Source of the DNA: Parcubacteria group bacterium
GTDB lineage: Bacteria > Patescibacteriota > Minisyncoccia > SW-4-49-11
Assembly (NCBI GenBank): GCA_943354045.1
Contig: CALRBF010000001.1
Coordinates: forward strand, 343,598-407,597
Length of the DNA stretch: 64,000 nt
Direction: 5' to 3'
Each line of letters starts with the position of its first letter. Positions within the stretch are counted from its first letter, which is position 1. The notes under the pieces are model-generated. The model was not told the origin of the DNA. It saw only the letters and a list, made by a program, of their open reading frames with translations, and made no database searches. The position numbers and the translations under genes were made by a program. Below are positions 1 through 64,000 of this stretch, piece after piece.

Positions 1-299
1 CTTCGGTATTTTCTCAGAATACGGTTCATGATGTCAAATTAACTATACAAGATGATAGTACATTGAGTATTAGTTCTTCTGATTCTCAAGTTGGAGCCAA
101 TACCACCAAATTACCCGTGCATAGTACGGGAGAGACGGGACTTGCTGTTGCCTTTAATTATAATTATCTTTTAGATGGAATACAATTATTTGGTGATAAG
201 CCTATACAATTCAATGTTAATGATACTGATTCTCCTGTTATTATCAAAAGTCCCGATATTCCTGATTTCTTTTATCTTATAATGCCAATTCGAGACTAA
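1..299 (+). CDS. dnaN: DNA polymerase III beta subunit (sliding clamp), C-terminal fragment; 5' end lies outside the window
   Basis: The reading frame is open from base 1. The C-terminal sequence ...AVAFNYNYLLDGIQLF... resembles the DnaN C-terminal domain. Confidence 0.55.
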   Translation, partial: SVFSQNTVHDVKLTIQDDSTLSISSSDSQVGANTTKLPVHSTGETGLAVAFNYNYLLDGIQLFGDKPIQFNVNDTDSPVIIKSPDIPDFFYLIMPIRD

Positions 300-303
300 A
301 TAT

Positions 304-1827
304 ATGTTATCCCGAGTACAATCAGCAGCAACTCTAGGATTAAATGGACAAAGAATAGAGATTGAAGTTGATATGACTCAGGGTTTACCTGGTATTACTA
401 TTGTGGGATTACCCGATACTGCTGTCAATGAGGCAAAAGAGCGTATTCGCTTAGGTCTTAAAAATAGTGGAATTATTCTTCCCCAAAAACGATTTGTCCT
501 AAATTTAGCTCCAGCTGAGGTTAAAAAAATTGGAACAGCTTATGATTTACCCATGGCGGTTGCTATTCTTAAAGCTTTAGAATTAATTCAATTTCCAGAA
601 CAGGATTATATTATTCTTGGGGAAATGGGATTAGATGGTTCAATACGGGGGATACAGGGTATATTACCTATTGCGATATATGCCAAACAACAACATATAC
701 CCTATATTATTGTTCCTGCTGATAATGCTAAAGAAGCCTCCCTTGTAGAAGGTATTACTATTTTAGCAATTAATCATATACAAGAATTAATTGATCATTT
801 TGATATTAAAGTAAATACCCAAATCCAAGCTACTCCTACCTATAATTTTGTGCCTAAGCCCCATATTTCAGATATAGATATGTCTTATATACGGGGACAA
901 AAACTTGCCAAGAGAGCCTTAGAAATTGCGGCCGCAGGAGCTCATAATATATTAATGACAGGTCCTCCAGGAGCGGGGAAAACATTATTATCTCGTACCA
1001 TCCCCACAATATTACCGATAATGGATCGTGAAGAAGTATTAGAAGTTTCACAATTATATAGTATTGCAGGAAATCTTAATTCAGATAATCCACTCATAAT
1101 TAGTAGGCCATTTCGAGCACCACATCATACCGCATCGTCCATTTCTTTAATCGGAGGCGGGAGTTTTCCTAAACCAGGTGAAATTAGTCTTGCTCATCGC
1201 GGAGTGCTCTATATGGATGAATTTCCGGAGTTTCCCCGATTGGTATTAGAAAGTTTACGACAACCATTAGAAGATAGAATTGTGACAATATCCAGGGCAC
1301 AAGGATCTCTCACTTTTCCTGCCGACTTTATGCTTATAGCCAGCCAAAATCCTTGCCCTTGTGGCTATCTTACTGATAATGATAGAGAATGTATTTGTTC
1401 TCAGGCCCAAATTGTACGGTATCAGCAAAAAATATCTGGTCCATTACTCGACAGAATAGATATGATTATTCAGGTAGAAAAAGTCAAAACAGAAGAGTTA
1501 ATTAAGCCAACTGAAGTATTAGAAGAATCATCGGAATCAATTCGTAATAGAGTAGAAAAAGCTCGCGCAATACAAAGACAACGATTTCAAGATATGGGAA
1601 TTAAAACCAATAGTGAGATGAATATAAAACAAATTCAAGAAATTTGTATATTAGATAAAGCTTCACAACATCTTCTCACACAAGCGGTTAGTAAAATGAA
1701 TTTATCCGCCAGAGCCTATAATAGAATTCTCAAATTATCCCGTACTATTGCCGATATCGCCAACTCAGAGAATATTCAAATCACTCATATTGCAGAAGCT
1801 TTACAATATCGTGAAAAAGTTAATTAA
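304..1827 (+). CDS. comM: Mg-chelatase-like AAA+ ATPase, ComM/YifB family
   Basis: N-terminal Lon-like domain, Walker A GPPGAGKT, Cys cluster CPCGY and the YifB C-terminal domain. An intrinsic terminator hairpin follows at 1832-1860. Confidence 0.85.
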   Translation: MLSRVQSAATLGLNGQRIEIEVDMTQGLPGITIVGLPDTAVNEAKERIRLGLKNSGIILPQKRFVLNLAPAEVKKIGTAYDLPMAVAILKALELIQFPEQDYIILGEMGLDGSIRGIQGILPIAIYAKQQHIPYIIVPADNAKEASLVEGITILAINHIQELIDHFDIKVNTQIQATPTYNFVPKPHISDIDMSYIRGQKLAKRALEIAAAGAHNILMTGPPGAGKTLLSRTIPTILPIMDREEVLEVSQLYSIAGNLNSDNPLIISRPFRAPHHTASSISLIGGGSFPKPGEISLAHRGVLYMDEFPEFPRLVLESLRQPLEDRIVTISRAQGSLTFPADFMLIASQNPCPCGYLTDNDRECICSQAQIVRYQQKISGPLLDRIDMIIQVEKVKTEELIKPTEVLEESSESIRNRVEKARAIQRQRFQDMGIKTNSEMNIKQIQEICILDKASQHLLTQAVSKMNLSARAYNRILKLSRTIADIANSENIQITHIAEALQYREKVN

Positions 1828-1881
1828 ATAAAAAAGAGTGAATTTAGACACTCTTTTTTTATTTTCTATAAGAAATGTTAA

Positions 1882-3018
1882 TTATCTAGCTAAAGGATTC
1901 TTTGCTCCTCTTACTTCAAAGTGAAGATGACATCCTGTTGAGTTACCAGTTGTTCCCATAGCTCCAATATATTGACCTTTGTTTACAGAATTTCCAACTT
2001 GTAAATCTCTACTGCTAAGATGACCATAAAGAGTGATAACTCCATTGGGATGAGTTATTTTGATATAATTTCCATACCCACCATTCCATCCATTTTGAGA
2101 AGTAGTGACTACACCTTCAGCTGAAGCATAAATAGGTGTTCCACAAGAGTTACTAATATCCACACCATTATTAGAGTGAATTCTTCCATAATTGGTTCCT
2201 GTGGTGGGAAAAGCAAAATATCCATCATTACTAGAAAGACTAGCTGATTGTACATTGGTAGCGGGAGTTGTTTTTTTTGTAGCTACTTTTTTAGGTTGAA
2301 CTGGAGCTTCGGTTGGGAAAGGTTTTTCCTCATTAGGAATTACAGCATTAGGAATAATAATCGTATTCCCAAGAGCTAAATTATCTCCAATATTATTATA
2401 ATTTCTTATATTTTGCTCTGAAACACTATATTTTGAAGCTAAATCAGCTAAAGATTGTCCTTCTTTTAAAGTAACTTTAATACCATCTTCTGGAAGAATA
2501 TCTAAATTAGTATTAATATCAGGAGTTTTCTTTAAGTCTTTAATATCATTTGCAATAGCAACTGTTTCTGATGATATACCAAATTTTTGAGCAATACTAT
2601 CAATGGTATCACCTGGTTGCACAATATATTCTCGTGTTACAGGAGTAGCAGATTCTTTGGTATATCCTTCAGGTGCATTGAGGGCATTAATAATATTAGA
2701 GTTTACAACAGGAATATCAGGATTAGACTCTTCGTCACTAGGAAGTCCAAGTACTCCATTACCTTGAACTACTCCAACGGATCCAAGAGATGCATCAAGA
2801 GGTCCTCCTAAATTAGTATTAGAAAGAAGAGTTGACCCAAGAGGAAGTTTTCCTGCATAGGCTATATTACTGAATACGACTAATCCTACTACAAGAGTAA
2901 GAATAATCCAACTAATTCTATCTTGGCTATGCCTTGTGGCATTTTTTATGAATCGTGTCACCTGGTTTTTGGATAATTTAAAAACAGACGTACTAATAGG
3001 ATTCTTAACTAAATACAA
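1882..3018 (-). CDS. LysM-domain M23 family metallopeptidase
   Basis: LysM motifs (GDTIDSIAQKFGIS, GQSLADLASKYSV). The C-terminal M23 signature reads HxxxD ... GYGNYIKITH ... GCHLHFEV. An N-terminal TM anchor is present. Confidence 0.8.
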   Translation of the reverse strand: MYLVKNPISTSVFKLSKNQVTRFIKNATRHSQDRISWIILTLVVGLVVFSNIAYAGKLPLGSTLLSNTNLGGPLDASLGSVGVVQGNGVLGLPSDEESNPDIPVVNSNIINALNAPEGYTKESATPVTREYIVQPGDTIDSIAQKFGISSETVAIANDIKDLKKTPDINTNLDILPEDGIKVTLKEGQSLADLASKYSVSEQNIRNYNNIGDNLALGNTIIIPNAVIPNEEKPFPTEAPVQPKKVATKKTTPATNVQSASLSSNDGYFAFPTTGTNYGRIHSNNGVDISNSCGTPIYASAEGVVTTSQNGWNGGYGNYIKITHPNGVITLYGHLSSRDLQVGNSVNKGQYIGAMGTTGNSTGCHLHFEVRGAKNPLAR

Positions 3019-3219
3019 GGAATTCGAACTTCAAAACGGAATAAACAGACGAATGTTTTGATTCAAAATCAACCTTGTCTAATGATTTTAGATTCAAAAA
3101 TAGTATACAATAATTGCTTTAATTTGTCAATAAAAATGCCATAATTTGGCTTATATATTGTATTTTTAATAGTATAAAATTATATATGTGATACAATAAA
3201 CAGGAGAATATATAATATT

Positions 3220-4101
3220 ATGTTACAAAAAGAAAATAATCAGCAAAAAAAGTTGTTTCAGGACAAGTCAATAGCAGGAAAATCTAAACAAAGGACTGCT
3301 ACTTTATGGCATAAATATAACAAAATATTTGCCATTAGTATCATATTTTTGACCTTATCTTGTATATATATTTTTTTAGACAAAAATATATATACAGAAC
3401 AAAATATTATTGTGAATCACAATTATGATACAGGAGATAACACAGAGTCTCAAGATATAAATCAAACCATAAAAGCAAATAAAGAGATTATAGATAATGA
3501 TAATAACACCAAGTATACCAAATTATTACAAGTCATTGCAGTAATAGATGGGGATACCATAAAAGTAAATGATTTAGGAATAATACGACTCATTGGTATA
3601 GATACTCCAGAAACGAAAGATACTCGTAAGCCAATACAATGTTATGGTGAGGAGGCGAGTAATAAGGCAAAAGAATTATTAGATAATCAAGAAGTATATT
3701 TAGAATTTGATTCAGCAAATAGAATAGATAAATATGGAAGAACTCTCGCTTATATATATCGAAAAGATGGATTATTCTATAATGCTGAGATGATAAAACA
3801 GGGTTATGCCAATTCTTATACCAAATTTCCTCATCCTAAACTTGAAGAGTTTAATGAGTATCAAAAAGAGGCTAGAGATAATAATAGAGGATTATGGTCC
3901 CCAAATACCTGTAATGGGGATACAGGTCAGGCTGTAGATGAAAGGTTAAAAGCAGAATTAAATACGCAGAGTAGTAAGTATATTTCGGGATATTGTGATG
4001 TACTTAATACAAAGGGTATGGGTAATTTTACTCAAAATAATCCCAATTATCGGCTTAGTCGCGATAAAGATAAAGATGGTATTGCTTGTGAAATGAATTG
4101 A
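3220..4101 (+). CDS. Thermonuclease (staphylococcal nuclease-like) with C-terminal Excalibur Ca-binding motif
   Basis: SNase motifs DGDTIKV, RLIGIDTPET, YGRTLAYIY. The C-terminal DKDKDGIACE is an Excalibur DxDxDGxxCE motif. N-terminal TM helix. Confidence 0.7.
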   Translation: MLQKENNQQKKLFQDKSIAGKSKQRTATLWHKYNKIFAISIIFLTLSCIYIFLDKNIYTEQNIIVNHNYDTGDNTESQDINQTIKANKEIIDNDNNTKYTKLLQVIAVIDGDTIKVNDLGIIRLIGIDTPETKDTRKPIQCYGEEASNKAKELLDNQEVYLEFDSANRIDKYGRTLAYIYRKDGLFYNAEMIKQGYANSYTKFPHPKLEEFNEYQKEARDNNRGLWSPNTCNGDTGQAVDERLKAELNTQSSKYISGYCDVLNTKGMGNFTQNNPNYRLSRDKDKDGIACEMN

Positions 4102-4103
4102 TT

Positions 4104-4382
4104 TTATGAAAGATTATCAATGGCTTTCGCTAAGATAATATCTTTGTCTGTAATACCTCCAATATCATGTGTACTAAGATAAATTTCTACATAACCCCAA
4201 CCAAGATTAATATCAGGGTGATGCCCTTGCTCTTCGGCAAGTATTCCAATTTTATTTACTAAATCTAAAGCTTCTGCAAAAGTATTAAGTTCAAAACGAC
4301 AAGATAATAAATCTTGATTCTCGGATAATCTCCAATTAGAGTTTAACTCTGATAAAACCTCATTTATATTGATATTAGACAT
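4104..4382 (-). CDS. Pterin-4a-carbinolamine dehydratase
   Basis: EQGHHPDI and STHD motifs typical of PCD/DCoH. Confidence 0.7.
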   Translation of the reverse strand: MSNININEVLSELNSNWRLSENQDLLSCRFELNTFAEALDLVNKIGILAEEQGHHPDINLGWGYVEIYLSTHDIGGITDKDIILAKAIDNLS

Positions 4383-4476
4383 AAGAGTAATAATTATTAT
4401 ATATAGTATATCAAAGTATTATATCTTTACAAAGAGGGGGAAATAGTGTATTGTGGTTTAGGTTCTTTTTATTTAC

Positions 4477-4728
4477 ATGACAAGTACCACAAAGACTTTT
4501 CCAGTCCCAGCAGCAAAGCTAATTCCTTGGGAGGGCTATTATATTTACCCAGATGGTAAAGAGGTAAGAATCTACTTTGACCTCTTACCAAATCAAAAAG
4601 TTGATCTCGATCAGTTTTATGAAGTCAATGAACTCATTGGCACAACTAGCTCGAATAAAATGACTGTTCTTGGGAAGAATATCATTAACTCTAATCCAAC
4701 ACTAACTCATCTGCCAAAAAGCTATTAA
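4477..4728 (+). CDS. hypothetical protein
   Basis: ORF only, followed by a terminator hairpin at about 4745-4775. Confidence 0.3.
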   Translation: MTSTTKTFPVPAAKLIPWEGYYIYPDGKEVRIYFDLLPNQKVDLDQFYEVNELIGTTSSNKMTVLGKNIINSNPTLTHLPKSY

Positions 4729-4777
4729 ATATCTTTCTCTTTTACGCCCGTGCTACTAAGCTAAGGGCTTTTTTCTT

Positions 4778-5968
4778 TTATTTTATTGCCTCTAGCCTAA
4801 AAATTTGGTCACTTTTATCAGTGGGATTACCTCTCCCATCTTTATTAGAAGTACTAAAATAAATATATCCATCAGGTGAGACGGCTATATCTCGGATTCT
4901 ACCTTCAGCTATATTTAATTTTTCATAAGACTTTACTTTTTGTCTAGACTCATCTAAATAAATTACAAATATACCCTCACCTCTAAGACCACCGAATAAA
5001 AAGGTATTTTTGAGACTTGGATATTTATCTTGGGTATAGAATACTCCAGAAGCTGGAGCTACAGCAGGGGTGAATACAAGAAGGGGATCAATAGCCTCAG
5101 GAGTAGAATCGGTATGAGAGACTTTAGGCCAACCATAATCTTTACCAGGGAGAATACGATTGAATTCATCTCCTCCAGCTGCTCCATCGAATAATGAAGG
5201 TCCATGCTCAGTAGAGAATAAAACTCCAGAAATTGGGTCAAAATCTATACCTTGCGGATTACGATGCCCATAAGAATAGACATAAGAATTGCTAAAAGGA
5301 TTATCCTCTGGAATACTCCCATCTTTATTCATCCTTAGAATTTTACCACCTAGTGAATTAAGATCTTGAGCAATTTCTTTTTTGGTAGCATCTCCGGTAG
5401 TTATATATAATTTTTGGTCTGGTCCGAATCTTAGTCTTGATCCCGCATGGAATTTGGCGGCTGGAATTTTGTCTAGGAGTATTTTAAACTCTTTAGCTTG
5501 ATTATTGACATCTGTTAGTCTTACTACTTTTACAAACATCTGATTATTCTCCTCATAGGCTAGAGAAGTGTAAATATAAGGTGAGTTGGGATAATCAGGA
5601 TCCAGTACCATACCCATCAAACCTTCTTCATTGGTCGAACTAATTTCAGAAAATTTATAAAAATTAGATTGAGGTTGAGAGTTTTTGTAATATAAAATCT
5701 CGCCCGATCTCTGAGCAATATACATACTATTCTCAGTCGGGAAAACAATACTCCAAGGCACATATAGATTAGAGGCTACCGCAATATATGTATAATCTAT
5801 ACTTTTAGAAATAGTATTACTATCAACTTCTAATTTAGCGCCAGTTTTAATTTGAGGAGATTGTAGAATAGCAGTATAATTAATCAAAAAAATTGCTAGA
5901 ATAATTATAATAATCCCCAAAACCGAGAAAATAATTAGCTTTTTAGATTTTATTTTGGATTTTAGCAT
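4778..5968 (-). CDS. PQQ-dependent soluble sugar dehydrogenase (YliI/SGDH family), membrane anchored
   Basis: Beta-propeller SGDH motifs (YSYGHRNPQG, GPSLFDGAAGGDEFN, GKDYGWP). N-terminal TM. Confidence 0.65.
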   Translation of the reverse strand: MLKSKIKSKKLIIFSVLGIIIIILAIFLINYTAILQSPQIKTGAKLEVDSNTISKSIDYTYIAVASNLYVPWSIVFPTENSMYIAQRSGEILYYKNSQPQSNFYKFSEISSTNEEGLMGMVLDPDYPNSPYIYTSLAYEENNQMFVKVVRLTDVNNQAKEFKILLDKIPAAKFHAGSRLRFGPDQKLYITTGDATKKEIAQDLNSLGGKILRMNKDGSIPEDNPFSNSYVYSYGHRNPQGIDFDPISGVLFSTEHGPSLFDGAAGGDEFNRILPGKDYGWPKVSHTDSTPEAIDPLLVFTPAVAPASGVFYTQDKYPSLKNTFLFGGLRGEGIFVIYLDESRQKVKSYEKLNIAEGRIRDIAVSPDGYIYFSTSNKDGRGNPTDKSDQIFRLEAIK

Positions 5969-6015
5969 ATTTTTATTAATTTACAATTATTCATATTATA
6001 ACATAAACATATATA

Positions 6016-7149
6016 TTATCTATTTAAATCAAAAGAACCTGATTTTATCTGGGTTTTTATCTCCTCAGAGACAGTAGAATTATTAGCTATATTGGATAAT
6101 ATTGTTTCACGACCAGAATTAGATAAAATATAGGGAATTAGATTTCTAGATTCTAAGGTTATAATTTCATAATTTATATTTTCATTTTCTAGCTTTATAT
6201 TAACAGCAAGTCCTTGTTGAGTATTTTTGGAGAAGGTTTGGTCAAAAATAAAGTTACCTAAAGAATAAAAAATAACTTTATCTTTATATATTTCAATTGG
6301 CTGTATTACGTGGGGATGAGCTCCTAGTACCGCATCAGCACCAGCATCGATGAATTTATATGCTTTATCTTGTTGAGATTTAGAAAAGTTTGTCTTATAT
6401 TCTGCCCCCCAATGAGGATAAACAATAATAAAGTCGGTCTTATCACGGATATTTTTAATTTCATTAACAACACTAGTTGTGTCGGGATTAAACAGTTCAT
6501 GATATCCAATCAGACCAACTTTAAAATTTTCAATAGATTCAATATATGAGAGAGAGGTTTTATTTTTATAGTCACCAAAATATTTTAAATTTTCTTTATC
6601 AAGGAATTCTTTGGTCTGTCTTACTCCTTCAGCTCCAAAATCTAGAGAATGATTATTAGCTAAACTAAAATGTGTAAAACCTAGCTTTTTCAGCTCAGGC
6701 ACAATTTTAGGGTCAAAAGTAAAAGATACATTATTAGGATCTAGTGGTTTAGGATTAAAATTAGTAATACTTCCTTCAAGATTAGCTACAATCATATCTT
6801 TATCTTTGAGGATTGGTGGTATATTAGCAAATAAAGCAGTAGCTCCATTATTATCTATAAATTTTCGAATATACCGATCCAACATCATATCTCCAAAAGA
6901 TAAAATATTAATTGGCTTATCTATTTTATTATCCAACTCTTCAGGTTGGGTATTGGAGTCTTGCGCAGACTTCTTATCTTTTGAATTATCATCTAAAATT
7001 ATATCTGAATTAGATTTTTCCTCTACAGATGAGATAGAATTATTAGCTGTATTATCGATTGGTTTTTGAGAATAATACAAAATAGCAAAAAATAGACTAA
7101 TTATGAAAAATAAGCTAAAAATTAGTAAATATATTTTAGACTTTGACAT
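6016..7149 (-). CDS. CapA/PgsA-like metallophosphatase (poly-gamma-glutamate capsule synthesis family)
   Basis: Motifs LSFGDMMLDR, ANLEGSIT, NNHSLDFG, HWGAEY, GAHPHV, GNFIFDQ. Confidence 0.7.
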   Translation of the reverse strand: MSKSKIYLLIFSLFFIISLFFAILYYSQKPIDNTANNSISSVEEKSNSDIILDDNSKDKKSAQDSNTQPEELDNKIDKPINILSFGDMMLDRYIRKFIDNNGATALFANIPPILKDKDMIVANLEGSITNFNPKPLDPNNVSFTFDPKIVPELKKLGFTHFSLANNHSLDFGAEGVRQTKEFLDKENLKYFGDYKNKTSLSYIESIENFKVGLIGYHELFNPDTTSVVNEIKNIRDKTDFIIVYPHWGAEYKTNFSKSQQDKAYKFIDAGADAVLGAHPHVIQPIEIYKDKVIFYSLGNFIFDQTFSKNTQQGLAVNIKLENENINYEIITLESRNLIPYILSNSGRETILSNIANNSTVSEEIKTQIKSGSFDLNR

Positions 7150-7287
7150 ATTTTTATTAATTTATAATTATTCATATTATAGCATATAAATAGAGAAATT
7201 ATATTATACGATAAGTTCTTTTGTAGAGTATGCCTTTCAGTCGCCCCTACGAAATTTGACTTTTCCCTCTACTACAAAAAATAAAAT

Positions 7288-7845
7288 TTACTCAAATTTA
7301 TCAAAGGTAAAATATTTTAATTCCCCAAGAGGAATATTATATTTTGACTCAATTATCCATTTAGCATTATTAAATATAGCATTTTGCCAAGTATAACCAA
7401 TCAAATTAGTAGCTTTGATTAAGTCTTGTTCCGAGCCAGCTTCAATTTCAAGGTAAGGTGGTATTTGTGGCCAAGTATCAATATCAAAAGCTATATTGTC
7501 TAAGATAAAGGTATGCCTTAGTTTTTGCTGATGTCTAAAAACTTTAAACCCAATATTCTCAAAAAATAATTTTGCCTGACTGTAATTATCAACTGCAAGC
7601 TCAATCTCAGAAGCTCCATCAACACTTTGAGACCTATATTTTTTATAAGTTATTTTGACATTATCTCCAATTTTTCTTATTCTGATAAACTTATTTTCAT
7701 TTCTCCAATCACCATCCCTATCATAAATTATCATCTCATTAATCATAGACTCACCTTTATCTATAGCTCCTAAATCAAGTAAAGTCTGTATTAGGTTTTG
7801 TTTATCTATTTCTAAAAATCTACATTCTATTTCTAGGTTCAACAT
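7288..7845 (-). CDS. CYTH-domain protein (CyaB/ThTPase-like triphosphate tunnel metalloenzyme)
   Basis: N-terminal ExExRF motif (EIECRFLEI), size about 185 aa and a beta-barrel-like pattern. Confidence 0.4.
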   Translation of the reverse strand: MLNLEIECRFLEIDKQNLIQTLLDLGAIDKGESMINEMIIYDRDGDWRNENKFIRIRKIGDNVKITYKKYRSQSVDGASEIELAVDNYSQAKLFFENIGFKVFRHQQKLRHTFILDNIAFDIDTWPQIPPYLEIEAGSEQDLIKATNLIGYTWQNAIFNNAKWIIESKYNIPLGELKYFTFDKFE

Positions 7846-7932
7846 AAAGTTTATAAGTTATTTTGCATAGTACAATCTTAGCACAAATCTAATTGAGGTC
7901 AAATATTAGGGGATTAAAAGAGTTTCTAGATT

Positions 7933-8080
7933 TGTCCTCCTCCGTCCACTCCCGTATAAATACGACAGTGACCACCTCCCCCGAGGGAGGACAGGGATTT
8001 TGTCACTGCCTACCGCAGGCAAGCCTCGCTGGCGAGGGTGGCCGCAGGGCGGGTGTGGACGGGCGACTGTAAGGCCGCCC
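7933..8080. repeat. GC-rich hairpin-dense intergenic island, member of a 3-copy family
   Basis: About 60% GC in a roughly 32% GC context. Multiple short inverted repeats. The motif CTCGCTGGCGAGGGTGGCCGCAGGGCGGGTGTGGAC recurs inverted at 63566-63605. GAGGGAGGACAGGGATTTTGTC resembles 48968-48992. Confidence 0.5.
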
Positions 8081-8090
8081 CTACTAAAAG

Positions 8091-9143
8091 CTAAGCCTCT
8101 AAAACAGTATAAACTAATTCCAAAGGATAATGTTTTTCTTGAATTTGGTTTATGACAGTTTGGATTTTTGACAAAAGAGAGCTATTCTCTTTTGGTATGG
8201 TGAACAAAAGTATAAATGGATTATCTTGATTGATATACTCGCAACTAAATCCTTCAGAGCTAGAGGCTATATCTATTGCTAATTCAATATTTTGCATAAT
8301 TTGGTTAGAAGTTTGTCCACCGGCATAAATATTAAACATTGGAACTTCTAAATTTTCTTCTAATTCAGCGCCATTGAGTAGGGGGTTGAAGTTTACAATT
8401 GCTCCAAAAGCATGATGTAGATTTTTGGAATGTAATTCTTGAAAATGAAAGTGATGTGTTCGGACAGAGACTGCAGAATTTTGCTCTTGTAGTCTAGTGG
8501 TCAGAATACTAGCAAAACCAGAAGCATATTGCTCACTGGCTGAATCTAGGACTTTATCTTGATTTTGGAATTTATCTAAAATTTTACTCAAAACTTGCTT
8601 AGAACTTTTGTTAGTTAGAGTGTGAGCTACGGCTCCACATTTTGAGTGAGATGAGACTACAATTTCCTCAATAGTTGGATTATCTTCACATACAGAGATT
8701 ATATTATCTACCATTTGTAATTTTTCCTCGGCTGACATTAGGCATTCACAACCAGGAATTCCAAGTGATAAAGCATGATGAGAAGCGGTTAAATATTGTA
8801 TTCTCTCATCAATACAAGGTAACCAAATCATTTTTGGCCTTTTTACTAGACTATCTTTGAGAATTTTGTCTAAATGTAATTTGTATGTATACTCTGACTT
8901 ATATTTTGTCCCATCAAGATGCAAAAACCCTTTTACCCCTAAAACTTCAGATACAGGGTTGCTATATAACAGATTATGATAAGTTTGAGCATATTTTGCC
9001 CACTCTACACTACGATAAGAATCACAAGAGTTATCAACAGAATTTGCTGACGATATAATTTGGGCTGGCAAACGAAGAAGTGTGCCAAGAGAAGATATTC
9101 TAGACATAAATAAAAACAAATAATAGGACAAAGCCCAATACAA
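8091..9143 (-). CDS. hypothetical protein with beta-carbonic-anhydrase-like zinc-site motifs
   Basis: CIDER (CxDxR) followed about 57 aa later by HSKCGAV (HxxC), the spacing seen in beta-CA. Long N- and C-terminal extensions. The true start may be an internal Met. Confidence 0.3.
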   Translation of the reverse strand: MYWALSYYLFLFMSRISSLGTLLRLPAQIISSANSVDNSCDSYRSVEWAKYAQTYHNLLYSNPVSEVLGVKGFLHLDGTKYKSEYTYKLHLDKILKDSLVKRPKMIWLPCIDERIQYLTASHHALSLGIPGCECLMSAEEKLQMVDNIISVCEDNPTIEEIVVSSHSKCGAVAHTLTNKSSKQVLSKILDKFQNQDKVLDSASEQYASGFASILTTRLQEQNSAVSVRTHHFHFQELHSKNLHHAFGAIVNFNPLLNGAELEENLEVPMFNIYAGGQTSNQIMQNIELAIDIASSSEGFSCEYINQDNPFILLFTIPKENSSLLSKIQTVINQIQEKHYPLELVYTVLEA

Positions 9144-9261
9144 ATAACAATTATTTTAAGACTTGTCTATTATAAACCTAAGAGGGGGTTTTTGTAAAGG
9201 GTATATATCAAAAAAATAACAATATATATAAATAATGAAATATACGATATAATAAAGTCAT

Positions 9262-9894
9262 ATGAAGTATTTACTTATACATGGATATGGTATTGGTTTA
9301 CAATACTCTTTTTTTAAATCAGCAGAAGGAGAAAATGCTGGTTTTGGAGCTTTTGAGGATTTGATTATAGTGGGTGAGGCGAAAGTTTTTCGTTGGGAAA
9401 TAGCCCGTAAATTAAGTTTTATAGAGTCAATAAACCTGAAACTCAATATAAAACAATATGATATTGAAATGTTAAAGACGGAGAATCAAGAAGTATATGA
9501 TAGCTTACAAAAAGAATTAGAGTCAACAAAACCAGAAATAATAGTTTGTCATTCAGCAGGAAGTTCTTTGTTATTAAACTATCTTACCAATCATATATTA
9601 CCCCCTTCTGTGAAAAAAATTGTATTTATTCAAAGTAATATTTCACAGAATAGGTTGTTCCCAGAATATTTACAAGCAAAGTTACAAAAAAAAGAGATAA
9701 AATTGATAAATATGTACTGTTATTGGGATCAGGCTTTATGGTCTCTCATTTTGATTGGAAGACATATATCTATTGGATTATTCGGGAGTAAAAACACATA
9801 TGTACAAAATATATTCTTCCCCCTATACAAAAGGTTAAATTTACACACATCATCAATTAATGATATCAAAATATTTCCGTTTATTGAGGGGTGA
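9262..9894 (+). CDS. hypothetical protein, possible alpha/beta hydrolase; C-terminus encoded by a dnaE-end-derived repeat copy
   Basis: Nucleophile-elbow-like VCHSAGSS. The last about 20 codons overlap the repeat at 9833-9894. Confidence 0.3.
   Translation: MKYLLIHGYGIGLQYSFFKSAEGENAGFGAFEDLIIVGEAKVFRWEIARKLSFIESINLKLNIKQYDIEMLKTENQEVYDSLQKELESTKPEIIVCHSAGSSLLLNYLTNHILPPSVKKIVFIQSNISQNRLFPEYLQAKLQKKEIKLINMYCYWDQALWSLILIGRHISIGLFGSKNTYVQNIFFPLYKRLNLHTSSINDIKIFPFIEG
9833..9894 (+). repeat. Partial copy (right half) of the about 100-bp dnaE-3'-end-derived repeat
   Basis: TTAAATTTACACACATCATCAATTAATGATATCAAAATATTTCCGTTTATTGAGGGGTGA is near-identical to 11795-11855 and 12674-12734. Confidence 0.85.
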
Positions 9895-9952
9895 AATGCT
9901 TTACAGGAGACAATATATAGCATATAATAGATAAATATTTGTAATATAAGAT

Positions 9953-10963
9953 ATGAGGGTATATCAATTTCTAGAGAAATTATTTGGAATGGTGGGGAAT
10001 ATCAAAATTCATCCAGTAGATTTTAATTTGCCTTGGTATAGTATTTATAAGAGATATTGGGTGAGATTAGGGATGTCTTTAATGGCGGAAGTTATAATAT
10101 GGGTGTTTTTTACTACCCTACCTTTGATTATAAATTATGCGATTAAAACTCAGAACACAACTTTAGTAATATCTTTAGGAATTAGTTTTATAATGTTATC
10201 TATAATAGTTCAGACACATATGAGAAGCTATGTTTTGGCCGAGGCTGGTATTATGGGAAGTGTCTCAAATTCAGCTTATATATTCTTTGTTAAAGTTGAC
10301 CCAATTCACCACAGTACTAGAGAGTCTGGTAAAATTATTTCCAAAATTAATAGAGCCGTAAGTGCTTATGAAAACACCACTGATATCCTAACATTTGATT
10401 TACTACGATTTATAATTCAAATTAGTGTAATTCTAGTCTCATTTATATACTATGACTTCACAATAGGTATTATAGCTGCTGGTAGCTTAATAATAATGTT
10501 AACTATATCTACAATAAGCCAGATTTTTATAGCTAAAAAGGTAACCCCTAAAGATAATGATCAAGCAGATATACAATCTCAAGTTGAGGTAGAGAGTTTG
10601 CAACAAGTTGCTCTAATTCGCTCAAGCTTTGCTACTCCAGAACATATTAAGAAAATTAAAAAAACTAATATTAGAACCGGAGAAGTACAAACAACAGTTT
10701 GGATGAGTTTTATCTCAACAGCTTTTATCCCAAGAGTTTTATACGGGATATTCTTTATGGGCATAGCTTTACTTATTTTAAATCTGGTTAAGATAGGAGA
10801 CTTAGATGTAATTACAGCTATTGCTTTAATTACTATGTATATCTCAACTTATAGTATTGTATTGGCGGGTAGAGATGTTGAAAGATTAGTTTCTAATATA
10901 GAAAAAATCAAAAACCTATACACTTATATTCGAGAATATGGAGATTCTAGTTATCCAGTATAA
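9953..10963 (+). CDS. ABC exporter transmembrane domain protein (6-TM permease half)
   Basis: Polytopic membrane protein immediately upstream of a stand-alone ABC ATPase, with the pattern of a type I exporter TMD. Confidence 0.5.
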   Translation: MRVYQFLEKLFGMVGNIKIHPVDFNLPWYSIYKRYWVRLGMSLMAEVIIWVFFTTLPLIINYAIKTQNTTLVISLGISFIMLSIIVQTHMRSYVLAEAGIMGSVSNSAYIFFVKVDPIHHSTRESGKIISKINRAVSAYENTTDILTFDLLRFIIQISVILVSFIYYDFTIGIIAAGSLIIMLTISTISQIFIAKKVTPKDNDQADIQSQVEVESLQQVALIRSSFATPEHIKKIKKTNIRTGEVQTTVWMSFISTAFIPRVLYGIFFMGIALLILNLVKIGDLDVITAIALITMYISTYSIVLAGRDVERLVSNIEKIKNLYTYIREYGDSSYPV

Positions 10964-10971
10964 TAAATCGT

Positions 10972-11748
10972 ATGCATACAGTTAAGTTAAAAAAATTATA
11001 TTATTCCTATGAGAAGACAAAAGTGTTTCAAAATAATACTCTTGTTTTAGAAGTGTCTCAAAATCAGAAAAATAAATTATATGGAATTATTGGACCCTCT
11101 GGAACAGGTAAAACTACATTATTATCTATATTAGGAGGACAATTAAAACCACAAAAAGGATCGGTATATATTGATGATATTAATATATATGAAGTTGGCG
11201 ATAAGGAGCGGCGAAATATCATAGCGGTACAAATGCAAACAGCTACCGCCCTGAGAGGGACTTTACGCGAGAATTTAGTTTTTGGAATTCAAGAAGATGA
11301 GGTCTTGAATAAAGATGAGTATTTGATTGATGTCTTGAGGCGAGTGGGCTTATGGAGCCTTTTTGAGAATAAAGATGGTCTTGATACTCTAATCGGAGAG
11401 GGTGGTGTTAATTTGTCTGGAGGGCAGAGACAAAGATTAAATTTTGCAGGATTATATTTGAGAGCAAAACATTATAAACCAAGTTTAATCCTAATTGATG
11501 AGCCAACTTCTTCCCTAGATGAAATCAGTGAGCGGGCAATTACTCAAATGATAGATGAATTATCCCAAAAATCAGTCACCTTTGTAGTAGCTCATAGACT
11601 CAAAACTCTAGACCAAGCTGTAGGTATATTAGACACTTCTCTAATCCCAACTTACCCAGAACTCAAATTCTATAACAAAGATGAGTTGATGACAGTCTCC
11701 CAATATTACAGGGACCTCCAAGCCGGCAAAGCTCAGTTGGAGGAATAG
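10972..11748 (+). CDS. ABC transporter ATP-binding protein
   Basis: Walker A GPSGTGKTT, signature LSGGQRQR, Walker B LILIDEPTSSLD. Confidence 0.85.
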   Translation: MHTVKLKKLYYSYEKTKVFQNNTLVLEVSQNQKNKLYGIIGPSGTGKTTLLSILGGQLKPQKGSVYIDDINIYEVGDKERRNIIAVQMQTATALRGTLRENLVFGIQEDEVLNKDEYLIDVLRRVGLWSLFENKDGLDTLIGEGGVNLSGGQRQRLNFAGLYLRAKHYKPSLILIDEPTSSLDEISERAITQMIDELSQKSVTFVVAHRLKTLDQAVGILDTSLIPTYPELKFYNKDELMTVSQYYRDLQAGKAQLEE

Positions 11749-11756
11749 GGTTTTTA

Positions 11757-11855
11757 CTCTGGATTATTGAGAATATATCTCCTCTCTATAAAGTTTTTAA
11801 TTTACACATATCATCAATTAATGATATCAAAATATTTCCGTTTATTGAGGGGTGA
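11757..11855 (+). repeat. Full copy of the about 100-bp dnaE-3'-end-derived repeat
   Basis: Begins CTCTGGATTATTGAGAATATAT, which is the dnaE terminal coding sequence. On the minus strand it still reads ...RRYILNNPE-stop. Confidence 0.85.
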
Positions 11856-11879
11856 TATTCCAGTATAAGAAATCAGTTT

Positions 11880-12596
11880 TTAAATTATATTTACATAAAA
11901 ATATTCCCAAAATGCTTCTAATATACTCCATATACCAAAGCCGAAAAACATCAGCATTACTGAGTTTGCAATAAAGACTAAAAACAGGACTAAAAATATT
12001 ATAATAAGGGGTTTATTGTATAATCTATTATGTCCAACAACTGGATAACTGATATTGTTGTCTAAATCGGAGGTCTTTACAAGGCTAGTATCAAGAGAGG
12101 GTTTTTTGTTACGATGATACAAAATAAATATAGGAACTATAAGAAATGACCATATAAGGAATAATATTATATGTACACCTATAAATATAATAGGCAAGAA
12201 ATTCCAATCATTATTTCCATCAGGAGATAATGTCATAATAAAGCTTAATATTGTAACTATAAAGAGGGCTAAAATACTATCTCTATATCGAGACCAAGAT
12301 ATTGTCTTATAAAACGTCAAAAACCAATAAAGAAACCAAACTAAAGGCAATGTTGCTGCGGCCATAAAGAATATATAATACAGAAAACCTACGTCAAAGT
12401 TAGAGGTAGCACTTATAAACACTAGTGATAAGTATAATATCAGTATAAGGGATATCACCACGATATAATTTTTAGTATACCTATGTATTTTATTTTGATT
12501 AGGAGTAGTATTTGGTGCTTTGCTATAAATATCTTTAATTTCTTGCAAATTACTATTAACTGAGGGTTGTTCCTGATTTAAATTTATTTCATCCAT
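11880..12596 (-). CDS. hypothetical polytopic membrane protein (cassette cargo)
   Basis: Several TM helices. The N-terminus (MDEINLNQEQ...) is paralogous to 12752-13684. Confidence 0.4.
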   Translation of the reverse strand: MDEINLNQEQPSVNSNLQEIKDIYSKAPNTTPNQNKIHRYTKNYIVVISLILILYLSLVFISATSNFDVGFLYYIFFMAAATLPLVWFLYWFLTFYKTISWSRYRDSILALFIVTILSFIMTLSPDGNNDWNFLPIIFIGVHIILFLIWSFLIVPIFILYHRNKKPSLDTSLVKTSDLDNNISYPVVGHNRLYNKPLIIIFLVLFLVFIANSVMLMFFGFGIWSILEAFWEYFYVNII

Positions 12597-12636
12597 ATGT
12601 TTATATTAAATATTACTACTTAAAGAATAACATTAT

Positions 12637-12734
12637 TCTTGATTATTGAGAATATATCTCCTCTCTATAAAGTTTTTAATTTACACACATCATCAATTAA
12701 TGATATCAAAATATTTCCGTTTATTGAGGGGTGA
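12637..12734 (+). repeat. Full copy of the about 100-bp dnaE-3'-end-derived repeat
   Basis: Near-identical to 11757-11855. The left end is a decayed dnaE terminus (minus strand reads LNNQE-stop). Confidence 0.85.
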
Positions 12735-12751
12735 AATCTATTTGTAGGAGA

Positions 12752-13684
12752 TTATTTTCTCCATAGAAAATAAAACAAAAGAGCATCTATTATTGTTATT
12801 ATTAAAGCTACCATCAATACTGCTGAAACGGTAAGATCACCAGCTACTATACCTCCAAGAGATAAAAAGGCAAATCCTAAAAATCCTAATACCAAAAATA
12901 CAGAAATTATAATTCTCAATGTTTTATTAGAGTAACTTTGCTCTTTTATATAGGTAGAGGTTTTAGTATTTGCTGAATCTGTTTGATAATATTCTTGTAT
13001 ACTTTGTATTGGGTCTGTTTTTTTAAAATTATCACTATTTACCATTGATTCAGATTGTTTTGGCTCAAGTTGTATTGATTCATTTTTAATAATATTAAGG
13101 GGTTGAGTTGAAAGGGTTTCCTCAGTAGATCGAGTATTAGTGTCTGTAGATGGAGAGTTTGTATCAGATGTATTAGATATGATGTCTTGATATGAATTAT
13201 TTTTTTCAGATTTTGAAACATCACTATTTTGAGCTTGTTTATTATTTAATAATTGCATTTCAGCATATATTTTGTATGCAGACAATAATATAATAATAAC
13301 CCCAATTATTTTGGGTAATATATTCCAATCACCAAGCAACGATAGAGCTATAATTATACCAGTGACTGAAAACATAGGAATAAAGGCAACTATATTAATT
13401 TTATTAGAAAACGTTGCTATTAATAGAGAAAATATCACACTTGCAAAATATAGAAAAATAAATAAATATATAGGAAATAAAAACATTAATAATATACCAC
13501 TAACTCCATTTTGAAAGGTATTGTTCAGGGTAACATCTAATAAAAACAAAGAGTATAAAGAATATAAAACTAGTAATATAAAGTTTATAAGTTTATTAGA
13601 ATTTTTTTGAGTTAAACTTTCAGTAGAATTTTGATTAGATTTATATTTAGATTGAATTTCTTGTAGAGGGGTAGGATTATCCAT
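12752..13684 (-). CDS. hypothetical polytopic membrane protein with S/T/N-rich linker (cassette cargo)
   Basis: TM helices, low-complexity linker, N-terminus MDNPTPLQEIQ similar to 11880-12596. Confidence 0.4.
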   Translation of the reverse strand: MDNPTPLQEIQSKYKSNQNSTESLTQKNSNKLINFILLVLYSLYSLFLLDVTLNNTFQNGVSGILLMFLFPIYLFIFLYFASVIFSLLIATFSNKINIVAFIPMFSVTGIIIALSLLGDWNILPKIIGVIIILLSAYKIYAEMQLLNNKQAQNSDVSKSEKNNSYQDIISNTSDTNSPSTDTNTRSTEETLSTQPLNIIKNESIQLEPKQSESMVNSDNFKKTDPIQSIQEYYQTDSANTKTSTYIKEQSYSNKTLRIIISVFLVLGFLGFAFLSLGGIVAGDLTVSAVLMVALIITIIDALLFYFLWRK

Positions 13685-13729
13685 AATTTTATCTTAATAT
13701 TATATTTACAGTATATTATCATAATAACA

Positions 13730-16700
13730 CTACTCTGGATTATTGAGAATATATTTGATTCTAGATATAAGTTCTTCGGAATATTGTACTGCAAAATTAG
13801 TGGATTTTATTTGTACATTTGGGCTATTATAATTAGCAACTAGATATACCGGACAATTGCCTCTAGGCTCTCGATTTAATATATCTCTTACTTTTTCCAA
13901 GGAATCCTTAGAGGTATGTGGGGGGATAATAATATTAATACCTACAATTTCCTGTCCTTCAGGAGTTGTGGGGATAGTATTTGGTATACTCTCATCAGGC
14001 TCGGGTATACTAGCTCCAATATCCTCAACCGAATTACCATTATCTTTCTTTTCTTTTGTGGTAATCCAAGTATTTATATCAGTATCAGAGAGAGATTTGA
14101 CTTCTGATACAATAAACTGAGAACTTCCATCTTTATCTTGGCGCTTTCCTTTGAGAGCAAAACCTTTACCAGGGACAATAGCATCAGATATAGGTCCATA
14201 AATACTTGGGAATATAATAGCCTCAATACTATCATTATAATCTTCTAGTGTTACAAATGCCATTTTAGAGCCACTTTTAGTCATAATAATTTTATTCTCT
14301 TTGATGATACCAGCTAAAATCATCCCCGTTTTTCTTTTAGATTCTTTGAGCTCTTTTATACTTGGAAATGCTAAATCTTCTATAATTGTTTTATACTCAT
14401 CGATTGGATGAGCAGAAATCCATAAGCCAAGATAATGATTTTCTAATTCTAAAATTTGATTTAATTGTTCTGTTGGAGAAATCGGGCTATCTACTAAATC
14501 TAATACAGGTGCAGTAGGGGCGGTATTTCCAAATAAAGAATTGGTTGGGACTATGGTATTAATATCAGAAAGTTTTTTGATATATAAACTAATAGTATCG
14601 ATATTTGTGATAAGTATATGTCTTTTCTCTAATTCATCTAAAGCTCCCCCTTTGATTAAGGCTTCTAAATTTTTCTTATTCAATTCTTTTGCTGGTATTC
14701 TTTTGAAAAAATCTTCTAAAGAGCTAAATGGCCCATTATCTATTCGCTCTTGCTCAATATATTCTGCTAAATGGGAACTCATATTTTTGATACTTGCAAG
14801 ACCATAGAAAATTGTAGAATCACTGCCAGAAAATTGAGCTTTGCTATTATTTACATGAGGAGCTTGAATCTTGAGACCTAATTGTCGAGATTCTGTAATA
14901 TCAATAGCGATACGCGTCATATCCTTGGCATCACTATTGAGGAGAGCTACCATAAATTGTAGAGGATAATGTGCTTTGAGATAGGCTGTCTGATAGGCGA
15001 TAAAGGCATAACAAGCGGCATGCGATTTATTGAATCCATAATCTCCAAAAGGTTCAATTAATTCCCATAATTTTTCCCCAACTTGTCTCTCTATACCTTG
15101 TTTAACCGTACCTTCAATAATATTCGTTTTCTGCTCATCCATTAACTCTTTAATCTTTTTTCCCACAGCTTTACGCAAAGTATCGGCTTCTGGTAGCGAA
15201 AATCCCGCCACCGCTTGTGAGGCTTGCATCAGCTGCTCTTGGTAAATCATAATTCCATAAGTTGGTTTCAAAATAGGCTCCAGATTAGGGTGTAAATAAG
15301 AAACCTCCTCCTTACCATGTTTACGAGCAATATAGGTAGGAATAAGCTCCATAGGACCGGGTCTATACAGGGAAACCATAGCAATAAGATCATTAAAGTC
15401 TGATGGTTTTAATCCAATAAGAGCTTTTTTCATTCCCTGAGATTCGAATTGGAATACCCCAGTTGTTTGTCCTTTTTGGAATAATTTATAGGTTAACGCA
15501 TCTTTGATAGGAAGATTATTGATATCAATAATAGTTCCTGTTTGAGATTGTATTAACTCAAGAGTAGACTCAATAGTTGAGAGATTAGATAATCCCAAAA
15601 AATCCATTTTAAGAAGTCCTAAATCTTCAATCGCATGCATTTCATATTGAGTAGTAATAGATGTTTTTCCTCCAGATTCAGAAATTTGTAGGGGAGTATA
15701 AGAGGTGAGTTTTTTGGGAGATATCACCACAGCACAAGCATGGGTGGAAGTATGCCTCACCGACCCTTCTAATTCTTGAGCGGCATCAATAAGAGTTGTT
15801 ACTTTTTCTTCTTGCTCATAGCGAGCTTTGAGTTCTCGAGAATTGGCTATAGATTTAGCAATAGTTTTTTGTTCGATAAGCTTTGCAATAGAATCACATA
15901 GCCCATAAGAATACCCGAGAGCCCTCCCTGTATCTCGAATCGCGGCTTTGGCTGCCATTGTCCCAAAAGTACAAATTTGAGCCACATGATCTTGCCCATA
16001 TTTTTGAGCCACATAGTTAAGTACTAATTCTCTCTTATTATCCTGAAAGTCAATATCGATATCGGGCATAGATACACGGGCAGGATTCAAAAATCGCTCA
16101 AACAAAAGCTGATATTCTAGAGGATCAAGATCGGTTATAGCAAGTAAATAAGCAACCAAACTTCCAGCCGCAGAACCTCTACCCGGCCCTACCAATATGC
16201 TATTACTTTTAGCCCAATTAATAAAATCAGATACAATGAGAAAATAGTCAATATATCCAGCAGTTTTGATAACATCAAACTCATATTCGAGGCGTTCTCG
16301 TATAGGTTTTTGATCTTTGCCTGGATAGCGTTTTACTATTCCATCTTCACAAAGATACCGAAGATAATTCTCATTTGATAATTTTTCTCCTGACTCAAGT
16401 GCAGGTACTTCAAAGGCAGGAAGTTGAATTTGATACAGAGGAATTTCTACATTACAAGCATTAGCAATAGTTCTGGTATTATGAATAGCCTCTTCTGGAA
16501 TATTAAGTTCTTGAGCTAAAGTATATATTTCCTCGGCTGATTTGAGAGAATAATCTTCATAGGCAAAGCTAATACGATCAGGATTTTGAATAGTTGTTTT
16601 ATACTTAATGGCAAGCATAATATCGTGAGCTGTTTTTTGCTCAGGAGTGAGATACATACTTTGCGCTGTTAGAACAAGAGGAATTTGAGCAGATACCCCG

Positions 16701-17248
16701 AGCTCAGTTAATAGGATATTTGCTTTTAATTGGTCAGGGGTATTGATAAGTGGTAAAACTTCAAAATAAAGGTTTTCTTTAAAAATATCTTTATAAGATT
16801 TTACCCAAGCTGAAACTTTGGAAGGGGTATGAATAAGATAAGAGGCGATTTCCCCTGTATAATTACCAGTAAGACAAATAATATCATCAGAATATTGGGA
16901 TAATTCCTCAAAAGAAACATATTTATGAGTATTAAGTCGAACCAGAGAGGCAAGCTCAATCAAATTCATATATCCAGCATAGGATTTAGCAAGTAGGGTT
17001 AAGGAATAGCTTTTATTATCTCCTGCATCAAAGCTTCCAACAGATAGACATATTCCTAATATTGGTTTTATATTAGCTTTTTTTGCTTTTTCATAAAACT
17101 CAATAGCCCCAAACATATTATCCTTATCGGCAAGGGTTATGGTATCAAACTCTAATAATTGAGCTCTTGCAATAATAGCATCAATGGAACCAATGGCCTC
17201 GAGTATGCTGTAATGAGAGCGAGTATTAAGATGGACAAATTCTTGCAT
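13730..17248 (-). CDS. dnaE: DNA polymerase III alpha subunit
   Basis: PHP domain N-terminus (HLNTRSHYSILEAIGSI), polymerase core motifs, OB fold, 1172 aa. The 3' end (13733-13780) is the source sequence of the repeat family. Confidence 0.92.
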   Translation of the reverse strand: MQEFVHLNTRSHYSILEAIGSIDAIIARAQLLEFDTITLADKDNMFGAIEFYEKAKKANIKPILGICLSVGSFDAGDNKSYSLTLLAKSYAGYMNLIELASLVRLNTHKYVSFEELSQYSDDIICLTGNYTGEIASYLIHTPSKVSAWVKSYKDIFKENLYFEVLPLINTPDQLKANILLTELGVSAQIPLVLTAQSMYLTPEQKTAHDIMLAIKYKTTIQNPDRISFAYEDYSLKSAEEIYTLAQELNIPEEAIHNTRTIANACNVEIPLYQIQLPAFEVPALESGEKLSNENYLRYLCEDGIVKRYPGKDQKPIRERLEYEFDVIKTAGYIDYFLIVSDFINWAKSNSILVGPGRGSAAGSLVAYLLAITDLDPLEYQLLFERFLNPARVSMPDIDIDFQDNKRELVLNYVAQKYGQDHVAQICTFGTMAAKAAIRDTGRALGYSYGLCDSIAKLIEQKTIAKSIANSRELKARYEQEEKVTTLIDAAQELEGSVRHTSTHACAVVISPKKLTSYTPLQISESGGKTSITTQYEMHAIEDLGLLKMDFLGLSNLSTIESTLELIQSQTGTIIDINNLPIKDALTYKLFQKGQTTGVFQFESQGMKKALIGLKPSDFNDLIAMVSLYRPGPMELIPTYIARKHGKEEVSYLHPNLEPILKPTYGIMIYQEQLMQASQAVAGFSLPEADTLRKAVGKKIKELMDEQKTNIIEGTVKQGIERQVGEKLWELIEPFGDYGFNKSHAACYAFIAYQTAYLKAHYPLQFMVALLNSDAKDMTRIAIDITESRQLGLKIQAPHVNNSKAQFSGSDSTIFYGLASIKNMSSHLAEYIEQERIDNGPFSSLEDFFKRIPAKELNKKNLEALIKGGALDELEKRHILITNIDTISLYIKKLSDINTIVPTNSLFGNTAPTAPVLDLVDSPISPTEQLNQILELENHYLGLWISAHPIDEYKTIIEDLAFPSIKELKESKRKTGMILAGIIKENKIIMTKSGSKMAFVTLEDYNDSIEAIIFPSIYGPISDAIVPGKGFALKGKRQDKDGSSQFIVSEVKSLSDTDINTWITTKEKKDNGNSVEDIGASIPEPDESIPNTIPTTPEGQEIVGINIIIPPHTSKDSLEKVRDILNREPRGNCPVYLVANYNSPNVQIKSTNFAVQYSEELISRIKYILNNPE

Positions 17249-17378
17249 ATAAAATAAATATTTCCTTTTGTATATTATAGCATATTTATAATGAGGTATA
17301 ATAATGTATTAATAAGATGAGAAACATCGTAGACAAAGAGAAGAGACATGCTATACTAAAGAGAAGAAATAAAAAAAT

Positions 17379-19301
17379 ATGATCAAAGCTAAAAGAGTAC
17401 AAAAAGGGTTCACCCTACTCGAGATATTATTAGTAATAGCAGCAATAGGGATATTAGCGGCAATAATATTGGTGGCAATAAACCCCAATAGACAATTAGC
17501 ACAAGTAAGGAATGCAGAGAGGAGATCAGAAATAAATACAATATACAAAGCCCTAGAACAATATCTAATAGATACAAGGAGTTATCCCACAGGGATAACA
17601 ACATCAATACAAGATATATGTATAAATGGAAACACAACAAATTGTGTAAATTTAGGAGTATTAGTCCCCGACTATATAGCAGCAATACCAATAGATCCAG
17701 GAGGAGGGGCTTATAGAGTGGTAATAAATACAAGTAATAATAGAGTATCCGTATATGCCAGTAATGCAGAACTAGGACAGGGTATAGGTATCAATGACCG
17801 ACCTTGGACCCCTGCAAACATCAGTACGGCGCTTTGGTTGGATGCAGCGGATGCCAGCACGATCACGCTCAATGGCAGCACTGTTAGCCAGTGGAACGAC
17901 AAAAGCGGGAATGCGAAACACGCTACGCAAGCAACGGCTGCTAATCAGCCTGCATACACGGCCAGTGGTTTGAACGGTAAGCCAGTGCTGACTTGGGACG
18001 GAGGTAACGACGTGCTGAACACTGCATCAGCACTCAATCACCCTGTAAGCATCTACTCTGTTGCTCAACTTAGCGGTGCCACGAATTCAACAAGGGGGAT
18101 TGTTGGGTCAGGAAGTCAATCTTATTCCCTTGGCACTCTTAGCTCATCACCTGCTGCGACCTCCGCATATGCACTTTGGAATCCGTTCCTCAACGGCGGC
18201 GCGTACATAAACAACACGGCAACAACAGACCCTGTTGTTCTTGGTAGCACTACCGTTTCCAACGTCGAAAACACTTGGAATACTTATGTGAACGGCAGCA
18301 ATGCTGGGCAGGCAATTTGGGATACTGGCACGCCCGCGGCGCCTGGCTTTATTAGGATCGGCTACAGCGGCGTCGGCAGTGAATATTGGCTGGGCACTAT
18401 TGCTGAAGTAGTTATCACCTCGACAACCCTTTCCACCACCGACCGCCAAAAACTTGAAGGCTACCTCGCCTGGAAATGGGGCTTAACAAATAATTTACCA
18501 GCCAATCACCCATATAAATGGAATGGGACTGAATTTGGAGGAGTAAATATTACAGATACAGATGCCCAAACTTATATTGCAGCGGTAGAAACTGCAGATG
18601 GGCAGTCTTTAGAGAATAATACAAGATTAGCTATTCAAAACTTTATAGTTGGAGCAAAAACAGATGGTATATGGGATGCTATAAAATCATCTAATATACT
18701 AGCAGGAGCCAGAACTTTGACTGGAGCATTAGTACCCTTGAAGGGTACGGCACCGACAAACTTCAACTTTGTAAGTGGAGATTATAACAGGAAGACGGGA
18801 CTGGTGGGGAATGGGAGCACGAAGTATCTAGATAGCAATCGGAATAACAATGCTGATCCGCAAAACAGCTTTCACGTATCTGCGCAGATTTCATCGGCAC
18901 ATTCATTGTTGACGAATAGCACGTATATTGGTGCTGGAAATAGTGTTCCTGGACTTACTCATTTGGGAGCAGCCCGTCTAAGTGGCCTAGACACCTTGTT
19001 TTTTAGAAATCGCAGCACTACCGACATCCAAAGTGGTTCTGCTGGCACCACAGGTTTTATTGGAATGTCTAGACCAAATTCAACATCCATCAACTATCGT
19101 TTTAACTCTACGACCGCAACTGGAGCACTTACATCAGAAACTCCTTTTAACGGTAATTTGTTGATTTTTGGTCGAGTCGTTGGGCAACCATATATTGCTG
19201 GCCGTATCGCCTTCTACAGCATCGGGGAATCCCTAAACCTCGCCCTGCTGGATGCCAGGGTCACCCAACTTATGACAGATTTAGGTAATGCAATTCCATA
19301 A
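17379..19301 (+). CDS. Type IV pilin-like protein with two LamG/concanavalin-A-like domains
   Basis: Prepilin leader MIKAKRVQKG|FTLLEILLVIAAIGILAAI. The C-terminal region carries LamG-like motifs (LWLDAADASTI..SQWNDKSGN, EGYLAWKWGL). GC-rich segments at about 17800-18480 and 18720-19290. Confidence 0.7.
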   Translation: MIKAKRVQKGFTLLEILLVIAAIGILAAIILVAINPNRQLAQVRNAERRSEINTIYKALEQYLIDTRSYPTGITTSIQDICINGNTTNCVNLGVLVPDYIAAIPIDPGGGAYRVVINTSNNRVSVYASNAELGQGIGINDRPWTPANISTALWLDAADASTITLNGSTVSQWNDKSGNAKHATQATAANQPAYTASGLNGKPVLTWDGGNDVLNTASALNHPVSIYSVAQLSGATNSTRGIVGSGSQSYSLGTLSSSPAATSAYALWNPFLNGGAYINNTATTDPVVLGSTTVSNVENTWNTYVNGSNAGQAIWDTGTPAAPGFIRIGYSGVGSEYWLGTIAEVVITSTTLSTTDRQKLEGYLAWKWGLTNNLPANHPYKWNGTEFGGVNITDTDAQTYIAAVETADGQSLENNTRLAIQNFIVGAKTDGIWDAIKSSNILAGARTLTGALVPLKGTAPTNFNFVSGDYNRKTGLVGNGSTKYLDSNRNNNADPQNSFHVSAQISSAHSLLTNSTYIGAGNSVPGLTHLGAARLSGLDTLFFRNRSTTDIQSGSAGTTGFIGMSRPNSTSINYRFNSTTATGALTSETPFNGNLLIFGRVVGQPYIAGRIAFYSIGESLNLALLDARVTQLMTDLGNAIP

Positions 19302-19391
19302 TATGAAATGTTTAATTTTTGCTACAACAAAGTAATATTATAAGAGGGAAATTTTTAGAACAATGTCAGTGGGGGTATTGCCTCTATTAAA

Positions 19392-19434
19392 TGGAGGGAC
19401 TTAAAGCCTCCGCTACAAACATAAACATAATTCA
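19392..19434 (+). repeat. 43-bp direct repeat, left copy, flanking the RhuM cassette
   Basis: TGGAGGGACTTAAAGCCTCCGCTACAAACATAAACATAATTCA matches 20589-20631 at 42 of 43 positions. Confidence 0.85.
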
Positions 19435-19495
19435 AAATTGACAATTCACCATTATTCCCTCCCATGCTATAATACAATAAATATTTATCAATTAT

Positions 19496-20521
19496 ATGAA
19501 TAAAAAAATCCAAAAATCGGATCAAGAGCTACGCCATACACAACAAAATCAGATTGTGATTTATACAGGAGAAGATGGGCAATCTCGTCTAGAGGTAAAA
19601 TTTCAAGGAGAAACAGTTTGGCTAACACAGGCTCAGTTAGTAGACTTATTTCAATCCAGTAAAGCTAATATAAGCGAGCATATCAAAAATATATTTTTAG
19701 AAGGTGAATTAGATAAAAATTCAGTTGTTCGGAATTTCCGAACAACTGCCACAGATGGAAAAAATTATGAAGTAGAACACTATAATCTTGACCTCATAAT
19801 ATCACTCGGATACAGAGTTAAATCCAAAATAGCAACACAATTCCGTATTTGGGCAACTCAACATCTCAAAGAATATATCACCAAAGGCTTCACAATAGAT
19901 TCAGAAAAATTAAAAAATCTAGGAGGAGGAAATTATTGGAAAGAACTTCTAGAACAAATTAGAGATATAAGAAGTAGTGAAAAAGTACTTTATCGTCAAG
20001 TATTAGACCTATATGCAACAGCAATAGATTATAATCCAAACTCACAAGAATCATTAGAATTCTTTAAAACCATACAAAACAAATTACATTTTGCAGCACA
20101 TGGGCACACAGCCGCTGAGGTCATATACCTAAGAGTAGATTCAGACAAGCCATTTGTAGGACTACAAAACTTCAAAGGTAAACAACCAACCCAAGCAGAA
20201 GCAATGATAGCCAAAAACTTTTTATCCTTAACTGAATTAAAAATACTAAATAATTTAGTATCAGCCTACTTTGATTTTGCCGAGATAAATGCTATAGAAC
20301 AAAAGTTAATGAAAATGCAAGATTATATAATAGAATTAGACAATATTTTGCAATCTGCAGGTAGAAAACAATTATTCAATGTAGGTAAAATTAGTAATCA
20401 GGAAGCAATAGATAAAGCAACTACAGAATATAAAAAATATAAAGCCAAAACACTCAGCGAGGTAGAAAAAGCCTACTTAAAATCTATTAAAACCCTACAA
20501 AAAGATATAAAGAAAAAATAA
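19496..20521 (+). CDS. RhuM-family (virulence protein RhuM-like) DNA-binding protein
   Basis: The N-terminus IVIYTGEDGQSRLEVKFQGETVWLTQAQLVDLF...SEHIKNIF...RNFRTTATDGKNYEVEHYNLDLIISLGYRVKS..QFRIWATQ is a strong RhuM signature. Confidence 0.8.
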   Translation: MNKKIQKSDQELRHTQQNQIVIYTGEDGQSRLEVKFQGETVWLTQAQLVDLFQSSKANISEHIKNIFLEGELDKNSVVRNFRTTATDGKNYEVEHYNLDLIISLGYRVKSKIATQFRIWATQHLKEYITKGFTIDSEKLKNLGGGNYWKELLEQIRDIRSSEKVLYRQVLDLYATAIDYNPNSQESLEFFKTIQNKLHFAAHGHTAAEVIYLRVDSDKPFVGLQNFKGKQPTQAEAMIAKNFLSLTELKILNNLVSAYFDFAEINAIEQKLMKMQDYIIELDNILQSAGRKQLFNVGKISNQEAIDKATTEYKKYKAKTLSEVEKAYLKSIKTLQKDIKKK

Positions 20522-20535
20522 GTATGAAAAATACA

Positions 20536-20588
20536 GGCGACTGAAAGGTCACTACTACGAAAAACTATGTCGGCGGGGTCGCCGACTC
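20536..20588 (+). repeat. Short GC-rich repeat (GGCGACTGAAAGG / CTACGAAAAACT family)
   Basis: CAGGCGACTGAAAGGTCACTACTACGAAAAACTATGTCGGCGGGGTCGCCGACTCTACGAAAAACTG. Related copies occur at 7215-7262 (inverted), 31640-31720 and 63841-63920. Confidence 0.6.
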
Positions 20589-20631
20589 TACGAAAAACTG
20601 GAGGGACTTAAAGCCTTCGCTACAAACATAA
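20589..20631 (+). repeat. 43-bp direct repeat, right copy, flanking the RhuM cassette
   Basis: See 19392-19434. Confidence 0.85.
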
Positions 20632-20658
20632 ACATAATTCATAATTAAAAATCACCCT

Positions 20659-21327
20659 ATGAATATACAAACCTTTACTCAAGAAGGAGACTGGATTCAA
20701 GCTAGCACTGAGAAAATTGCTAATAATTTATATGAGCAAATTCAAGCCAAGGGAGATGCAAATTTAGCTGTGTCAGGGGGCACTACTCCTTTTGTGATTT
20801 ATCAGGAATTGGCGAAACAAGCTCTAGATTTCTCACAAGTTGATTTGATTCAAGTAGATGAGCGCTATGTACCGGAAAATAATCCAGAATCTAATTGGAA
20901 AAATGTATCTAAGAGTTTTGAGGGAGTAGATTTTAGACAAACTATTAGATTTGAATATTTAGACCAAATTCAAGACACATTAGCTCTAGCACAAGCCAAA
21001 CTTCCACCACAACTCGGTATCACAATACTAGGTATGGGTATGGACGGACATTTTGCATCACTTTTTGCAGGAGGGGAATATTGGGATAATATATCCAATA
21101 ATAAAGCTCTGATAACGGATGCTCCTGATAATTATATAACTCAGGAGAGATTAAGTCTTAGTCCTGAATATATACTTAATTCGGAGTGTATAATTGTATT
21201 ATTAAAAGGAGAAGATAAATATAATTATCTGATTAATTCTCTCAATCAAAATCATATACCTAAAGAATTTCCTTTACAATATATTGTAGGCCATCCTAAT
21301 TTAGTCATATATTGCTATTTAGATTGA
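20659..21327 (+). CDS. pgl: 6-phosphogluconolactonase (NagB/Pgl/RpiA sugar-phosphate isomerase fold)
   Basis: Motifs LAVSGGTTP, VDERYVP, GMGMDGHFASLF. Confidence 0.65.
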   Translation: MNIQTFTQEGDWIQASTEKIANNLYEQIQAKGDANLAVSGGTTPFVIYQELAKQALDFSQVDLIQVDERYVPENNPESNWKNVSKSFEGVDFRQTIRFEYLDQIQDTLALAQAKLPPQLGITILGMGMDGHFASLFAGGEYWDNISNNKALITDAPDNYITQERLSLSPEYILNSECIIVLLKGEDKYNYLINSLNQNHIPKEFPLQYIVGHPNLVIYCYLD

Positions 21328-21360
21328 TATGTTATACTAAAAACAGATAAACAAAATACA

Positions 21361-22503
21361 ATGACAAAAAATATAAAACAATATCAGTTTATTAGAGCTG
21401 TAGCAATATTATCGGGTACTATTATTGGTGCTGGAACCCTTGCTATTCCTTATACCATTTATTATGCTGGGTATTGGTTAGGAATATTATATTTAGTGAT
21501 ATTGGGAATTGTAATGTTGACATTACATTTAATGCTGGGTGAAGTGAGTTTGAGAACAAAAGGAATTGTACAAGTACCAGAGCTTATAAAAAAATACCTT
21601 GGCAAAAAAGGATATTTATTAGCTATGCTCTCAACAATATTTATCATATATGGAGCGATGACAGCTTATATTAGAGCGGCGGGAGATATGGTTAATGCGA
21701 TAATTCCATCGAATTCCTTTGCATGGTCAATTGTATTTTTTAGTATTGGAAGTTATTTGATTATAAAGGGCTTAAAAGTAGTAAGTAAATGGGAATTGGT
21801 ATTTGGTATAGGTATGCTCCTTATTATTATGACTATATGGCTAAAAGCTATGTATACCCAAAGTATTGATTGGTCTCAATTTTCTATTAATCCAAGTATT
21901 TCATTCTCCCATGCTATTGCTCCCTATGGGATAATATTATTTTCCTATTTTGGGCTTATTACGGTACCACAGCTGAAAAAAATATTGGGAAAACAAAGTG
22001 TTAAAATGAAATCAGCGATACAATTAGGATTATTAATACCAATTCTTCTTTATAGTATATTTGTAACCTTAGTAATAGGAGTGGCGGGATCAGATATTAC
22101 AAAAGTTGCTACCATAGCCCTTGGAGCAAAAATGGGGCCACAGGTACTCGGCATTATTACGGTATTTGCCCTTTTAGCCATGATAACCTCATTTATTACT
22201 ATGGGAATTGCTTTAATAAATTCTTATATTTCTTTTGGTAATATATCAAGACTAACAGCTACCATTATTACAGTAATACCACCTATTGCTATACTTACCT
22301 TAGATTGGGCTGAGTTTGATACTATTATTCGCTATGCGGGAGGAATAGGAATTAGTATAATATCTATACTAATTGTATTAATGTTTTGGCGATCAAAAGT
22401 TACAGGTAAAATAAACCCAGCTTATAGCTTGGGGCATTTGAAATGGGTTGGTATAGGTATGATTGTGATATTTAGTTTTGGAATACTCAGTTTATTCCTG
22501 TAA
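21361..22503 (+). CDS. Amino-acid permease-like transporter (about 11 TM)
   Basis: Polytopic membrane protein. The N-terminus resembles aromatic amino-acid/Aa_trans permeases. Confidence 0.45.
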   Translation: MTKNIKQYQFIRAVAILSGTIIGAGTLAIPYTIYYAGYWLGILYLVILGIVMLTLHLMLGEVSLRTKGIVQVPELIKKYLGKKGYLLAMLSTIFIIYGAMTAYIRAAGDMVNAIIPSNSFAWSIVFFSIGSYLIIKGLKVVSKWELVFGIGMLLIIMTIWLKAMYTQSIDWSQFSINPSISFSHAIAPYGIILFSYFGLITVPQLKKILGKQSVKMKSAIQLGLLIPILLYSIFVTLVIGVAGSDITKVATIALGAKMGPQVLGIITVFALLAMITSFITMGIALINSYISFGNISRLTATIITVIPPIAILTLDWAEFDTIIRYAGGIGISIISILIVLMFWRSKVTGKINPAYSLGHLKWVGIGMIVIFSFGILSLFL

Positions 22504-24525
22504 ATTTTTAATTAAGGATATTTCATCTCGTAAATCTTTTGCTTTCTCAAAATCCAATGCTTGAGCCGCTATATTCATTTGTTTGGTTAATTCTTCTATA
22601 ATAAATTCTCGCTCAGATATATCGAGGGAAGATATTTTTTGCTCCAATAGCTCTTTTTTCTTATCTTTGATAATACTTGACCGTATATCTTTTTTAATTC
22701 CCTGAGGTTTAATATTATGAGCAGTATTATATGTTTCTTGAATATCTCGGCGACGATTAGTCTCAGCAATAGCTCTCTCAATGGATTTAGTTCTTTTATT
22801 GGCATACAGAATAACCTTTCCATTTTGATGTCGGGCAGCTCTTCCAATTGTTTGAATCAGAGAGGTTTCATTACGCAAAAACCCTTCTTTATCTGCATCC
22901 AGAATGGCAACTAATGATACCTCGGGTAAATCCAATCCTTCTCGGAGTAAATTAATACCAACTAAAACATCAAATTCCCCTTGCCGTAATTTGGTGAGAA
23001 TTTCAGGTCTATCTAAGGTATCGATATCTGAGTGTAAATATTCAGTTTTTATATCACGCTCTTTGAGATAATCTGTGATATCTTCAGCCATTCTTTTAGT
23101 AAGAGTTAATATCAATACTCTTTCATCCTTGGCAATAATAGTACCAATTTCCTGAATAATATCTTGAATTTGATTATCTGTAGGTCTAATTTCAATAATG
23201 GGTTCCAAAAGTCCGGTAGGGCGAATAATTTGCTCTGCAATACCATCGGGACTTTCTTTATATTGCTGTAATTCAATAATAGAATGAACAGTATCATTGG
23301 TAGAATGAGCTAATTCATATTCTCCAGGAGTAGCAGAAACATACACAATATGAGGTATTTTAGCTTCAAACTCATAGAATTTTAAAGGCCTATTGTCCGC
23401 GGCAGAAGGTAATCTAAATCCAAAATCAATCAGGTTTTTTTTGCGAGCAGCGTCCCCATTGTGCATACCTCTAACTTGGGGGAGAGTAATATGAGACTCA
23501 TCAACTAAAGTAAGAAATTCATTGTCAGACTCAAGAAAATAATCGATTAGAGTATAAGGAGGCTCTCCCGGTGCACGACCCGTTAAATAGCGAGAATAAT
23601 TCTCAATTCCTTTAGTGAAACCGACCTCAGATAACATTTCTGCATCATAATTCACTCTTTCCTCAATACGCTGAGCCTCTACTAATTTATTGTGCTTTTT
23701 AAAAAATGCTACTCTTTCAGCCATCTCCTCCTTGATAAGGGGAATCATATTATCTACCTTAGTTCGGGTAGAAATCCAATGAGTAGCGGGGAATATTCGA
23801 TAAGAATCAATATACTTGGCAGGAAGTTGTTCCAAAATACTATCCTGATATTCATTATAGGAAATAGTTTCAATAGTATCTCCCCAAAAGCTAATTTTGA
23901 CCAAGCGCTTTTCTCCAGGTTCATGAATTTCTACCACATCTCCCTTGATACGAAAGCATCCCGGTTTAAAATCAATATCATTACGGCTATACTGAATACT
24001 AATCAAAGAGCGTATAAAATCATCTCTTTGAACTTTTTGCCCAATTTCAATAATTACCGATAAGTTCCCATAATCTTCAGGCGATCCAATACCATAAATA
24101 CAAGATACTGATGAAATAATAATAGTATCAGGATTTGATAATAAACTTTGAGTAGCTGCATGACGTAATCGCTCTACCTGATCATTGGTCATCGACTCTT
24201 TTTCAATATACGTATCAGAAGAGGGAAGATAGCTTTCAGGTTGATAATAATCATAATAAGATACAAAATAATGAACATTGTTCTCCGGAAAAAAGTCACG
24301 AAACTCCTGATATAATTGAGCCGCAAGAGTTTTATTATGAGAAATAATAAGAGTTGGTTTTTGATACTTTTCGATCAAATGAGCCATAGTAAAGGTTTTT
24401 CCTGAACCAGTTACTCCCAGTAGGGTTTGATGGGCGCGGCCCTCAGCCAGCCCTCGACTTAATTTGTCGATGGCTTGAGGCTGATCACCTTTCGGCTCAT
24501 AATGAGAGGAAATTTTAAACTTCAT
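22492..24525 (-). CDS. uvrB: Excinuclease ABC subunit B
   Basis: EPKGDQPQAI, GVTGSGKTFT, helicase motifs, beta-hairpin and C-terminal UvrB domain. The start is chosen at MKFKI (ATG at 24525); the ORF track extends to 24567. Confidence 0.92.
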   Translation of the reverse strand: MKFKISSHYEPKGDQPQAIDKLSRGLAEGRAHQTLLGVTGSGKTFTMAHLIEKYQKPTLIISHNKTLAAQLYQEFRDFFPENNVHYFVSYYDYYQPESYLPSSDTYIEKESMTNDQVERLRHAATQSLLSNPDTIIISSVSCIYGIGSPEDYGNLSVIIEIGQKVQRDDFIRSLISIQYSRNDIDFKPGCFRIKGDVVEIHEPGEKRLVKISFWGDTIETISYNEYQDSILEQLPAKYIDSYRIFPATHWISTRTKVDNMIPLIKEEMAERVAFFKKHNKLVEAQRIEERVNYDAEMLSEVGFTKGIENYSRYLTGRAPGEPPYTLIDYFLESDNEFLTLVDESHITLPQVRGMHNGDAARKKNLIDFGFRLPSAADNRPLKFYEFEAKIPHIVYVSATPGEYELAHSTNDTVHSIIELQQYKESPDGIAEQIIRPTGLLEPIIEIRPTDNQIQDIIQEIGTIIAKDERVLILTLTKRMAEDITDYLKERDIKTEYLHSDIDTLDRPEILTKLRQGEFDVLVGINLLREGLDLPEVSLVAILDADKEGFLRNETSLIQTIGRAARHQNGKVILYANKRTKSIERAIAETNRRRDIQETYNTAHNIKPQGIKKDIRSSIIKDKKKELLEQKISSLDISEREFIIEELTKQMNIAAQALDFEKAKDLRDEISLIKNLQE

Positions 24526-24630
24526 ATCTATTAGTATATCATTAAATATTGCGATAGCAATGCTCATAAAAATATATTCACCAAATGAAATATATATGAT
24601 ACAATAAAGTTAACTTAGAATATACTCAAT

Positions 24631-25011
24631 ATGGCAGAAAATAAAAAAACAGTACTACTCATAGAAGATGATATCTTTCTTAGAGAACTAGTTGGTATAA
24701 AATTACGTAAGTCCAAATATCAGGTAACAGAAGCTTCTAATGGTCAAGAGGGATTAGAAAAATTATTAGCTCAAGAATATGATATTGTGCTTTTGGATAT
24801 TATGCTTCCGATCAAGACGGGCTTTGAAGTATTAGAAGAATATAAGAAAAAAAAGCCAGATACTATTAATTCTAAAATTGTAATAATGAGTAATCTTAAT
24901 GAACAAAACTATATTACCAAAGCTTTAAAATTGGGTGCAATCGATTATGTTATTAAAGCACATTATTCTCCCACTGAAATAGTAGCAAAGATTAATCAAT
25001 TATTACAATAA
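24631..25011 (+). CDS. Stand-alone response regulator receiver domain (CheY-like)
   Basis: Acidic pocket EDD, phospho-acceptor D in VLLDIMLP, conserved K, 126 aa. Confidence 0.75.
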   Translation: MAENKKTVLLIEDDIFLRELVGIKLRKSKYQVTEASNGQEGLEKLLAQEYDIVLLDIMLPIKTGFEVLEEYKKKKPDTINSKIVIMSNLNEQNYITKALKLGAIDYVIKAHYSPTEIVAKINQLLQ

Positions 25012-25012
25012 T

Positions 25013-26149
25013 ATGAAAACTTTTCTCAAGCGTTGGAATACCTTAACCACTAAACAAAAATATACGGTATATGGAATTATAATTCTGATAGTGGGAGTTT
25101 CTGGTATAGGAATATATGCTTTTACACGTAGTTCAGACACTTCTTCCGATATAGTTGCCGGTACACAAGATAAAAAAACTGATGCGGCCAGAAATATATT
25201 AAACCCAAGTGAAGAGGAAATTACAAATGCGAGTCCACTGAGTGGTATTCAATGTGATAATTATAAACAAAGACCTGTGGCTGTAATGATGGCGGGAGAC
25301 GCTGTAGCAAGGCCATTATCTGGACTTAGTCAGGCAGATATTGTGGTAGAAATGCCCGTAATAACTGGTAGTGTAACAAGATTAATGGGAGTTTTTGTGT
25401 GTAATCTGCCACAAGAAGTTGGTTCAATTCGTAGTGCTAGACATGATTACATTAGTTTAGTAAGAGGTTGGGATGCCATTTATGTACACTGGGGAGGGTC
25501 TCACTTCGCTCTTGATGAGCTCAAAACAGGTAAGAGATATTCTGGTGAAGATTTAGGAAAAATATCAGATATTGATGCGATGTCATCAAGCGGACCATTT
25601 TTCCGTAAAAGCACAGCCCCAGCTCCTCACAATGGATTTGCTTCCTTACCAAAAGTTCTAGATTTAGCAAAATCTCGAGGTTATTCTCTTACTACTGACT
25701 TTGAGGGATATAATTTTCAAAGTAATCAAAATATTGACTCTGAAAAAGCAAATGCAAAAAATGGAACTTTATATGTAGGGTTTGGAGGAGTGTTCGCAAC
25801 TCGTTGGCAATATAATAAAGATACCAATAGTTATACTCGATATTGGGCTGGACAAAAAGATACTGATAGAGGGAATAATAATGCAGATATTACCCCTAAA
25901 AATATTGTTGTTATCAGAGCAGAGTCTCGACAAATTGAGGGACAATATAATGAGGTTAGTCTTTATGGTAAAGGAGAGGGAAAACTATATCAAAATGGTC
26001 AAGAAAAAACCATTGCTTGGAAAAAAGATGGGTTTAAAGATACTTTGAGATTCTATAATGAAGCAGGGGAAGAAATTGCACTTGTTCCGGGATCAACTTT
26101 TATTCAAGTTCTCGAACCAAATCAAAGTTTGAAATGGGAGCTTAATTAG
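25013..26149 (+). CDS. DUF3048-like secreted/membrane-anchored protein
   Basis: N-terminal TM. The motif RPVAVMMAGDAVARPLSGLSQADIVVEMPV resembles YerB/DUF3048. Probably co-transcribed with the receiver gene. Confidence 0.45.
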   Translation: MKTFLKRWNTLTTKQKYTVYGIIILIVGVSGIGIYAFTRSSDTSSDIVAGTQDKKTDAARNILNPSEEEITNASPLSGIQCDNYKQRPVAVMMAGDAVARPLSGLSQADIVVEMPVITGSVTRLMGVFVCNLPQEVGSIRSARHDYISLVRGWDAIYVHWGGSHFALDELKTGKRYSGEDLGKISDIDAMSSSGPFFRKSTAPAPHNGFASLPKVLDLAKSRGYSLTTDFEGYNFQSNQNIDSEKANAKNGTLYVGFGGVFATRWQYNKDTNSYTRYWAGQKDTDRGNNNADITPKNIVVIRAESRQIEGQYNEVSLYGKGEGKLYQNGQEKTIAWKKDGFKDTLRFYNEAGEEIALVPGSTFIQVLEPNQSLKWELN

Positions 26150-26168
26150 TGATTAGCTTGCGACAATC

Positions 26169-27191
26169 GTGATTATATCAATTTCTGGACCAGATACCTA
26201 TCGTTCAAGAGAAAAACTTTATTCTATACAAGAATTAGGAATTCAGAAACAGGCAAAACAAGAAGTCTTTGATTTTACTGAAATTGTATTGCCAGACACT
26301 CCGGAAATAGTATTGTCTCGATTAAAACAAAGTCTCAATACGAGTTCTTTATTCACTGAAAAAAGATTACTTATTATTAGAGGATTAGCTTCCCTGCCTA
26401 AAGCATTATATACCACAATTAAAAAAAGTTTATCTATTCTCAAAGATAATGCCGATATTATTGTATTATTTTATGATACAGTAAGTATACTCAAAACCCA
26501 TCCACTAACAAAAACTTTAGATCAAGTAAAAGCAAAAAACACAGAATATACTTTTTTATCAGAACCAAAAGTAATAGCCTATATTCATCAAATGAGTTTA
26601 GATCAAGGTATAGATATCAAAAGAGATGGTATTATATATCTTATTTCTTATCAAAAAGCGCAGTATACATTAGCTCAAGAAAAATCAGATAATAGGTCAA
26701 AATCAAAAGCCAATGCCTTTCAAATAGATTTATATGCAATAGAATTGCTCTTAAATACATTATATAACTACTATAAAAATAAGCCTATTACGGTTGAAAT
26801 GCTCAAAGTAATACTCCCACAAGAGCAATCATATAGTATATTTTCTTTAGCTGAATCAATATATGCAAGGAATTATGGCAAATATATAGCAACATTAAAC
26901 TTTCTTCAAAAACAAGGTATAGAAGGGATAAAAGTGTATGGATTATTATTATCCCAAATCAAGACAGCACTTATTATCAAAATGTCTCAGGAAAGCCAAA
27001 AACAATATATTGATTATATAAAAGGTCATCCCTATATACTCAAAATAACTGCTCAGAATATTCAGTCTTGGAACTCTAAAGACCTCAAAAAAATATATTT
27101 AAATCTAATACAAGGAGACTATGAAATTAAATTTGAAGGTAAGGATTCTTATGAAAAACTGAAATCGATTGTCCTACAAATGAATATGTAG
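26169..27191 (+). CDS. holA: Probable DNA polymerase III delta subunit
   Basis: Size and N-terminal pattern are HolA-like. Weak. Confidence 0.35.
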   Translation: MIISISGPDTYRSREKLYSIQELGIQKQAKQEVFDFTEIVLPDTPEIVLSRLKQSLNTSSLFTEKRLLIIRGLASLPKALYTTIKKSLSILKDNADIIVLFYDTVSILKTHPLTKTLDQVKAKNTEYTFLSEPKVIAYIHQMSLDQGIDIKRDGIIYLISYQKAQYTLAQEKSDNRSKSKANAFQIDLYAIELLLNTLYNYYKNKPITVEMLKVILPQEQSYSIFSLAESIYARNYGKYIATLNFLQKQGIEGIKVYGLLLSQIKTALIIKMSQESQKQYIDYIKGHPYILKITAQNIQSWNSKDLKKIYLNLIQGDYEIKFEGKDSYEKLKSIVLQMNM

Positions 27192-27246
27192 TTAAGATAT
27201 ATGATAAAAACTATTTAAAATGTGGATAACTAGTCTATACAAAATC

Positions 27247-27256
27247 GGGGGGGGGG
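27247..27256 (+). promoter_or_regulatory. G10 homopolymer tract in the upstream region of 27292-28443
   Basis: AAAATCGGGGGGGGGGTGATAG. Candidate slipped-strand phase-variation tract. A similar CGGGGGGGGTGGATAG lies at 63752-63768. Confidence 0.35.
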
Positions 27257-27291
27257 TGATAGTATAAGTATATAAAATATAATATAATAAT

Positions 27292-28443
27292 ATGCAATTC
27301 AAAAAAGAATTATTATTAAGCTCACTATTTATCGGAATATTTTTTACATTAACCCCATATAGTAATGCAAAAATTGAATGTAAAAATATTTATGGTAATT
27401 TAGCAGGGGAAACTCCAGCAGATGATGAGCTTTGTCAGGGGATAATATATAACGAAATCCCAGGGAGAGCTTTTCCTAATGGGAGTATTATCAAGAAGAA
27501 AAATTATCCTCAAGTTTATTATATAGAAAATTTTCAAAAAAGAGCAATAGAGTCCCCAGCCTTATTTGAATCTCGTAATTTTGATTGGAATGCTTTAATT
27601 ATATCTTCAGAATGGGATGTAGACCTGATGCAGTTGTCTTATGACTCTACCAATACTTTTATTGGAGAAGATGGAGCTCCACTAACATTTAGAGACGGGT
27701 CATTATTATCTAATAGGGGCGGAGTCTATATTATATCGGATGGATTAAGAAGACCAATAGTATCACCCGCAGCTTTCCTAAGATTAGGATTCAAATGGAA
27801 TAATGTAAAAGCAGTATCAGACGCTGAACTTAATCTTCACCCACTAGGAGAAGCAGTTACTACAACATCTAATTATCCTGATGGAGTAGTGATTAAAACA
27901 GGTGGTGGGAAAATGTATTTAGTCGATGATGATAAAAGAAGATATATCCCATCTCCTTTAGTATTTGATTCTCTATTCAAATGGAATGAAACGGTAGATT
28001 TGTCTTTGGCTGTAGCTCCCGTATATAATCCAAGTGAAAAAGGGGATGTTATTATCCGAGATGGTGTTTTGATATCAGGAGAGGGTAAGGTGTGGGTAAC
28101 AGAATCAGGCAAAAAGATACCAATATATAGCCCAGAAATTTTTGAGAGCCTAGGATTGTCTTGGGGGCAAGTAAAGCCTGCTAGTACTTTTGATATGAAT
28201 AATATCCCAACTAATAATTCGAGTGATTTAGGGAAAAATATAAGGGTTTTTGCAGATGGAACTGCATTAAAATCAGATAGTTCTTCGCAAATTTATTATT
28301 CTAAGGCGGGTATATTACGTCCAATCAATACACCAGAGAGATTTTACTCCCGCTATCAGAATTTTAATCAGGTGATAACTGTACCAAAAAGACTTATAGA
28401 TAAATATCCTATTGGAAGTGAACTTCCTCCAAGTCCATATTAA
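27292..28443 (+). CDS. Secreted protein with five about 48-aa tandem repeats
   Basis: Signal peptide/TM. Repeat consensus G.Y.I..G.rR.I.SP..F.SlGf.W..V..V. Followed by a bidirectional terminator at 28455-28500. Confidence 0.4.
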   Translation: MQFKKELLLSSLFIGIFFTLTPYSNAKIECKNIYGNLAGETPADDELCQGIIYNEIPGRAFPNGSIIKKKNYPQVYYIENFQKRAIESPALFESRNFDWNALIISSEWDVDLMQLSYDSTNTFIGEDGAPLTFRDGSLLSNRGGVYIISDGLRRPIVSPAAFLRLGFKWNNVKAVSDAELNLHPLGEAVTTTSNYPDGVVIKTGGGKMYLVDDDKRRYIPSPLVFDSLFKWNETVDLSLAVAPVYNPSEKGDVIIRDGVLISGEGKVWVTESGKKIPIYSPEIFESLGLSWGQVKPASTFDMNNIPTNNSSDLGKNIRVFADGTALKSDSSSQIYYSKAGILRPINTPERFYSRYQNFNQVITVPKRLIDKYPIGSELPPSPY

Positions 28444-28505
28444 AATAACACTTAATATAACCTAAAAAGCTCCCAAATAAATCGGGAGCTTTTTAGGTTT
28501 AGGAC

Positions 28506-28775
28506 TTATTTGGTATCTAATGCTTGATTAAGTTTGGTCATAAGACGTGATTTTTTACGGGCTGCAGAATTCTTTTTTAAGATTCCTCGTTTAGCAGTCT
28601 TATCAATTGCCTTATAAACATTAGGCATAAATTCCTGAGCTTTTGTAATATCAGTTGAAAGATATCCTATAAACTCCTTTACAGAGTTTTTTAGTCTTTT
28701 CTTTACGATATTATTCTCAGCATTTTTCTTGAGAGATTGTCGATGTGCTTTAATAGCAGATTGTGTAATAGGCAT
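28506..28775 (-). CDS. rpsT: 30S ribosomal protein S20
   Basis: The basic helical protein MPITQSAIKAHRQSLKKN... matches S20. Confidence 0.85.
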   Translation of the reverse strand: MPITQSAIKAHRQSLKKNAENNIVKKRLKNSVKEFIGYLSTDITKAQEFMPNVYKAIDKTAKRGILKKNSAARKKSRLMTKLNQALDTK

Positions 28776-28779
28776 AGAT

Positions 28780-29004
28780 TTATCTGGTTACATAAGGAAT
28801 AATTGATAAAAACCGAGCTCTTTTCATAGACTTGGACAGATTTCTCTGATGATTTGCTCGAGTTCCTGTTCGGCGTGATGCTACGATTTTAGCTTGAGGA
28901 GTTAAAAACATCTTCAAAGTAACTGCATCCTTATAGTCTATTGCAACATTATTAGTGCTAAAATAGCATACCTTAGGGACTTTCTTCTTATTGTTCGTTC
29001 TCAT
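28780..29004 (-). CDS. rpsR: 30S ribosomal protein S18
   Basis: CYFS..IDYKD...LKMFLTPQAKI..RRTG match S18. Confidence 0.85.
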   Translation of the reverse strand: MRTNNKKKVPKVCYFSTNNVAIDYKDAVTLKMFLTPQAKIVASRRTGTRANHQRNLSKSMKRARFLSIIPYVTR

Positions 29005-29018
29005 ACGTGGTAAATTAA

Positions 29019-29495
29019 TTAAAATGGAATTTCTTCTAAATCGATTTCATCCTCATCTAGGTTGACAGTAGGAAGTTCTTCCTGAATGTCAGCTACTGGC
29101 TTTGAGGCGGTAGGCCTAGGAGTGCTTGGTCTAGACGCTGGGCTTGAAGGAGCTCCTGCTCCTGATGAACCCTTTGGTCCAAATTGAAATGACTCAATAA
29201 TAATTTCTGTACGATATTTTTTTTGTCCATCTTGGGCTTCCCATGATCGGGTCTGTAATCTTCCCTCTACAAGGATAAGAGAACCTTTTCTGAGATATTG
29301 GCTAATAGTATCAGCCTGCTTTCCATAAGCTACTACATTGTGATATTCAGCTGTTTCTTGCTTTTGTCCCTGCTTATCAACCCATGTGCGATTGGTGGCG
29401 AGGCTAAAACTTGATACAGATGATCCACTTGGTAAAGCTTTGAACTCAGGATCTTGAGTAAGATTTCCAATAAGATAGACTTTATTTAAATACAT
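29019..29495 (-). CDS. ssb: Single-stranded DNA-binding protein
   Basis: OB-fold motifs LIGNLTQDPE, HNVVAYGKQA; acidic C-terminal tail ending DLEEIPF. Confidence 0.9.
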   Translation of the reverse strand: MYLNKVYLIGNLTQDPEFKALPSGSSVSSFSLATNRTWVDKQGQKQETAEYHNVVAYGKQADTISQYLRKGSLILVEGRLQTRSWEAQDGQKKYRTEIIIESFQFGPKGSSGAGAPSSPASRPSTPRPTASKPVADIQEELPTVNLDEDEIDLEEIPF

Positions 29496-29514
29496 ACAGC
29501 AATTATATTAATGT

Positions 29515-29910
29515 TTATTCAACTTTAGGAGCTTCAGTAGGAGTCTCTTCCTTTGCCTTCTCAGCAATAGCTTCTACGGGGATTTCGCTTAATTTAAGAA
29601 AATCTTTTACGATTAAGAATCGTAGTATAGCAGCTTCTCGAGACAAAGAGCTCTCAAGAGTACTGAGTTTGCTGGGGTCTAATTCAAAAGTAGTTGTGTA
29701 ATAATAACCTTGTCTATAATGCTTAATTGGATAAGCGAATTTTCGAAGATTATTTTCATCGGTACCACCTCTTTCGGCTGAAAATGTTCTCTCGGTCTCA
29801 TTGGGCTTCCCTTCTAGGGATTTGATCTGCTCTGATACTACGGAATTGATAGCAATTTGCTCCTCATCAGTAAGCTCAGGCTTTAGGATATAGGTGATTT
29901 CGTATAACAT
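29515..29910 (-). CDS. rpsF: 30S ribosomal protein S6
   Basis: MLYEITYILKPELTDEE matches S6. The start is chosen at the internal Met, not the extended ORF-track start at 30024. Confidence 0.8.
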   Translation of the reverse strand: MLYEITYILKPELTDEEQIAINSVVSEQIKSLEGKPNETERTFSAERGGTDENNLRKFAYPIKHYRQGYYYTTTFELDPSKLSTLESSLSREAAILRFLIVKDFLKLSEIPVEAIAEKAKEETPTEAPKVE

Positions 29911-30061
29911 TATTCTATACAATACTAATAAACGGACATTTGTCTGTAGATACTCAGACATTGTGAAGTTGAAAGAACTTGCGAAGTTTGTTGTTATTAT
30001 AGCATAAAACTGAATATTTAGCAATAGTAAAGAAAAAACCCTCCAAGTATGGGGAGGGTTG

Positions 30062-30433
30062 CTAATGAGAATTGTGCGATATTATCAGATCAAGATATCT
30101 CTGAATAATTGCATAATGCCTTTCTTGTCTTCCTGTCAGCGTACCTAACTCATCATAATGAAGTGTGAACAATTCATTGATGCGCCTGAGTTGGCCAAGG
30201 ACTAGATGAAATTCACTCTCATTCAATGGTAAGGAATGAAGGGTATATTTTCCTATATGCATAGGCTTTAAAACATTCTGATGAAGTTCCTCAAGAAGAC
30301 TTAACACCTCTTCAGTTACTGGATCTTCTAAATTCCTACGGCTAAAAATCAAGAGATGTTCTCTGATGATATTCTTGGGATTATGGGAAAGAGTAGTTTG
30401 TTGAGGCGGAAAAAGAAACCAGGATTGAGACAT
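30062..30433 (-). CDS. hypothetical protein
   Basis: ORF with slightly elevated GC and no recognisable motif. Confidence 0.3.
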   Translation of the reverse strand: MSQSWFLFPPQQTTLSHNPKNIIREHLLIFSRRNLEDPVTEEVLSLLEELHQNVLKPMHIGKYTLHSLPLNESEFHLVLGQLRRINELFTLHYDELGTLTGRQERHYAIIQRYLDLIISHNSH

Positions 30434-30535
30434 GATTAATAAGGTGCAGAGGAATGCTTTTATTGTATCATATCTCTAGTAAAAAAGCTGAATATATAGT
30501 ATACTGGGGGCTATATAAGAGTTAATTATTATACT

Positions 30536-31606
30536 ATGTCTTTATCAATTGGTATTGTGGGCTTACCCAATGTTGGTAAATCTACTTTATTTCAAACCCT
30601 TACCAAAAAACAAGTCTCAGCTGAGAATTATCCTTTTTGTACTATTGAGCCTAATATCGGTACAGTTCCTGTGCCAGATAGTCGTCTTCAGGCTTTGGCT
30701 GATATTTCTAAATCTCTCAAAGTTTTACCCACCACTATAGAATTTATTGATATTGCGGGGCTTGTAAGAGGGGCGTCCAAGGGAGAGGGTCTTGGAAATG
30801 CTTTTTTAGCTAATATTCGATCAGTAGATGCTATTTGTCATGTGATAAGGAGTTTTCATAATGATGATATTACTCATGTAGAAAATAGAATACATCCCCT
30901 AGAAGACGCAGACATTATTAATACTGAGCTTTTATTGGCTGATCTTGATCAAATTACTAAAGCTTTACCACAAGTTGAGAAAAAAGCCAAGTCAAAAGAT
31001 GCTTTATCCCTCGAAGTATTGCCGATATTACAAAAAATATTACCCCAAATTGAATCAGGAACTGCTATTCGAGATGCGGGATTAGATTCAGAAGAGTTAT
31101 TTGCTATCAAATCATATAGTTTTCTTACCGCAAAGCCAATGCTCTATGTAGTAAATACCGATGAGACCTATACTCTGAATGATGATTTAATACAGTCTTT
31201 GGGTAAATCTATTATCCCACTATCAATCAAAATTGAATCAGAAATTAGTTTAATGGAAGAGGAGGAGCAAAAAGAATATTTAGCTATGCTGGGGCGAGAT
31301 ATAAGTGGACTTGATGTGTTAATTCGGGCAGGATATGATTTGCTTAACTTAATATCTTTTCTTACTACGGGGCCTCAAGAAACCAGGGCTTGGACAGTGG
31401 GACGAGGAACTTTGGCCCCACAGGCTGGGGGAGTAATTCACTCAGATATTGAGCGGGGATTTATTATGGCGGATATTATATCGTATCAGGACTTTATTGA
31501 TTGTGGAGGAGAATCTGGTGCTCGGCAACAAGGTAAACTTAGACAAGAAGGAAAGTCATATATCATTCAAGATGGAGATATATGTCATTTTAAGTTTAAT
31601 GTGTAA
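30536..31606 (+). CDS. ychF: Ribosome-binding ATPase YchF
   Basis: GIVGLPNVGKSTLF, NYPFCTIEPN, DIAGLV and the C-terminal TGS domain. Confidence 0.9.
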   Translation: MSLSIGIVGLPNVGKSTLFQTLTKKQVSAENYPFCTIEPNIGTVPVPDSRLQALADISKSLKVLPTTIEFIDIAGLVRGASKGEGLGNAFLANIRSVDAICHVIRSFHNDDITHVENRIHPLEDADIINTELLLADLDQITKALPQVEKKAKSKDALSLEVLPILQKILPQIESGTAIRDAGLDSEELFAIKSYSFLTAKPMLYVVNTDETYTLNDDLIQSLGKSIIPLSIKIESEISLMEEEEQKEYLAMLGRDISGLDVLIRAGYDLLNLISFLTTGPQETRAWTVGRGTLAPQAGGVIHSDIERGFIMADIISYQDFIDCGGESGARQQGKLRQEGKSYIIQDGDICHFKFNV

Positions 31607-31766
31607 GAGATTCGTAGTGGAGGGATTATACAATTATAAATTATGAATTATGTCGGGGGAGTGTTGCTCCTACGAAAAAATGGAGGGATGCTTCGCCACG
31701 AATGAACAATATAATTCAAATCTCTATAAATTTATGCTATGATAAATACAGATAATCTATAAATCT

Positions 31767-32042
31767 ATGAATTTATCTAAGTATCGATTTGAGGAAATAA
31801 TAAAAAGAGCCTATTTTAGTGGGGGTGGGTTTCTCTCATCTGGAGCTACTAGCGATCAGAAAAAAGAATATATTAAAGCTTTATTTGATGATGCTTTTGA
31901 TCGTTATGGCAAGGATAGAGATTTGGTATCGCTAGAGGAGTGGAATGAGATAAAGGATCATCTTATCTCCAATAAAAAGGATATTATATCCGAGGAAGAT
32001 ATAGAGATATTGGCTAAAGTAATAGAAGAAGAATTAAGGTAA
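31767..32042 (+). CDS. hypothetical protein
   Basis: ORF only. Confidence 0.3.
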   Translation: MNLSKYRFEEIIKRAYFSGGGFLSSGATSDQKKEYIKALFDDAFDRYGKDRDLVSLEEWNEIKDHLISNKKDIISEEDIEILAKVIEEELR

Positions 32043-32048
32043 AATATT

Positions 32049-32291
32049 ATGAAAACAATGGAAGATTATGCTAAAGAGGTTACAAAAAGAGCTGGCATCT
32101 CTGAATTTAGTGATGAAGCAAAAACTGTTCACGAAGAAATATATAGAGTTATGGGTGGGGGTAAGTACAAGCCCTTTAATGCAAATGATTTGGGTAAATA
32201 TGGTAGCACAATTTCTAATAATATCATAAGGACTAATTCACGTCTTGGAACACGGGTTGCTCCTCATCTTTCTAGTGTCTTAAAGAAATAA
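32049..32291 (+). CDS. hypothetical protein
   Basis: ORF only. Confidence 0.3.
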   Translation: MKTMEDYAKEVTKRAGISEFSDEAKTVHEEIYRVMGGGKYKPFNANDLGKYGSTISNNIIRTNSRLGTRVAPHLSSVLKK

Positions 32292-32294
32292 ATA

Positions 32295-33368
32295 ATGACT
32301 CAGGAGCGAGCCTATAATCTTTTAGGTGAAATAAAAGAGAAGTGGAATCAAGTGGAGCTCGGAATACGGCTTGAGGATTTACAAAAAGACTTACAGGAAT
32401 ATACCTTAAAGTCAGAAAACCCTCAATTATGGGATAATCCAGAAGAAGCTCAGAATATTCTCAAATATCTGTCTCATACTCAAAAAAAGATACAAGATAT
32501 CAAAAATATCCCTGAGCAGTTAGAATTTATAGAGCAAATACTATCTGAGGGGGATTTGGATTATGAAGAGGAATTACAAGCTCTTAATAATCTTGTTAAT
32601 GAATATTGGAGAAGTTTATTTTTTAACTCAGAATATGATGCGGGTAATGCTCTGGTCTTTATACAGGCCGGAGCCGGAGGCGTCGATGCCCAAGATTTTG
32701 CGGAGATGATAACAAAAATGTATATCTCATATGCCAAGTCTCGAAATTTTGAGGTAAATGTGATAGAATATATACAAGGCCAAGAGGCTGGAATCAAACG
32801 CTCCTTGCTACAAATAAAAGGTCAATATGCCTATGGAATTTTTCGCCAAGAGCGAGGAGTTCATCGTCTGGTGAGAGTTTCTCCATTTAATGCAGCGGGC
32901 CTCCGGCACACCTCATTTGTGATGGTGCAAGCATTGCCAGAAATGGAAGATATACATTCTCATGATATTGTTATTAATCCAAGCGACCTCAAAATTGATG
33001 TATATCGCTCTCAAGGAGCTGGGGGGCAAAGTGTTAATACTACTGACTCAGCTGTTCGAATAACGCATATACCGACTAATATTGTAGTGGCAATACAGAC
33101 AGAACGCTCTCAATTGCAAAATAAAGCATTGGCAATGAGTATTCTCAAAGCTAAATTATGGGAATTAAAACAAGCTGAGAGAAAACAAGAGCAAGCTGAC
33201 CATACGGAAGATATATCTATTTCATGGGGAAATCATATTCGGTCTTATGTATTGAACCCTTATAAATTGGTAAAAGATCAGCGTAGTGGATTTGAAACAA
33301 CAGATGTAGATGGGGTTTTGGCAGGGAATTTAGAAGAAATTATTACATCAGTGCTTATATCTAAATAA
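32295..33368 (+). CDS. prfB: Peptide chain release factor 2 (single ORF, no programmed frameshift)
   Basis: SPF tripeptide motif and GGQ (RSQGAGGQSVN). Continuous reading frame from MTQERAYN. Confidence 0.9.
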   Translation: MTQERAYNLLGEIKEKWNQVELGIRLEDLQKDLQEYTLKSENPQLWDNPEEAQNILKYLSHTQKKIQDIKNIPEQLEFIEQILSEGDLDYEEELQALNNLVNEYWRSLFFNSEYDAGNALVFIQAGAGGVDAQDFAEMITKMYISYAKSRNFEVNVIEYIQGQEAGIKRSLLQIKGQYAYGIFRQERGVHRLVRVSPFNAAGLRHTSFVMVQALPEMEDIHSHDIVINPSDLKIDVYRSQGAGGQSVNTTDSAVRITHIPTNIVVAIQTERSQLQNKALAMSILKAKLWELKQAERKQEQADHTEDISISWGNHIRSYVLNPYKLVKDQRSGFETTDVDGVLAGNLEEIITSVLISK

Positions 33369-33383
33369 ATATTAATTAGTTCT

Positions 33384-34070
33384 ATGATTTTATTCAAAAA
33401 TGTAACCAAAACATATGGAGAGGAGGAGTCCTTTGCAATTGAAAATATTAATCTCAAAATAGAGGATGGAGAATTTGTAGTTCTTGTTGGGCAAAGTGGT
33501 GCGGGAAAATCCACTCTGATGAAGCTTATTACGGGAGAACAGAAACCAGATAAGGGTGAGGTGTATTTAGGAAAAACTCGAGTTAATGATTTAAGATACA
33601 AAGATTTACCTCAACATAGAAGAGCTTTAGGAATTATTTTTCAAGACTTTAAGCTATTAGCTCAGAAAACTGCTTTTGAAAATATTGCTTTTGCAATGGA
33701 AATATTGGGCAAAGATAGTAATGAAATTGCCCGTAAAGTCCCACGATTTTTGAATATTGTGGGTATGGGAGCTAAGGCTAATAAATTTCCTAATCAATTA
33801 TCAGGGGGGGAAAGGCAAAGAATAGCTATTGCCCGAGCTCTTATCAATGAACCAGCGGTATTATTAGCTGATGAGCCGACAGGAAATCTGGATGTATTTA
33901 ATAGTTGGGATATTGTGAATTTACTTCTTAAAATTAATGAACAACTCAAAACAACTATTATTTTTGCAACCCATAATAAAGAAGTAGTAAACAGTATTAA
34001 TAAACGTGTTATCAGCCTTGATAAAGGTAACATTATTCGTGATAGCCTAGACGGAAAATATATTATCTAA
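33384..34070 (+). CDS. ftsE: Cell division ATP-binding protein FtsE
   Basis: Walker A GQSGAGKST, LSGGERQR, ADEPTGNLD. Confidence 0.85.
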   Translation: MILFKNVTKTYGEEESFAIENINLKIEDGEFVVLVGQSGAGKSTLMKLITGEQKPDKGEVYLGKTRVNDLRYKDLPQHRRALGIIFQDFKLLAQKTAFENIAFAMEILGKDSNEIARKVPRFLNIVGMGAKANKFPNQLSGGERQRIAIARALINEPAVLLADEPTGNLDVFNSWDIVNLLLKINEQLKTTIIFATHNKEVVNSINKRVISLDKGNIIRDSLDGKYII

Positions 34071-34085
34071 ATCAATATAAAATTT

Positions 34086-35015
34086 ATGGACTCATTCTTC
34101 ACTAATATCATACGCAGCATTACCTATGGATTCCAAAATTTTGGGCGTAATTTATTCTTATCTATTGCTACTACCAGTATTATGGTGCTCACCTTATTTG
34201 GGCTAGGATTCTTTATGGTTATTAATCAAATTAGCAGTGATGCTTTAACTAGTGTACAAAATAAAGTAAATATTAGTATATATCTAAAAGATGGTATAGA
34301 ACAATCTCAAATAGATGAATTTCAGAATTATGTAAAAGGTCTCGAAGGTGTGAGAGAAATTGATTTGGTGACTAAAGAAGAGGCCTTAGATAAATTTAAA
34401 GAAACGTATAAAGATAATCCTTCTATTCTCCAATCATTACAAGTATTAGATACTAATCCTCTCCCAGTAACTTTAGTGATTCAGGCTGAAAATAGTAAAT
34501 TTTATCAAAAAATTAATGATACCGTATTGAGCTCACAATATAAAGATACTGTTATTCAAGAAACTGATTTTCAAAAATCAACCTCAAAAGAAATTATTGA
34601 TAAATTAAATAAAATTATTAGTGTAACTCGTAATGTAGGGATTAGTGTGATTGTGGTACTTGCTACTATTGCGGTATTAATTACCTATAACACTATTCGA
34701 TTGACACTCTATTCTTATCGTCAAGAAATTGAAATTATGCGTTTGGTTGGGGCTAGTGACTCTCAAATTAAAGGTCCGTTTTTTGTAGAGGGTATATTAT
34801 TCGGTATATTTGGAACCTTTATCAGTTTCCTCATTCTGTTTATTGTAGTTCTTGCTATCTCAGGACCAATTACTGCCTTTGTAGATGGAGCTCAGTCCCC
34901 AAGTAGCTATGTTCTCGGGAAAGCATTTCTGATTATTGGAGTTCAATTAGCTGCTGGAATAGCTCTTGGAGTCGGAAGTAGTCTTATTGCCATTAATCGT
35001 TATCTAAAAGTTTAA
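34086..35015 (+). CDS. ftsX: Cell division permease FtsX
   Basis: Immediately downstream of ftsE. 4-TM topology with a large periplasmic loop. Confidence 0.75.
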   Translation: MDSFFTNIIRSITYGFQNFGRNLFLSIATTSIMVLTLFGLGFFMVINQISSDALTSVQNKVNISIYLKDGIEQSQIDEFQNYVKGLEGVREIDLVTKEEALDKFKETYKDNPSILQSLQVLDTNPLPVTLVIQAENSKFYQKINDTVLSSQYKDTVIQETDFQKSTSKEIIDKLNKIISVTRNVGISVIVVLATIAVLITYNTIRLTLYSYRQEIEIMRLVGASDSQIKGPFFVEGILFGIFGTFISFLILFIVVLAISGPITAFVDGAQSPSSYVLGKAFLIIGVQLAAGIALGVGSSLIAINRYLKV

Positions 35016-35026
35016 TTTATTTCATT

Positions 35027-35605
35027 ATGCAATTATCTGATGTCGATATAAAGAAAGGAATCGAATTGGGAGATATTATCATTAATGATTTTGATGAATC
35101 TCGTCTTCAACCCGCTAGCTATGATGTTTTGCTTGGATATGAGTTTATGATTTTTAATAGTCACAAATTTGAATATATTGACCCTAAAAAATCTGTTCAT
35201 GAGTTTATGGAAAAAGTTACTTTAAAAGACAAAGATGAATACTTTGTAATACATCCAGGTCAATTCGTATTAGGGGTCACCAAAGATTATTTTGGATGTA
35301 ATGAAAAATATGCCTGCCAAATTATGGGTAAAAGCTCTCTTGCGCGATACGGATTAATTGTACATACCACGGCTGGATTTATTGATCCGGGCAATAGGCT
35401 TAATGCTACTCTTGAATTTGTAAATACTAATACCGTGCCAATTCGGCTTTATCCAGAAATGAAAATTGCCCAAATTGCTTTTTATGAGCTCAAAACCCCC
35501 GCTCAAAATGCTTATGGCTCAGCCTCTCTAGGGAGTAAATATTATGACTCCAGAGGAGTACAAGCAAGTGATATGCATAAAAATTTTGATAATAAAGAAG
35601 AATAA
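35027..35605 (+). CDS. dcd: dCTP deaminase
   Basis: LQPASYDV, the HPGQFVLG jelly-roll core, and an E-containing active-site region. Confidence 0.85.
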   Translation: MQLSDVDIKKGIELGDIIINDFDESRLQPASYDVLLGYEFMIFNSHKFEYIDPKKSVHEFMEKVTLKDKDEYFVIHPGQFVLGVTKDYFGCNEKYACQIMGKSSLARYGLIVHTTAGFIDPGNRLNATLEFVNTNTVPIRLYPEMKIAQIAFYELKTPAQNAYGSASLGSKYYDSRGVQASDMHKNFDNKEE

Positions 35606-35606
35606 T

Positions 35607-37262
35607 ATGGCATATGAGTATTTTACATTCACAGTTTCAGACCCAGATAAAACAGATTTAGTTATTGTCTCAGTGACCGATACTCGTACAGGATATACTG
35701 TCAGAACAGCTCTTCCTAATTCGGGTAAACAAACAGCTTCTATTATGGCTTTTGCCGGAGCAAGATTTTCTCGCTCTGCTTTATCTGCAGAAGAATTATT
35801 CCAAGAAATTCAAGCGGCGGGAAGCAATGCTAATGAAAAATTAGCCAATATATTTCGCAATTATGGACACTCCTCAGTAGCAGATATGGCTCAATTATTT
35901 GCCTATATTGAGCAAATTCCAGATCATTATTCTACTATTTTCTTTAATGAGACTAGTGTAGGAGGTGGGCAGCAGCGCTCAACACGCTATCAAGACTTTG
36001 GGAATAGTAAACCTCTTGGATTAGAGAGTCTGGGGATTCTCTCAGATAAAGAGAATTATGATAAGGTGAATGAATCTCTTTTAGATTTACAACAATATGC
36101 CCTCGATAAATACAAATATTGGCAAGCAGAATTAACTGGCGTCTATATCAAGGGGTATGGAATTGATGAGAATAATAAATCAGAAACGGGCGCCCTCACA
36201 GCTCGGGTATTTGATTCTACCCGATATTTTCTCCCCTCAGGGCTTATGAATAAAACCTCTCTTGCCTATATTACCTCAGCTCGGGAATGGGCCCGACTAA
36301 TTTCTGTTTTTAAAGCCTCAGCTGAGCAAGAATTAGTATATTTAGCTGAGCAATTAGAAGTATTATTTGCCCCAGATGAAGCTTATGCAAAAGAAATTAA
36401 TTATACCGCAGAAGCCCCAGATTTAATTCGCCATACCCAAGCAGATACGATTACTCGTAATAATCTTAGCGAACTCAAAAAATATCTTATTGAAGAGGCG
36501 AATATAGAACAATATTTAGAATTACGCCAGACTATTAGCTATCATAATCTCAATGTTGAATTATTAGATATTAAGCTAAGTGCGGGGTCTAAAATTCTCT
36601 TTCAGCATATTCTTACCCTTTACCCGAATGCAACTGTTAAATCAATATTAGACTGGACCGTCACACTCACAAAAGAGCAAGAAAAAACTATATCTCAAAT
36701 ACTATTCAAAGACTTTAATCATCATAAGCAAATGGGGAATCTATTTAGAGTAAATACCCATAGTTTTGTATTGACCAGTTCTAATTCTGAGCTAAGAGAC
36801 TTAAATCGTCATCGTGCTTGGGGACGATATATACCAACTCTCAATACAGAGAATTATGAAGCGTCATTGTATAATGGATATACGCTACCATTATATCTTA
36901 CCGATAATCCTATATTTTCATCTGTCCGAGAGAAATTCGAGAAGGATTTACAAGGGTATTATGTCAAATTGCAGGACTTTGTTGCACTTACTCGTGAATA
37001 TACATGGTTCCCTCAATATCTCTGGACACAATTATTGCCATTTGGGCATATTTTTATGAGTGTTTTTCATGCTTCTCCAAAAGAAATTAATTATATGACA
37101 CAACTTCGAGTGAGGCCAGGAGGGCATATTAATTATCGCTATTTAGCCTATGAATTAGCACGTCTTGGGGCTGAAAGTGAACCATTATTATCAGCACTTA
37201 TTCCTGATACTATTACAAAACCCGATGCCAGCTCAAGAGAAGAATTTATTGATAGAAGTTAG
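35607..37262 (+). CDS. ThyX-like (flavin-dependent thymidylate synthase family) protein of double length, possible fused pseudo-dimer
   Basis: The first half has H..FAYIE...GGGQQRSTRY (an S-x-RY element). The second half has RHRAWGRY and HASPKEINYMTQLRVRPGGHINYRYLAYELA (ThyX C-terminal R..LR...H..E pattern). It lies immediately after dcd. The start is chosen at MAYEYF; the ORF track extends to 35544. Confidence 0.4.
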   Translation: MAYEYFTFTVSDPDKTDLVIVSVTDTRTGYTVRTALPNSGKQTASIMAFAGARFSRSALSAEELFQEIQAAGSNANEKLANIFRNYGHSSVADMAQLFAYIEQIPDHYSTIFFNETSVGGGQQRSTRYQDFGNSKPLGLESLGILSDKENYDKVNESLLDLQQYALDKYKYWQAELTGVYIKGYGIDENNKSETGALTARVFDSTRYFLPSGLMNKTSLAYITSAREWARLISVFKASAEQELVYLAEQLEVLFAPDEAYAKEINYTAEAPDLIRHTQADTITRNNLSELKKYLIEEANIEQYLELRQTISYHNLNVELLDIKLSAGSKILFQHILTLYPNATVKSILDWTVTLTKEQEKTISQILFKDFNHHKQMGNLFRVNTHSFVLTSSNSELRDLNRHRAWGRYIPTLNTENYEASLYNGYTLPLYLTDNPIFSSVREKFEKDLQGYYVKLQDFVALTREYTWFPQYLWTQLLPFGHIFMSVFHASPKEINYMTQLRVRPGGHINYRYLAYELARLGAESEPLLSALIPDTITKPDASSREEFIDRS

Positions 37263-37300
37263 TTTTTGATTTTTAACCACAATAGGCGTATACTAGATAG

Positions 37301-39028
37301 ATGAAACAAGCTCCCCAAAAGCCAAAAATTGATTTTACTTTTCTCAAGCCATATATAAGTTGGACAATAGTATTAATTATATTCTTATTTTTATCTAATG
37401 GGGCTACTCTTCTAATTCCACGTATATTAGGATCTAGTATTGATAATTTTAGTAAAAATGGAGCTAATTATAATATTAACGGAGATTTATGGCTTTTGGC
37501 GGGAATTGCTGTCGGGATATTAATTCTCACCTTATTACAAACTATAATCAGTGTATATGTAGCTGAGCGCGTAGCAAAGGATTTACGACAAAATTTAATT
37601 CAAAAAATTCTCTCTCAACCTATTAGTTTTGTAAATAAGCGAGAAGTTTCAGATTTATTTACCAATATTACATCAGATACTGAGCAGGTTAAAGATATTA
37701 TTTCCCAGGGATTTGCTAGTATATTCTCAGCTATTATTATATTAATTGGTAGTGTTATTTTACTCTTTAGTATTAATGTGAGATTGGCATTTATTGCAAT
37801 TGTGACCTTGCCCCTTATTATTGCAGTTTTTGCTTTCATTTTTAAAAATATATCTTCATTATTTCGCTCTGCTCAAGAAGTTTTAGGAAATATCAATAAA
37901 GTTATTAATGAAAGTGTTCTCGGTGCTATGTTAATTCGGGTATTAAATGCGCAAAATTATGAAAATACAAAATTTCAAGAAGTAAATATACGAAGCCGTG
38001 ATATTGGATTTAAAATCACCAATTTGTTTGCAAGCCTTATTCCTGCTATTAATTTAGTTTCAAATTTTGCTATTATATCTATTATTTGGTTTGGAGGGAG
38101 GCAGGTAATGGTAGAGGATTTAACTTTAGGAGAATTTAGTGCCTTTATTTCCTATTTTAATCTTTTGATTACTCCAATTTTTATACTGGGATTTGTAAGT
38201 AGCTTTATATCTCGCGGACTTGTATCATTATCTCGTATACAAGAGGTATTACAAGCTCCTGAAGCCCCAGCTATTGATGAGTCAACCTTAATCCGCCAAG
38301 AAGTAAAAGGAAATATTGTGTTTGATAAGGTGTGTTATGAAATTGATGGAAAGTCATTATTAAAAGATATTTCATTTGCGATTAATCCTCAAACCAAAAA
38401 TGCTATAATTGGACCAACAGGATCGGGTAAAAGCCTCATATTATCTCTTCTCACAGGTCTTATTCAGCCAAGTGGAGGACAGATTTTAATAGATGATATT
38501 CCGCTTAATCAATGGGATCCTAAATATATATTTAAAACCATGGGATTAGTATTTCAAGAAAGTATTTTGTTTAATTCTTCGCTTACTGATAATATTGTAT
38601 TTAACCAGAGTATATCAGAAGAAGAACTACAAAAGGCATTAAATACTACCAATGTTTCTGAAATTATAGAGAATCTTCCTAATAAGCTTGCGACGCAAAT
38701 CAGTGAGCGTGGAACCAATCTCTCAGGAGGACAAAAACAACGTATAATGCTTGCTCGCGCCCTTGTGAGAAGTCCTAAAATACTCTTACTAGATGATTTT
38801 ACTGCTCGGGTAGATCTTAAGACAGAAAAAGAAATTATTAGCTCATTATTTACCAATTATCCAGATATTACTCTTATTTCTATTACCCAAAAAATAGAAC
38901 CAATTCAAGAATATGATCAAATCATTGTGATTATGGAGGGAGAACTTTTGGCAACAGGTACTCATACAGAATTATTGAAGTCCTCTATTGAATACACTCA
39001 AATTTGGCAAAGTCAACAAACCACATAA
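37301..39028 (+). CDS. ABC exporter, fused permease-ATPase (half transporter 1)
   Basis: 6-TM domain, Walker A GPTGSGKS, LSGGQKQR, Walker B LLLDDFTA (catalytic E replaced). Confidence 0.8.
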   Translation: MKQAPQKPKIDFTFLKPYISWTIVLIIFLFLSNGATLLIPRILGSSIDNFSKNGANYNINGDLWLLAGIAVGILILTLLQTIISVYVAERVAKDLRQNLIQKILSQPISFVNKREVSDLFTNITSDTEQVKDIISQGFASIFSAIIILIGSVILLFSINVRLAFIAIVTLPLIIAVFAFIFKNISSLFRSAQEVLGNINKVINESVLGAMLIRVLNAQNYENTKFQEVNIRSRDIGFKITNLFASLIPAINLVSNFAIISIIWFGGRQVMVEDLTLGEFSAFISYFNLLITPIFILGFVSSFISRGLVSLSRIQEVLQAPEAPAIDESTLIRQEVKGNIVFDKVCYEIDGKSLLKDISFAINPQTKNAIIGPTGSGKSLILSLLTGLIQPSGGQILIDDIPLNQWDPKYIFKTMGLVFQESILFNSSLTDNIVFNQSISEEELQKALNTTNVSEIIENLPNKLATQISERGTNLSGGQKQRIMLARALVRSPKILLLDDFTARVDLKTEKEIISSLFTNYPDITLISITQKIEPIQEYDQIIVIMEGELLATGTHTELLKSSIEYTQIWQSQQTT

Positions 39029-39030
39029 AT

Positions 39031-40794
39031 ATGTCGAACCAATATAATTTACTCAATTCCACTGAAAGCAAAATACCATCAACACTGGCAGATACTTGGA
39101 GAACCATGAAACCCCTTTTCATAGGAGAGGGCTGGAATATGGTTATCATTGTATTTACCGTACTCATCAATATTGGAACCAGTGTTGCTACACCTTATAT
39201 TATAACCAGAGCTATAGATGGGCCAATTGCTAATAAAGATATACAAACTCTAGGTATAATGTCTGGGGGATTAGTATTATTATTTATCATATCAGCCATT
39301 GCAGCCTATGGACAGGCAAGAATTATGGGATATGTTTCCCAAAGAGTATTATTTCGACTCAGAGGAACAGTATTCTCATCTCTACAAAGTTTACCTATTG
39401 ATTTCTTTAATCGTAATAAAGCGGGGGATTTGATTTCTCGTATTAATAATGATACCAATAAAATTAATCAATTTTTATCTGAGGGTATATTACGATTCAC
39501 CTCACTGTTTTTCTCCTTGATTGGAATCGCAGCTATTATGCTATATCTTAATTGGCAATTAGCGAGTATAGTGCTTTTGCTTACCACTGGTATTATTATC
39601 ATTACCCGAATTGCAACCCCGTATATTGAAGGAATTAATAAAGGAAGCCTGGTAGATCAGGGGTCCTTATCATCTGAAATACAAGAAGGATTAACCAATT
39701 TTAATGCTTTGGTAGCCTTTCAAATACAAGATTATTTTAAAGAACATTTTACCAATATTAGTGAGCGAGTATATAAGTCTAAAATAAAAGCTAATATATT
39801 AAATGATGGTATAGCACCATTATATAATTTTACCGCTAATATAGCGCAAATAATTCTATTAATAGTAGGTATTCGATTTATTTTAGCAGGATCAATCACC
39901 ATAGGATTATTAATTGGATTTCTCGCCTATGCTCAGAAATTCTTTGAGCCATTAAGAATATTAGGTTCTATTGTGGGCAGTCTTCAATCGGCTCTGGCAG
40001 CTTGGGCTCGAGTAAGAGAAATTATCTCACTTGAATCTAATCTGATTATAGAAGAAGCGAATGATAATAGTGACAACAAATCAAATGAATTATTAGCATT
40101 CAAAGATATATCTTTTGGATATGATGAAGATATGATTATTCATAATATGAGTTTTATTTTAGAAAAAGGAAAAACCTATGCCCTTGTAGGTCCAACGGGA
40201 GGAGGTAAAAGTACCACAGCCTCATTGATGGCAAGATTATATGATCCTCAACAAGGCTTAGTCAAATTATATAATAAAGATATCAGGACTTATACCGAAG
40301 AGGACAGAACTAAGATTATAGGATTTATACTACAAGAACCATTCTTATTCACCGGGACAATTGGAGACAATCTTAGATATGGTAATAGCGAATTACTCAA
40401 TAGTAGTGATGAGGAATTATTAGACAAACTCAAATCTCATAATTTGACTGAGCTTATGGATACTTTTGACAATGGTATAGAGACTATTATAGAGAATAAT
40501 GGTATTAGTATTGGTCAAAAACAAATTATCTCCTTTATTCGTACTCTTTTGAGAGAACCTGAACTCCTTATTCTCGATGAGGCTACCGCCAATATAGATA
40601 CCGTAACCGAGCAAAATCTCCAATCCATATTATCTCAATTACCAGATACAACTACCAAAGTTATTATCGCTCATAGACTTAATACTATCAAAAAAGCCGA
40701 TCAAATATTCTTTATTAGTGGGGGAATATTAACTCCAGCCGAAAATTTTGACTCCGCCCTTAATTTAATACAAAATCAAGAAGGGAGAAGTTAG
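39031..40794 (+). CDS. ABC exporter, fused permease-ATPase (half transporter 2)
   Basis: 6-TM domain, Walker A GPTGGGKST, degenerate signature ISIGQKQ, canonical Walker B LILDEATA. Likely heterodimer partner of 37301-39028. Confidence 0.8.
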   Translation: MSNQYNLLNSTESKIPSTLADTWRTMKPLFIGEGWNMVIIVFTVLINIGTSVATPYIITRAIDGPIANKDIQTLGIMSGGLVLLFIISAIAAYGQARIMGYVSQRVLFRLRGTVFSSLQSLPIDFFNRNKAGDLISRINNDTNKINQFLSEGILRFTSLFFSLIGIAAIMLYLNWQLASIVLLLTTGIIIITRIATPYIEGINKGSLVDQGSLSSEIQEGLTNFNALVAFQIQDYFKEHFTNISERVYKSKIKANILNDGIAPLYNFTANIAQIILLIVGIRFILAGSITIGLLIGFLAYAQKFFEPLRILGSIVGSLQSALAAWARVREIISLESNLIIEEANDNSDNKSNELLAFKDISFGYDEDMIIHNMSFILEKGKTYALVGPTGGGKSTTASLMARLYDPQQGLVKLYNKDIRTYTEEDRTKIIGFILQEPFLFTGTIGDNLRYGNSELLNSSDEELLDKLKSHNLTELMDTFDNGIETIIENNGISIGQKQIISFIRTLLREPELLILDEATANIDTVTEQNLQSILSQLPDTTTKVIIAHRLNTIKKADQIFFISGGILTPAENFDSALNLIQNQEGRS

Positions 40795-40856
40795 GAATTA
40801 GGTTCTATGAGACAAAAAAAGAGGGAGTGTTAGCTCCCTTTTTTAGTAGCTCAGAT

Positions 40857-41693
40857 TTATTTTAAGAAACGGATGGTGTCTGTCCAAGATAGTAGTTGTA
40901 AAGATTTATCTTTATATCCAGATGTGGCTCCACCTTCATCAACAGGAGGGTTTTGTATCGCAACATATTTTGAAGAATTAGTCTTATCTAAAAGAAATCC
41001 AGCATTAGCATTTCCGATACCATCACTTAATCTATAATATGGAGCTATATTACATTCTTTTTCATCATCATATTTTGTAAAAATATAGACAGCAGTATAT
41101 TGGTTCGGAGGAGTAAATGGCCCCGCATATCCATCCCTTAAATTCCAGTCTTTATATATATTGCTTTCCTCTTCAACAAAACATTTTTTAGTATTTGGCT
41201 TATTCAGAAACTGTTTTGTTATTGCCTGAGTCAGAGTATCATTTGGATTTTTATCAAACACCTCTAATGACTCTCCGTTTTTATAGCTATATTTTTCAAG
41301 ATATAAATAAACCTTATTACCTTCCTCTTTAACAAGTAGATTTTCATTCGGAGAAGCTAAATAAGTAAACCCAACACCAAGTTTGTCAGAATAGAATAGT
41401 TTAGTGTCTTTAGACTTCTTATCCATCTCAAAGATAGTATTAAGTTCATCTTGAGTATAAACTTTTTCTTTAGGAGCCTCTGGAGTAGGAGCAGGAGTAT
41501 TCTCTACAACAGGAGTTGTCTTTACTTCAGGAACTGAAACAACAGGCTCAATAGGATCAGCTACTTCCTTAGGAGAGAAATAGGGGATACCATATACTAT
41601 CGTAATAGCAATAAGAGCACCAACAATAACCAGAAGCGTAGCTTTGATTAACTCATAACGATGTTTTGGAGAAGTTCCAGGCTCAATTTGCAT
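40857..41693 (-). CDS. hypothetical membrane-anchored secreted protein (tandem paralog A)
   Basis: About 100 N-terminal aa nearly identical to the 41829-42650 product; C-terminal half diverged. Confidence 0.4.
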   Translation of the reverse strand: MQIEPGTSPKHRYELIKATLLVIVGALIAITIVYGIPYFSPKEVADPIEPVVSVPEVKTTPVVENTPAPTPEAPKEKVYTQDELNTIFEMDKKSKDTKLFYSDKLGVGFTYLASPNENLLVKEEGNKVYLYLEKYSYKNGESLEVFDKNPNDTLTQAITKQFLNKPNTKKCFVEEESNIYKDWNLRDGYAGPFTPPNQYTAVYIFTKYDDEKECNIAPYYRLSDGIGNANAGFLLDKTNSSKYVAIQNPPVDEGGATSGYKDKSLQLLSWTDTIRFLK

Positions 41694-41828
41694 ATAGTGT
41701 ATATATTTATTTAATACTATATATATTATATCATGTCTTTTTTAAAAATATAATATTAGGAAACAAATATAAAGAGTAAAATAAAAACACCTTTTGGGAA
41801 GGTGTTTTTATTTAGAAGTCTTATCTAT

Positions 41829-42650
41829 TTATTTTAATATTCTTAGAGAGCGTTCCCAACCTTCATTTCCTAACCCTGAACTAGCTATACTTTCTTGTCC
41901 AATACGAACAAATAGATATTTAGAAGGCACCTTAGAGTCTTCTGAAAAGAATTGCCTACCATTTGTTGCAGCATAGGTTTGTACTTTCTCTGGACAATTA
42001 GTAATACCTCCAAACCAAACATCACCATTAGTAGGAACAGGATAGAATATCTCAGCATAATTATATCCTTTTAACTGTTTTCCAGATGAATCTCCATCAG
42101 TATATTTTTGAGCAAAACATTTTTTGGCATCTACACCACTCAAGAATTCTTTAGTAATAGCTTGCTCTAGAGTATCTTTGGGATCTTTCGTAAATACTTC
42201 TAAATTTACCCATTCTGATTTAGTGCTCCCTTTTTCATAATAGTCTAGAGCAACTCCATTACCTTTCTCGACTGCAGAGATTTCATATATATTAGAAGGA
42301 AGATCTTCTGGTAAACTATAAGTAAATCCAACCCCAAGTTTGTCAGAATAGAATAGCTTAGTACCAGGTTTTTTCTTATTCATTTCAAAGATAGTATTAA
42401 GTTCATCTTGAGTATAAACTTTTTCTTTAGGAGCCTCTTGAGTAGGGACTGGCGTATTTTCTACAACAGGAGTTGGCTTTACTTCAGGAACTGAAACAAC
42501 AGGCTCAATAGGATCAGCTACCTCCTTAGGAGAGAAATAGGGGATACCATATACTATCGTAATAGTAATAAGAGCACCAACAATAACCTGAAGTGTAGCT
42601 TTGATTAACTCATAGCGATGTTTTGGAGAAGTTCCAGGCTCAATTTGCAT
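41829..42650 (-). CDS. hypothetical membrane-anchored secreted protein (tandem paralog B)
   Basis: See 40857-41693. The 5' DNA at about 42398-42650 is near-identical to 41441-41693. Confidence 0.4.
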   Translation of the reverse strand: MQIEPGTSPKHRYELIKATLQVIVGALITITIVYGIPYFSPKEVADPIEPVVSVPEVKPTPVVENTPVPTQEAPKEKVYTQDELNTIFEMNKKKPGTKLFYSDKLGVGFTYSLPEDLPSNIYEISAVEKGNGVALDYYEKGSTKSEWVNLEVFTKDPKDTLEQAITKEFLSGVDAKKCFAQKYTDGDSSGKQLKGYNYAEIFYPVPTNGDVWFGGITNCPEKVQTYAATNGRQFFSEDSKVPSKYLFVRIGQESIASSGLGNEGWERSLRILK

Positions 42651-42744
42651 AGTATGTATATTTATTTAGTACTGTATATAATCTATCATACTATTCCGTA
42701 AACTTCAAAAGCATGTTAGTATAGGTCAGATAATAAGAGTATAT

Positions 42745-43416
42745 ATGCGAATTAATAAGTATTTAGCCGATCAAGATATTTGTTCTCGGCGTGAGGCAGA
42801 TAGATTAATTCAAGAAGGAAAAGTTTTCGTCAATGGAATTGTCGCTGAACTTGGTGTAGATATCAAAGAAGGGGATAAAGTAGAAGTAATAGGATATGAG
42901 AAGCAATACAAATATTATGCCTATCATAAGCCAGTGGGAATCGTATCCCATAGTCCCCAAGAAGGAGAAAAATCCATACAAGATATTACCGACTTTGGAG
43001 ATGATGTATTCCCAGTTGGAAGATTAGATAAAGATTCTCGAGGACTTATAATACTTACCAATGATGGGCGTATTACCAAAAAACTCCTAGAACCAAAAGT
43101 TCAAATGGAAAAAGATTATATAGTGACATTGAATCGGCCTATTTCTCAAGCTGATATTGAAAAATTACGAGAAGGGGTCAAGATTGATACCGGTTATCAC
43201 ACCAAACCTTGTCGAATCAAGCGTATGAGCAATGATACTATCAAGATAACCCTTACTGAGGGCAAAAACAGGCAAATACGGCGTATGGCGAGGGCTCTGA
43301 GGTATAATGTATTAGATTTACTGAGAATACGCATTGGGCATATAGAATTAAACGATATCCCAGAAGGAGGATATCGTAAACTCAGCGAACAAAAATTATT
43401 AGAAGTATTGTCTTAA
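42745..43416 (+). CDS. Pseudouridine synthase, RsuA/RluB family
   Basis: N-terminal S4 domain (RINKYLADQDICSRREADRLI). Catalytic motif GRLDKDSRGLIILTNDG. Confidence 0.8.
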   Translation: MRINKYLADQDICSRREADRLIQEGKVFVNGIVAELGVDIKEGDKVEVIGYEKQYKYYAYHKPVGIVSHSPQEGEKSIQDITDFGDDVFPVGRLDKDSRGLIILTNDGRITKKLLEPKVQMEKDYIVTLNRPISQADIEKLREGVKIDTGYHTKPCRIKRMSNDTIKITLTEGKNRQIRRMARALRYNVLDLLRIRIGHIELNDIPEGGYRKLSEQKLLEVLS

Positions 43417-44216
43417 TTAGCTTCCTCGGCTAGGGTGAATACTTCATTAAGATCAGGATAGGTATGAGTATTTTTATTTAAATCAAATTTCTTTTTATCA
43501 TTAGCTCCCGTGAAATTCTCAAATAATTTGTCTCCCTCAGCAGGTGGGACACTAAGATCTCCTCTATACACAAATTGTCGTACTGGAATAGTAACTTTAG
43601 GAGCATAAGTTGTAGTAGGAAGAATATCTCCAGTAAATCCACAAAGAATAGAGTATTGTCTCTGACACATACTCTGAATACTACTAAAAGTATTAATTAA
43701 TATTAATTTACGAGTTTCTGGTCTCTCACTTGCAACATATACAGCTGGAGAACCTCCCATAGAATGACCTAATATAATAATATTTTTTGGATCAATACCT
43801 TTTGTAGTAACCAAATTATCATAAGCAAGTAAAGCTGCTTCATATACTCCATCAGTATCAGGAGCACCTTCTGATTCATGATATCCAGGATAAGCAGGGG
43901 ATACCACAGTTCCATATTGTACTAAATCAGCAAAGAAATCATTAATTCTTCCTGAATTTCCATGAAGATATAAAATAACTTTATCAGATTGTTTGTTTTG
44001 GTCAAATGTCCACAGAGAAATAGAGCGATTTTCTTTATCTTTTAGGAATTCAAGTTTATATCCAAAATTAGGTACGGGAGCCCAACTAACTTTGTTATTA
44101 AAAATCAGAGCAGTAGATTGGCTTGTCAAATATAATGATGCAAGTAGCCAAAGCAAAATAAGAGTTACAGGAATACCAAGTATCAAGTTCCATTTGCGTG
44201 AATTTGGGCTACTCAT
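43413..44216 (-). CDS. Alpha/beta hydrolase
   Basis: Nucleophile elbow GHSMGG, N-terminal TM, HG oxyanion-like motif. Confidence 0.55.
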   Translation of the reverse strand: MSSPNSRKWNLILGIPVTLILLWLLASLYLTSQSTALIFNNKVSWAPVPNFGYKLEFLKDKENRSISLWTFDQNKQSDKVILYLHGNSGRINDFFADLVQYGTVVSPAYPGYHESEGAPDTDGVYEAALLAYDNLVTTKGIDPKNIIILGHSMGGSPAVYVASERPETRKLILINTFSSIQSMCQRQYSILCGFTGDILPTTTYAPKVTIPVRQFVYRGDLSVPPAEGDKLFENFTGANDKKKFDLNKNTHTYPDLNEVFTLAEEAN

Positions 44217-44271
44217 ATCGATTATATATAGTTATTGGTAAGTGCAGTATCAAAGTACAGAGAGAATGAAA

Positions 44272-44757
44272 TTATTTTTGAGCTTCTTCTAAAGTCTCAT
44301 TATATCTACTAATATTTAGATAATATAATAAATGGAATACTAATATAATAATACTAGGGAATAGCCAAGCAGTATTAAATATAAATACTCTAAGTAGGCT
44401 CCCATCAGCTCCACTGGCAGCATCAAGAACTATCTTAGCAATAGTTGGGAATAAATAATATACTACCGTTAATCCAGTAAATAGGGGGATATTAGTAATT
44501 GGTCTTAACTTCTTAATCCTATTTGGTACATTGGATGACCAAAATAATAAAACAATACCAAGTGTTAAAGCTAAAACAGATGTAATTATCCTAAAGAACC
44601 ATATTATGAGATCGGCATCACTACCACCTGATGAATATCCAAATTGAACATATTGACGCAAAACATCAAATCCATTAATAAAAGCCCAACCTACTACCCA
44701 AAGAATAAATATAGTACGGAAAGTTGATTCAAATCGAGGGCTAAATTCATCAAACAT
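44272..44757 (-). CDS. hypothetical membrane protein
   Basis: 4 predicted TM helices. Confidence 0.35.
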   Translation of the reverse strand: MFDEFSPRFESTFRTIFILWVVGWAFINGFDVLRQYVQFGYSSGGSDADLIIWFFRIITSVLALTLGIVLLFWSSNVPNRIKKLRPITNIPLFTGLTVVYYLFPTIAKIVLDAASGADGSLLRVFIFNTAWLFPSIIILVFHLLYYLNISRYNETLEEAQK

Positions 44758-44834
44758 GGTTTTGGTATTAATTATTATTTTATATTAACCAATTTAATAA
44801 TAAGATAAGTTTATAAATATGTCAATGTGGATAA

Positions 44835-45719
44835 CTATCTGTTAGCTGAATTTACCTTTACAACAGAAACCTCAGCATTTGGCGCCGTGATAGTGATACT
44901 TTGATTTGATTCTAAAGCTATCCCATAGTCAGAACAAGCAACAGATCTTGATTGTGGATCTGTTGGGATGGTATATCCAATCTTTTTAAGGGAGCCAGAT
45001 AAGGAAGTTTCAGCACCCTGTAATATAGAGTATGTACATGGTGTCTCTCCACCAATCCTTAAATTTTGTGGAGTGGGAGAAAGTTTAGGATATGAAGGAA
45101 TTGCTTGAGGGTTTTGATCTTTAAGTATTAATATAGCATTTAAGATAGAATTTACATCTGCCAATCTCTTGGCATCTCTACTCTGTGGAGTTGTACCTGC
45201 AGATGGACTTTCATAATAAGGAATCGCTACTTTGTCTTTGCCAACTAAAAAGGATAATTCATTACTATAAATAAATCCTGATGATGTCTTTGCATAAGCT
45301 CTTACAAAATAGGTGTCGTCTCGATATAAATTATTAGCTGTAGTCTTTGTCTCAGCACCAGACAATACTACGCTCTGATCAGCCTCTATATATGAACTTC
45401 CCCCAAATATTTCAGTTAAAGGAGTGGTAGGAGTACTCTTATCCTGAAGAGATGGCTCTGGATTATTATCATATACAAAACCTTTTTCAATAATTTTTGA
45501 TTGATCTCCATCAATACGTAAAGAAAATTCAGCACTTTCACTGGTATAACTTTTAATTTCTAATAGAGTTACCGTGATATCTTTATTATCAATTTTATTC
45601 TGGTTATTAACTAGTACGAATATTAAAAACACACTAAACACGAAGAAAATAGGGACAAAAATTAATATAATAACAATAGGTAAATTATTTGATGAACTCT
45701 TAGATTTTACTGCAGCCAT
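44835..45719 (-). CDS. hypothetical membrane-anchored protein
   Basis: N-terminal TM, otherwise unrecognised. Confidence 0.35.
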   Translation of the reverse strand: MAAVKSKSSSNNLPIVIILIFVPIFFVFSVFLIFVLVNNQNKIDNKDITVTLLEIKSYTSESAEFSLRIDGDQSKIIEKGFVYDNNPEPSLQDKSTPTTPLTEIFGGSSYIEADQSVVLSGAETKTTANNLYRDDTYFVRAYAKTSSGFIYSNELSFLVGKDKVAIPYYESPSAGTTPQSRDAKRLADVNSILNAILILKDQNPQAIPSYPKLSPTPQNLRIGGETPCTYSILQGAETSLSGSLKKIGYTIPTDPQSRSVACSDYGIALESNQSITITAPNAEVSVVKVNSANR

Positions 45720-46150
45720 ATTTTTTCTGTTTATATTATATATAATAATTATACTATATTATATATAATTGTCTATTGCCCTAAAAATGTGGAAAAGCTC
45801 CATCAATGATGGAGCTTTGGGTTGAGGAATTTATATGAATATTTCATCTATCAAAATCACATTGTTTTTCTAACCAAGAATTTTCTGCAGAACCTATGAA
45901 TACATCTATAAAACCAGACATTTCTCTTACAGGGATCAGGGTAAATGTCTTAAAGCCGAATACTACTTTACCAGCTTTACTGCTCTCAACTCTACACATA
46001 AAAATGGGTCTAGGTTCATCCATAGCTGAAGATTGGTACAACCTTTATAAATTATCACAATTCTAAGATAAAACCAAGTTATCTACCAAGCTCTTGACAA
46101 AGTTTACTGAATGTACTATACTAAATGTATAGTAATTAATTTTATCTATT

Positions 46151-47017
46151 ATGAACAACTTCACCAAGGTTCGTCTGATTAGTAAAGCTACTTTGCAAAC
46201 TATCAAAGATAATCCTCGTATTATATTGCAAGCAATATTTTTCTTTGGTTTAATGCTGGTCCCAATCATAGCTTTATGGGGTTGGTTTATATCCCAATCT
46301 CCAATTGAAGAGTTCACAGAATCGGTTTGGGCTTTTCTGATAATTGCATCTATTGTCTGGGGAGGAGCTATTAGTTACTATTTTGAATTCGTAGCCACAA
46401 GAACACTGTTAAAATATTGGAATCATAAAGCTCAAAAAGTGAATATATTTCCAAAAGTTATGACTTATACCGGACTTAGCTTTGGGTTAAATACATTGGC
46501 AAACTTACTACCAGGAGTGTTGGGTGGGGTATATGGTATGACTGTACCTGCTATTACTTCACTTATCCCAGTCGCTGTATTAGATAATCCCGACAAATCT
46601 ATCAAACAAACATTACAAGACAATAAAGATATGTTTAGTAAAACTGCAGGGTATGCCGTATTCTCCCAAGCCTATTTAACTGTAGCTTCTATAGGGGTTT
46701 TAATACTATATTTAGCTGCTTTATTCATAATAGGGTTTTTAGTATTCTATGGATTAGATGTTAATACGGCTATTATCAATACTCCAGGACTTGATGGAAA
46801 TTGGATTATTACATTTTGGAATAATTATATGATATTCGCTATTTTATCCTTTATGCTGTCAATAGTAGCGGTATTATTCTATAGAGTATTGTCCTCTATT
46901 ATAATCTCTACATCATTATATGTTTGGTATAAAAATGGTAATAATCCAGCAGAGTTTCAAAAAGTTTTCTTAGAAAGAGCTCTAAGTGCAAAAAAATCAG
47001 AAATATTCTTCACATAA
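46151..47017 (+). CDS. hypothetical polytopic membrane protein
   Basis: Multiple TM helices. Confidence 0.35.
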   Translation: MNNFTKVRLISKATLQTIKDNPRIILQAIFFFGLMLVPIIALWGWFISQSPIEEFTESVWAFLIIASIVWGGAISYYFEFVATRTLLKYWNHKAQKVNIFPKVMTYTGLSFGLNTLANLLPGVLGGVYGMTVPAITSLIPVAVLDNPDKSIKQTLQDNKDMFSKTAGYAVFSQAYLTVASIGVLILYLAALFIIGFLVFYGLDVNTAIINTPGLDGNWIITFWNNYMIFAILSFMLSIVAVLFYRVLSSIIISTSLYVWYKNGNNPAEFQKVFLERALSAKKSEIFFT

Positions 47018-47029
47018 ATTATCAGAAAT

Positions 47030-47410
47030 ATGGAATTATCAAAGCAAGAGCAACAATTATTCAATGGTTGGAAGCAAGTCTTTATGAAAAGTATGTCAAC
47101 TTTTTGGATATTATTTAGCCTAAAATCTAAGCCCAAAAGAGTAGATGAGATGGAGGTGTTTATGGCGAGTTATAGTCAAAATAATTTTCAAATAGATAGA
47201 ATGAGTCTATATAGAGCCCTGAGAAAACTCTATGAATCAGGTCTCGTGATTTATGAAGACAAACATAATCCCTCAGGACCAAATTGGAAAATATATAGTT
47301 TAACAACAAGGGGAGTAAGCCTATTAGAAGTATTTATTTCAAAATGTATTAAAGAATCTCTCCTAAACCCATTGATAATACAAGAGTTAGAACTCGATAT
47401 ACTCAAATAG
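47030..47410 (+). CDS. PadR-family transcriptional regulator
   Basis: Winged-helix motif MSLYRALRKLYESGLVIYE. Confidence 0.55.
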   Translation: MELSKQEQQLFNGWKQVFMKSMSTFWILFSLKSKPKRVDEMEVFMASYSQNNFQIDRMSLYRALRKLYESGLVIYEDKHNPSGPNWKIYSLTTRGVSLLEVFISKCIKESLLNPLIIQELELDILK

Positions 47411-47412
47411 TT

Positions 47413-48564
47413 TTATGCTTTTTTGATCTCTCGGCGCAAATACCCAGGAATATGTATCAGAATTTCATAAGGAATAGTATCGCACATTTTCGCTATAGCA
47501 TGGGCAGAAATAGGGGAGGAATTGTCATTACTGATAAGCGTCACGATATCCCCAATTTGAATATTCGGTATATGAGTAATATCAATAGTAGTAATATTCA
47601 TACTAATGCGACCAATAATGGGGCATAATATTCCCGCTATCTCCACCTGTCCGATATTAGATAATCTGCGATCGACTCCCTCAGCATAACCAGCGGGTAT
47701 AGTCGCGATTAACATATCATTTTTGGCAATAAAGGTATTATTATATCCAACGGTATCACCTTTTTTGATAACTTTTATGCCACTAATGATAGAAGTAAGT
47801 GAGAGAACGGGTTTCAGTGAGAGTTTATTATTTTCAATAATACTAATTCCATATAATCCTAAACCTAATCGAGCAAGATTATGATGAGATTTGGCGGTAT
47901 GTATAAGCCCAGCGCTTGCTGATATATGATAATATGTGAGATCAGGAAAGGCAGTTTCAAAAAACCGAATACTTTGTTCCCATTGATTTAATTGAGCTTG
48001 ATTATATGTACTTATCTTATTATCCGCATCAGCAAGATGAGAGCATATACCTTGTAATTGTATAAAAGAATTATTTTTAATAATAGTAATAGCTTGATGA
48101 ATTTCAGTCGGTAATAAACCCTGCCGATGCATACCAGTATCGATTTTGAGATGTATAGAGATAGGACGCCGAATACTATCATTAATTCCTTGTAATTGCG
48201 CCAAACTTGTCACGGTAAAATATACATTTTTGAGGCGAGATTTTTTGATAATTTCAGGCAAAATATACCCAATAATGAGAATAGGGGATTTGATAGCGTT
48301 TTGCCGCAGGGTCAAAGCCTCATAATAAGAGTCTACAATAAGGAAGGGGGCATTAGGGGAGTCCAATATATGAGCAATAGGAATAAGTCCATGCCCATAA
48401 GCATTGCTTTTGAGTACAGGCGCAAATTGTATATCGGGATAGGCTTGTCTATATTCTCTCAAATTATGTAATAAGGCCGCCCCATCAATATGTACCGTAA
48501 TCAATGGGCTTATACGGGCAGAGAATAAAGATTTAATATAGCGAAAAGGGGATAATATATTCAT
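47413..48564 (-). CDS. alr: Alanine racemase
   Basis: PLP-binding VLKSNAYGHG and C-terminal beta-domain motifs. Confidence 0.85.
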   Translation of the reverse strand: MNILSPFRYIKSLFSARISPLITVHIDGAALLHNLREYRQAYPDIQFAPVLKSNAYGHGLIPIAHILDSPNAPFLIVDSYYEALTLRQNAIKSPILIIGYILPEIIKKSRLKNVYFTVTSLAQLQGINDSIRRPISIHLKIDTGMHRQGLLPTEIHQAITIIKNNSFIQLQGICSHLADADNKISTYNQAQLNQWEQSIRFFETAFPDLTYYHISASAGLIHTAKSHHNLARLGLGLYGISIIENNKLSLKPVLSLTSIISGIKVIKKGDTVGYNNTFIAKNDMLIATIPAGYAEGVDRRLSNIGQVEIAGILCPIIGRISMNITTIDITHIPNIQIGDIVTLISNDNSSPISAHAIAKMCDTIPYEILIHIPGYLRREIKKA

Positions 48565-48635
48565 ATAAGTAATATCAGTATAGACTTTTTACTCCTTATC
48601 TGCAAGCTTAAGCTATAATATATTGTCGTAATCTA

Positions 48636-48664
48636 TTGACAAAATAGGGTTTTTGTGGTATATA
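48636..48664 (+). promoter_or_regulatory. Consensus sigma70-type promoter (TTGACA - 17 nt - TATATA)
   Basis: TTGACA at 48636-48641, a 17-nt spacer, TATATA at 48659-48664. Drives the GC-rich non-coding region. Confidence 0.5.
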
Positions 48665-48671
48665 TAATAGT

Positions 48672-49066
48672 GTAAATTTGCTCTTTGCAAATGGCCGACA
48701 TCTCTTTCACAGCGTCCTCGGACTCGGAAAAGAGAGGGGAGAAAGTTCAACTCCCCCCCTTCCTCAAGGTGAATCGGGATCGGGTGAAGCTCGACCCTCC
48801 CCTTCCTCCTCGGAGGAAGGGGACGCTCTCATGGAGGGCTTTCATTGGGATCTCCGCTGCTTTGGCTGCAGGAGGTCTGATACTGGGGGATCGATGGGGG
48901 GCTCCAGTCCCCATTACCATCATCCCCCATCAGGGGAATGTCGGAGGGGTTTCAGCAACACCCTCAAGGGAGACAGGATTACCCCGTGTCTCACAACCCT
49001 CCCCCGAAGTCTACCAAGACTGAAGGAACTCTCATCTTAACTTAGCCCCCGCATTTGCTGGGGGCT
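48672..49066 (+). ncRNA. Candidate structured non-coding RNA (about 395 nt, unknown class)
   Basis: Consensus promoter upstream. An intrinsic terminator (GCCCCCGCA..TGCTGGGGGC plus T-tract at 49045-49075) downstream. About 58% GC. Many hairpins (CCTTCCTCCTCGGAGGAAGG, GAGACAGG..CCGTGTCTC). No plausible ORF; translations are low-complexity G/S/P-rich. Confidence 0.4.
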
Positions 49067-49075
49067 TTTTCTTTT

Positions 49076-49435
49076 CTAATGATTTCTGATTACAATTTGT
49101 TTGTCTATCTCAGTCGCTTGGAATATTCTAGCAATTTCATCAAATAGACTTTTGGCATTGTCATCATTATCTTTGGTATAATTACAGGTAAAAACATTCA
49201 AACTCACATATCCAAATTCTGGCCAAGTATGAAAAGTAATATGGGATTCAGCCAAGACCACTGCTCCGGTAATCCCAGGCTCAAAAGAATGATAATAACT
49301 TCCAAGCTCATGAAAGCCATATTTTTTAATCAAAGCAGAAATTTGTATCTTTAATTCCTCAGTTTTCAAATGAACCAAAAAAATATTATCAATACCTTTT
49401 AAATCTCCAACAATCTCTATACCCAAATTTTTCAT
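49076..49435 (-). CDS. speH: S-adenosylmethionine decarboxylase proenzyme (small SpeH/SpeD type)
   Basis: AESHITFHTWPE with the pyruvoyl-forming Ser, about 119 aa. Confidence 0.8.
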   Translation of the reverse strand: MKNLGIEIVGDLKGIDNIFLVHLKTEELKIQISALIKKYGFHELGSYYHSFEPGITGAVVLAESHITFHTWPEFGYVSLNVFTCNYTKDNDDNAKSLFDEIARIFQATEIDKQIVIRNH

Positions 49436-49519
49436 ATATTTAGTATATTATTATTTTTACAACCGCTTTATCATAATATATTATAAGTAAAATAACAAGA
49501 GTAATAAAAAAGGAAGACT

Positions 49520-50284
49520 TTAGTAGCCTTCCTTGGGGGAGGTTGTGTAGGCCACGCCATTCATAGTAGGGCGCACTGTTTTGGGTAGTGACACTCTATT
49601 GCGATGGGGGCTACAAGTTAGTGTATGTGCATTTCTTATCATTTCTGTTCTTAAGTCTGGGAAGGGGATTCCCAAGATTCCTTTATCAGGATTGGGTGAC
49701 ACCCAATCACTTAAATGGTCGCAATATAGACTATGCCTATTAACAAAGCATTTTTGAGTACGCCCATATTGCAAAGTTACCCAGCCATCTGGGGTATTAA
49801 TACGACGCTCTCCTTTATCGAATACAACCACTAAATCGAAATCACTATTAAATATGTTCCTTGCGCTGTGGAGATTAGGTATATATAATAATGTTAAATC
49901 TCTCACAGTCATCACTACAGATTTTGGGTTTGTTGGATGTGTCTGAATATCAGCAATAGGTATGTATCTAGGGCTTGATATAATTGTGTTGGATATAACG
50001 CAGTATTTACCCATCCATTCTATATGAATTGATGGATTTATGAGTAGCATGCATTTACGTATTCTATCTCTTATATATCCATTTGGATTGCCGATAAACT
50101 CAAACTCAATCAATAAATAATCAAGAGGAAGCTTTTGTGTCGTTTTGAGTTCATTGAAAAATCCTTCAATCTCTTCTGGTAGCAACTGTATTATATAAAA
50201 GTAATAGAGTTGATTGAAACATGGATTTTTTCTTAGTCTCATGACAAGTCTCTGTTTGTGAAAGGGCAAATACATAAATATCAC
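49520..50284 (-). CDS. hypothetical protein
   Basis: ORF with moderately elevated GC and no recognised motif. Divergent from the ADO gene. Confidence 0.3.
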   Translation of the reverse strand: MIFMYLPFHKQRLVMRLRKNPCFNQLYYFYIIQLLPEEIEGFFNELKTTQKLPLDYLLIEFEFIGNPNGYIRDRIRKCMLLINPSIHIEWMGKYCVISNTIISSPRYIPIADIQTHPTNPKSVVMTVRDLTLLYIPNLHSARNIFNSDFDLVVVFDKGERRINTPDGWVTLQYGRTQKCFVNRHSLYCDHLSDWVSPNPDKGILGIPFPDLRTEMIRNAHTLTCSPHRNRVSLPKTVRPTMNGVAYTTSPKEGY

Positions 50285-50455
50285 ACAATTAAACTTTTGT
50301 CAATAATTAGTGCCAAATCTATTAAAGAATATATACAAAAAAAGCAAAATATCCTACAAAATACACATAAGATTTATTTATTATAATTATATACAAAACA
50401 AAATAAGAGGCGTATAATGAAAATGCCCCTTTAGATTTTTATCCAGCATCTAATT

Positions 50456-51157
50456 ATGACCCACACTGCTCTTTCTCAAGATGATGCCGTTCTTGACTTC
50501 ACCACTGCTGCCTACAAGGATGCCTACAGCCGCATCAACGCCATTGTGATCGAGGGCGAACAGGAAGCTCACGACAACTATCTCGCCCTTGGCACCCTGC
50601 TGCCCGAGCAGGCCGAGGAGTTGGACCGGTTGGCGCGGATGGAGATGAAGCACCTCAAGGGTTTCACCGCTTGTGGCGCCAATCTGGGGGTTGAGGCCGA
50701 TATGCAATTTGCTAAAGAGTTCTTCTTTCCCCTACATAATAATTTCCAAACGGCCTTAGCCGAGGGTAAATTGGTAACCTGTTTGCTGATTCAAGCTATA
50801 CTTATCGAGGCCTTCGCCATCGCTGCCTATCATATTTATATCCCGGTGGCCGATCCGTTTGCCCGGAAAATCACCGAGGGAGTGGTGAAAGATGAATACA
50901 CACATCTCAATTATGGTCAGGAATGGCTCAAGGCTCACCTTGAGGAGTCCCGTGCGGAACTGGAACAAGCCAATCGCGACAATCTTCCCTTAATACGGTT
51001 CATGCTCGATGGCGTGGCTGCCGATGCCGCTGCTTTGGGTATGGACAAGGAGGACCTGATGGCCGACTTCATGACCTCTTATCAGGAGGTGCTCACCGAA
51101 ATTGGTTTCACCTCCCGGGAGATTGCCCGGATGGCCGCTGCTGCTCTGCTCGGCTGA
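50456..51157 (+). CDS. ado: Aldehyde-deformylating oxygenase (cyanobacterial ADO, ferritin-like di-iron)
   Basis: Matches the cyanobacterial ADO family as recalled from memory: [78 protein letters not shown]. About 55% GC, well above the surrounding sequence. Confidence 0.85.
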
Positions 51158-51295
51158 CCCACAACTCAAACCATACCTCTTCTTGCATTAGCTAGAAGGG
51201 GTTTTTTATAAATAAGATGAAGAAATATCGTAGACAAAACAACTATAAATAGTTATAGTTACAATAGAATAATAAAAATAATTGTTTCATACTAT

Positions 51296-52021
51296 ATGGA
51301 TAATGTGTATCAACCAATACATACTTTAAAATTAATCAGTGAAAATGTATGGATTGTAGATGGCCCTATAATACATTTTTATGGAATGCCGTTTACGACA
51401 CGTATGGTGGTGATAAGACTTGTCAATAATGATATTCTCATACACTCTCCAATTAATTTGACCAGTTCTCTCAAAAAAGAGTTAGATGAGTTAGGCAATG
51501 TCAAATATCTAATCTCACCGAATAAAATTCACTATTGGTATATACAGGATTTTCAAAAAGCTTATCCGGAAGCTATTACTTTTGCTAGTGATGGAGTGCA
51601 AAAGCGAAGTCAGCAAGCAGGGCAATCAATACGATGGGATAGGGAATTAAAAGATATAGATCGGGATTATTTCCCAGACTTAGAAATTCTGCCTATGTCT
51701 GGTAATAGATTTATGACTGAATATACTTTTTTTCATATCCCTAGTAAATCTTGGATTGTGACGGATATCATAGAAAACTTTGAGCCTAATAAAATCAATC
51801 CATTTTTTAGAATTTTAGCCTATTTAGGAGGGGCTTTGCACCCAAATGGCGGTACAACGAGAGACCAGAGAACATTATTCTGGGGTAATCATCAGCTATT
51901 AAATAAATCTATAGACAGAATTAAATCATTGAGTCCTGATAGAATTATAATGGCACATGGTAAAATATTAGATCAAGACATAGCCTCCGAGCTAAACAGA
52001 ATTTTTGCCTGGGTTGGGTGA
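51296..52021 (+). CDS. hypothetical protein (DUF4336-like, tentative)
   Basis: Size about 240 aa. Assignment from memory of the DUF4336 family; weak. Confidence 0.3.
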   Translation: MDNVYQPIHTLKLISENVWIVDGPIIHFYGMPFTTRMVVIRLVNNDILIHSPINLTSSLKKELDELGNVKYLISPNKIHYWYIQDFQKAYPEAITFASDGVQKRSQQAGQSIRWDRELKDIDRDYFPDLEILPMSGNRFMTEYTFFHIPSKSWIVTDIIENFEPNKINPFFRILAYLGGALHPNGGTTRDQRTLFWGNHQLLNKSIDRIKSLSPDRIIMAHGKILDQDIASELNRIFAWVG

Positions 52022-52130
52022 GATGGGGGAGGGCTTTGTCTCTTTGTTCAATATAGTTAGTTATAATATATTGACAAAATGGGAGAAATATGATATTGTC
52101 TTTAGGCAATTTCTCAGGTAAACCTGTACT

Positions 52131-52406
52131 ATGACAACACTAAACCCACAAGATTTAGTTGAGTTCAATATCAATGAAGATGCTTACGGTCAAATCACAG
52201 ACGAAGGATGGAAACATTTGGAGAATACTGTAGGTGAAGATTACATTAAAAATTGCATCAAGCCAAGAGCTGTAGAGATTAATGGCGAAGTGTGGTATGA
52301 ATTGCTACTATGGAATTGGTTTGCATTATTCCCAGTTAAAAATGGTGTAAGATTACTTTTTGGTACTCGTATTCTATTTAAGAAATCAGATTTCAATTCG
52401 CTTTGA
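52131..52406 (+). CDS. hypothetical protein
   Basis: ORF only. Confidence 0.25.
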   Translation: MTTLNPQDLVEFNINEDAYGQITDEGWKHLENTVGEDYIKNCIKPRAVEINGEVWYELLLWNWFALFPVKNGVRLLFGTRILFKKSDFNSL

Positions 52407-52596
52407 GTTGCCATTGCTAGTCCAATAATTAAGAAATCCCTCTATCTTCAAGGTGGAGGGATTTTTACTTGTCTACAATCCCAAAAACAGCTTGTTATAG
52501 GTGCTTTGTATCCAATACACATAAACTTAGTATGGATTTATGTTACATGATATAATAAAACTATATTTACAAACCCCAAATTAATAAAGAAGTAAG

Positions 52597-53229
52597 ATGA
52601 ATATAACTATCATAGGGGCTTCGGCTGGAATAGGTTTAGAAGCGGTAAAAAGGGGATTAAATAGAAATCATTCTATCACAACACTTTCTCGATCTGAAGT
52701 TGAAATCGAGGATAAAAAATCATTAACAATGATACTTGGTGACGCCACCAATAAAGCCGACCTAATACAATCAATTCAAAATGCAGATGCTCTCATTATA
52801 ACATTGGGGACGAGACAAAGTATGAAGGCTACCACGCTTTTTTCAGATTTTGCAAAATTAATTGTAGAAATAGATAGAGAGAACAAAATAGATATTCCAG
52901 TCATTTTGGTTACCGGATTTGGAGCTGGAGAAAGTAAAAATTATGCCTCTTGGCCTGTAAAGATATTTTTGAATTTTTTCTTAAAAGATGTATATGCCGA
53001 TAAAACTAAAATGGAAGAAATTATCACTAACTCAGATCTAAATTGGACAATTGTGAGACCAGGCAGGTTATTAGATAAAGAATTAACAGAAAAATACCAT
53101 ATTGAAAATAAATTATTCAAAGGAATTAAAATTGGCGAAATTAGCAGAGCAGACTTAGCAGACTTTTTGATAAAACAGGCAGAAAAACAAACTGAATTAA
53201 AAAAATATATTACTATATCTGAAGAGTAG
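52597..53229 (+). CDS. NAD(P)H-binding protein (atypical SDR, NmrA/BVR-B-like)
   Basis: Rossmann motif IIGASAGIGLEAV at the N-terminus, about 210 aa. Confidence 0.6.
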   Translation: MNITIIGASAGIGLEAVKRGLNRNHSITTLSRSEVEIEDKKSLTMILGDATNKADLIQSIQNADALIITLGTRQSMKATTLFSDFAKLIVEIDRENKIDIPVILVTGFGAGESKNYASWPVKIFLNFFLKDVYADKTKMEEIITNSDLNWTIVRPGRLLDKELTEKYHIENKLFKGIKIGEISRADLADFLIKQAEKQTELKKYITISEE

Positions 53230-53240
53230 GATAAAGTAAA

Positions 53241-53325
53241 AGCTAAATATGAGGGGTTTCGAACCTTTGAGTGGGGGATATAGTGTTTCCCCCGTACCCC
53301 CCTCACTATAGTTTTGGAGGTTTGT
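53241..53325 (+). repeat. Copy of 'element E', a tRNA-3'-end-like repeat (GTTCGAACCTTTGAGTGGGGGATATAG...CTCACTATAGTTTTGGAG)
   Basis: Near-identical cores at 58409-58500 and 59133-59225. This copy lacks the CCGGAGCCA end. Confidence 0.7.
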
Positions 53326-53393
53326 AAAAATTTAGATAAAAATACCGGCATACAATATTGTATGCCGGTGAGTATGATGAAGTTGGGACTTAA

Positions 53394-54812
53394 CTAGTTC
53401 ATGGTACGAACTCTATTTCTTACTTCTGCAAAAGTGGTTTCTCGTAGGAGATTCCCATTCTCAAAAACAGGCTGTAATAGATTTGGGGTATTGAGCTTGA
53501 TAGCCTCTTCTTCTCTTACTGTGCGATAATGACCGTCAGTATGAATAAGTGCGAGGCGCCCAGGCTTAGACTTTTTCCCAGGATCAGTTACGGGATCTTT
53601 GAGAACATCGTGCCAGGTATTATCGCGAAGTATAGCCGAGGCTTTTATCGCAAACTTTTGTGTATCACGATTAACCTTTTGTAGTAATCCACCACCCGAT
53701 CCAAATGCCAAGTTGTCAGCGGACCAACCAGCTTGCTCTATTGAGAAAAGAATTTTTCTCAGCATTTGATAGTCAATACCATCTCCTTGAATGATACGTA
53801 CTTTGGGGTTTAATACCCAATAGCCTTTATCATTTTTACTCTTTCCAAAATACTGGGCGAGTAGTTCAAGAACTTTTAGTACAACTTCAACTGGTTCTCC
53901 ACTGTCCGGGCGAATTACGAGCACTCCATCTCTTGCAAGCACCTGATCACGGAGTTTTGTCCCCCATAATTCAGAGCAAGCATGATAAATGTCATAGCTG
54001 TCACTCACTACGGCAACGAGGCCTTCTGGGAATTGATTGAGCATATTTCGATAGGAATCTATCTCATGCTCTTTACCCCAGCTTGTTACGGTGCTGTGCT
54101 CTGCTGCAGGTATGGAAAATCCCGCCATAGGCTCTTGATAGTAACGGCGAGCATAAATGATGCCCGCATAGGTGTCACTGCCAGAGAAAGCTGTTAAGTG
54201 GGCCATACCACCAATGCCTGCCGATTCAACCGAGGTTGAACCACGAAAGCCAAAATCATGTACTTTGAAATCAATGCCTGCAGGGTCACCCGTCTCTAGG
54301 AGAGACTGATAAACTGCATTACGCATTTGCCGGCTTTGAGTGGCAATGGTTGTTGGATACCATACTAGGGAGAGAATAGTCTCGAGGTAATTAGTAATCC
54401 ATGGTAACTCCGGGTCAGTATTCTCAATGGTCATGAGTACATTTCCTGTGGGGACGGTTAATCCCTCAGGAACTGCAGAAATGCGTACAGGTAATTTCCC
54501 ATTATGCACTTCTACGATTCTCTTCCAGCCATTTTCATTGAATAGCTTATCATTACCGAAATGGAGAGCATAATCATTTTTTGCTTCAGCTATATCTTCC
54601 AGAGCAACTCGTTTTCCAACAAGATATTCCATGAGATAGTATTGAAGGCCAAAAAATGTAACTTCTGGGAAAACTCCACCACGACTCTCAAAAAAGGAAT
54701 ACACCTTTTGAGTATTGGGTGGATATTGTTTCCAATGAGTAAATTTGTAGCTATCGGAAAGAAGAATGGTGTTCATGATGCCGCGCAGATTGAGGGTGTT
54801 TTGTTGAAGCAT
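53394..54812 (-). CDS. nadV: Nicotinamide phosphoribosyltransferase
   Basis: N-terminus NTILLSDSYKFTHWKQYPPNTQKVYSFFESR matches the NAMPT family; about 470 aa. Confidence 0.85.
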   Translation of the reverse strand: MLQQNTLNLRGIMNTILLSDSYKFTHWKQYPPNTQKVYSFFESRGGVFPEVTFFGLQYYLMEYLVGKRVALEDIAEAKNDYALHFGNDKLFNENGWKRIVEVHNGKLPVRISAVPEGLTVPTGNVLMTIENTDPELPWITNYLETILSLVWYPTTIATQSRQMRNAVYQSLLETGDPAGIDFKVHDFGFRGSTSVESAGIGGMAHLTAFSGSDTYAGIIYARRYYQEPMAGFSIPAAEHSTVTSWGKEHEIDSYRNMLNQFPEGLVAVVSDSYDIYHACSELWGTKLRDQVLARDGVLVIRPDSGEPVEVVLKVLELLAQYFGKSKNDKGYWVLNPKVRIIQGDGIDYQMLRKILFSIEQAGWSADNLAFGSGGGLLQKVNRDTQKFAIKASAILRDNTWHDVLKDPVTDPGKKSKPGRLALIHTDGHYRTVREEEAIKLNTPNLLQPVFENGNLLRETTFAEVRNRVRTMN

Positions 54813-54822
54813 GATAATCTCC

Positions 54823-55734
54823 TTAGAAACAGTGTTTGGGGTTGTTCTGAATAAATTGCAGGAGCATTTCTCCTAGGGGGATATGGCTTGGGATAAGATT
54901 CTCCTTAAAGGTATCAAGAGATATCCAATGAAGTTTATCGATATCATCGCCAGGTTCAGGTCGCCCAAAAATGTAGCGAGCTACAAAAAAACGAGTCATA
55001 ATACCGTCTCGCGTTTTTTTATAACGCCAGTCAGTAATACGGGTAGATCCAAGATAATGCCAATCAGCAACCTCAAAACTACCAGCCTCTTCTCGTAATT
55101 CTCGCTTAGCCGCAGCTTCATCAGAGATGTCTGTGTTATCCACAAATCCTCCGAAAAATCGAAACTTACCTTCATCCTGATATTTTTCCGCAAGTAAAAC
55201 CTGACTAGGTCTTATAACTGCAATATCAACCGTGCTATAGGTTTGGGGTGGGCGATTTTGTACTGCATGAATAACTCCCTGTCTCCAGGCGGTGGATTTA
55301 CCAATACGGTCACGAGTTATGGTGCGATACTTTGTCCCATTATAATCCCTGTAATTAGGAATGGTGATTATTGGATAACAACCACTATAATAGGGGATAA
55401 ATGAATCTCGGCCACCATAAAGTGTTACTATCGAATTTCTTGCAATACCAGCTATAAGATGATCAAGTTGCCGAGACCAAATATAGTCACTTGGATGATC
55501 AAACTGCTCAAGAATAATCGCATTTGGATATTCTTGAGCAATCATCTGAGCCCTGGCTGCAAAAGAAAGGGGGTCTTTATCTGAGGCAAGTCCACGGCTA
55601 CTACCAAGAATAATAAGAAGTCTCTCATGCTCAGACATAGCTGCCTCAATAATTCGATGATGTCCTGGATGTAGTTTTGCCACTTGAAAGCGACCAACTA
55701 CCACTCCAAGAGATGAGGGGGGAAGAACTACCAT
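54823..55734 (-). CDS. nadM: Bifunctional NMN adenylyltransferase / ADP-ribose pyrophosphatase (Nudix)
   Basis: Nucleotidyltransferase motif VVVGRFQVAKLHPGHH (HxGH). C-terminal Nudix box GGFVDNTDISDEAAAKRELREEAG. Confidence 0.8.
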   Translation of the reverse strand: MVVLPPSSLGVVVGRFQVAKLHPGHHRIIEAAMSEHERLLIILGSSRGLASDKDPLSFAARAQMIAQEYPNAIILEQFDHPSDYIWSRQLDHLIAGIARNSIVTLYGGRDSFIPYYSGCYPIITIPNYRDYNGTKYRTITRDRIGKSTAWRQGVIHAVQNRPPQTYSTVDIAVIRPSQVLLAEKYQDEGKFRFFGGFVDNTDISDEAAAKRELREEAGSFEVADWHYLGSTRITDWRYKKTRDGIMTRFFVARYIFGRPEPGDDIDKLHWISLDTFKENLIPSHIPLGEMLLQFIQNNPKHCF

Positions 55735-55762
55735 AGGATTACCATTTGTGAAAGAACATTAA

Positions 55763-55849
55763 CACTACTTAGTGTAACTAATACATTTAGTAAAGTTAAA
55801 AAAAGAAGTGTTAATTTAGATAGTGTATCAAATACAATAAGTATTGTCA
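55763..55849. promoter_or_regulatory. Candidate NrtR operator(s) upstream of nadM-nadV
   Basis: Perfect palindrome ACACTA-CT-TAGTGT (55763-55776). The 19-mer ATACAATAAGTATTGTCAA (55831-55849) recurs inverted at 56635-56653 in the nrtR/pnuC divergent region. Confidence 0.4.
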
Positions 55850-55880
55850 AATATATAAAAGGATTATGGATATAATCCTT

Positions 55881-56585
55881 TTATAGGACTTCTATTTCTT
55901 CAACTTTTTTTGAAGTCATACGATATAATTCTGCTGGTCGAAAGGCTCCATTTGCTCTTTTTTTACCAGTAGATTTTACAATATCAAGCTTGAGTATTTT
56001 TTTACGAAAATTACGTCTATCGAGATCATTTCCCAATATACTTTCAAAAGCTCTCTCTAATTCAGTAAGCGTAAATTCACGAGGAAGTAGTTGTCCTATT
56101 AGGGTAGTATAATGGACGCGAGAAGCCAATCTCTTTAATGCTGTTGCGAGAATTTCATCATGATCATATGCCAAATGTTTAGCAGTATGTACCGGTGACC
56201 AATAAATTGATCCTTTACTATCCTTTTCTTTAGTAGTTAATTTATCTTCTGAAATTAATCCAATATATCCAACAGCCACAACTCGTCCACGTGGATCACG
56301 ACTAATATTACTAAATGTAAATAGTTGCTCTAAATATACTTTTTTTGAATTAATATATCCTTTTTCATCAATAATACGGCGAGCTGCTTCTTCTGCAATT
56401 TCATCAGGACGAATAAGTCCACCAGGTAATCCAGGCTGATGTACAAAGTGTGGGGGACGATTGACTGTCATAAGTCTGACATATAAAGCCCCATCAAATA
56501 TAGTAAAAAGGACAATATCAGTAGCAAGTATTGCAAAGCGTAATGGGGTAGGGTTTTCTGGAGAATTAATAGGAGATTTTTTCAT
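55881..56585 (-). CDS. nrtR: NrtR-like Nudix-related transcriptional regulator of NAD metabolism
   Basis: N-terminal Nudix-like domain (GLPGGLIRPDEIAEEAARR, degenerate Nudix box). C-terminal winged-helix domain. Located between nadM/nadV and pnuC/nadR. Confidence 0.65.
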   Translation of the reverse strand: MKKSPINSPENPTPLRFAILATDIVLFTIFDGALYVRLMTVNRPPHFVHQPGLPGGLIRPDEIAEEAARRIIDEKGYINSKKVYLEQLFTFSNISRDPRGRVVAVGYIGLISEDKLTTKEKDSKGSIYWSPVHTAKHLAYDHDEILATALKRLASRVHYTTLIGQLLPREFTLTELERAFESILGNDLDRRNFRKKILKLDIVKSTGKKRANGAFRPAELYRMTSKKVEEIEVL

Positions 56586-56634
56586 ATAAACTCACTTTAT
56601 CATGCGATATTCTAGATGTCAATAATACAATAAC

Positions 56635-56668
56635 TTGACAATACTTATTGTATATAGTACACTAAGTA
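56635..56668. promoter_or_regulatory. Candidate NrtR operator in the nrtR / pnuC-nadR divergent intergenic region
   Basis: TTGACAATACTTATTGTAT (56635-56653) is the exact reverse complement of 55831-55849. TACACTAAGTA (56658-56668) matches the half-site at 55766-55776. Confidence 0.4.
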
Positions 56669-56692
56669 TATTATTAATTTAATTGTATCATT

Positions 56693-57397
56693 ATGACTAC
56701 TGATATTCGTCCTATAAAAGCTCTTATTGGAACTAGATATGAACATATTGAATCTGTGAAGGTAGCCGTGGCTATGGCTATAGTTGTATTCATATATGAA
56801 GCTATTTCATCATTTATTATACCAGATTTCCAACTAAATTGGTTTGAAATTATTGGTACTTGGACTGGACTTATATGTGTTTGGTTAGCAAGAACTCAAA
56901 ATATCCTTACATGGCTGTGGGGAATTATAAGTGTTGGGCTCCTTGGGTATTTCTTTGCCACAATAGGCCTTCCAGGACAACAATGGCTAAATTGGGGATA
57001 TTTCCTTATTATTCAGTTTTGGGCCTGGCCTCAATGGGCTTTTGGAGGTAAGCAAGCAACTGTACTACCTGTTACTCTTCTTACCAATAAAGCAAGATTA
57101 ATTCTTCTAGCAATAGCTTTACTAGCTACAGGTGTTATTTATTTTTTGATAGATATTATTGTCCCCGGATCAACTCTCCCATTATTGGATGCAACTGTTG
57201 TCGCAAGTAGTATAGTGGCTCAGTATTTACTTGGTCTCAAAAAAGTAGAAAGCTGGGTATTATGGCTAGGACCAGTTAATCTCCTCTCTATTATATTATT
57301 CTTTATAGCAGGGGCGTATACGGTAATGGCTCTCTATATTGCTTATTTCATCCATGCTATATGGGCCTTAAGAACTTGGTATCAAGAAGCGCGTTAA
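56693..57397 (+). CDS. pnuC: Nicotinamide riboside transporter PnuC
   Basis: 7-8 TM, W-rich motifs (WLNWGYF, QFWAWPQW) typical of PnuC. Confidence 0.8.
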   Translation: MTTDIRPIKALIGTRYEHIESVKVAVAMAIVVFIYEAISSFIIPDFQLNWFEIIGTWTGLICVWLARTQNILTWLWGIISVGLLGYFFATIGLPGQQWLNWGYFLIIQFWAWPQWAFGGKQATVLPVTLLTNKARLILLAIALLATGVIYFLIDIIVPGSTLPLLDATVVASSIVAQYLLGLKKVESWVLWLGPVNLLSIILFFIAGAYTVMALYIAYFIHAIWALRTWYQEAR

Positions 57398-57407
57398 TTA
57401 TACGAAT

Positions 57408-58373
57408 ATGTTTTACAATGGACTTGTAATTGGTAAATTTTACCCACCACATAAAGGACATAAATTCCTTATTGATACGGCGCAAAAAATGAGTGAAAAT
57501 CTAACCATTATTATTTGTGCTAAAGATAATGAAACTATTCCAGGAACTTTACGAGCGCAATGGCTATCACAAATACATCCTAAAGCTAAAATCATATTGA
57601 TCAATGATAATAAATTGGCTGATGATGATTCAGAAGGTTGGGCAAAATATACTGTAGATATACTAGGATTTGTACCAGATGCTGTTTTTACATCAGAAGA
57701 TTATGGAGATCCATATGCTCATTTTATGGGAAGTATACATGTACTTGTAGATAAAGAGCGTGCCACTATTCCGATATCAGGGACATTGGTGCGTAATAAC
57801 CCTACAAAATATATAAAATTTCTTGAACCAAATGTGAGAGCATATTTTACAAGAAGAATTGTAGTATTAGGGGCTGAATCAACGGGTACGACAACTTTAG
57901 CTAAAGCATTAGCACAGTATTATAATACGGTATGGGTGCCTGAATATGGACGATATTTTAGTGAAGGAAAACGTTTTGTAGGATATGGTGAAGGGGATTG
58001 GACTACTGCAGAATTTGTAGCTATTGCCAAAGCCCAAGCAAAATTTGAAGATTCTCTCGCTGAATCAAGTAAGGGGATAGTGATTTCTGATACTGATGCT
58101 TTTGCTACAGCTATTTGGCATGAAAGATATTTAGGTTTTCGTGCTCCAGAAGTAGAAGCAATCTCCGCTAATAGAAGAGTAGATCTCTATATAATAACAG
58201 GAGATGAAATTCCTTTTGAAGATGATGGACTTCGCGATGGGGAAAATATTCGACATGAATTGCACCAACTTTTTATTCAGCGTGTCATAGAAAGTAAAAA
58301 GCCATATATTATAGTACAAGGTAGTGTAGAAGAACGGCTACAAGTTGCGGTAGAGGCTATATATAAACTTTAG
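57408..58373 (+). CDS. nadR: NadR-type NMN adenylyltransferase / ribosylnicotinamide kinase (no HTH domain)
   Basis: HxGH motif GKFYPPHKGH; P-loop GAESTGTTTLAKALA of the RNK domain. Confidence 0.8.
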   Translation: MFYNGLVIGKFYPPHKGHKFLIDTAQKMSENLTIIICAKDNETIPGTLRAQWLSQIHPKAKIILINDNKLADDDSEGWAKYTVDILGFVPDAVFTSEDYGDPYAHFMGSIHVLVDKERATIPISGTLVRNNPTKYIKFLEPNVRAYFTRRIVVLGAESTGTTTLAKALAQYYNTVWVPEYGRYFSEGKRFVGYGEGDWTTAEFVAIAKAQAKFEDSLAESSKGIVISDTDAFATAIWHERYLGFRAPEVEAISANRRVDLYIITGDEIPFEDDGLRDGENIRHELHQLFIQRVIESKKPYIIVQGSVEERLQVAVEAIYKL

Positions 58374-58382
58374 GAAATATAA

Positions 58383-59106
58383 AAGAGGAGACAAAAACCT
58401 CCTCTTTTATATTTTGGCTCCGGAAGCTGGACGACGTTCGAACCTTTGAGTGGGGGATATAGGTACTTACCTCACCCCTTTCTCACTATAGTTTTGGAGA
58501 AATGAAAAAGCCCCCGCAGTGGCGGGGGTGTGTGCTGAGTAATTGCTACTCAGGGGGTTTTCAAAGTTTCCCCAAGTTTTTGGCCTACTTGATGTAATGC
58601 GACAGCTGGCCACAGTGCAGTTGTACCTAGACCTATCACTAGTTGGGATCTAGATAGCTCTCCTTTCGGGAATTCTGGGCCAAAGGCACCTATACCGACG
58701 GAAAAACCGACCCCCAGTAGTGAGTATGACACTGAGTATGACACCAATACGATCCATGGAAATAGATCGATGGACTTTGCTGGTGCTTCTGGAGCAGTGG
58801 GGGTTGGGCTCTCAGTAGTCATTGGGAATAACGAACATTAGCAAGAATAACATACCACATTTTCCCAATTTTGTCAATATCAAACAACATTATATTCTAA
58901 CTTATACTTTACTTATATATAAACCAAAAAACAGCTAAAATAAGCCGTTTAAAGGGAGCGGGCTCCGCGAGTAGGATTGCAAACCAGTCGTGAATGAGAT
59001 TCACTCCTTGGAACCACTCGGTTCCAATACCTCCACCACGGGAAACTCCCGTTTCCCGACCCCTTCCCCAGGTTCTCATCCTACTCTCTCAAAAGACAAG
59101 AAATAT
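58383..59106 (-). repeat. Tandem unit A (724 bp): terminator + tRNA-3'-end-like element E + small 2-TM ORF + promoter + pseudo-3'-exon fragment
   Basis: Near-identical in organisation and sequence to unit B (59107-59889). The terminator AAAGAGGAGACAAAAA(C/T)CTCC..TTTT is identical to the one following the real tRNA at 59890-59916. Confidence 0.75.
58550..58822 (-). CDS. small hypothetical 2-TM membrane protein (unit A)
   Basis: 90 aa. N-terminus MTTESPTPTAPEAPAKSIDLFPWIVL and C-terminus ALHQVGQKLGETLKTP are identical to the unit B paralog. Own terminator hairpins downstream. Confidence 0.4.
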   Translation of the reverse strand: MTTESPTPTAPEAPAKSIDLFPWIVLVSYSVSYSLLGVGFSVGIGAFGPEFPKGELSRSQLVIGLGTTALWPAVALHQVGQKLGETLKTP

Positions 59107-59889
59107 AAAAGAGGAGACAAAAATCTCCCCTTTTATATTTTGGCTCCGGAAGCTGGACGATGTTCGAACCTTTGAGTGGGGGGTATAAGTACCTACCTCA
59201 CCATCTCCTCACTATAGGTTGGGAGAAATAAAAAGCCCCCGCAGTGGCGGGGGTGTGTGCTGAGTAATTGCTGCTCAGGGGGTTTTCAAAGTTTCCCCAA
59301 GTTTTTGGCCTACTTGATGTAATGCAACAAATGGCCACGCAGCGGTGATACCTGTTATCACTACTGTCTGGGGCAGTGTGAGTAGTTCTTGCGGGTATCT
59401 TGAACCTAAGATACCCTTGGTAAAACCTATTCCCAGCATTGTGTATGATGCCAATACGATCCATGGAAATAGATCGATGGACTTTGCTGGTGCTTCTGGA
59501 GCAGTGGGGGTTGGGCTCTCAGTAGTCATTGGGAATAACGAACATTAGCAAGAATAACATACCACATTTTCCCAATTTTGTCAATACCAAACAACATTAT
59601 ATTCTAACTTATACTTTACTTATATATAAACCAAAAAACAGCTAAAATAAGCTGTTTAAAGGGAGTGGTCTCCGCGAGTAGGATTGCAAACCAGTCGTGA
59701 ATGGGATTTACTCCTTGGAACCACTCGGTTCCAATACCTCCACCACGGGAAACTACCATTCCCATCAATCCCCCCACACCCCGTCTCGGACACCTACGGT
59801 TTCCGACACTCGGAGTAAACTCCTCGCTGCCTTCCTGTCCAGGGGGACTGATACCCCTTCCCCAGGTTCTCATCCTATACTCTCTCAAA
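59107..59889 (-). repeat. Tandem unit B (783 bp), paralog of unit A
   Basis: See unit A. Confidence 0.75.
59275..59529 (-). CDS. small hypothetical 2-TM membrane protein (unit B)
   Basis: 84 aa, paralog of 58550-58822. Confidence 0.4.
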   Translation of the reverse strand: MTTESPTPTAPEAPAKSIDLFPWIVLASYTMLGIGFTKGILGSRYPQELLTLPQTVVITGITAAWPFVALHQVGQKLGETLKTP

Positions 59890-59974
59890 AGATAAGAAAT
59901 ATAAAAGAGGAGACAAAAATCTCCCCTTTTATATTTTGGCTCCGCGAGTAGGATTCGAACCTACGACCAATCGG

Positions 59975-60530
59975 TTACACCTTATCCAAGTATTTCTACA
60001 AGGCGTGGACTATATCATCATCCATCATAGTGATGGAGCGAGGCGCTTCCACTGTATTGCTACAATGTACTCCCTTGCGGGATAGTCTCTGAACCTTCCT
60101 GAGATTTCTCAGGCTTGGCTGCTGATTTCCATAATGTTTCCATCTTAGGGTTCCAGCAATTCACCTCGTGTTTCAACTTCTGTTACCAGAAGAAGCTGCA
60201 ACTAGACCCGCATGAATTTCTTTGTGGCAGTTAGAGCATACCAATACACATTTATCGAGTTCATCTTTCATTTTATCCCAAGATCTTGTAATTCCTTTAT
60301 AGGATATTCCAAAGTCTTTTTGATTGGGATCAGTGTGATGAAATTCTAATGCATCTGTACAGGTATTGTATCCACATAAGGAGCATTTATCTCCCAAGTA
60401 AGATACAGCTTTTTTCTTGAGAAGTTTTCTTCTCTGAGAAACTGCATTTTTAAGATATTCAGCACGATCAGAATATTTTCTTTTGCCAGGCATACTAATA
60501 TAATTAGGTGTACGATGACTCAAGAAGGTA
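59975..60530 (-). mobile_element. Group I intron (about 556 nt) carrying an HNH homing endonuclease ORF
   Basis: Conserved R element GGTTCAGAGACTA (60083-60095, minus) and S element GATATAGTCC (60007-60016, minus) form P7. A candidate IGS GCAGCC is complementary to the exon end GGCUGU with a U-G wobble. Confidence 0.7.
60173..60493 (-). CDS. HNH homing endonuclease (intron-encoded)
   Basis: CSLCGY..EFHHTDPN..CVLVCSNCHKEIH is an HNH/zinc-finger motif. The start is chosen at MPGKRK; the ORF-track start at 60535 is the tRNA anticodon GTG itself. Confidence 0.7.
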   Translation of the reverse strand: MPGKRKYSDRAEYLKNAVSQRRKLLKKKAVSYLGDKCSLCGYNTCTDALEFHHTDPNQKDFGISYKGITRSWDKMKDELDKCVLVCSNCHKEIHAGLVAASSGNRS

Positions 60531-60616
60531 TTCACAGCCGACTGCTCTACCGCTGAGCTATCGCGGAATTAGATTTGAAAGGTACTTGTATATTGTACCG
60601 AATAAGAGAGATATAG

Positions 60617-61141
60617 TCAAGATAAGGCTATAAGGTATTTAGTTGCTCTTCCGGATATTGATTTATGAGTATCTTTTTGGAATTTTTGAAGTCTTGGAAT
60701 AAGCCATTCAGTTAATGGGGGATTATCTTTACTCCAAGTGAATAATGTCTCCATAGTGGTATTGATTACAATCCAATCCTTATGGGTATCGAGATTATGT
60801 TTGAGATGCTGTATGGCAAGGTCTTTTTGTTCTATAGTTAGAGATGGTGATAATAATCGAAATAGGGTAGCTAAAGTCCATTGGGTGGATGCTTGATTAA
60901 TCTTGGTAATTTTTGAGAGTAATATATCGGTGTATGGATATATCCAGTCTGGATGTTCTTTGCATATGCGTTTTAGGGCATTAGAAACACGCAGTCTTAC
61001 CACTTCATCAGATGATGAATAGGTGTCTAATAATTCGGCTACTCTTTTTTTATCTTGAAGTATTAACTCTACCACTTCTAATGTTCGTCCCAGTGAGTTT
61101 GGGTGGCCACCTGTTAACATTTTTTCAAATGATTCACTCAT
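60617..61141 (-). CDS. DNA alkylation repair protein (AlkD/AlkC-like HEAT-repeat glycosylase family)
   Basis: MSESFEKMLTGGHPNSLGRTLEVVE... resembles the DNA_alkylation family. The start is chosen at the internal Met to avoid overlap with 61172. Confidence 0.55.
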   Translation of the reverse strand: MSESFEKMLTGGHPNSLGRTLEVVELILQDKKRVAELLDTYSSSDEVVRLRVSNALKRICKEHPDWIYPYTDILLSKITKINQASTQWTLATLFRLLSPSLTIEQKDLAIQHLKHNLDTHKDWIVINTTMETLFTWSKDNPPLTEWLIPRLQKFQKDTHKSISGRATKYLIALS

Positions 61142-61171
61142 AAGAATATAGATACATGATATACTAAATAT

Positions 61172-61678
61172 ATGGTAGCATATACGATTAAAAAATCCAA
61201 TAAAACAAAACGAGTTAGTATTCGTATTAATGCGAACCGTGAAATTATTGTTGCTATTCCCCCAAGAGTGCCACAATATATTGCGAAGCAATTTGTAGAA
61301 TCTAAGCAGGATTGGATACGAGAAAAATTAGCTACTATCCCGGAGAACGTCTATACTGAGCAGCATTATCAGGAGCATAGGGATAGGGCGAGAATTATTA
61401 TTACAGCCAGAGTGGTATATTGGGCCGAAGTTATGGAGCTTAGTTATAATCGCTTGAGTATACGGCATACTACTACTCGTTGGGGTAGTTGTTCGAGTAA
61501 GCGTAATCTCAATTTTTCTTATCGGCTTATGTTTCTGGAGCCTGAATTGATGGATTACGTGGTAATACATGAGCTTGCTCATCTAGTCGAGATGAATCAT
61601 TCGGTGAGATTTTGGAATATTGTTGCTCAATATTGTCCTGATTATAAAATTTTGAGGGGCTTATTAAGAAAAGTATAA
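61172..61678 (+). CDS. YgjP-like metal-dependent hydrolase (DUF45, zincin HExxH)
   Basis: VIHELAHLVEMNHS is an HExxH motif; size and pattern match DUF45/YgjP. Confidence 0.65.
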   Translation: MVAYTIKKSNKTKRVSIRINANREIIVAIPPRVPQYIAKQFVESKQDWIREKLATIPENVYTEQHYQEHRDRARIIITARVVYWAEVMELSYNRLSIRHTTTRWGSCSSKRNLNFSYRLMFLEPELMDYVVIHELAHLVEMNHSVRFWNIVAQYCPDYKILRGLLRKV

Positions 61679-61707
61679 GTCAATTGCTGTATCATTGATA
61701 TTATGCT

Positions 61708-62193
61708 ATGATGAATCTATATGATAAGAGAAAATATATGCCTACAGTTGGAGAATTAGTACCAGATTTTACACTACAAGATCAAGAAGGGAAGTCTCAT
61801 ACTTTGTCACAATATCGGGGTAAAAAGGTGGTATTATACTTTTACCCAAAAGATATGACTCCGGGATGTACTGTTCAGGCTGAGGGTATGCGAGATTCGA
61901 TGAATGATCTTGAAGCCAAGGAGATTGTAGTGCTCGGAGTAAGTGTAGACGATGTAAAATCCCATAAGAAATTCGTGGAAAAACATAATCTTAACTTCCC
62001 TTTACTGGCCGATACAGATAAAAAAGTAGTAGAGGAATATGGAGTTTGGAAAGAGAAATCTATGTTTGGGAAAAAATATATGGGTATACAGCGAGATACA
62101 TTCCTTATTGATGAGGAGGGTAAGCTTATACAACATTTTACAAAGGTTAATCCTTTGAAGCATGCCGGGCAAGTATTAGAAGTATTGTCTTAG
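61708..62193 (+). CDS. bcp: Thiol peroxidase Bcp (peroxiredoxin)
   Basis: FYPKDMTPGCT active-site motif. Confidence 0.8.
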   Translation: MMNLYDKRKYMPTVGELVPDFTLQDQEGKSHTLSQYRGKKVVLYFYPKDMTPGCTVQAEGMRDSMNDLEAKEIVVLGVSVDDVKSHKKFVEKHNLNFPLLADTDKKVVEEYGVWKEKSMFGKKYMGIQRDTFLIDEEGKLIQHFTKVNPLKHAGQVLEVLS

Positions 62194-62205
62194 AGTAAAT
62201 TTGTT

Positions 62206-63498
62206 ATGCCAAAATTCCAATTACCATCTGGATTTATTGAATATACTCCTGAAGAGCAGGTGAAATTTAATTATATATTGGATACTATTCGAGAAGAATA
62301 TGAACATGCAGGATTCGCTCCTATAGAGACGGCTTCTATTGGATATTCGGAGGTAATTCTCGCTAAAGCTGGAGGAGAATTAGATAAAGAAATATATCGT
62401 TTTCAAAAAGGGGATAGAGATTTGAGTTTACGCTTTGATTTGACGGTGCCATTAGCTCGCTACATAGCTGAGCATAATCGTAATATGGTGTTACCTGCCA
62501 AAATATATCAAATTGGCAAATCCTGGCGAGCTGAAAAACCACAAAAGGGGAGATATAGAGAATTATATCAGGCTGATATCGATATTATTGGTAATAATAG
62601 TAGGCTAGCTGAGGCTGAGATGTTGTCTGTTATTCAGAATGTTTTTGCAATTTTAGAATTGCCAGCAATTACCTTTAGAGTTAGTAATCGTAAAATTCTT
62701 GCGGGGTTATTGGATTCATATGGTATTACCGATATAGCTTCAATTCTGAGAATTGTAGATAAAAAAGCTAAATTATCTGAGGCGGATTGGATACAAGCTC
62801 TCAGGGATATACAAACTCCAGATTTAGCAATAGATACATTATTAAGTTTATTTGAAAATGGGAAAAATAATCAAGAAATAGGTAAATTATTACAGCAACA
62901 GAATATCGATAATAATTTGTATCAAGAGGGAATACAAGAGCTTGAAGAATTTGTTAAATATTTAGAGTTATTTCACGTTAAAAGCTATGTTATAGATATC
63001 TCGATTGTAAGAGGGCAGGATTATTATACAGGAACAGTATTCGAGAGTTTTCTTGCAGGACTAGAGTCTTTTGGAAGTATTTGCTCTGGAGGTAGATATG
63101 ATAATTTGGTGGGACATTATATCGATACTCCTATTACGGGATTTGGAGCTTCTATTGGAGTAAGTCGTCTATTTGGAATTCTGCGAGAACAGGATTGGTT
63201 CCAAGAAATTCAATATGGAGATACTACTAAGATAGGCGTATTCCTATTAAATGAGGATACTGTGGAGGATGATATCAAGTCAATTATTGCACTCCGAGAT
63301 GAGCAAGGAATAGCTTTTGATTTATATCCAGAAATTACCAATTTCAAAAAAGCCTTACAATATGCTAATCGTAAAAATTATACGGAGGCTATATTCTTTG
63401 GAGCTGATGAAGCGAAAGCCGGAGAGGTACTTATTAAAAATATGGAATCAGGAGAGCAGGTAATTGTATTGGTTGGGGATTTGGGGGAGATTGAGTAA
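62206..63498 (+). CDS. hisS: Histidyl-tRNA synthetase
   Basis: Class II motifs: LRFDLTVPLARY (motif 2 region), GGRYDNL (motif 3), C-terminal anticodon-binding domain. Confidence 0.85.
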   Translation: MPKFQLPSGFIEYTPEEQVKFNYILDTIREEYEHAGFAPIETASIGYSEVILAKAGGELDKEIYRFQKGDRDLSLRFDLTVPLARYIAEHNRNMVLPAKIYQIGKSWRAEKPQKGRYRELYQADIDIIGNNSRLAEAEMLSVIQNVFAILELPAITFRVSNRKILAGLLDSYGITDIASILRIVDKKAKLSEADWIQALRDIQTPDLAIDTLLSLFENGKNNQEIGKLLQQQNIDNNLYQEGIQELEEFVKYLELFHVKSYVIDISIVRGQDYYTGTVFESFLAGLESFGSICSGGRYDNLVGHYIDTPITGFGASIGVSRLFGILREQDWFQEIQYGDTTKIGVFLLNEDTVEDDIKSIIALRDEQGIAFDLYPEITNFKKALQYANRKNYTEAIFFGADEAKAGEVLIKNMESGEQVIVLVGDLGEIE

Positions 63499-63502
63499 AA
63501 AT

Positions 63503-63920
63503 CACCTCCACCCCGTCAGGCAAGCCTGACACCCCTCAAGAGGGGGGTCTAAGCTCAGTCCACACCCGGCACTCCGTGCCACCCTCGCCGGCGAGGTACA
63601 GTATATCTTGTCCTCCCTTCTACCCACGGCAGATAAATGGGGGGGCGGACTTTAGGTCGGAGGTGGACAGTATTTTGTAGCGGAGTGGTTTAGTGTTATT
63701 TTGTCCCCCTTCGCCTGCCTGCGGTAGGCAGGGAGGGGGGAAGCCTGAAAGGCGGGGGGGGTGGATAGATCTTTAATTATTTAATATGTTAAAAACAAAT
63801 CCACCCTCCCCCTACGGGGACTCCCCCGCCTAAATAAATATAGGAGGGACGAAAGCCTCCAAAGGAGGATAAATATCAAAGGCGACTGAGAGGCTGCCCC
63901 TACGACTCCCCCTCCCATTC
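63503..63920. repeat. GC-rich hairpin-dense island, composite of family motifs
   Basis: 63566-63605 is the inverted copy of 7987-8021. TGCCTGCGGTAGGCA is the inverse of TGCCTACCGCAGGCA at 7975-7989. CGGGGGGGGTGGATAG resembles 27246-27262. The 3' part (63841-63920) belongs to the GGAGGGAC...GGCGACTGAGAGG...CCCTACGA short-repeat family. Confidence 0.5.
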
Positions 63921-63970
63921 TAAATATCATGTTTTTATGATATAATAGTACTAATAGGTCATAAAATTAT

Positions 63971-64000
63971 ATGAAATTAATATCGTGGAATGTAAATGGG
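63971..64000 (+). CDS. xth: Probable exodeoxyribonuclease III, N-terminal 10 codons only
   Basis: MKLISWNVNG matches the Xth/APE N-terminus (MK..S.NVNG). Truncated by the window end. Confidence 0.4.
   Translation, partial: MKLISWNVNG

Follow-up and report, generated by a model that had tools for sequence, protein, structure and literature searches.

On the minus strand of the window, the 64-kb stretch of DNA analysed here, we found a tRNA gene that is split by a 556-nt intervening sequence (ARAGORN with intron search, c[59937,60567]; Table 1). The two tRNA halves that an earlier note on this DNA had placed on this strand are both there, with their boundaries refined to 60567-60534 and 59977-59937, and all four stems are paired, including the acceptor stem (UCCGCGA/UCGCGGA) and the anticodon stem (GUCGG/CCGAU). 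The 5' exon supplies the acceptor 5' strand, the D arm, the anticodon stem 5' strand and loop positions C32, U33, G34 and U35, and the 3' exon supplies U36, A37 and A38, the anticodon stem 3' strand, the variable loop, the T arm, the acceptor 3' strand, G73 and an encoded CCA. Without intron search ARAGORN returned no tRNA genes across the 64-kb window; with both modes considered, the split gene is the only tRNA of any type within the 64 kb, and no separate intact copy was found beside it there. A putative promoter lies approximately 25 nt upstream of tRNA position 1, its sequence being conserved in the sister locus L087, and a terminator hairpin with an 18-pair stem and a subsequent T run directly follows the CCA. 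The same layout of tRNA halves around an intron recurs in 71 of 80 related loci, a recurrence far beyond chance.

Table 1. Features of the split tRNA locus, in window coordinates.
Feature	Position	Strand	Basis
Putative sigma-70-type promoter, TTGACT, 17-nt spacer, TACAAT	60592..60620	(-)	consensus scan, 10/12 matches
tRNA-Asn 5' exon, 34 nt	60534..60567	(-)	ARAGORN with introns
Group I intron, 556 nt, anticodon 35/36	59978..60533	(-)	RF00028 and junction comparison of 71 loci
Predicted HNH homing-endonuclease ORF, 106 aa and stop, intact, in P1 loop	60173..60493	(-)	homologs and Pfam
Rfam-covered ribozyme body	59986..60224	(-)	cmscan alignment and RNAalifold
Internal guide GCAGCU (P1 3' strand)	60194..60199	(-)	invariance and position
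P2 hairpin CUUCUG-GUAA-CAGAAG	60177..60192	(-)	covariation
P3	60168-60164/60043-60039	(-)	
P4	60158-60153/60125-60120	(-)	
P5	about 60149-60129	(-)	
P6	60119-60117/60095-60093	(-)	
P6a	60113-60108/60103-60098	(-)	
R element (J6/7 and P7 5' strand), GGTTCAGAGACTA / GGUUCAGAGACUA	60083..60095	(-)	Rfam alignment
P7.1 UCCC-GCAA-GGGA	60082-60071	(-)	position and hairpin sequence
P7.2 CAUUGUA-GCAA-UACAGUG	60067-60050	(-)	position and hairpin sequence
P8	60037-60031/60027-60021	(-)	
S element (J8/7 and P7 3' strand), GATATAGTCC / GAUAUAGUCC	60007..60016	(-)	
P9	60003-59986	(-)	
Last three intron bases, GU and terminal G (59978)	59978..59980	(-)	columns 305/335, 306/334
tRNA-Asn 3' exon, 41 nt, CCA encoded	59937..59977	(-)	ARAGORN
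Terminator hairpin directly after CCA	59897..59936	(-)	terminator scan: 18-pair stem, then T run

The intervening sequence matched the Rfam group I intron model RF00028 over model positions 1-253 of 253, with a score of 73.3 bits (E = 1.1e-16) that lies well above the gathering score of 50 bits, and this was the sole Rfam match in the whole window. When 57 homologous introns were folded together using RNAalifold, 37 of 42 consensus pairs displayed compensatory double changes, which cover P2, P3, P4, P5, P6/P6a, P8, P9 and P9.0; for P2 (columns 25-29/39-43), both sides had changed in 4 to 33 sequences. A conserved P3-P9 core is thus supported, and the R and S elements claimed in the earlier note are present. 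The R core AGAGACU, which aligned to the model's UUCAaAGACUA, and the S core A.AGUCC are invariant in 57/57 introns, and the P7 strands GACUA and UAGUC are complementary. P1 and P7 are both invariant, so the support from covariation does not extend to them. All positions that are invariant among the 57 introns are kept in the window intron. Between P7 and the P3 3' strand, the intron exceeds the Rfam model by 35 nt (60050..60082), a stretch with two hairpins assigned to P7.1 and P7.2 from their position and sequence, and a segment of at least 30 nt occupies this place in 46 of the 57 homologs. Since extra hairpins between P7 and P3' are a hallmark of subgroup IA, the intron may be described as subgroup-IA-like.

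As the amino-acid label given by ARAGORN varies among the homologs (Asn, Thr, Ser, Leu, His or Pro), and is therefore unreliable, we used a comparison of the splice junctions to determine the identity of the tRNA. Across 71 distinct related split tRNAs, a single junction is always possible, namely CUGU|...G|UAA, which divides the anticodon between positions 35 and 36. The 5' exon ends in CTGT in 71/71 homologs, and the terminal intron G is invariant in 57/57 introns, as is U(-1). P9.0 consists of the GU that precedes this G and its partner AC at 60006-60005, with covariation at columns 305/335 (A-U in 45 and G-C in 9 of the 57 introns) and 306/334 (C-G in 35, A-U in 9, U-A in 8 and G-C in 3). 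Because the base preceding the terminal G covaries with J7/9 in this way, it is intronic. Exons ligated at this junction are called tRNA-Asn(gtt) by ARAGORN and form a canonical tRNA-Asn with the anticodon GUU that is identical at 75/75 positions to the intronless tRNA-Asn(GTT) genes found in the same genomic context at two related loci, L090 and L093; both exons match the corresponding parts of these alleles exactly. The combination of U1-A72 and G73 is also the pattern of E. coli tRNA-Asn.

With introns allowed, ARAGORN itself labels the gene tRNA-Thr(tgt) i(33,556), which would place the intron between positions 33 and 34 of a tRNA-Thr(UGU). In this copy the local sequence CU|GUG...GG|UGUAA is indeed compatible with U(-1) and a terminal intron G. 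Across the homologs, however, that junction leaves a terminal G in just 36/57 introns versus 57/57 for the Asn junction, what would be base 34 covaries, within P9.0, with a base of the intron, and the Thr product has two mismatches to the L090 and L093 alleles, which read GTT. The same mislabelling by ARAGORN and tFind is documented, with 35/36 confirmed by a sequenced spliced product (PMC13011429), and we regard a tRNA-Thr gene as extremely improbable. The earlier note had also pointed to an unspliced GUG (His) anticodon next to hisS; if this were the true anticodon, the gene would be a tRNA-His in functional association with hisS. The 5' half does read CUGUGAA, a direct union of the 5' loop with the 3' stem makes ARAGORN call His, and hisS lies within the window (62206-63498). 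It is nevertheless encoded on the opposite strand, 1.6 kb away with three ORFs between, and splicing to His would imply that the intron ends in A and that the exon end breaks the group I rule; no legal group I junction gives GUG. Moreover, GUG is not conserved, the base after CTGT being G, A or T in the homologs, no G-1 is encoded, and the intronless alleles are tRNA-Asn genes, leaving the His reading and its link to hisS unsupported and with virtually no chance of being correct. Judged by these comparisons, the tRNA is tRNA-Asn(GUU), not His or Thr, and the intron lies between anticodon positions 35 and 36. The preference for an Asn junction voiced in the earlier note was correct, with the 71-locus comparison, the P9.0 covariation and the intronless alleles in agreement.

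The pairing that had been offered in support of that junction involved the wrong element. The hexamer GCAGCC upstream of R (60122-60117) spans the P4 3' strand and the P6 5' strand, pairs and covaries with other partners and occurs in just 26/57 homologs. The true guide is GCAGCU at 60199-60194, which pairs with the exon sequence GGCUGU such that the 5' splice site falls at a U-G wobble. GCAGC directly 5' of P2 recurs in 57/57 and 69/69 homologs, in every case 8-17 nt past the last HNH His codon, and in ORF-less relatives and the intron spliced experimentally it follows the splice site by 5-11 nt, giving a compact P1 hairpin. A search for covariation between the guide and those anticodon-stem bases that vary gave none. 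The stem variants GACUGU, AGCUGU and CGCUGU coexist with a guide that has no compensating change, and P1 may therefore be just 4-5 bp at these loci. The support for P1 is positional and does not come from covariation because U(-1), the guide and the terminal G never vary.

The loop of P1 contains an intact ORF whose final nine codons and stop overlap the guide sequence and P2. According to the earlier note, its GTG start was the tRNA anticodon itself. This is a coincidence: that frame is open and in register in just 8/71 related loci, and the start used throughout the family is an ATG approximately 30 nt into the intron, here at 60493. The presence of an HNH ORF inside the intron, on the other hand, was borne out. 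The ORF has 177 homologs, and a CxxC/HH/N/CxNCH/H pattern of catalytic and zinc residues is conserved across 35 diverse relatives, with C37, C40, H52, C86, N88, C89 and H90 invariant and H53 and H94 at least 90% conserved. Pfam HNH (PF01844) was matched marginally by the 106-aa form (21.5 bits, cut-off 21.4) and by 26/35 relatives; the 120-aa form starting at GTG scored 20.9 bits, below the cut-off. A search of NCBIfam returned no model for the ORF, and a profile search of solved structures gave weak matches, the best being the HNH domain of a group II intron maturase (E = 0.001), followed by McrA (0.03).

The maturase match and the lack of an NCBIfam model, together with the link between protein and RNA that arises from the overlap of the ORF with P1 and P2, could be taken to mean that the protein lacks or has lost the role of a homing endonuclease, and is rather a maturase-like splicing helper or a domesticated or inactive nuclease. 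The invariance of the His, Asn and four Cys in the 35 relatives instead fits an active nuclease, and ORF-less introns exist, one of which self-splices without protein. The distribution of the intron and its ORF among near-identical tRNA genes bears on the same question. Within one clade, the window locus and L087 have ORF-bearing introns, L089, L090 and L093 are empty sites, and L091 and L095 retain this intron, its ribozyme intact and compensated, but have cleanly lost approximately 228 nt of the ORF. This pattern of presence and absence fits homing and decay. In addition, about one ninth of the loci carry a free-standing HNH gene beside an intron-containing tRNA-Asn, and in one case beside an intronless one, which fits a DNA target at tRNA-Asn. 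With this evidence in view, we consider a protein without a homing function unlikely.

A further possibility is that the locus is a decaying relic, with an intron that has ceased to splice or a tRNA that is out of use, tRNA-Asn being supplied by another gene. P9 of the window copy contains two U-U mismatches, introns bearing homing endonuclease genes are expected to decay, as L091 and L095 illustrate, and the 64-kb window shows only part of the genome. Against this, the exons are 100% identical to those of the intronless alleles despite flanks that are just 80-93% identical, every position invariant over the 57 introns is kept, the intact ORF lacks none of the catalytic residues, the putative promoter and the terminator are present, and no other tRNA occurs within the 64 kb. 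It is also reported to be rare for one genome to have a given tRNA both with and without an intron (PMC13011429). We therefore judge a relic to be very unlikely.

The HNH-bearing form is represented by more than 550 ORF relatives in species-representative (draft) genomes, some of them in bins labelled Omnitrophota, Elusimicrobia, Nitrospira, Melainabacteria and Bacteroidota, and the best identity of the window protein to any species-representative genome is 68%. In a rough tree, the free-standing HNH copies are scattered among the intron-borne ones, which suggests several transitions of the endonuclease between the free-standing and the intron-borne state. Few introns with homing endonuclease genes had been found previously, and limited mobility was inferred (PMC13011429). 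The abundance of the HNH form seen here, with gain, loss and decay, and with empty, occupied and ORF-deleted alleles, in a single clade, argues against the inference that these introns rarely move. It is plausible, although we advance this tentatively, that the HNH-bearing tRNA-Asn intron is a highly active and widespread mobile element rather than a rare and nearly immobile one. The mix of free-standing and intron-borne genes also suggests a natural series for the pathway from collaborative homing to a mobile intron, on an essential tRNA gene.

The window has a G+C content of 35%. The closest named relative of its HisS is from Candidatus Paceibacterota (69% identity; next named approximately 45%), and the named HNH homologs are from CPR lineages. 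This one HisS relative and the labels of the HNH homologs point to a Patescibacteria-type bacterium as the probable host of the tRNA-Asn gene. Downstream of the locus, an Rfam search of a repeat region at a relaxed E-value gave chance-level matches only, and a scan of viral contigs for a GC-rich block found nothing.

The earlier note's central proposal of a tRNA gene with a group I intron encoding an HNH endonuclease was right, and we consider it highly probable that the locus is a tRNA-Asn(GUU) gene split at 35/36 by a mobile subgroup-IA-like group I intron with an HNH gene in its P1 loop. Transcription from its own promoter would yield a precursor of approximately 630 nt. In this RNA, P1 would form between the exon end GGCUGU and the guide GCAGCU, which lies 334 nt further downstream, such that the splice site falls at the U-G wobble, and the covariation-supported P2-P9 core would fold. 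An external guanosine would then attack after U35, and the terminal G, placed by P9.0, would enter the P7 pocket, leading to joined exons with the loop CUGUUAA. Both guanosine attack and exon joining have been shown in vitro for a homolog of 63% identity (PMC13011429). The 106-aa HNH protein, translated from the ATG at 60493, would most likely cut intronless tRNA-Asn genes near the DNA of the anticodon loop, with repair copying the intron in; we infer this step from the protein family and from the pattern of presence and absence among close relatives. As the end of the ORF overlaps the guide and P2, there is probably competition on this RNA between its translation and the folding of the ribozyme.

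Group I introns at 35/36 of tRNA-Asn(GUU), some of them with HNH genes, are reported to be typical of Patescibacteria (Nakagawa et al., mSystems 2026; PMC13011429), and the rarity of bacterial tRNA group I introns asserted in the earlier note is thus out of date. One such homolog self-spliced precisely at 35/36 in vitro, a terminal G-to-C mutant lost exon ligation, and four Patescibacteria tRNA-Asn introns carry a PF01844 HNH gene (PMC13011429); one published HNH-bearing intron, from GCA_000503835.1, is among our related loci (L045). Since the class is already published, with in vitro self-splicing of a homolog, the novelty of the window intron is low, and the locus is a new example of this class, not a new kind. 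The window intron shares with the published introns the host tRNA, the 35/36 site and the ARAGORN mislabel as Thr(UGU) at 33/34, and its P7.1/P7.2-type extension is consistent with their IA assignment; it has the same core blocks as the intron spliced in vitro, with 63% identity over 211 nt. That intron is ORF-less and 234 nt long, whereas the window intron has an ORF in L1, and the window copy comes from a different, uncultured lineage. What is new here is that the HNH form is much commoner than published, that free-standing HNH genes occur, and that empty, occupied and ORF-deleted alleles coexist in a clade.

With standard tRNA finders the gene is either overlooked or reported as tRNA-Thr, such that the genome would seem to be without tRNA-Asn and completeness estimates are distorted. 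This annotation problem was already raised in the 2026 paper (PMC13011429), and the main text of the tFind preprint mentions neither Asn nor endonucleases. Our modest addition is that the HNH form is common in draft genomes and that its ORF overlaps the guide and P2. A 106-aa nuclease and a 75-nt target gene also make a tractable homing system in reduced-genome bacteria.

Classic cyanobacterial tRNA introns belong to subgroup IC3, and the Anabaena/Nostoc tRNA-Leu and Azoarcus tRNA-Ile introns are likewise IC3, without P7.1 or P7.2. Subgroup IC dominates bacterial tRNA introns overall (PMC13011429). The cyanobacterial tRNA-fMet intron with I-Ssp6803I resembles the window intron in being an anticodon-loop group I intron with its own homing endonuclease, and the target of the enzyme is the anticodon region of the intronless tRNA gene (Bonocora and Shub 2001, cited in PMC3984707 and PMC13011429). 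It differs in its host tRNA (fMet), in its site (33/34) and in its PD-(D/E)XK endonuclease, compared with tRNA-Asn, 35/36 and HNH here. The Anabaena/Nostoc tRNA-Leu(UAA) (34/35) and Azoarcus tRNA-Ile introns are ORF-less and about 200-250 nt long (PMC3984707), and lie at 34/35 or 36/37, unlike the window intron at 35/36. Phage HNH homing endonucleases, which are intron-borne or free-standing, as in T4 mobE and in trans or 'collaborative' homing, also tie an HNH protein to a group I intron (PMC2790892, PMC3984707), and relatives with an HNH gene beside tRNA-Asn resemble collaborative homing in combining a free-standing endonuclease with an ORF-less intron. The phage systems, however, reside in protein-coding phage genes and the window family in bacterial chromosomal tRNA genes, and compared with the phage enzymes the HNH family described here, whose activity is predicted, is minimal, at 100-115 aa with no recognisable extra DNA-binding domain.

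Direct reading of the minus strand at 60800-59700 revealed a complete tRNA 5' part (UCCGCGA-UA-GCUC-AGCGGUA-GAGC-A-GUCGG-CUGU...), followed by a long insertion and then an equally complete 3' part (...UAA-CCGAU-UGGUC-GUAGG-UUCGAAU-CCUAC-UCGCGGA-G-CCA). In default mode ARAGORN found no tRNA in the whole 64 kb window; with intron search it returned a single one, c[59937,60567], interrupted by 556 nt, and neither mode found a second tRNA in the window. The Rfam search proposed as a check in an earlier note matched the full Intron_gpI model (RF00028) at 60224-59986 (-), well above threshold (73.3 bits versus 50; E 1.1e-16), and this was the sole Rfam match in the entire window at gathering thresholds. 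The two putative P7 elements of that note, R and S, are the J6/7-P7 and J8/7-P7' blocks of this alignment. As an ORF at 60173-60535 (-) also bears an HNH signature, the claim that this is a tRNA gene with a group I intron encoding an HNH protein is confirmed, and the interpretation is likewise supported, although its guide sequence, its start codon and its claim of rarity need correcting.

Features of the split tRNA gene and its surroundings, in window coordinates
Feature	Position	Strand	Remark
5' exon	60567-60534	minus	final coordinates
Intron	60533-59978	minus	final coordinates
3' exon	59977-59937	minus	final coordinates
Predicted internal guide sequence	60199-60194		
Additional hairpins between P7 and P3'	60082-60071, 60067-60050		
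Downstream insert	59939-59686	minus	~254 nt
Second copy of downstream insert	~59143-58963	minus	
Central segment of first GC-rich block	~59852-59764	minus	~89 nt
Tandem-repeat region	58356-59953	minus	~707-726 bp unit, 2.x repeats
Repeat-unit ORF	59275-59529		84 aa
Repeat-unit ORF	58550-58822		90 aa
NAD salvage cluster	54823-58373		ordinary
Nudix/NMN-adenylyltransferase-like ORF	54823-55734		
NrtR-type regulator	55881-56585		
PnuC transporter	56693-57397		
NadR-like kinase/adenylyltransferase	57408-58373		

ARAGORN called the window gene Thr(UGU) and placed the intron behind position 33, and its amino-acid label varied among related loci (Asn, Thr, Ser, Leu, His, Pro). Since this label is unreliable, the identity was taken from the aligned junctions of related loci, comprising 71 distinct sequences that include the window's own allele from same-species contigs (L001-L004). 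In all 71, CTGT closes the 5' exon and G is the last intron base, with TAA and the anticodon stem coming next. Joining these exon ends gives the loop CUGUUAA, and thus the anticodon GUU with the intron between positions 35 and 36; the predicted host gene is therefore tRNA-Asn(GUU) with a group I intron at 35/36. The earlier note had left the identity ambiguous between Asn, Thr and His while favoring the Asn junction, and that preference stood. The Thr(UGU) alternative fails in three respects. Of the 57 aligned homologs, only 36 would have an intron with a terminal G at that junction, and the base serving as anticodon position 34 in this reading covaries with one just 3' of P7 (A-U 45, G-C 9). 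The neighbor of this supposed position-34 base covaries likewise (C-G 35, A-U 9, U-A 8, G-C 3). As both bases form P9.0, the pairing that presents the terminal G, they are intronic. The Thr product would also differ at 2 positions from the uninterrupted tRNA-Asn(GTT) genes of close relatives; on two close-relative metagenome contigs with the same downstream context, such genes are identical at 75/75 positions to the Asn-joined window exons. The His reading requires an illegal junction, and GUG is not conserved among the homologs. Upstream of the tRNA-Asn gene is a putative promoter, rated good (TTGACT, 17 nt spacer, TACAAT; 60620-60592), and a strong predicted terminator directly follows the CCA. 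Both elements point to a gene in use, as do the lack of another tRNA in the window and the identity of the exons with those of intronless alleles.

The alignment of 57 ribozyme segments, each starting directly behind the final HNH histidine codon and reaching the first 3'-exon bases, was clean and yielded a consensus fold of 42 pairs, 37 of which show pair-preserving changes on both sides. Pairs with compensatory changes span P2, P3, P4, P5, P6/P6a, P8, P9 and P9.0, and the blocks GCAGC, AGAGACU, A.AGUCC and the terminal GUAA are invariant. Since P1 and P7 never vary, covariation is uninformative on these two helices, and in loci with a differing anticodon stem the guide sequence shows no compensating change. 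GCAGC(U/C) lies immediately 5' of P2 in every locus (69/69 in one set and 57/57 in another) and can pair with the exon end (G)GCUGU in such a way that the U-G wobble falls at the splice site, making it the predicted internal guide sequence. The candidate guide of the earlier note, GCAGCC at 60122-60117, is instead the end of P4' and the start of P6; it covaries with its true partners there and is present in only 26 of the 57 homologs. In ORF-less relatives and in the intron spliced in vitro, GCAGC sits 5-11 nt after the splice site in an ordinary P1 hairpin, and the HNH ORF of the window is thus inserted in the loop of P1. The final nine codons of this ORF and its stop (GCA GCU UCU UCU GGU AAC AGA AGU UGA) cross the guide sequence and P2. 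Two additional hairpins, an insertion relative to the Rfam model, occupy the position of P7.1/P7.2 in subgroup IA and agree with the IA assignment of published introns of this type (Nakagawa et al., mSystems 2026, PMC13011429), a point of consistency rather than a test. Six introns (L047, L054, L063, L064, L066 and L073), labeled as two Omnitrophota, one Melainabacteria, one Patescibacteria and two others, lack this segment entirely.

Relatives of the ORF comprise 177 proteins in a large protein collection and at least 550 loci in species-representative genomes. Eighty of the latter were fetched, and in 70 of them the ORF lies, according to ARAGORN, within a split tRNA arranged in the same way; locus L036 shares this arrangement but is truncated where its contig ends. 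Family members are 100-115 aa long, with CxxC, HH, N, CxNCH and H invariant or nearly so, and the window copy has all of these. The protein starting at ATG scores just above the Pfam HNH cut-off (21.5 versus 21.4 bits), a model matched by 26 of 35 relatives; searches of solved structures and NCBIfam added little. A conserved N-terminus, M-x-D-K-R-K-Y-S-D-R, sets the start at ATG 60493, and not at the GTG of the anticodon as had been suggested. The frame is open and in register back to that GTG (G34, U35 and the first intron base) in only 8 of 71 loci, indicating that the anticodon as start codon is a coincidence.

In the window's own clade, whose tRNA exons are identical or nearly so, three allele states were found: empty tRNA-Asn sites (L089, L090, L093), the intron with an intact ORF (the window and L087, 89% protein identity), and the window's intron with a clean ~228 nt deletion (L091 c[8991-9393] and L095 [258-662]). 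This deletion, equivalent to window 60451-60222, removes the HNH core and retains the first ~14 codons, the guide sequence and the ribozyme, which has compensatory changes in P5, P6 and P9. On sequence grounds, L091 and L095 would be the endonuclease-decay stage of the homing cycle, and the three states together would make up the textbook cycle in which an intron invades, its endonuclease decays and the element is lost.

The tRNA-Asn gene is immediately followed by an insert made up of CCA, a long terminator hairpin and a GC-rich block (56% G+C; window, 35%). The insert terminates at a second tRNA 3' end, GGTTTGC-AATCCTACTCGCGGAG, which is a displaced and somewhat degenerate copy; the window contains the 16-mer AATCCTACTCGCGGAG three times, with a chance expectation of none. 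At the sister locus L087 the site of this insert is empty, and the tRNA 3' end runs directly into the old flank ACTCCCTTTAAACAGC. From its sequence the insert appears to be a small element without ORFs that integrated in att-type fashion, or a remnant of such an element. The GC-rich block also follows intronless tRNA-Asn genes (L089, L090, L093) and is therefore independent of the intron; it had no match in Rfam or in a scan of viral contigs, and its fold z-score is -2.0. The central segment of the first block, a presence/absence polymorphism and possibly a nested insertion, is missing from the second window copy, the same-species assemblies L001, L085 and L086, and L089, L090 and L093, and present in L091, L094 and L095. 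Each unit of the tandem-repeat region contains the hairpin, GC-rich block, displaced tRNA end, a terminator, a TTGACA/TATGTT promoter, a small hydrophobic ORF beginning MTTESPTPTAPEAPAKSIDLFPW and a terminator, and terminates in tRNA-like GGTTCGAACATCGTCCAGCTTCCGGAGCCA. A search of 5.8 billion clusters turned up just three relatives of the hydrophobic protein, all belonging to the window's lineage. The NAD salvage cluster beside the locus shows that the organism imports nicotinamide riboside.

The closest named HisS relative of the window (69% identity) is labeled Candidatus Paceibacterota, and the host is probably a patescibacterium. For tRNA-Asn 35/36 introns of Patescibacteria, the same mislabeling as Thr(UGU) 33/34 by ARAGORN and tFind, precise in vitro self-splicing, for which the ligated tRNA was sequenced and a terminal G-to-C mutant served as control, and four introns with PF01844 HNH genes have been reported (PMC13011429). 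The WWE3 example of that study is our locus L045, and the intron that the study spliced is 63% identical to the window ribozyme over 211 nt, with all core blocks and both junction contexts conserved. As the class and its splicing were already described and experimentally validated, the window locus is a further member of low novelty, which corrects the claim of rarity.

The published survey covered complete genomes only, in which 12 of 333 introns bore a homing-endonuclease gene, as against the at least 550 relatives in species representatives found here. It found such 35/36 IA introns only in Patescibacteria and inferred infrequent transfer, while noting that draft genomes might change the picture (PMC13011429). 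Going by bin labels as given, HNH-bearing tRNA-Asn introns also occur in Omnitrophota (L063, L064, L073, L081), Elusimicrobia (L079), Nitrospira (L076), Melainabacteria (L066) and Bacteroidota (L038, L048, L078). In nine of the 80 loci the HNH gene is free-standing beside a tRNA-Asn gene, with its own predicted extended -10 box of the TGGTATAnT type, an arrangement that receives no mention in PMC13011429. Eight of these adjoin a tRNA-Asn with an ORF-less intron, the HNH gene lying either upstream on the same strand (L053, L057, L067, L075; intron ~175-234 nt) or divergent (L010, L035, L037, L039); in L049 it lies upstream of a tRNA-Asn without an intron. Free-standing copies are intermingled with intron-borne ones in a rough neighbor-joining tree. 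A free-standing HNH gene next to an ORF-less intron is reminiscent of the route by which mobile introns would arise through collaborative homing (reviewed in PMC3984707).
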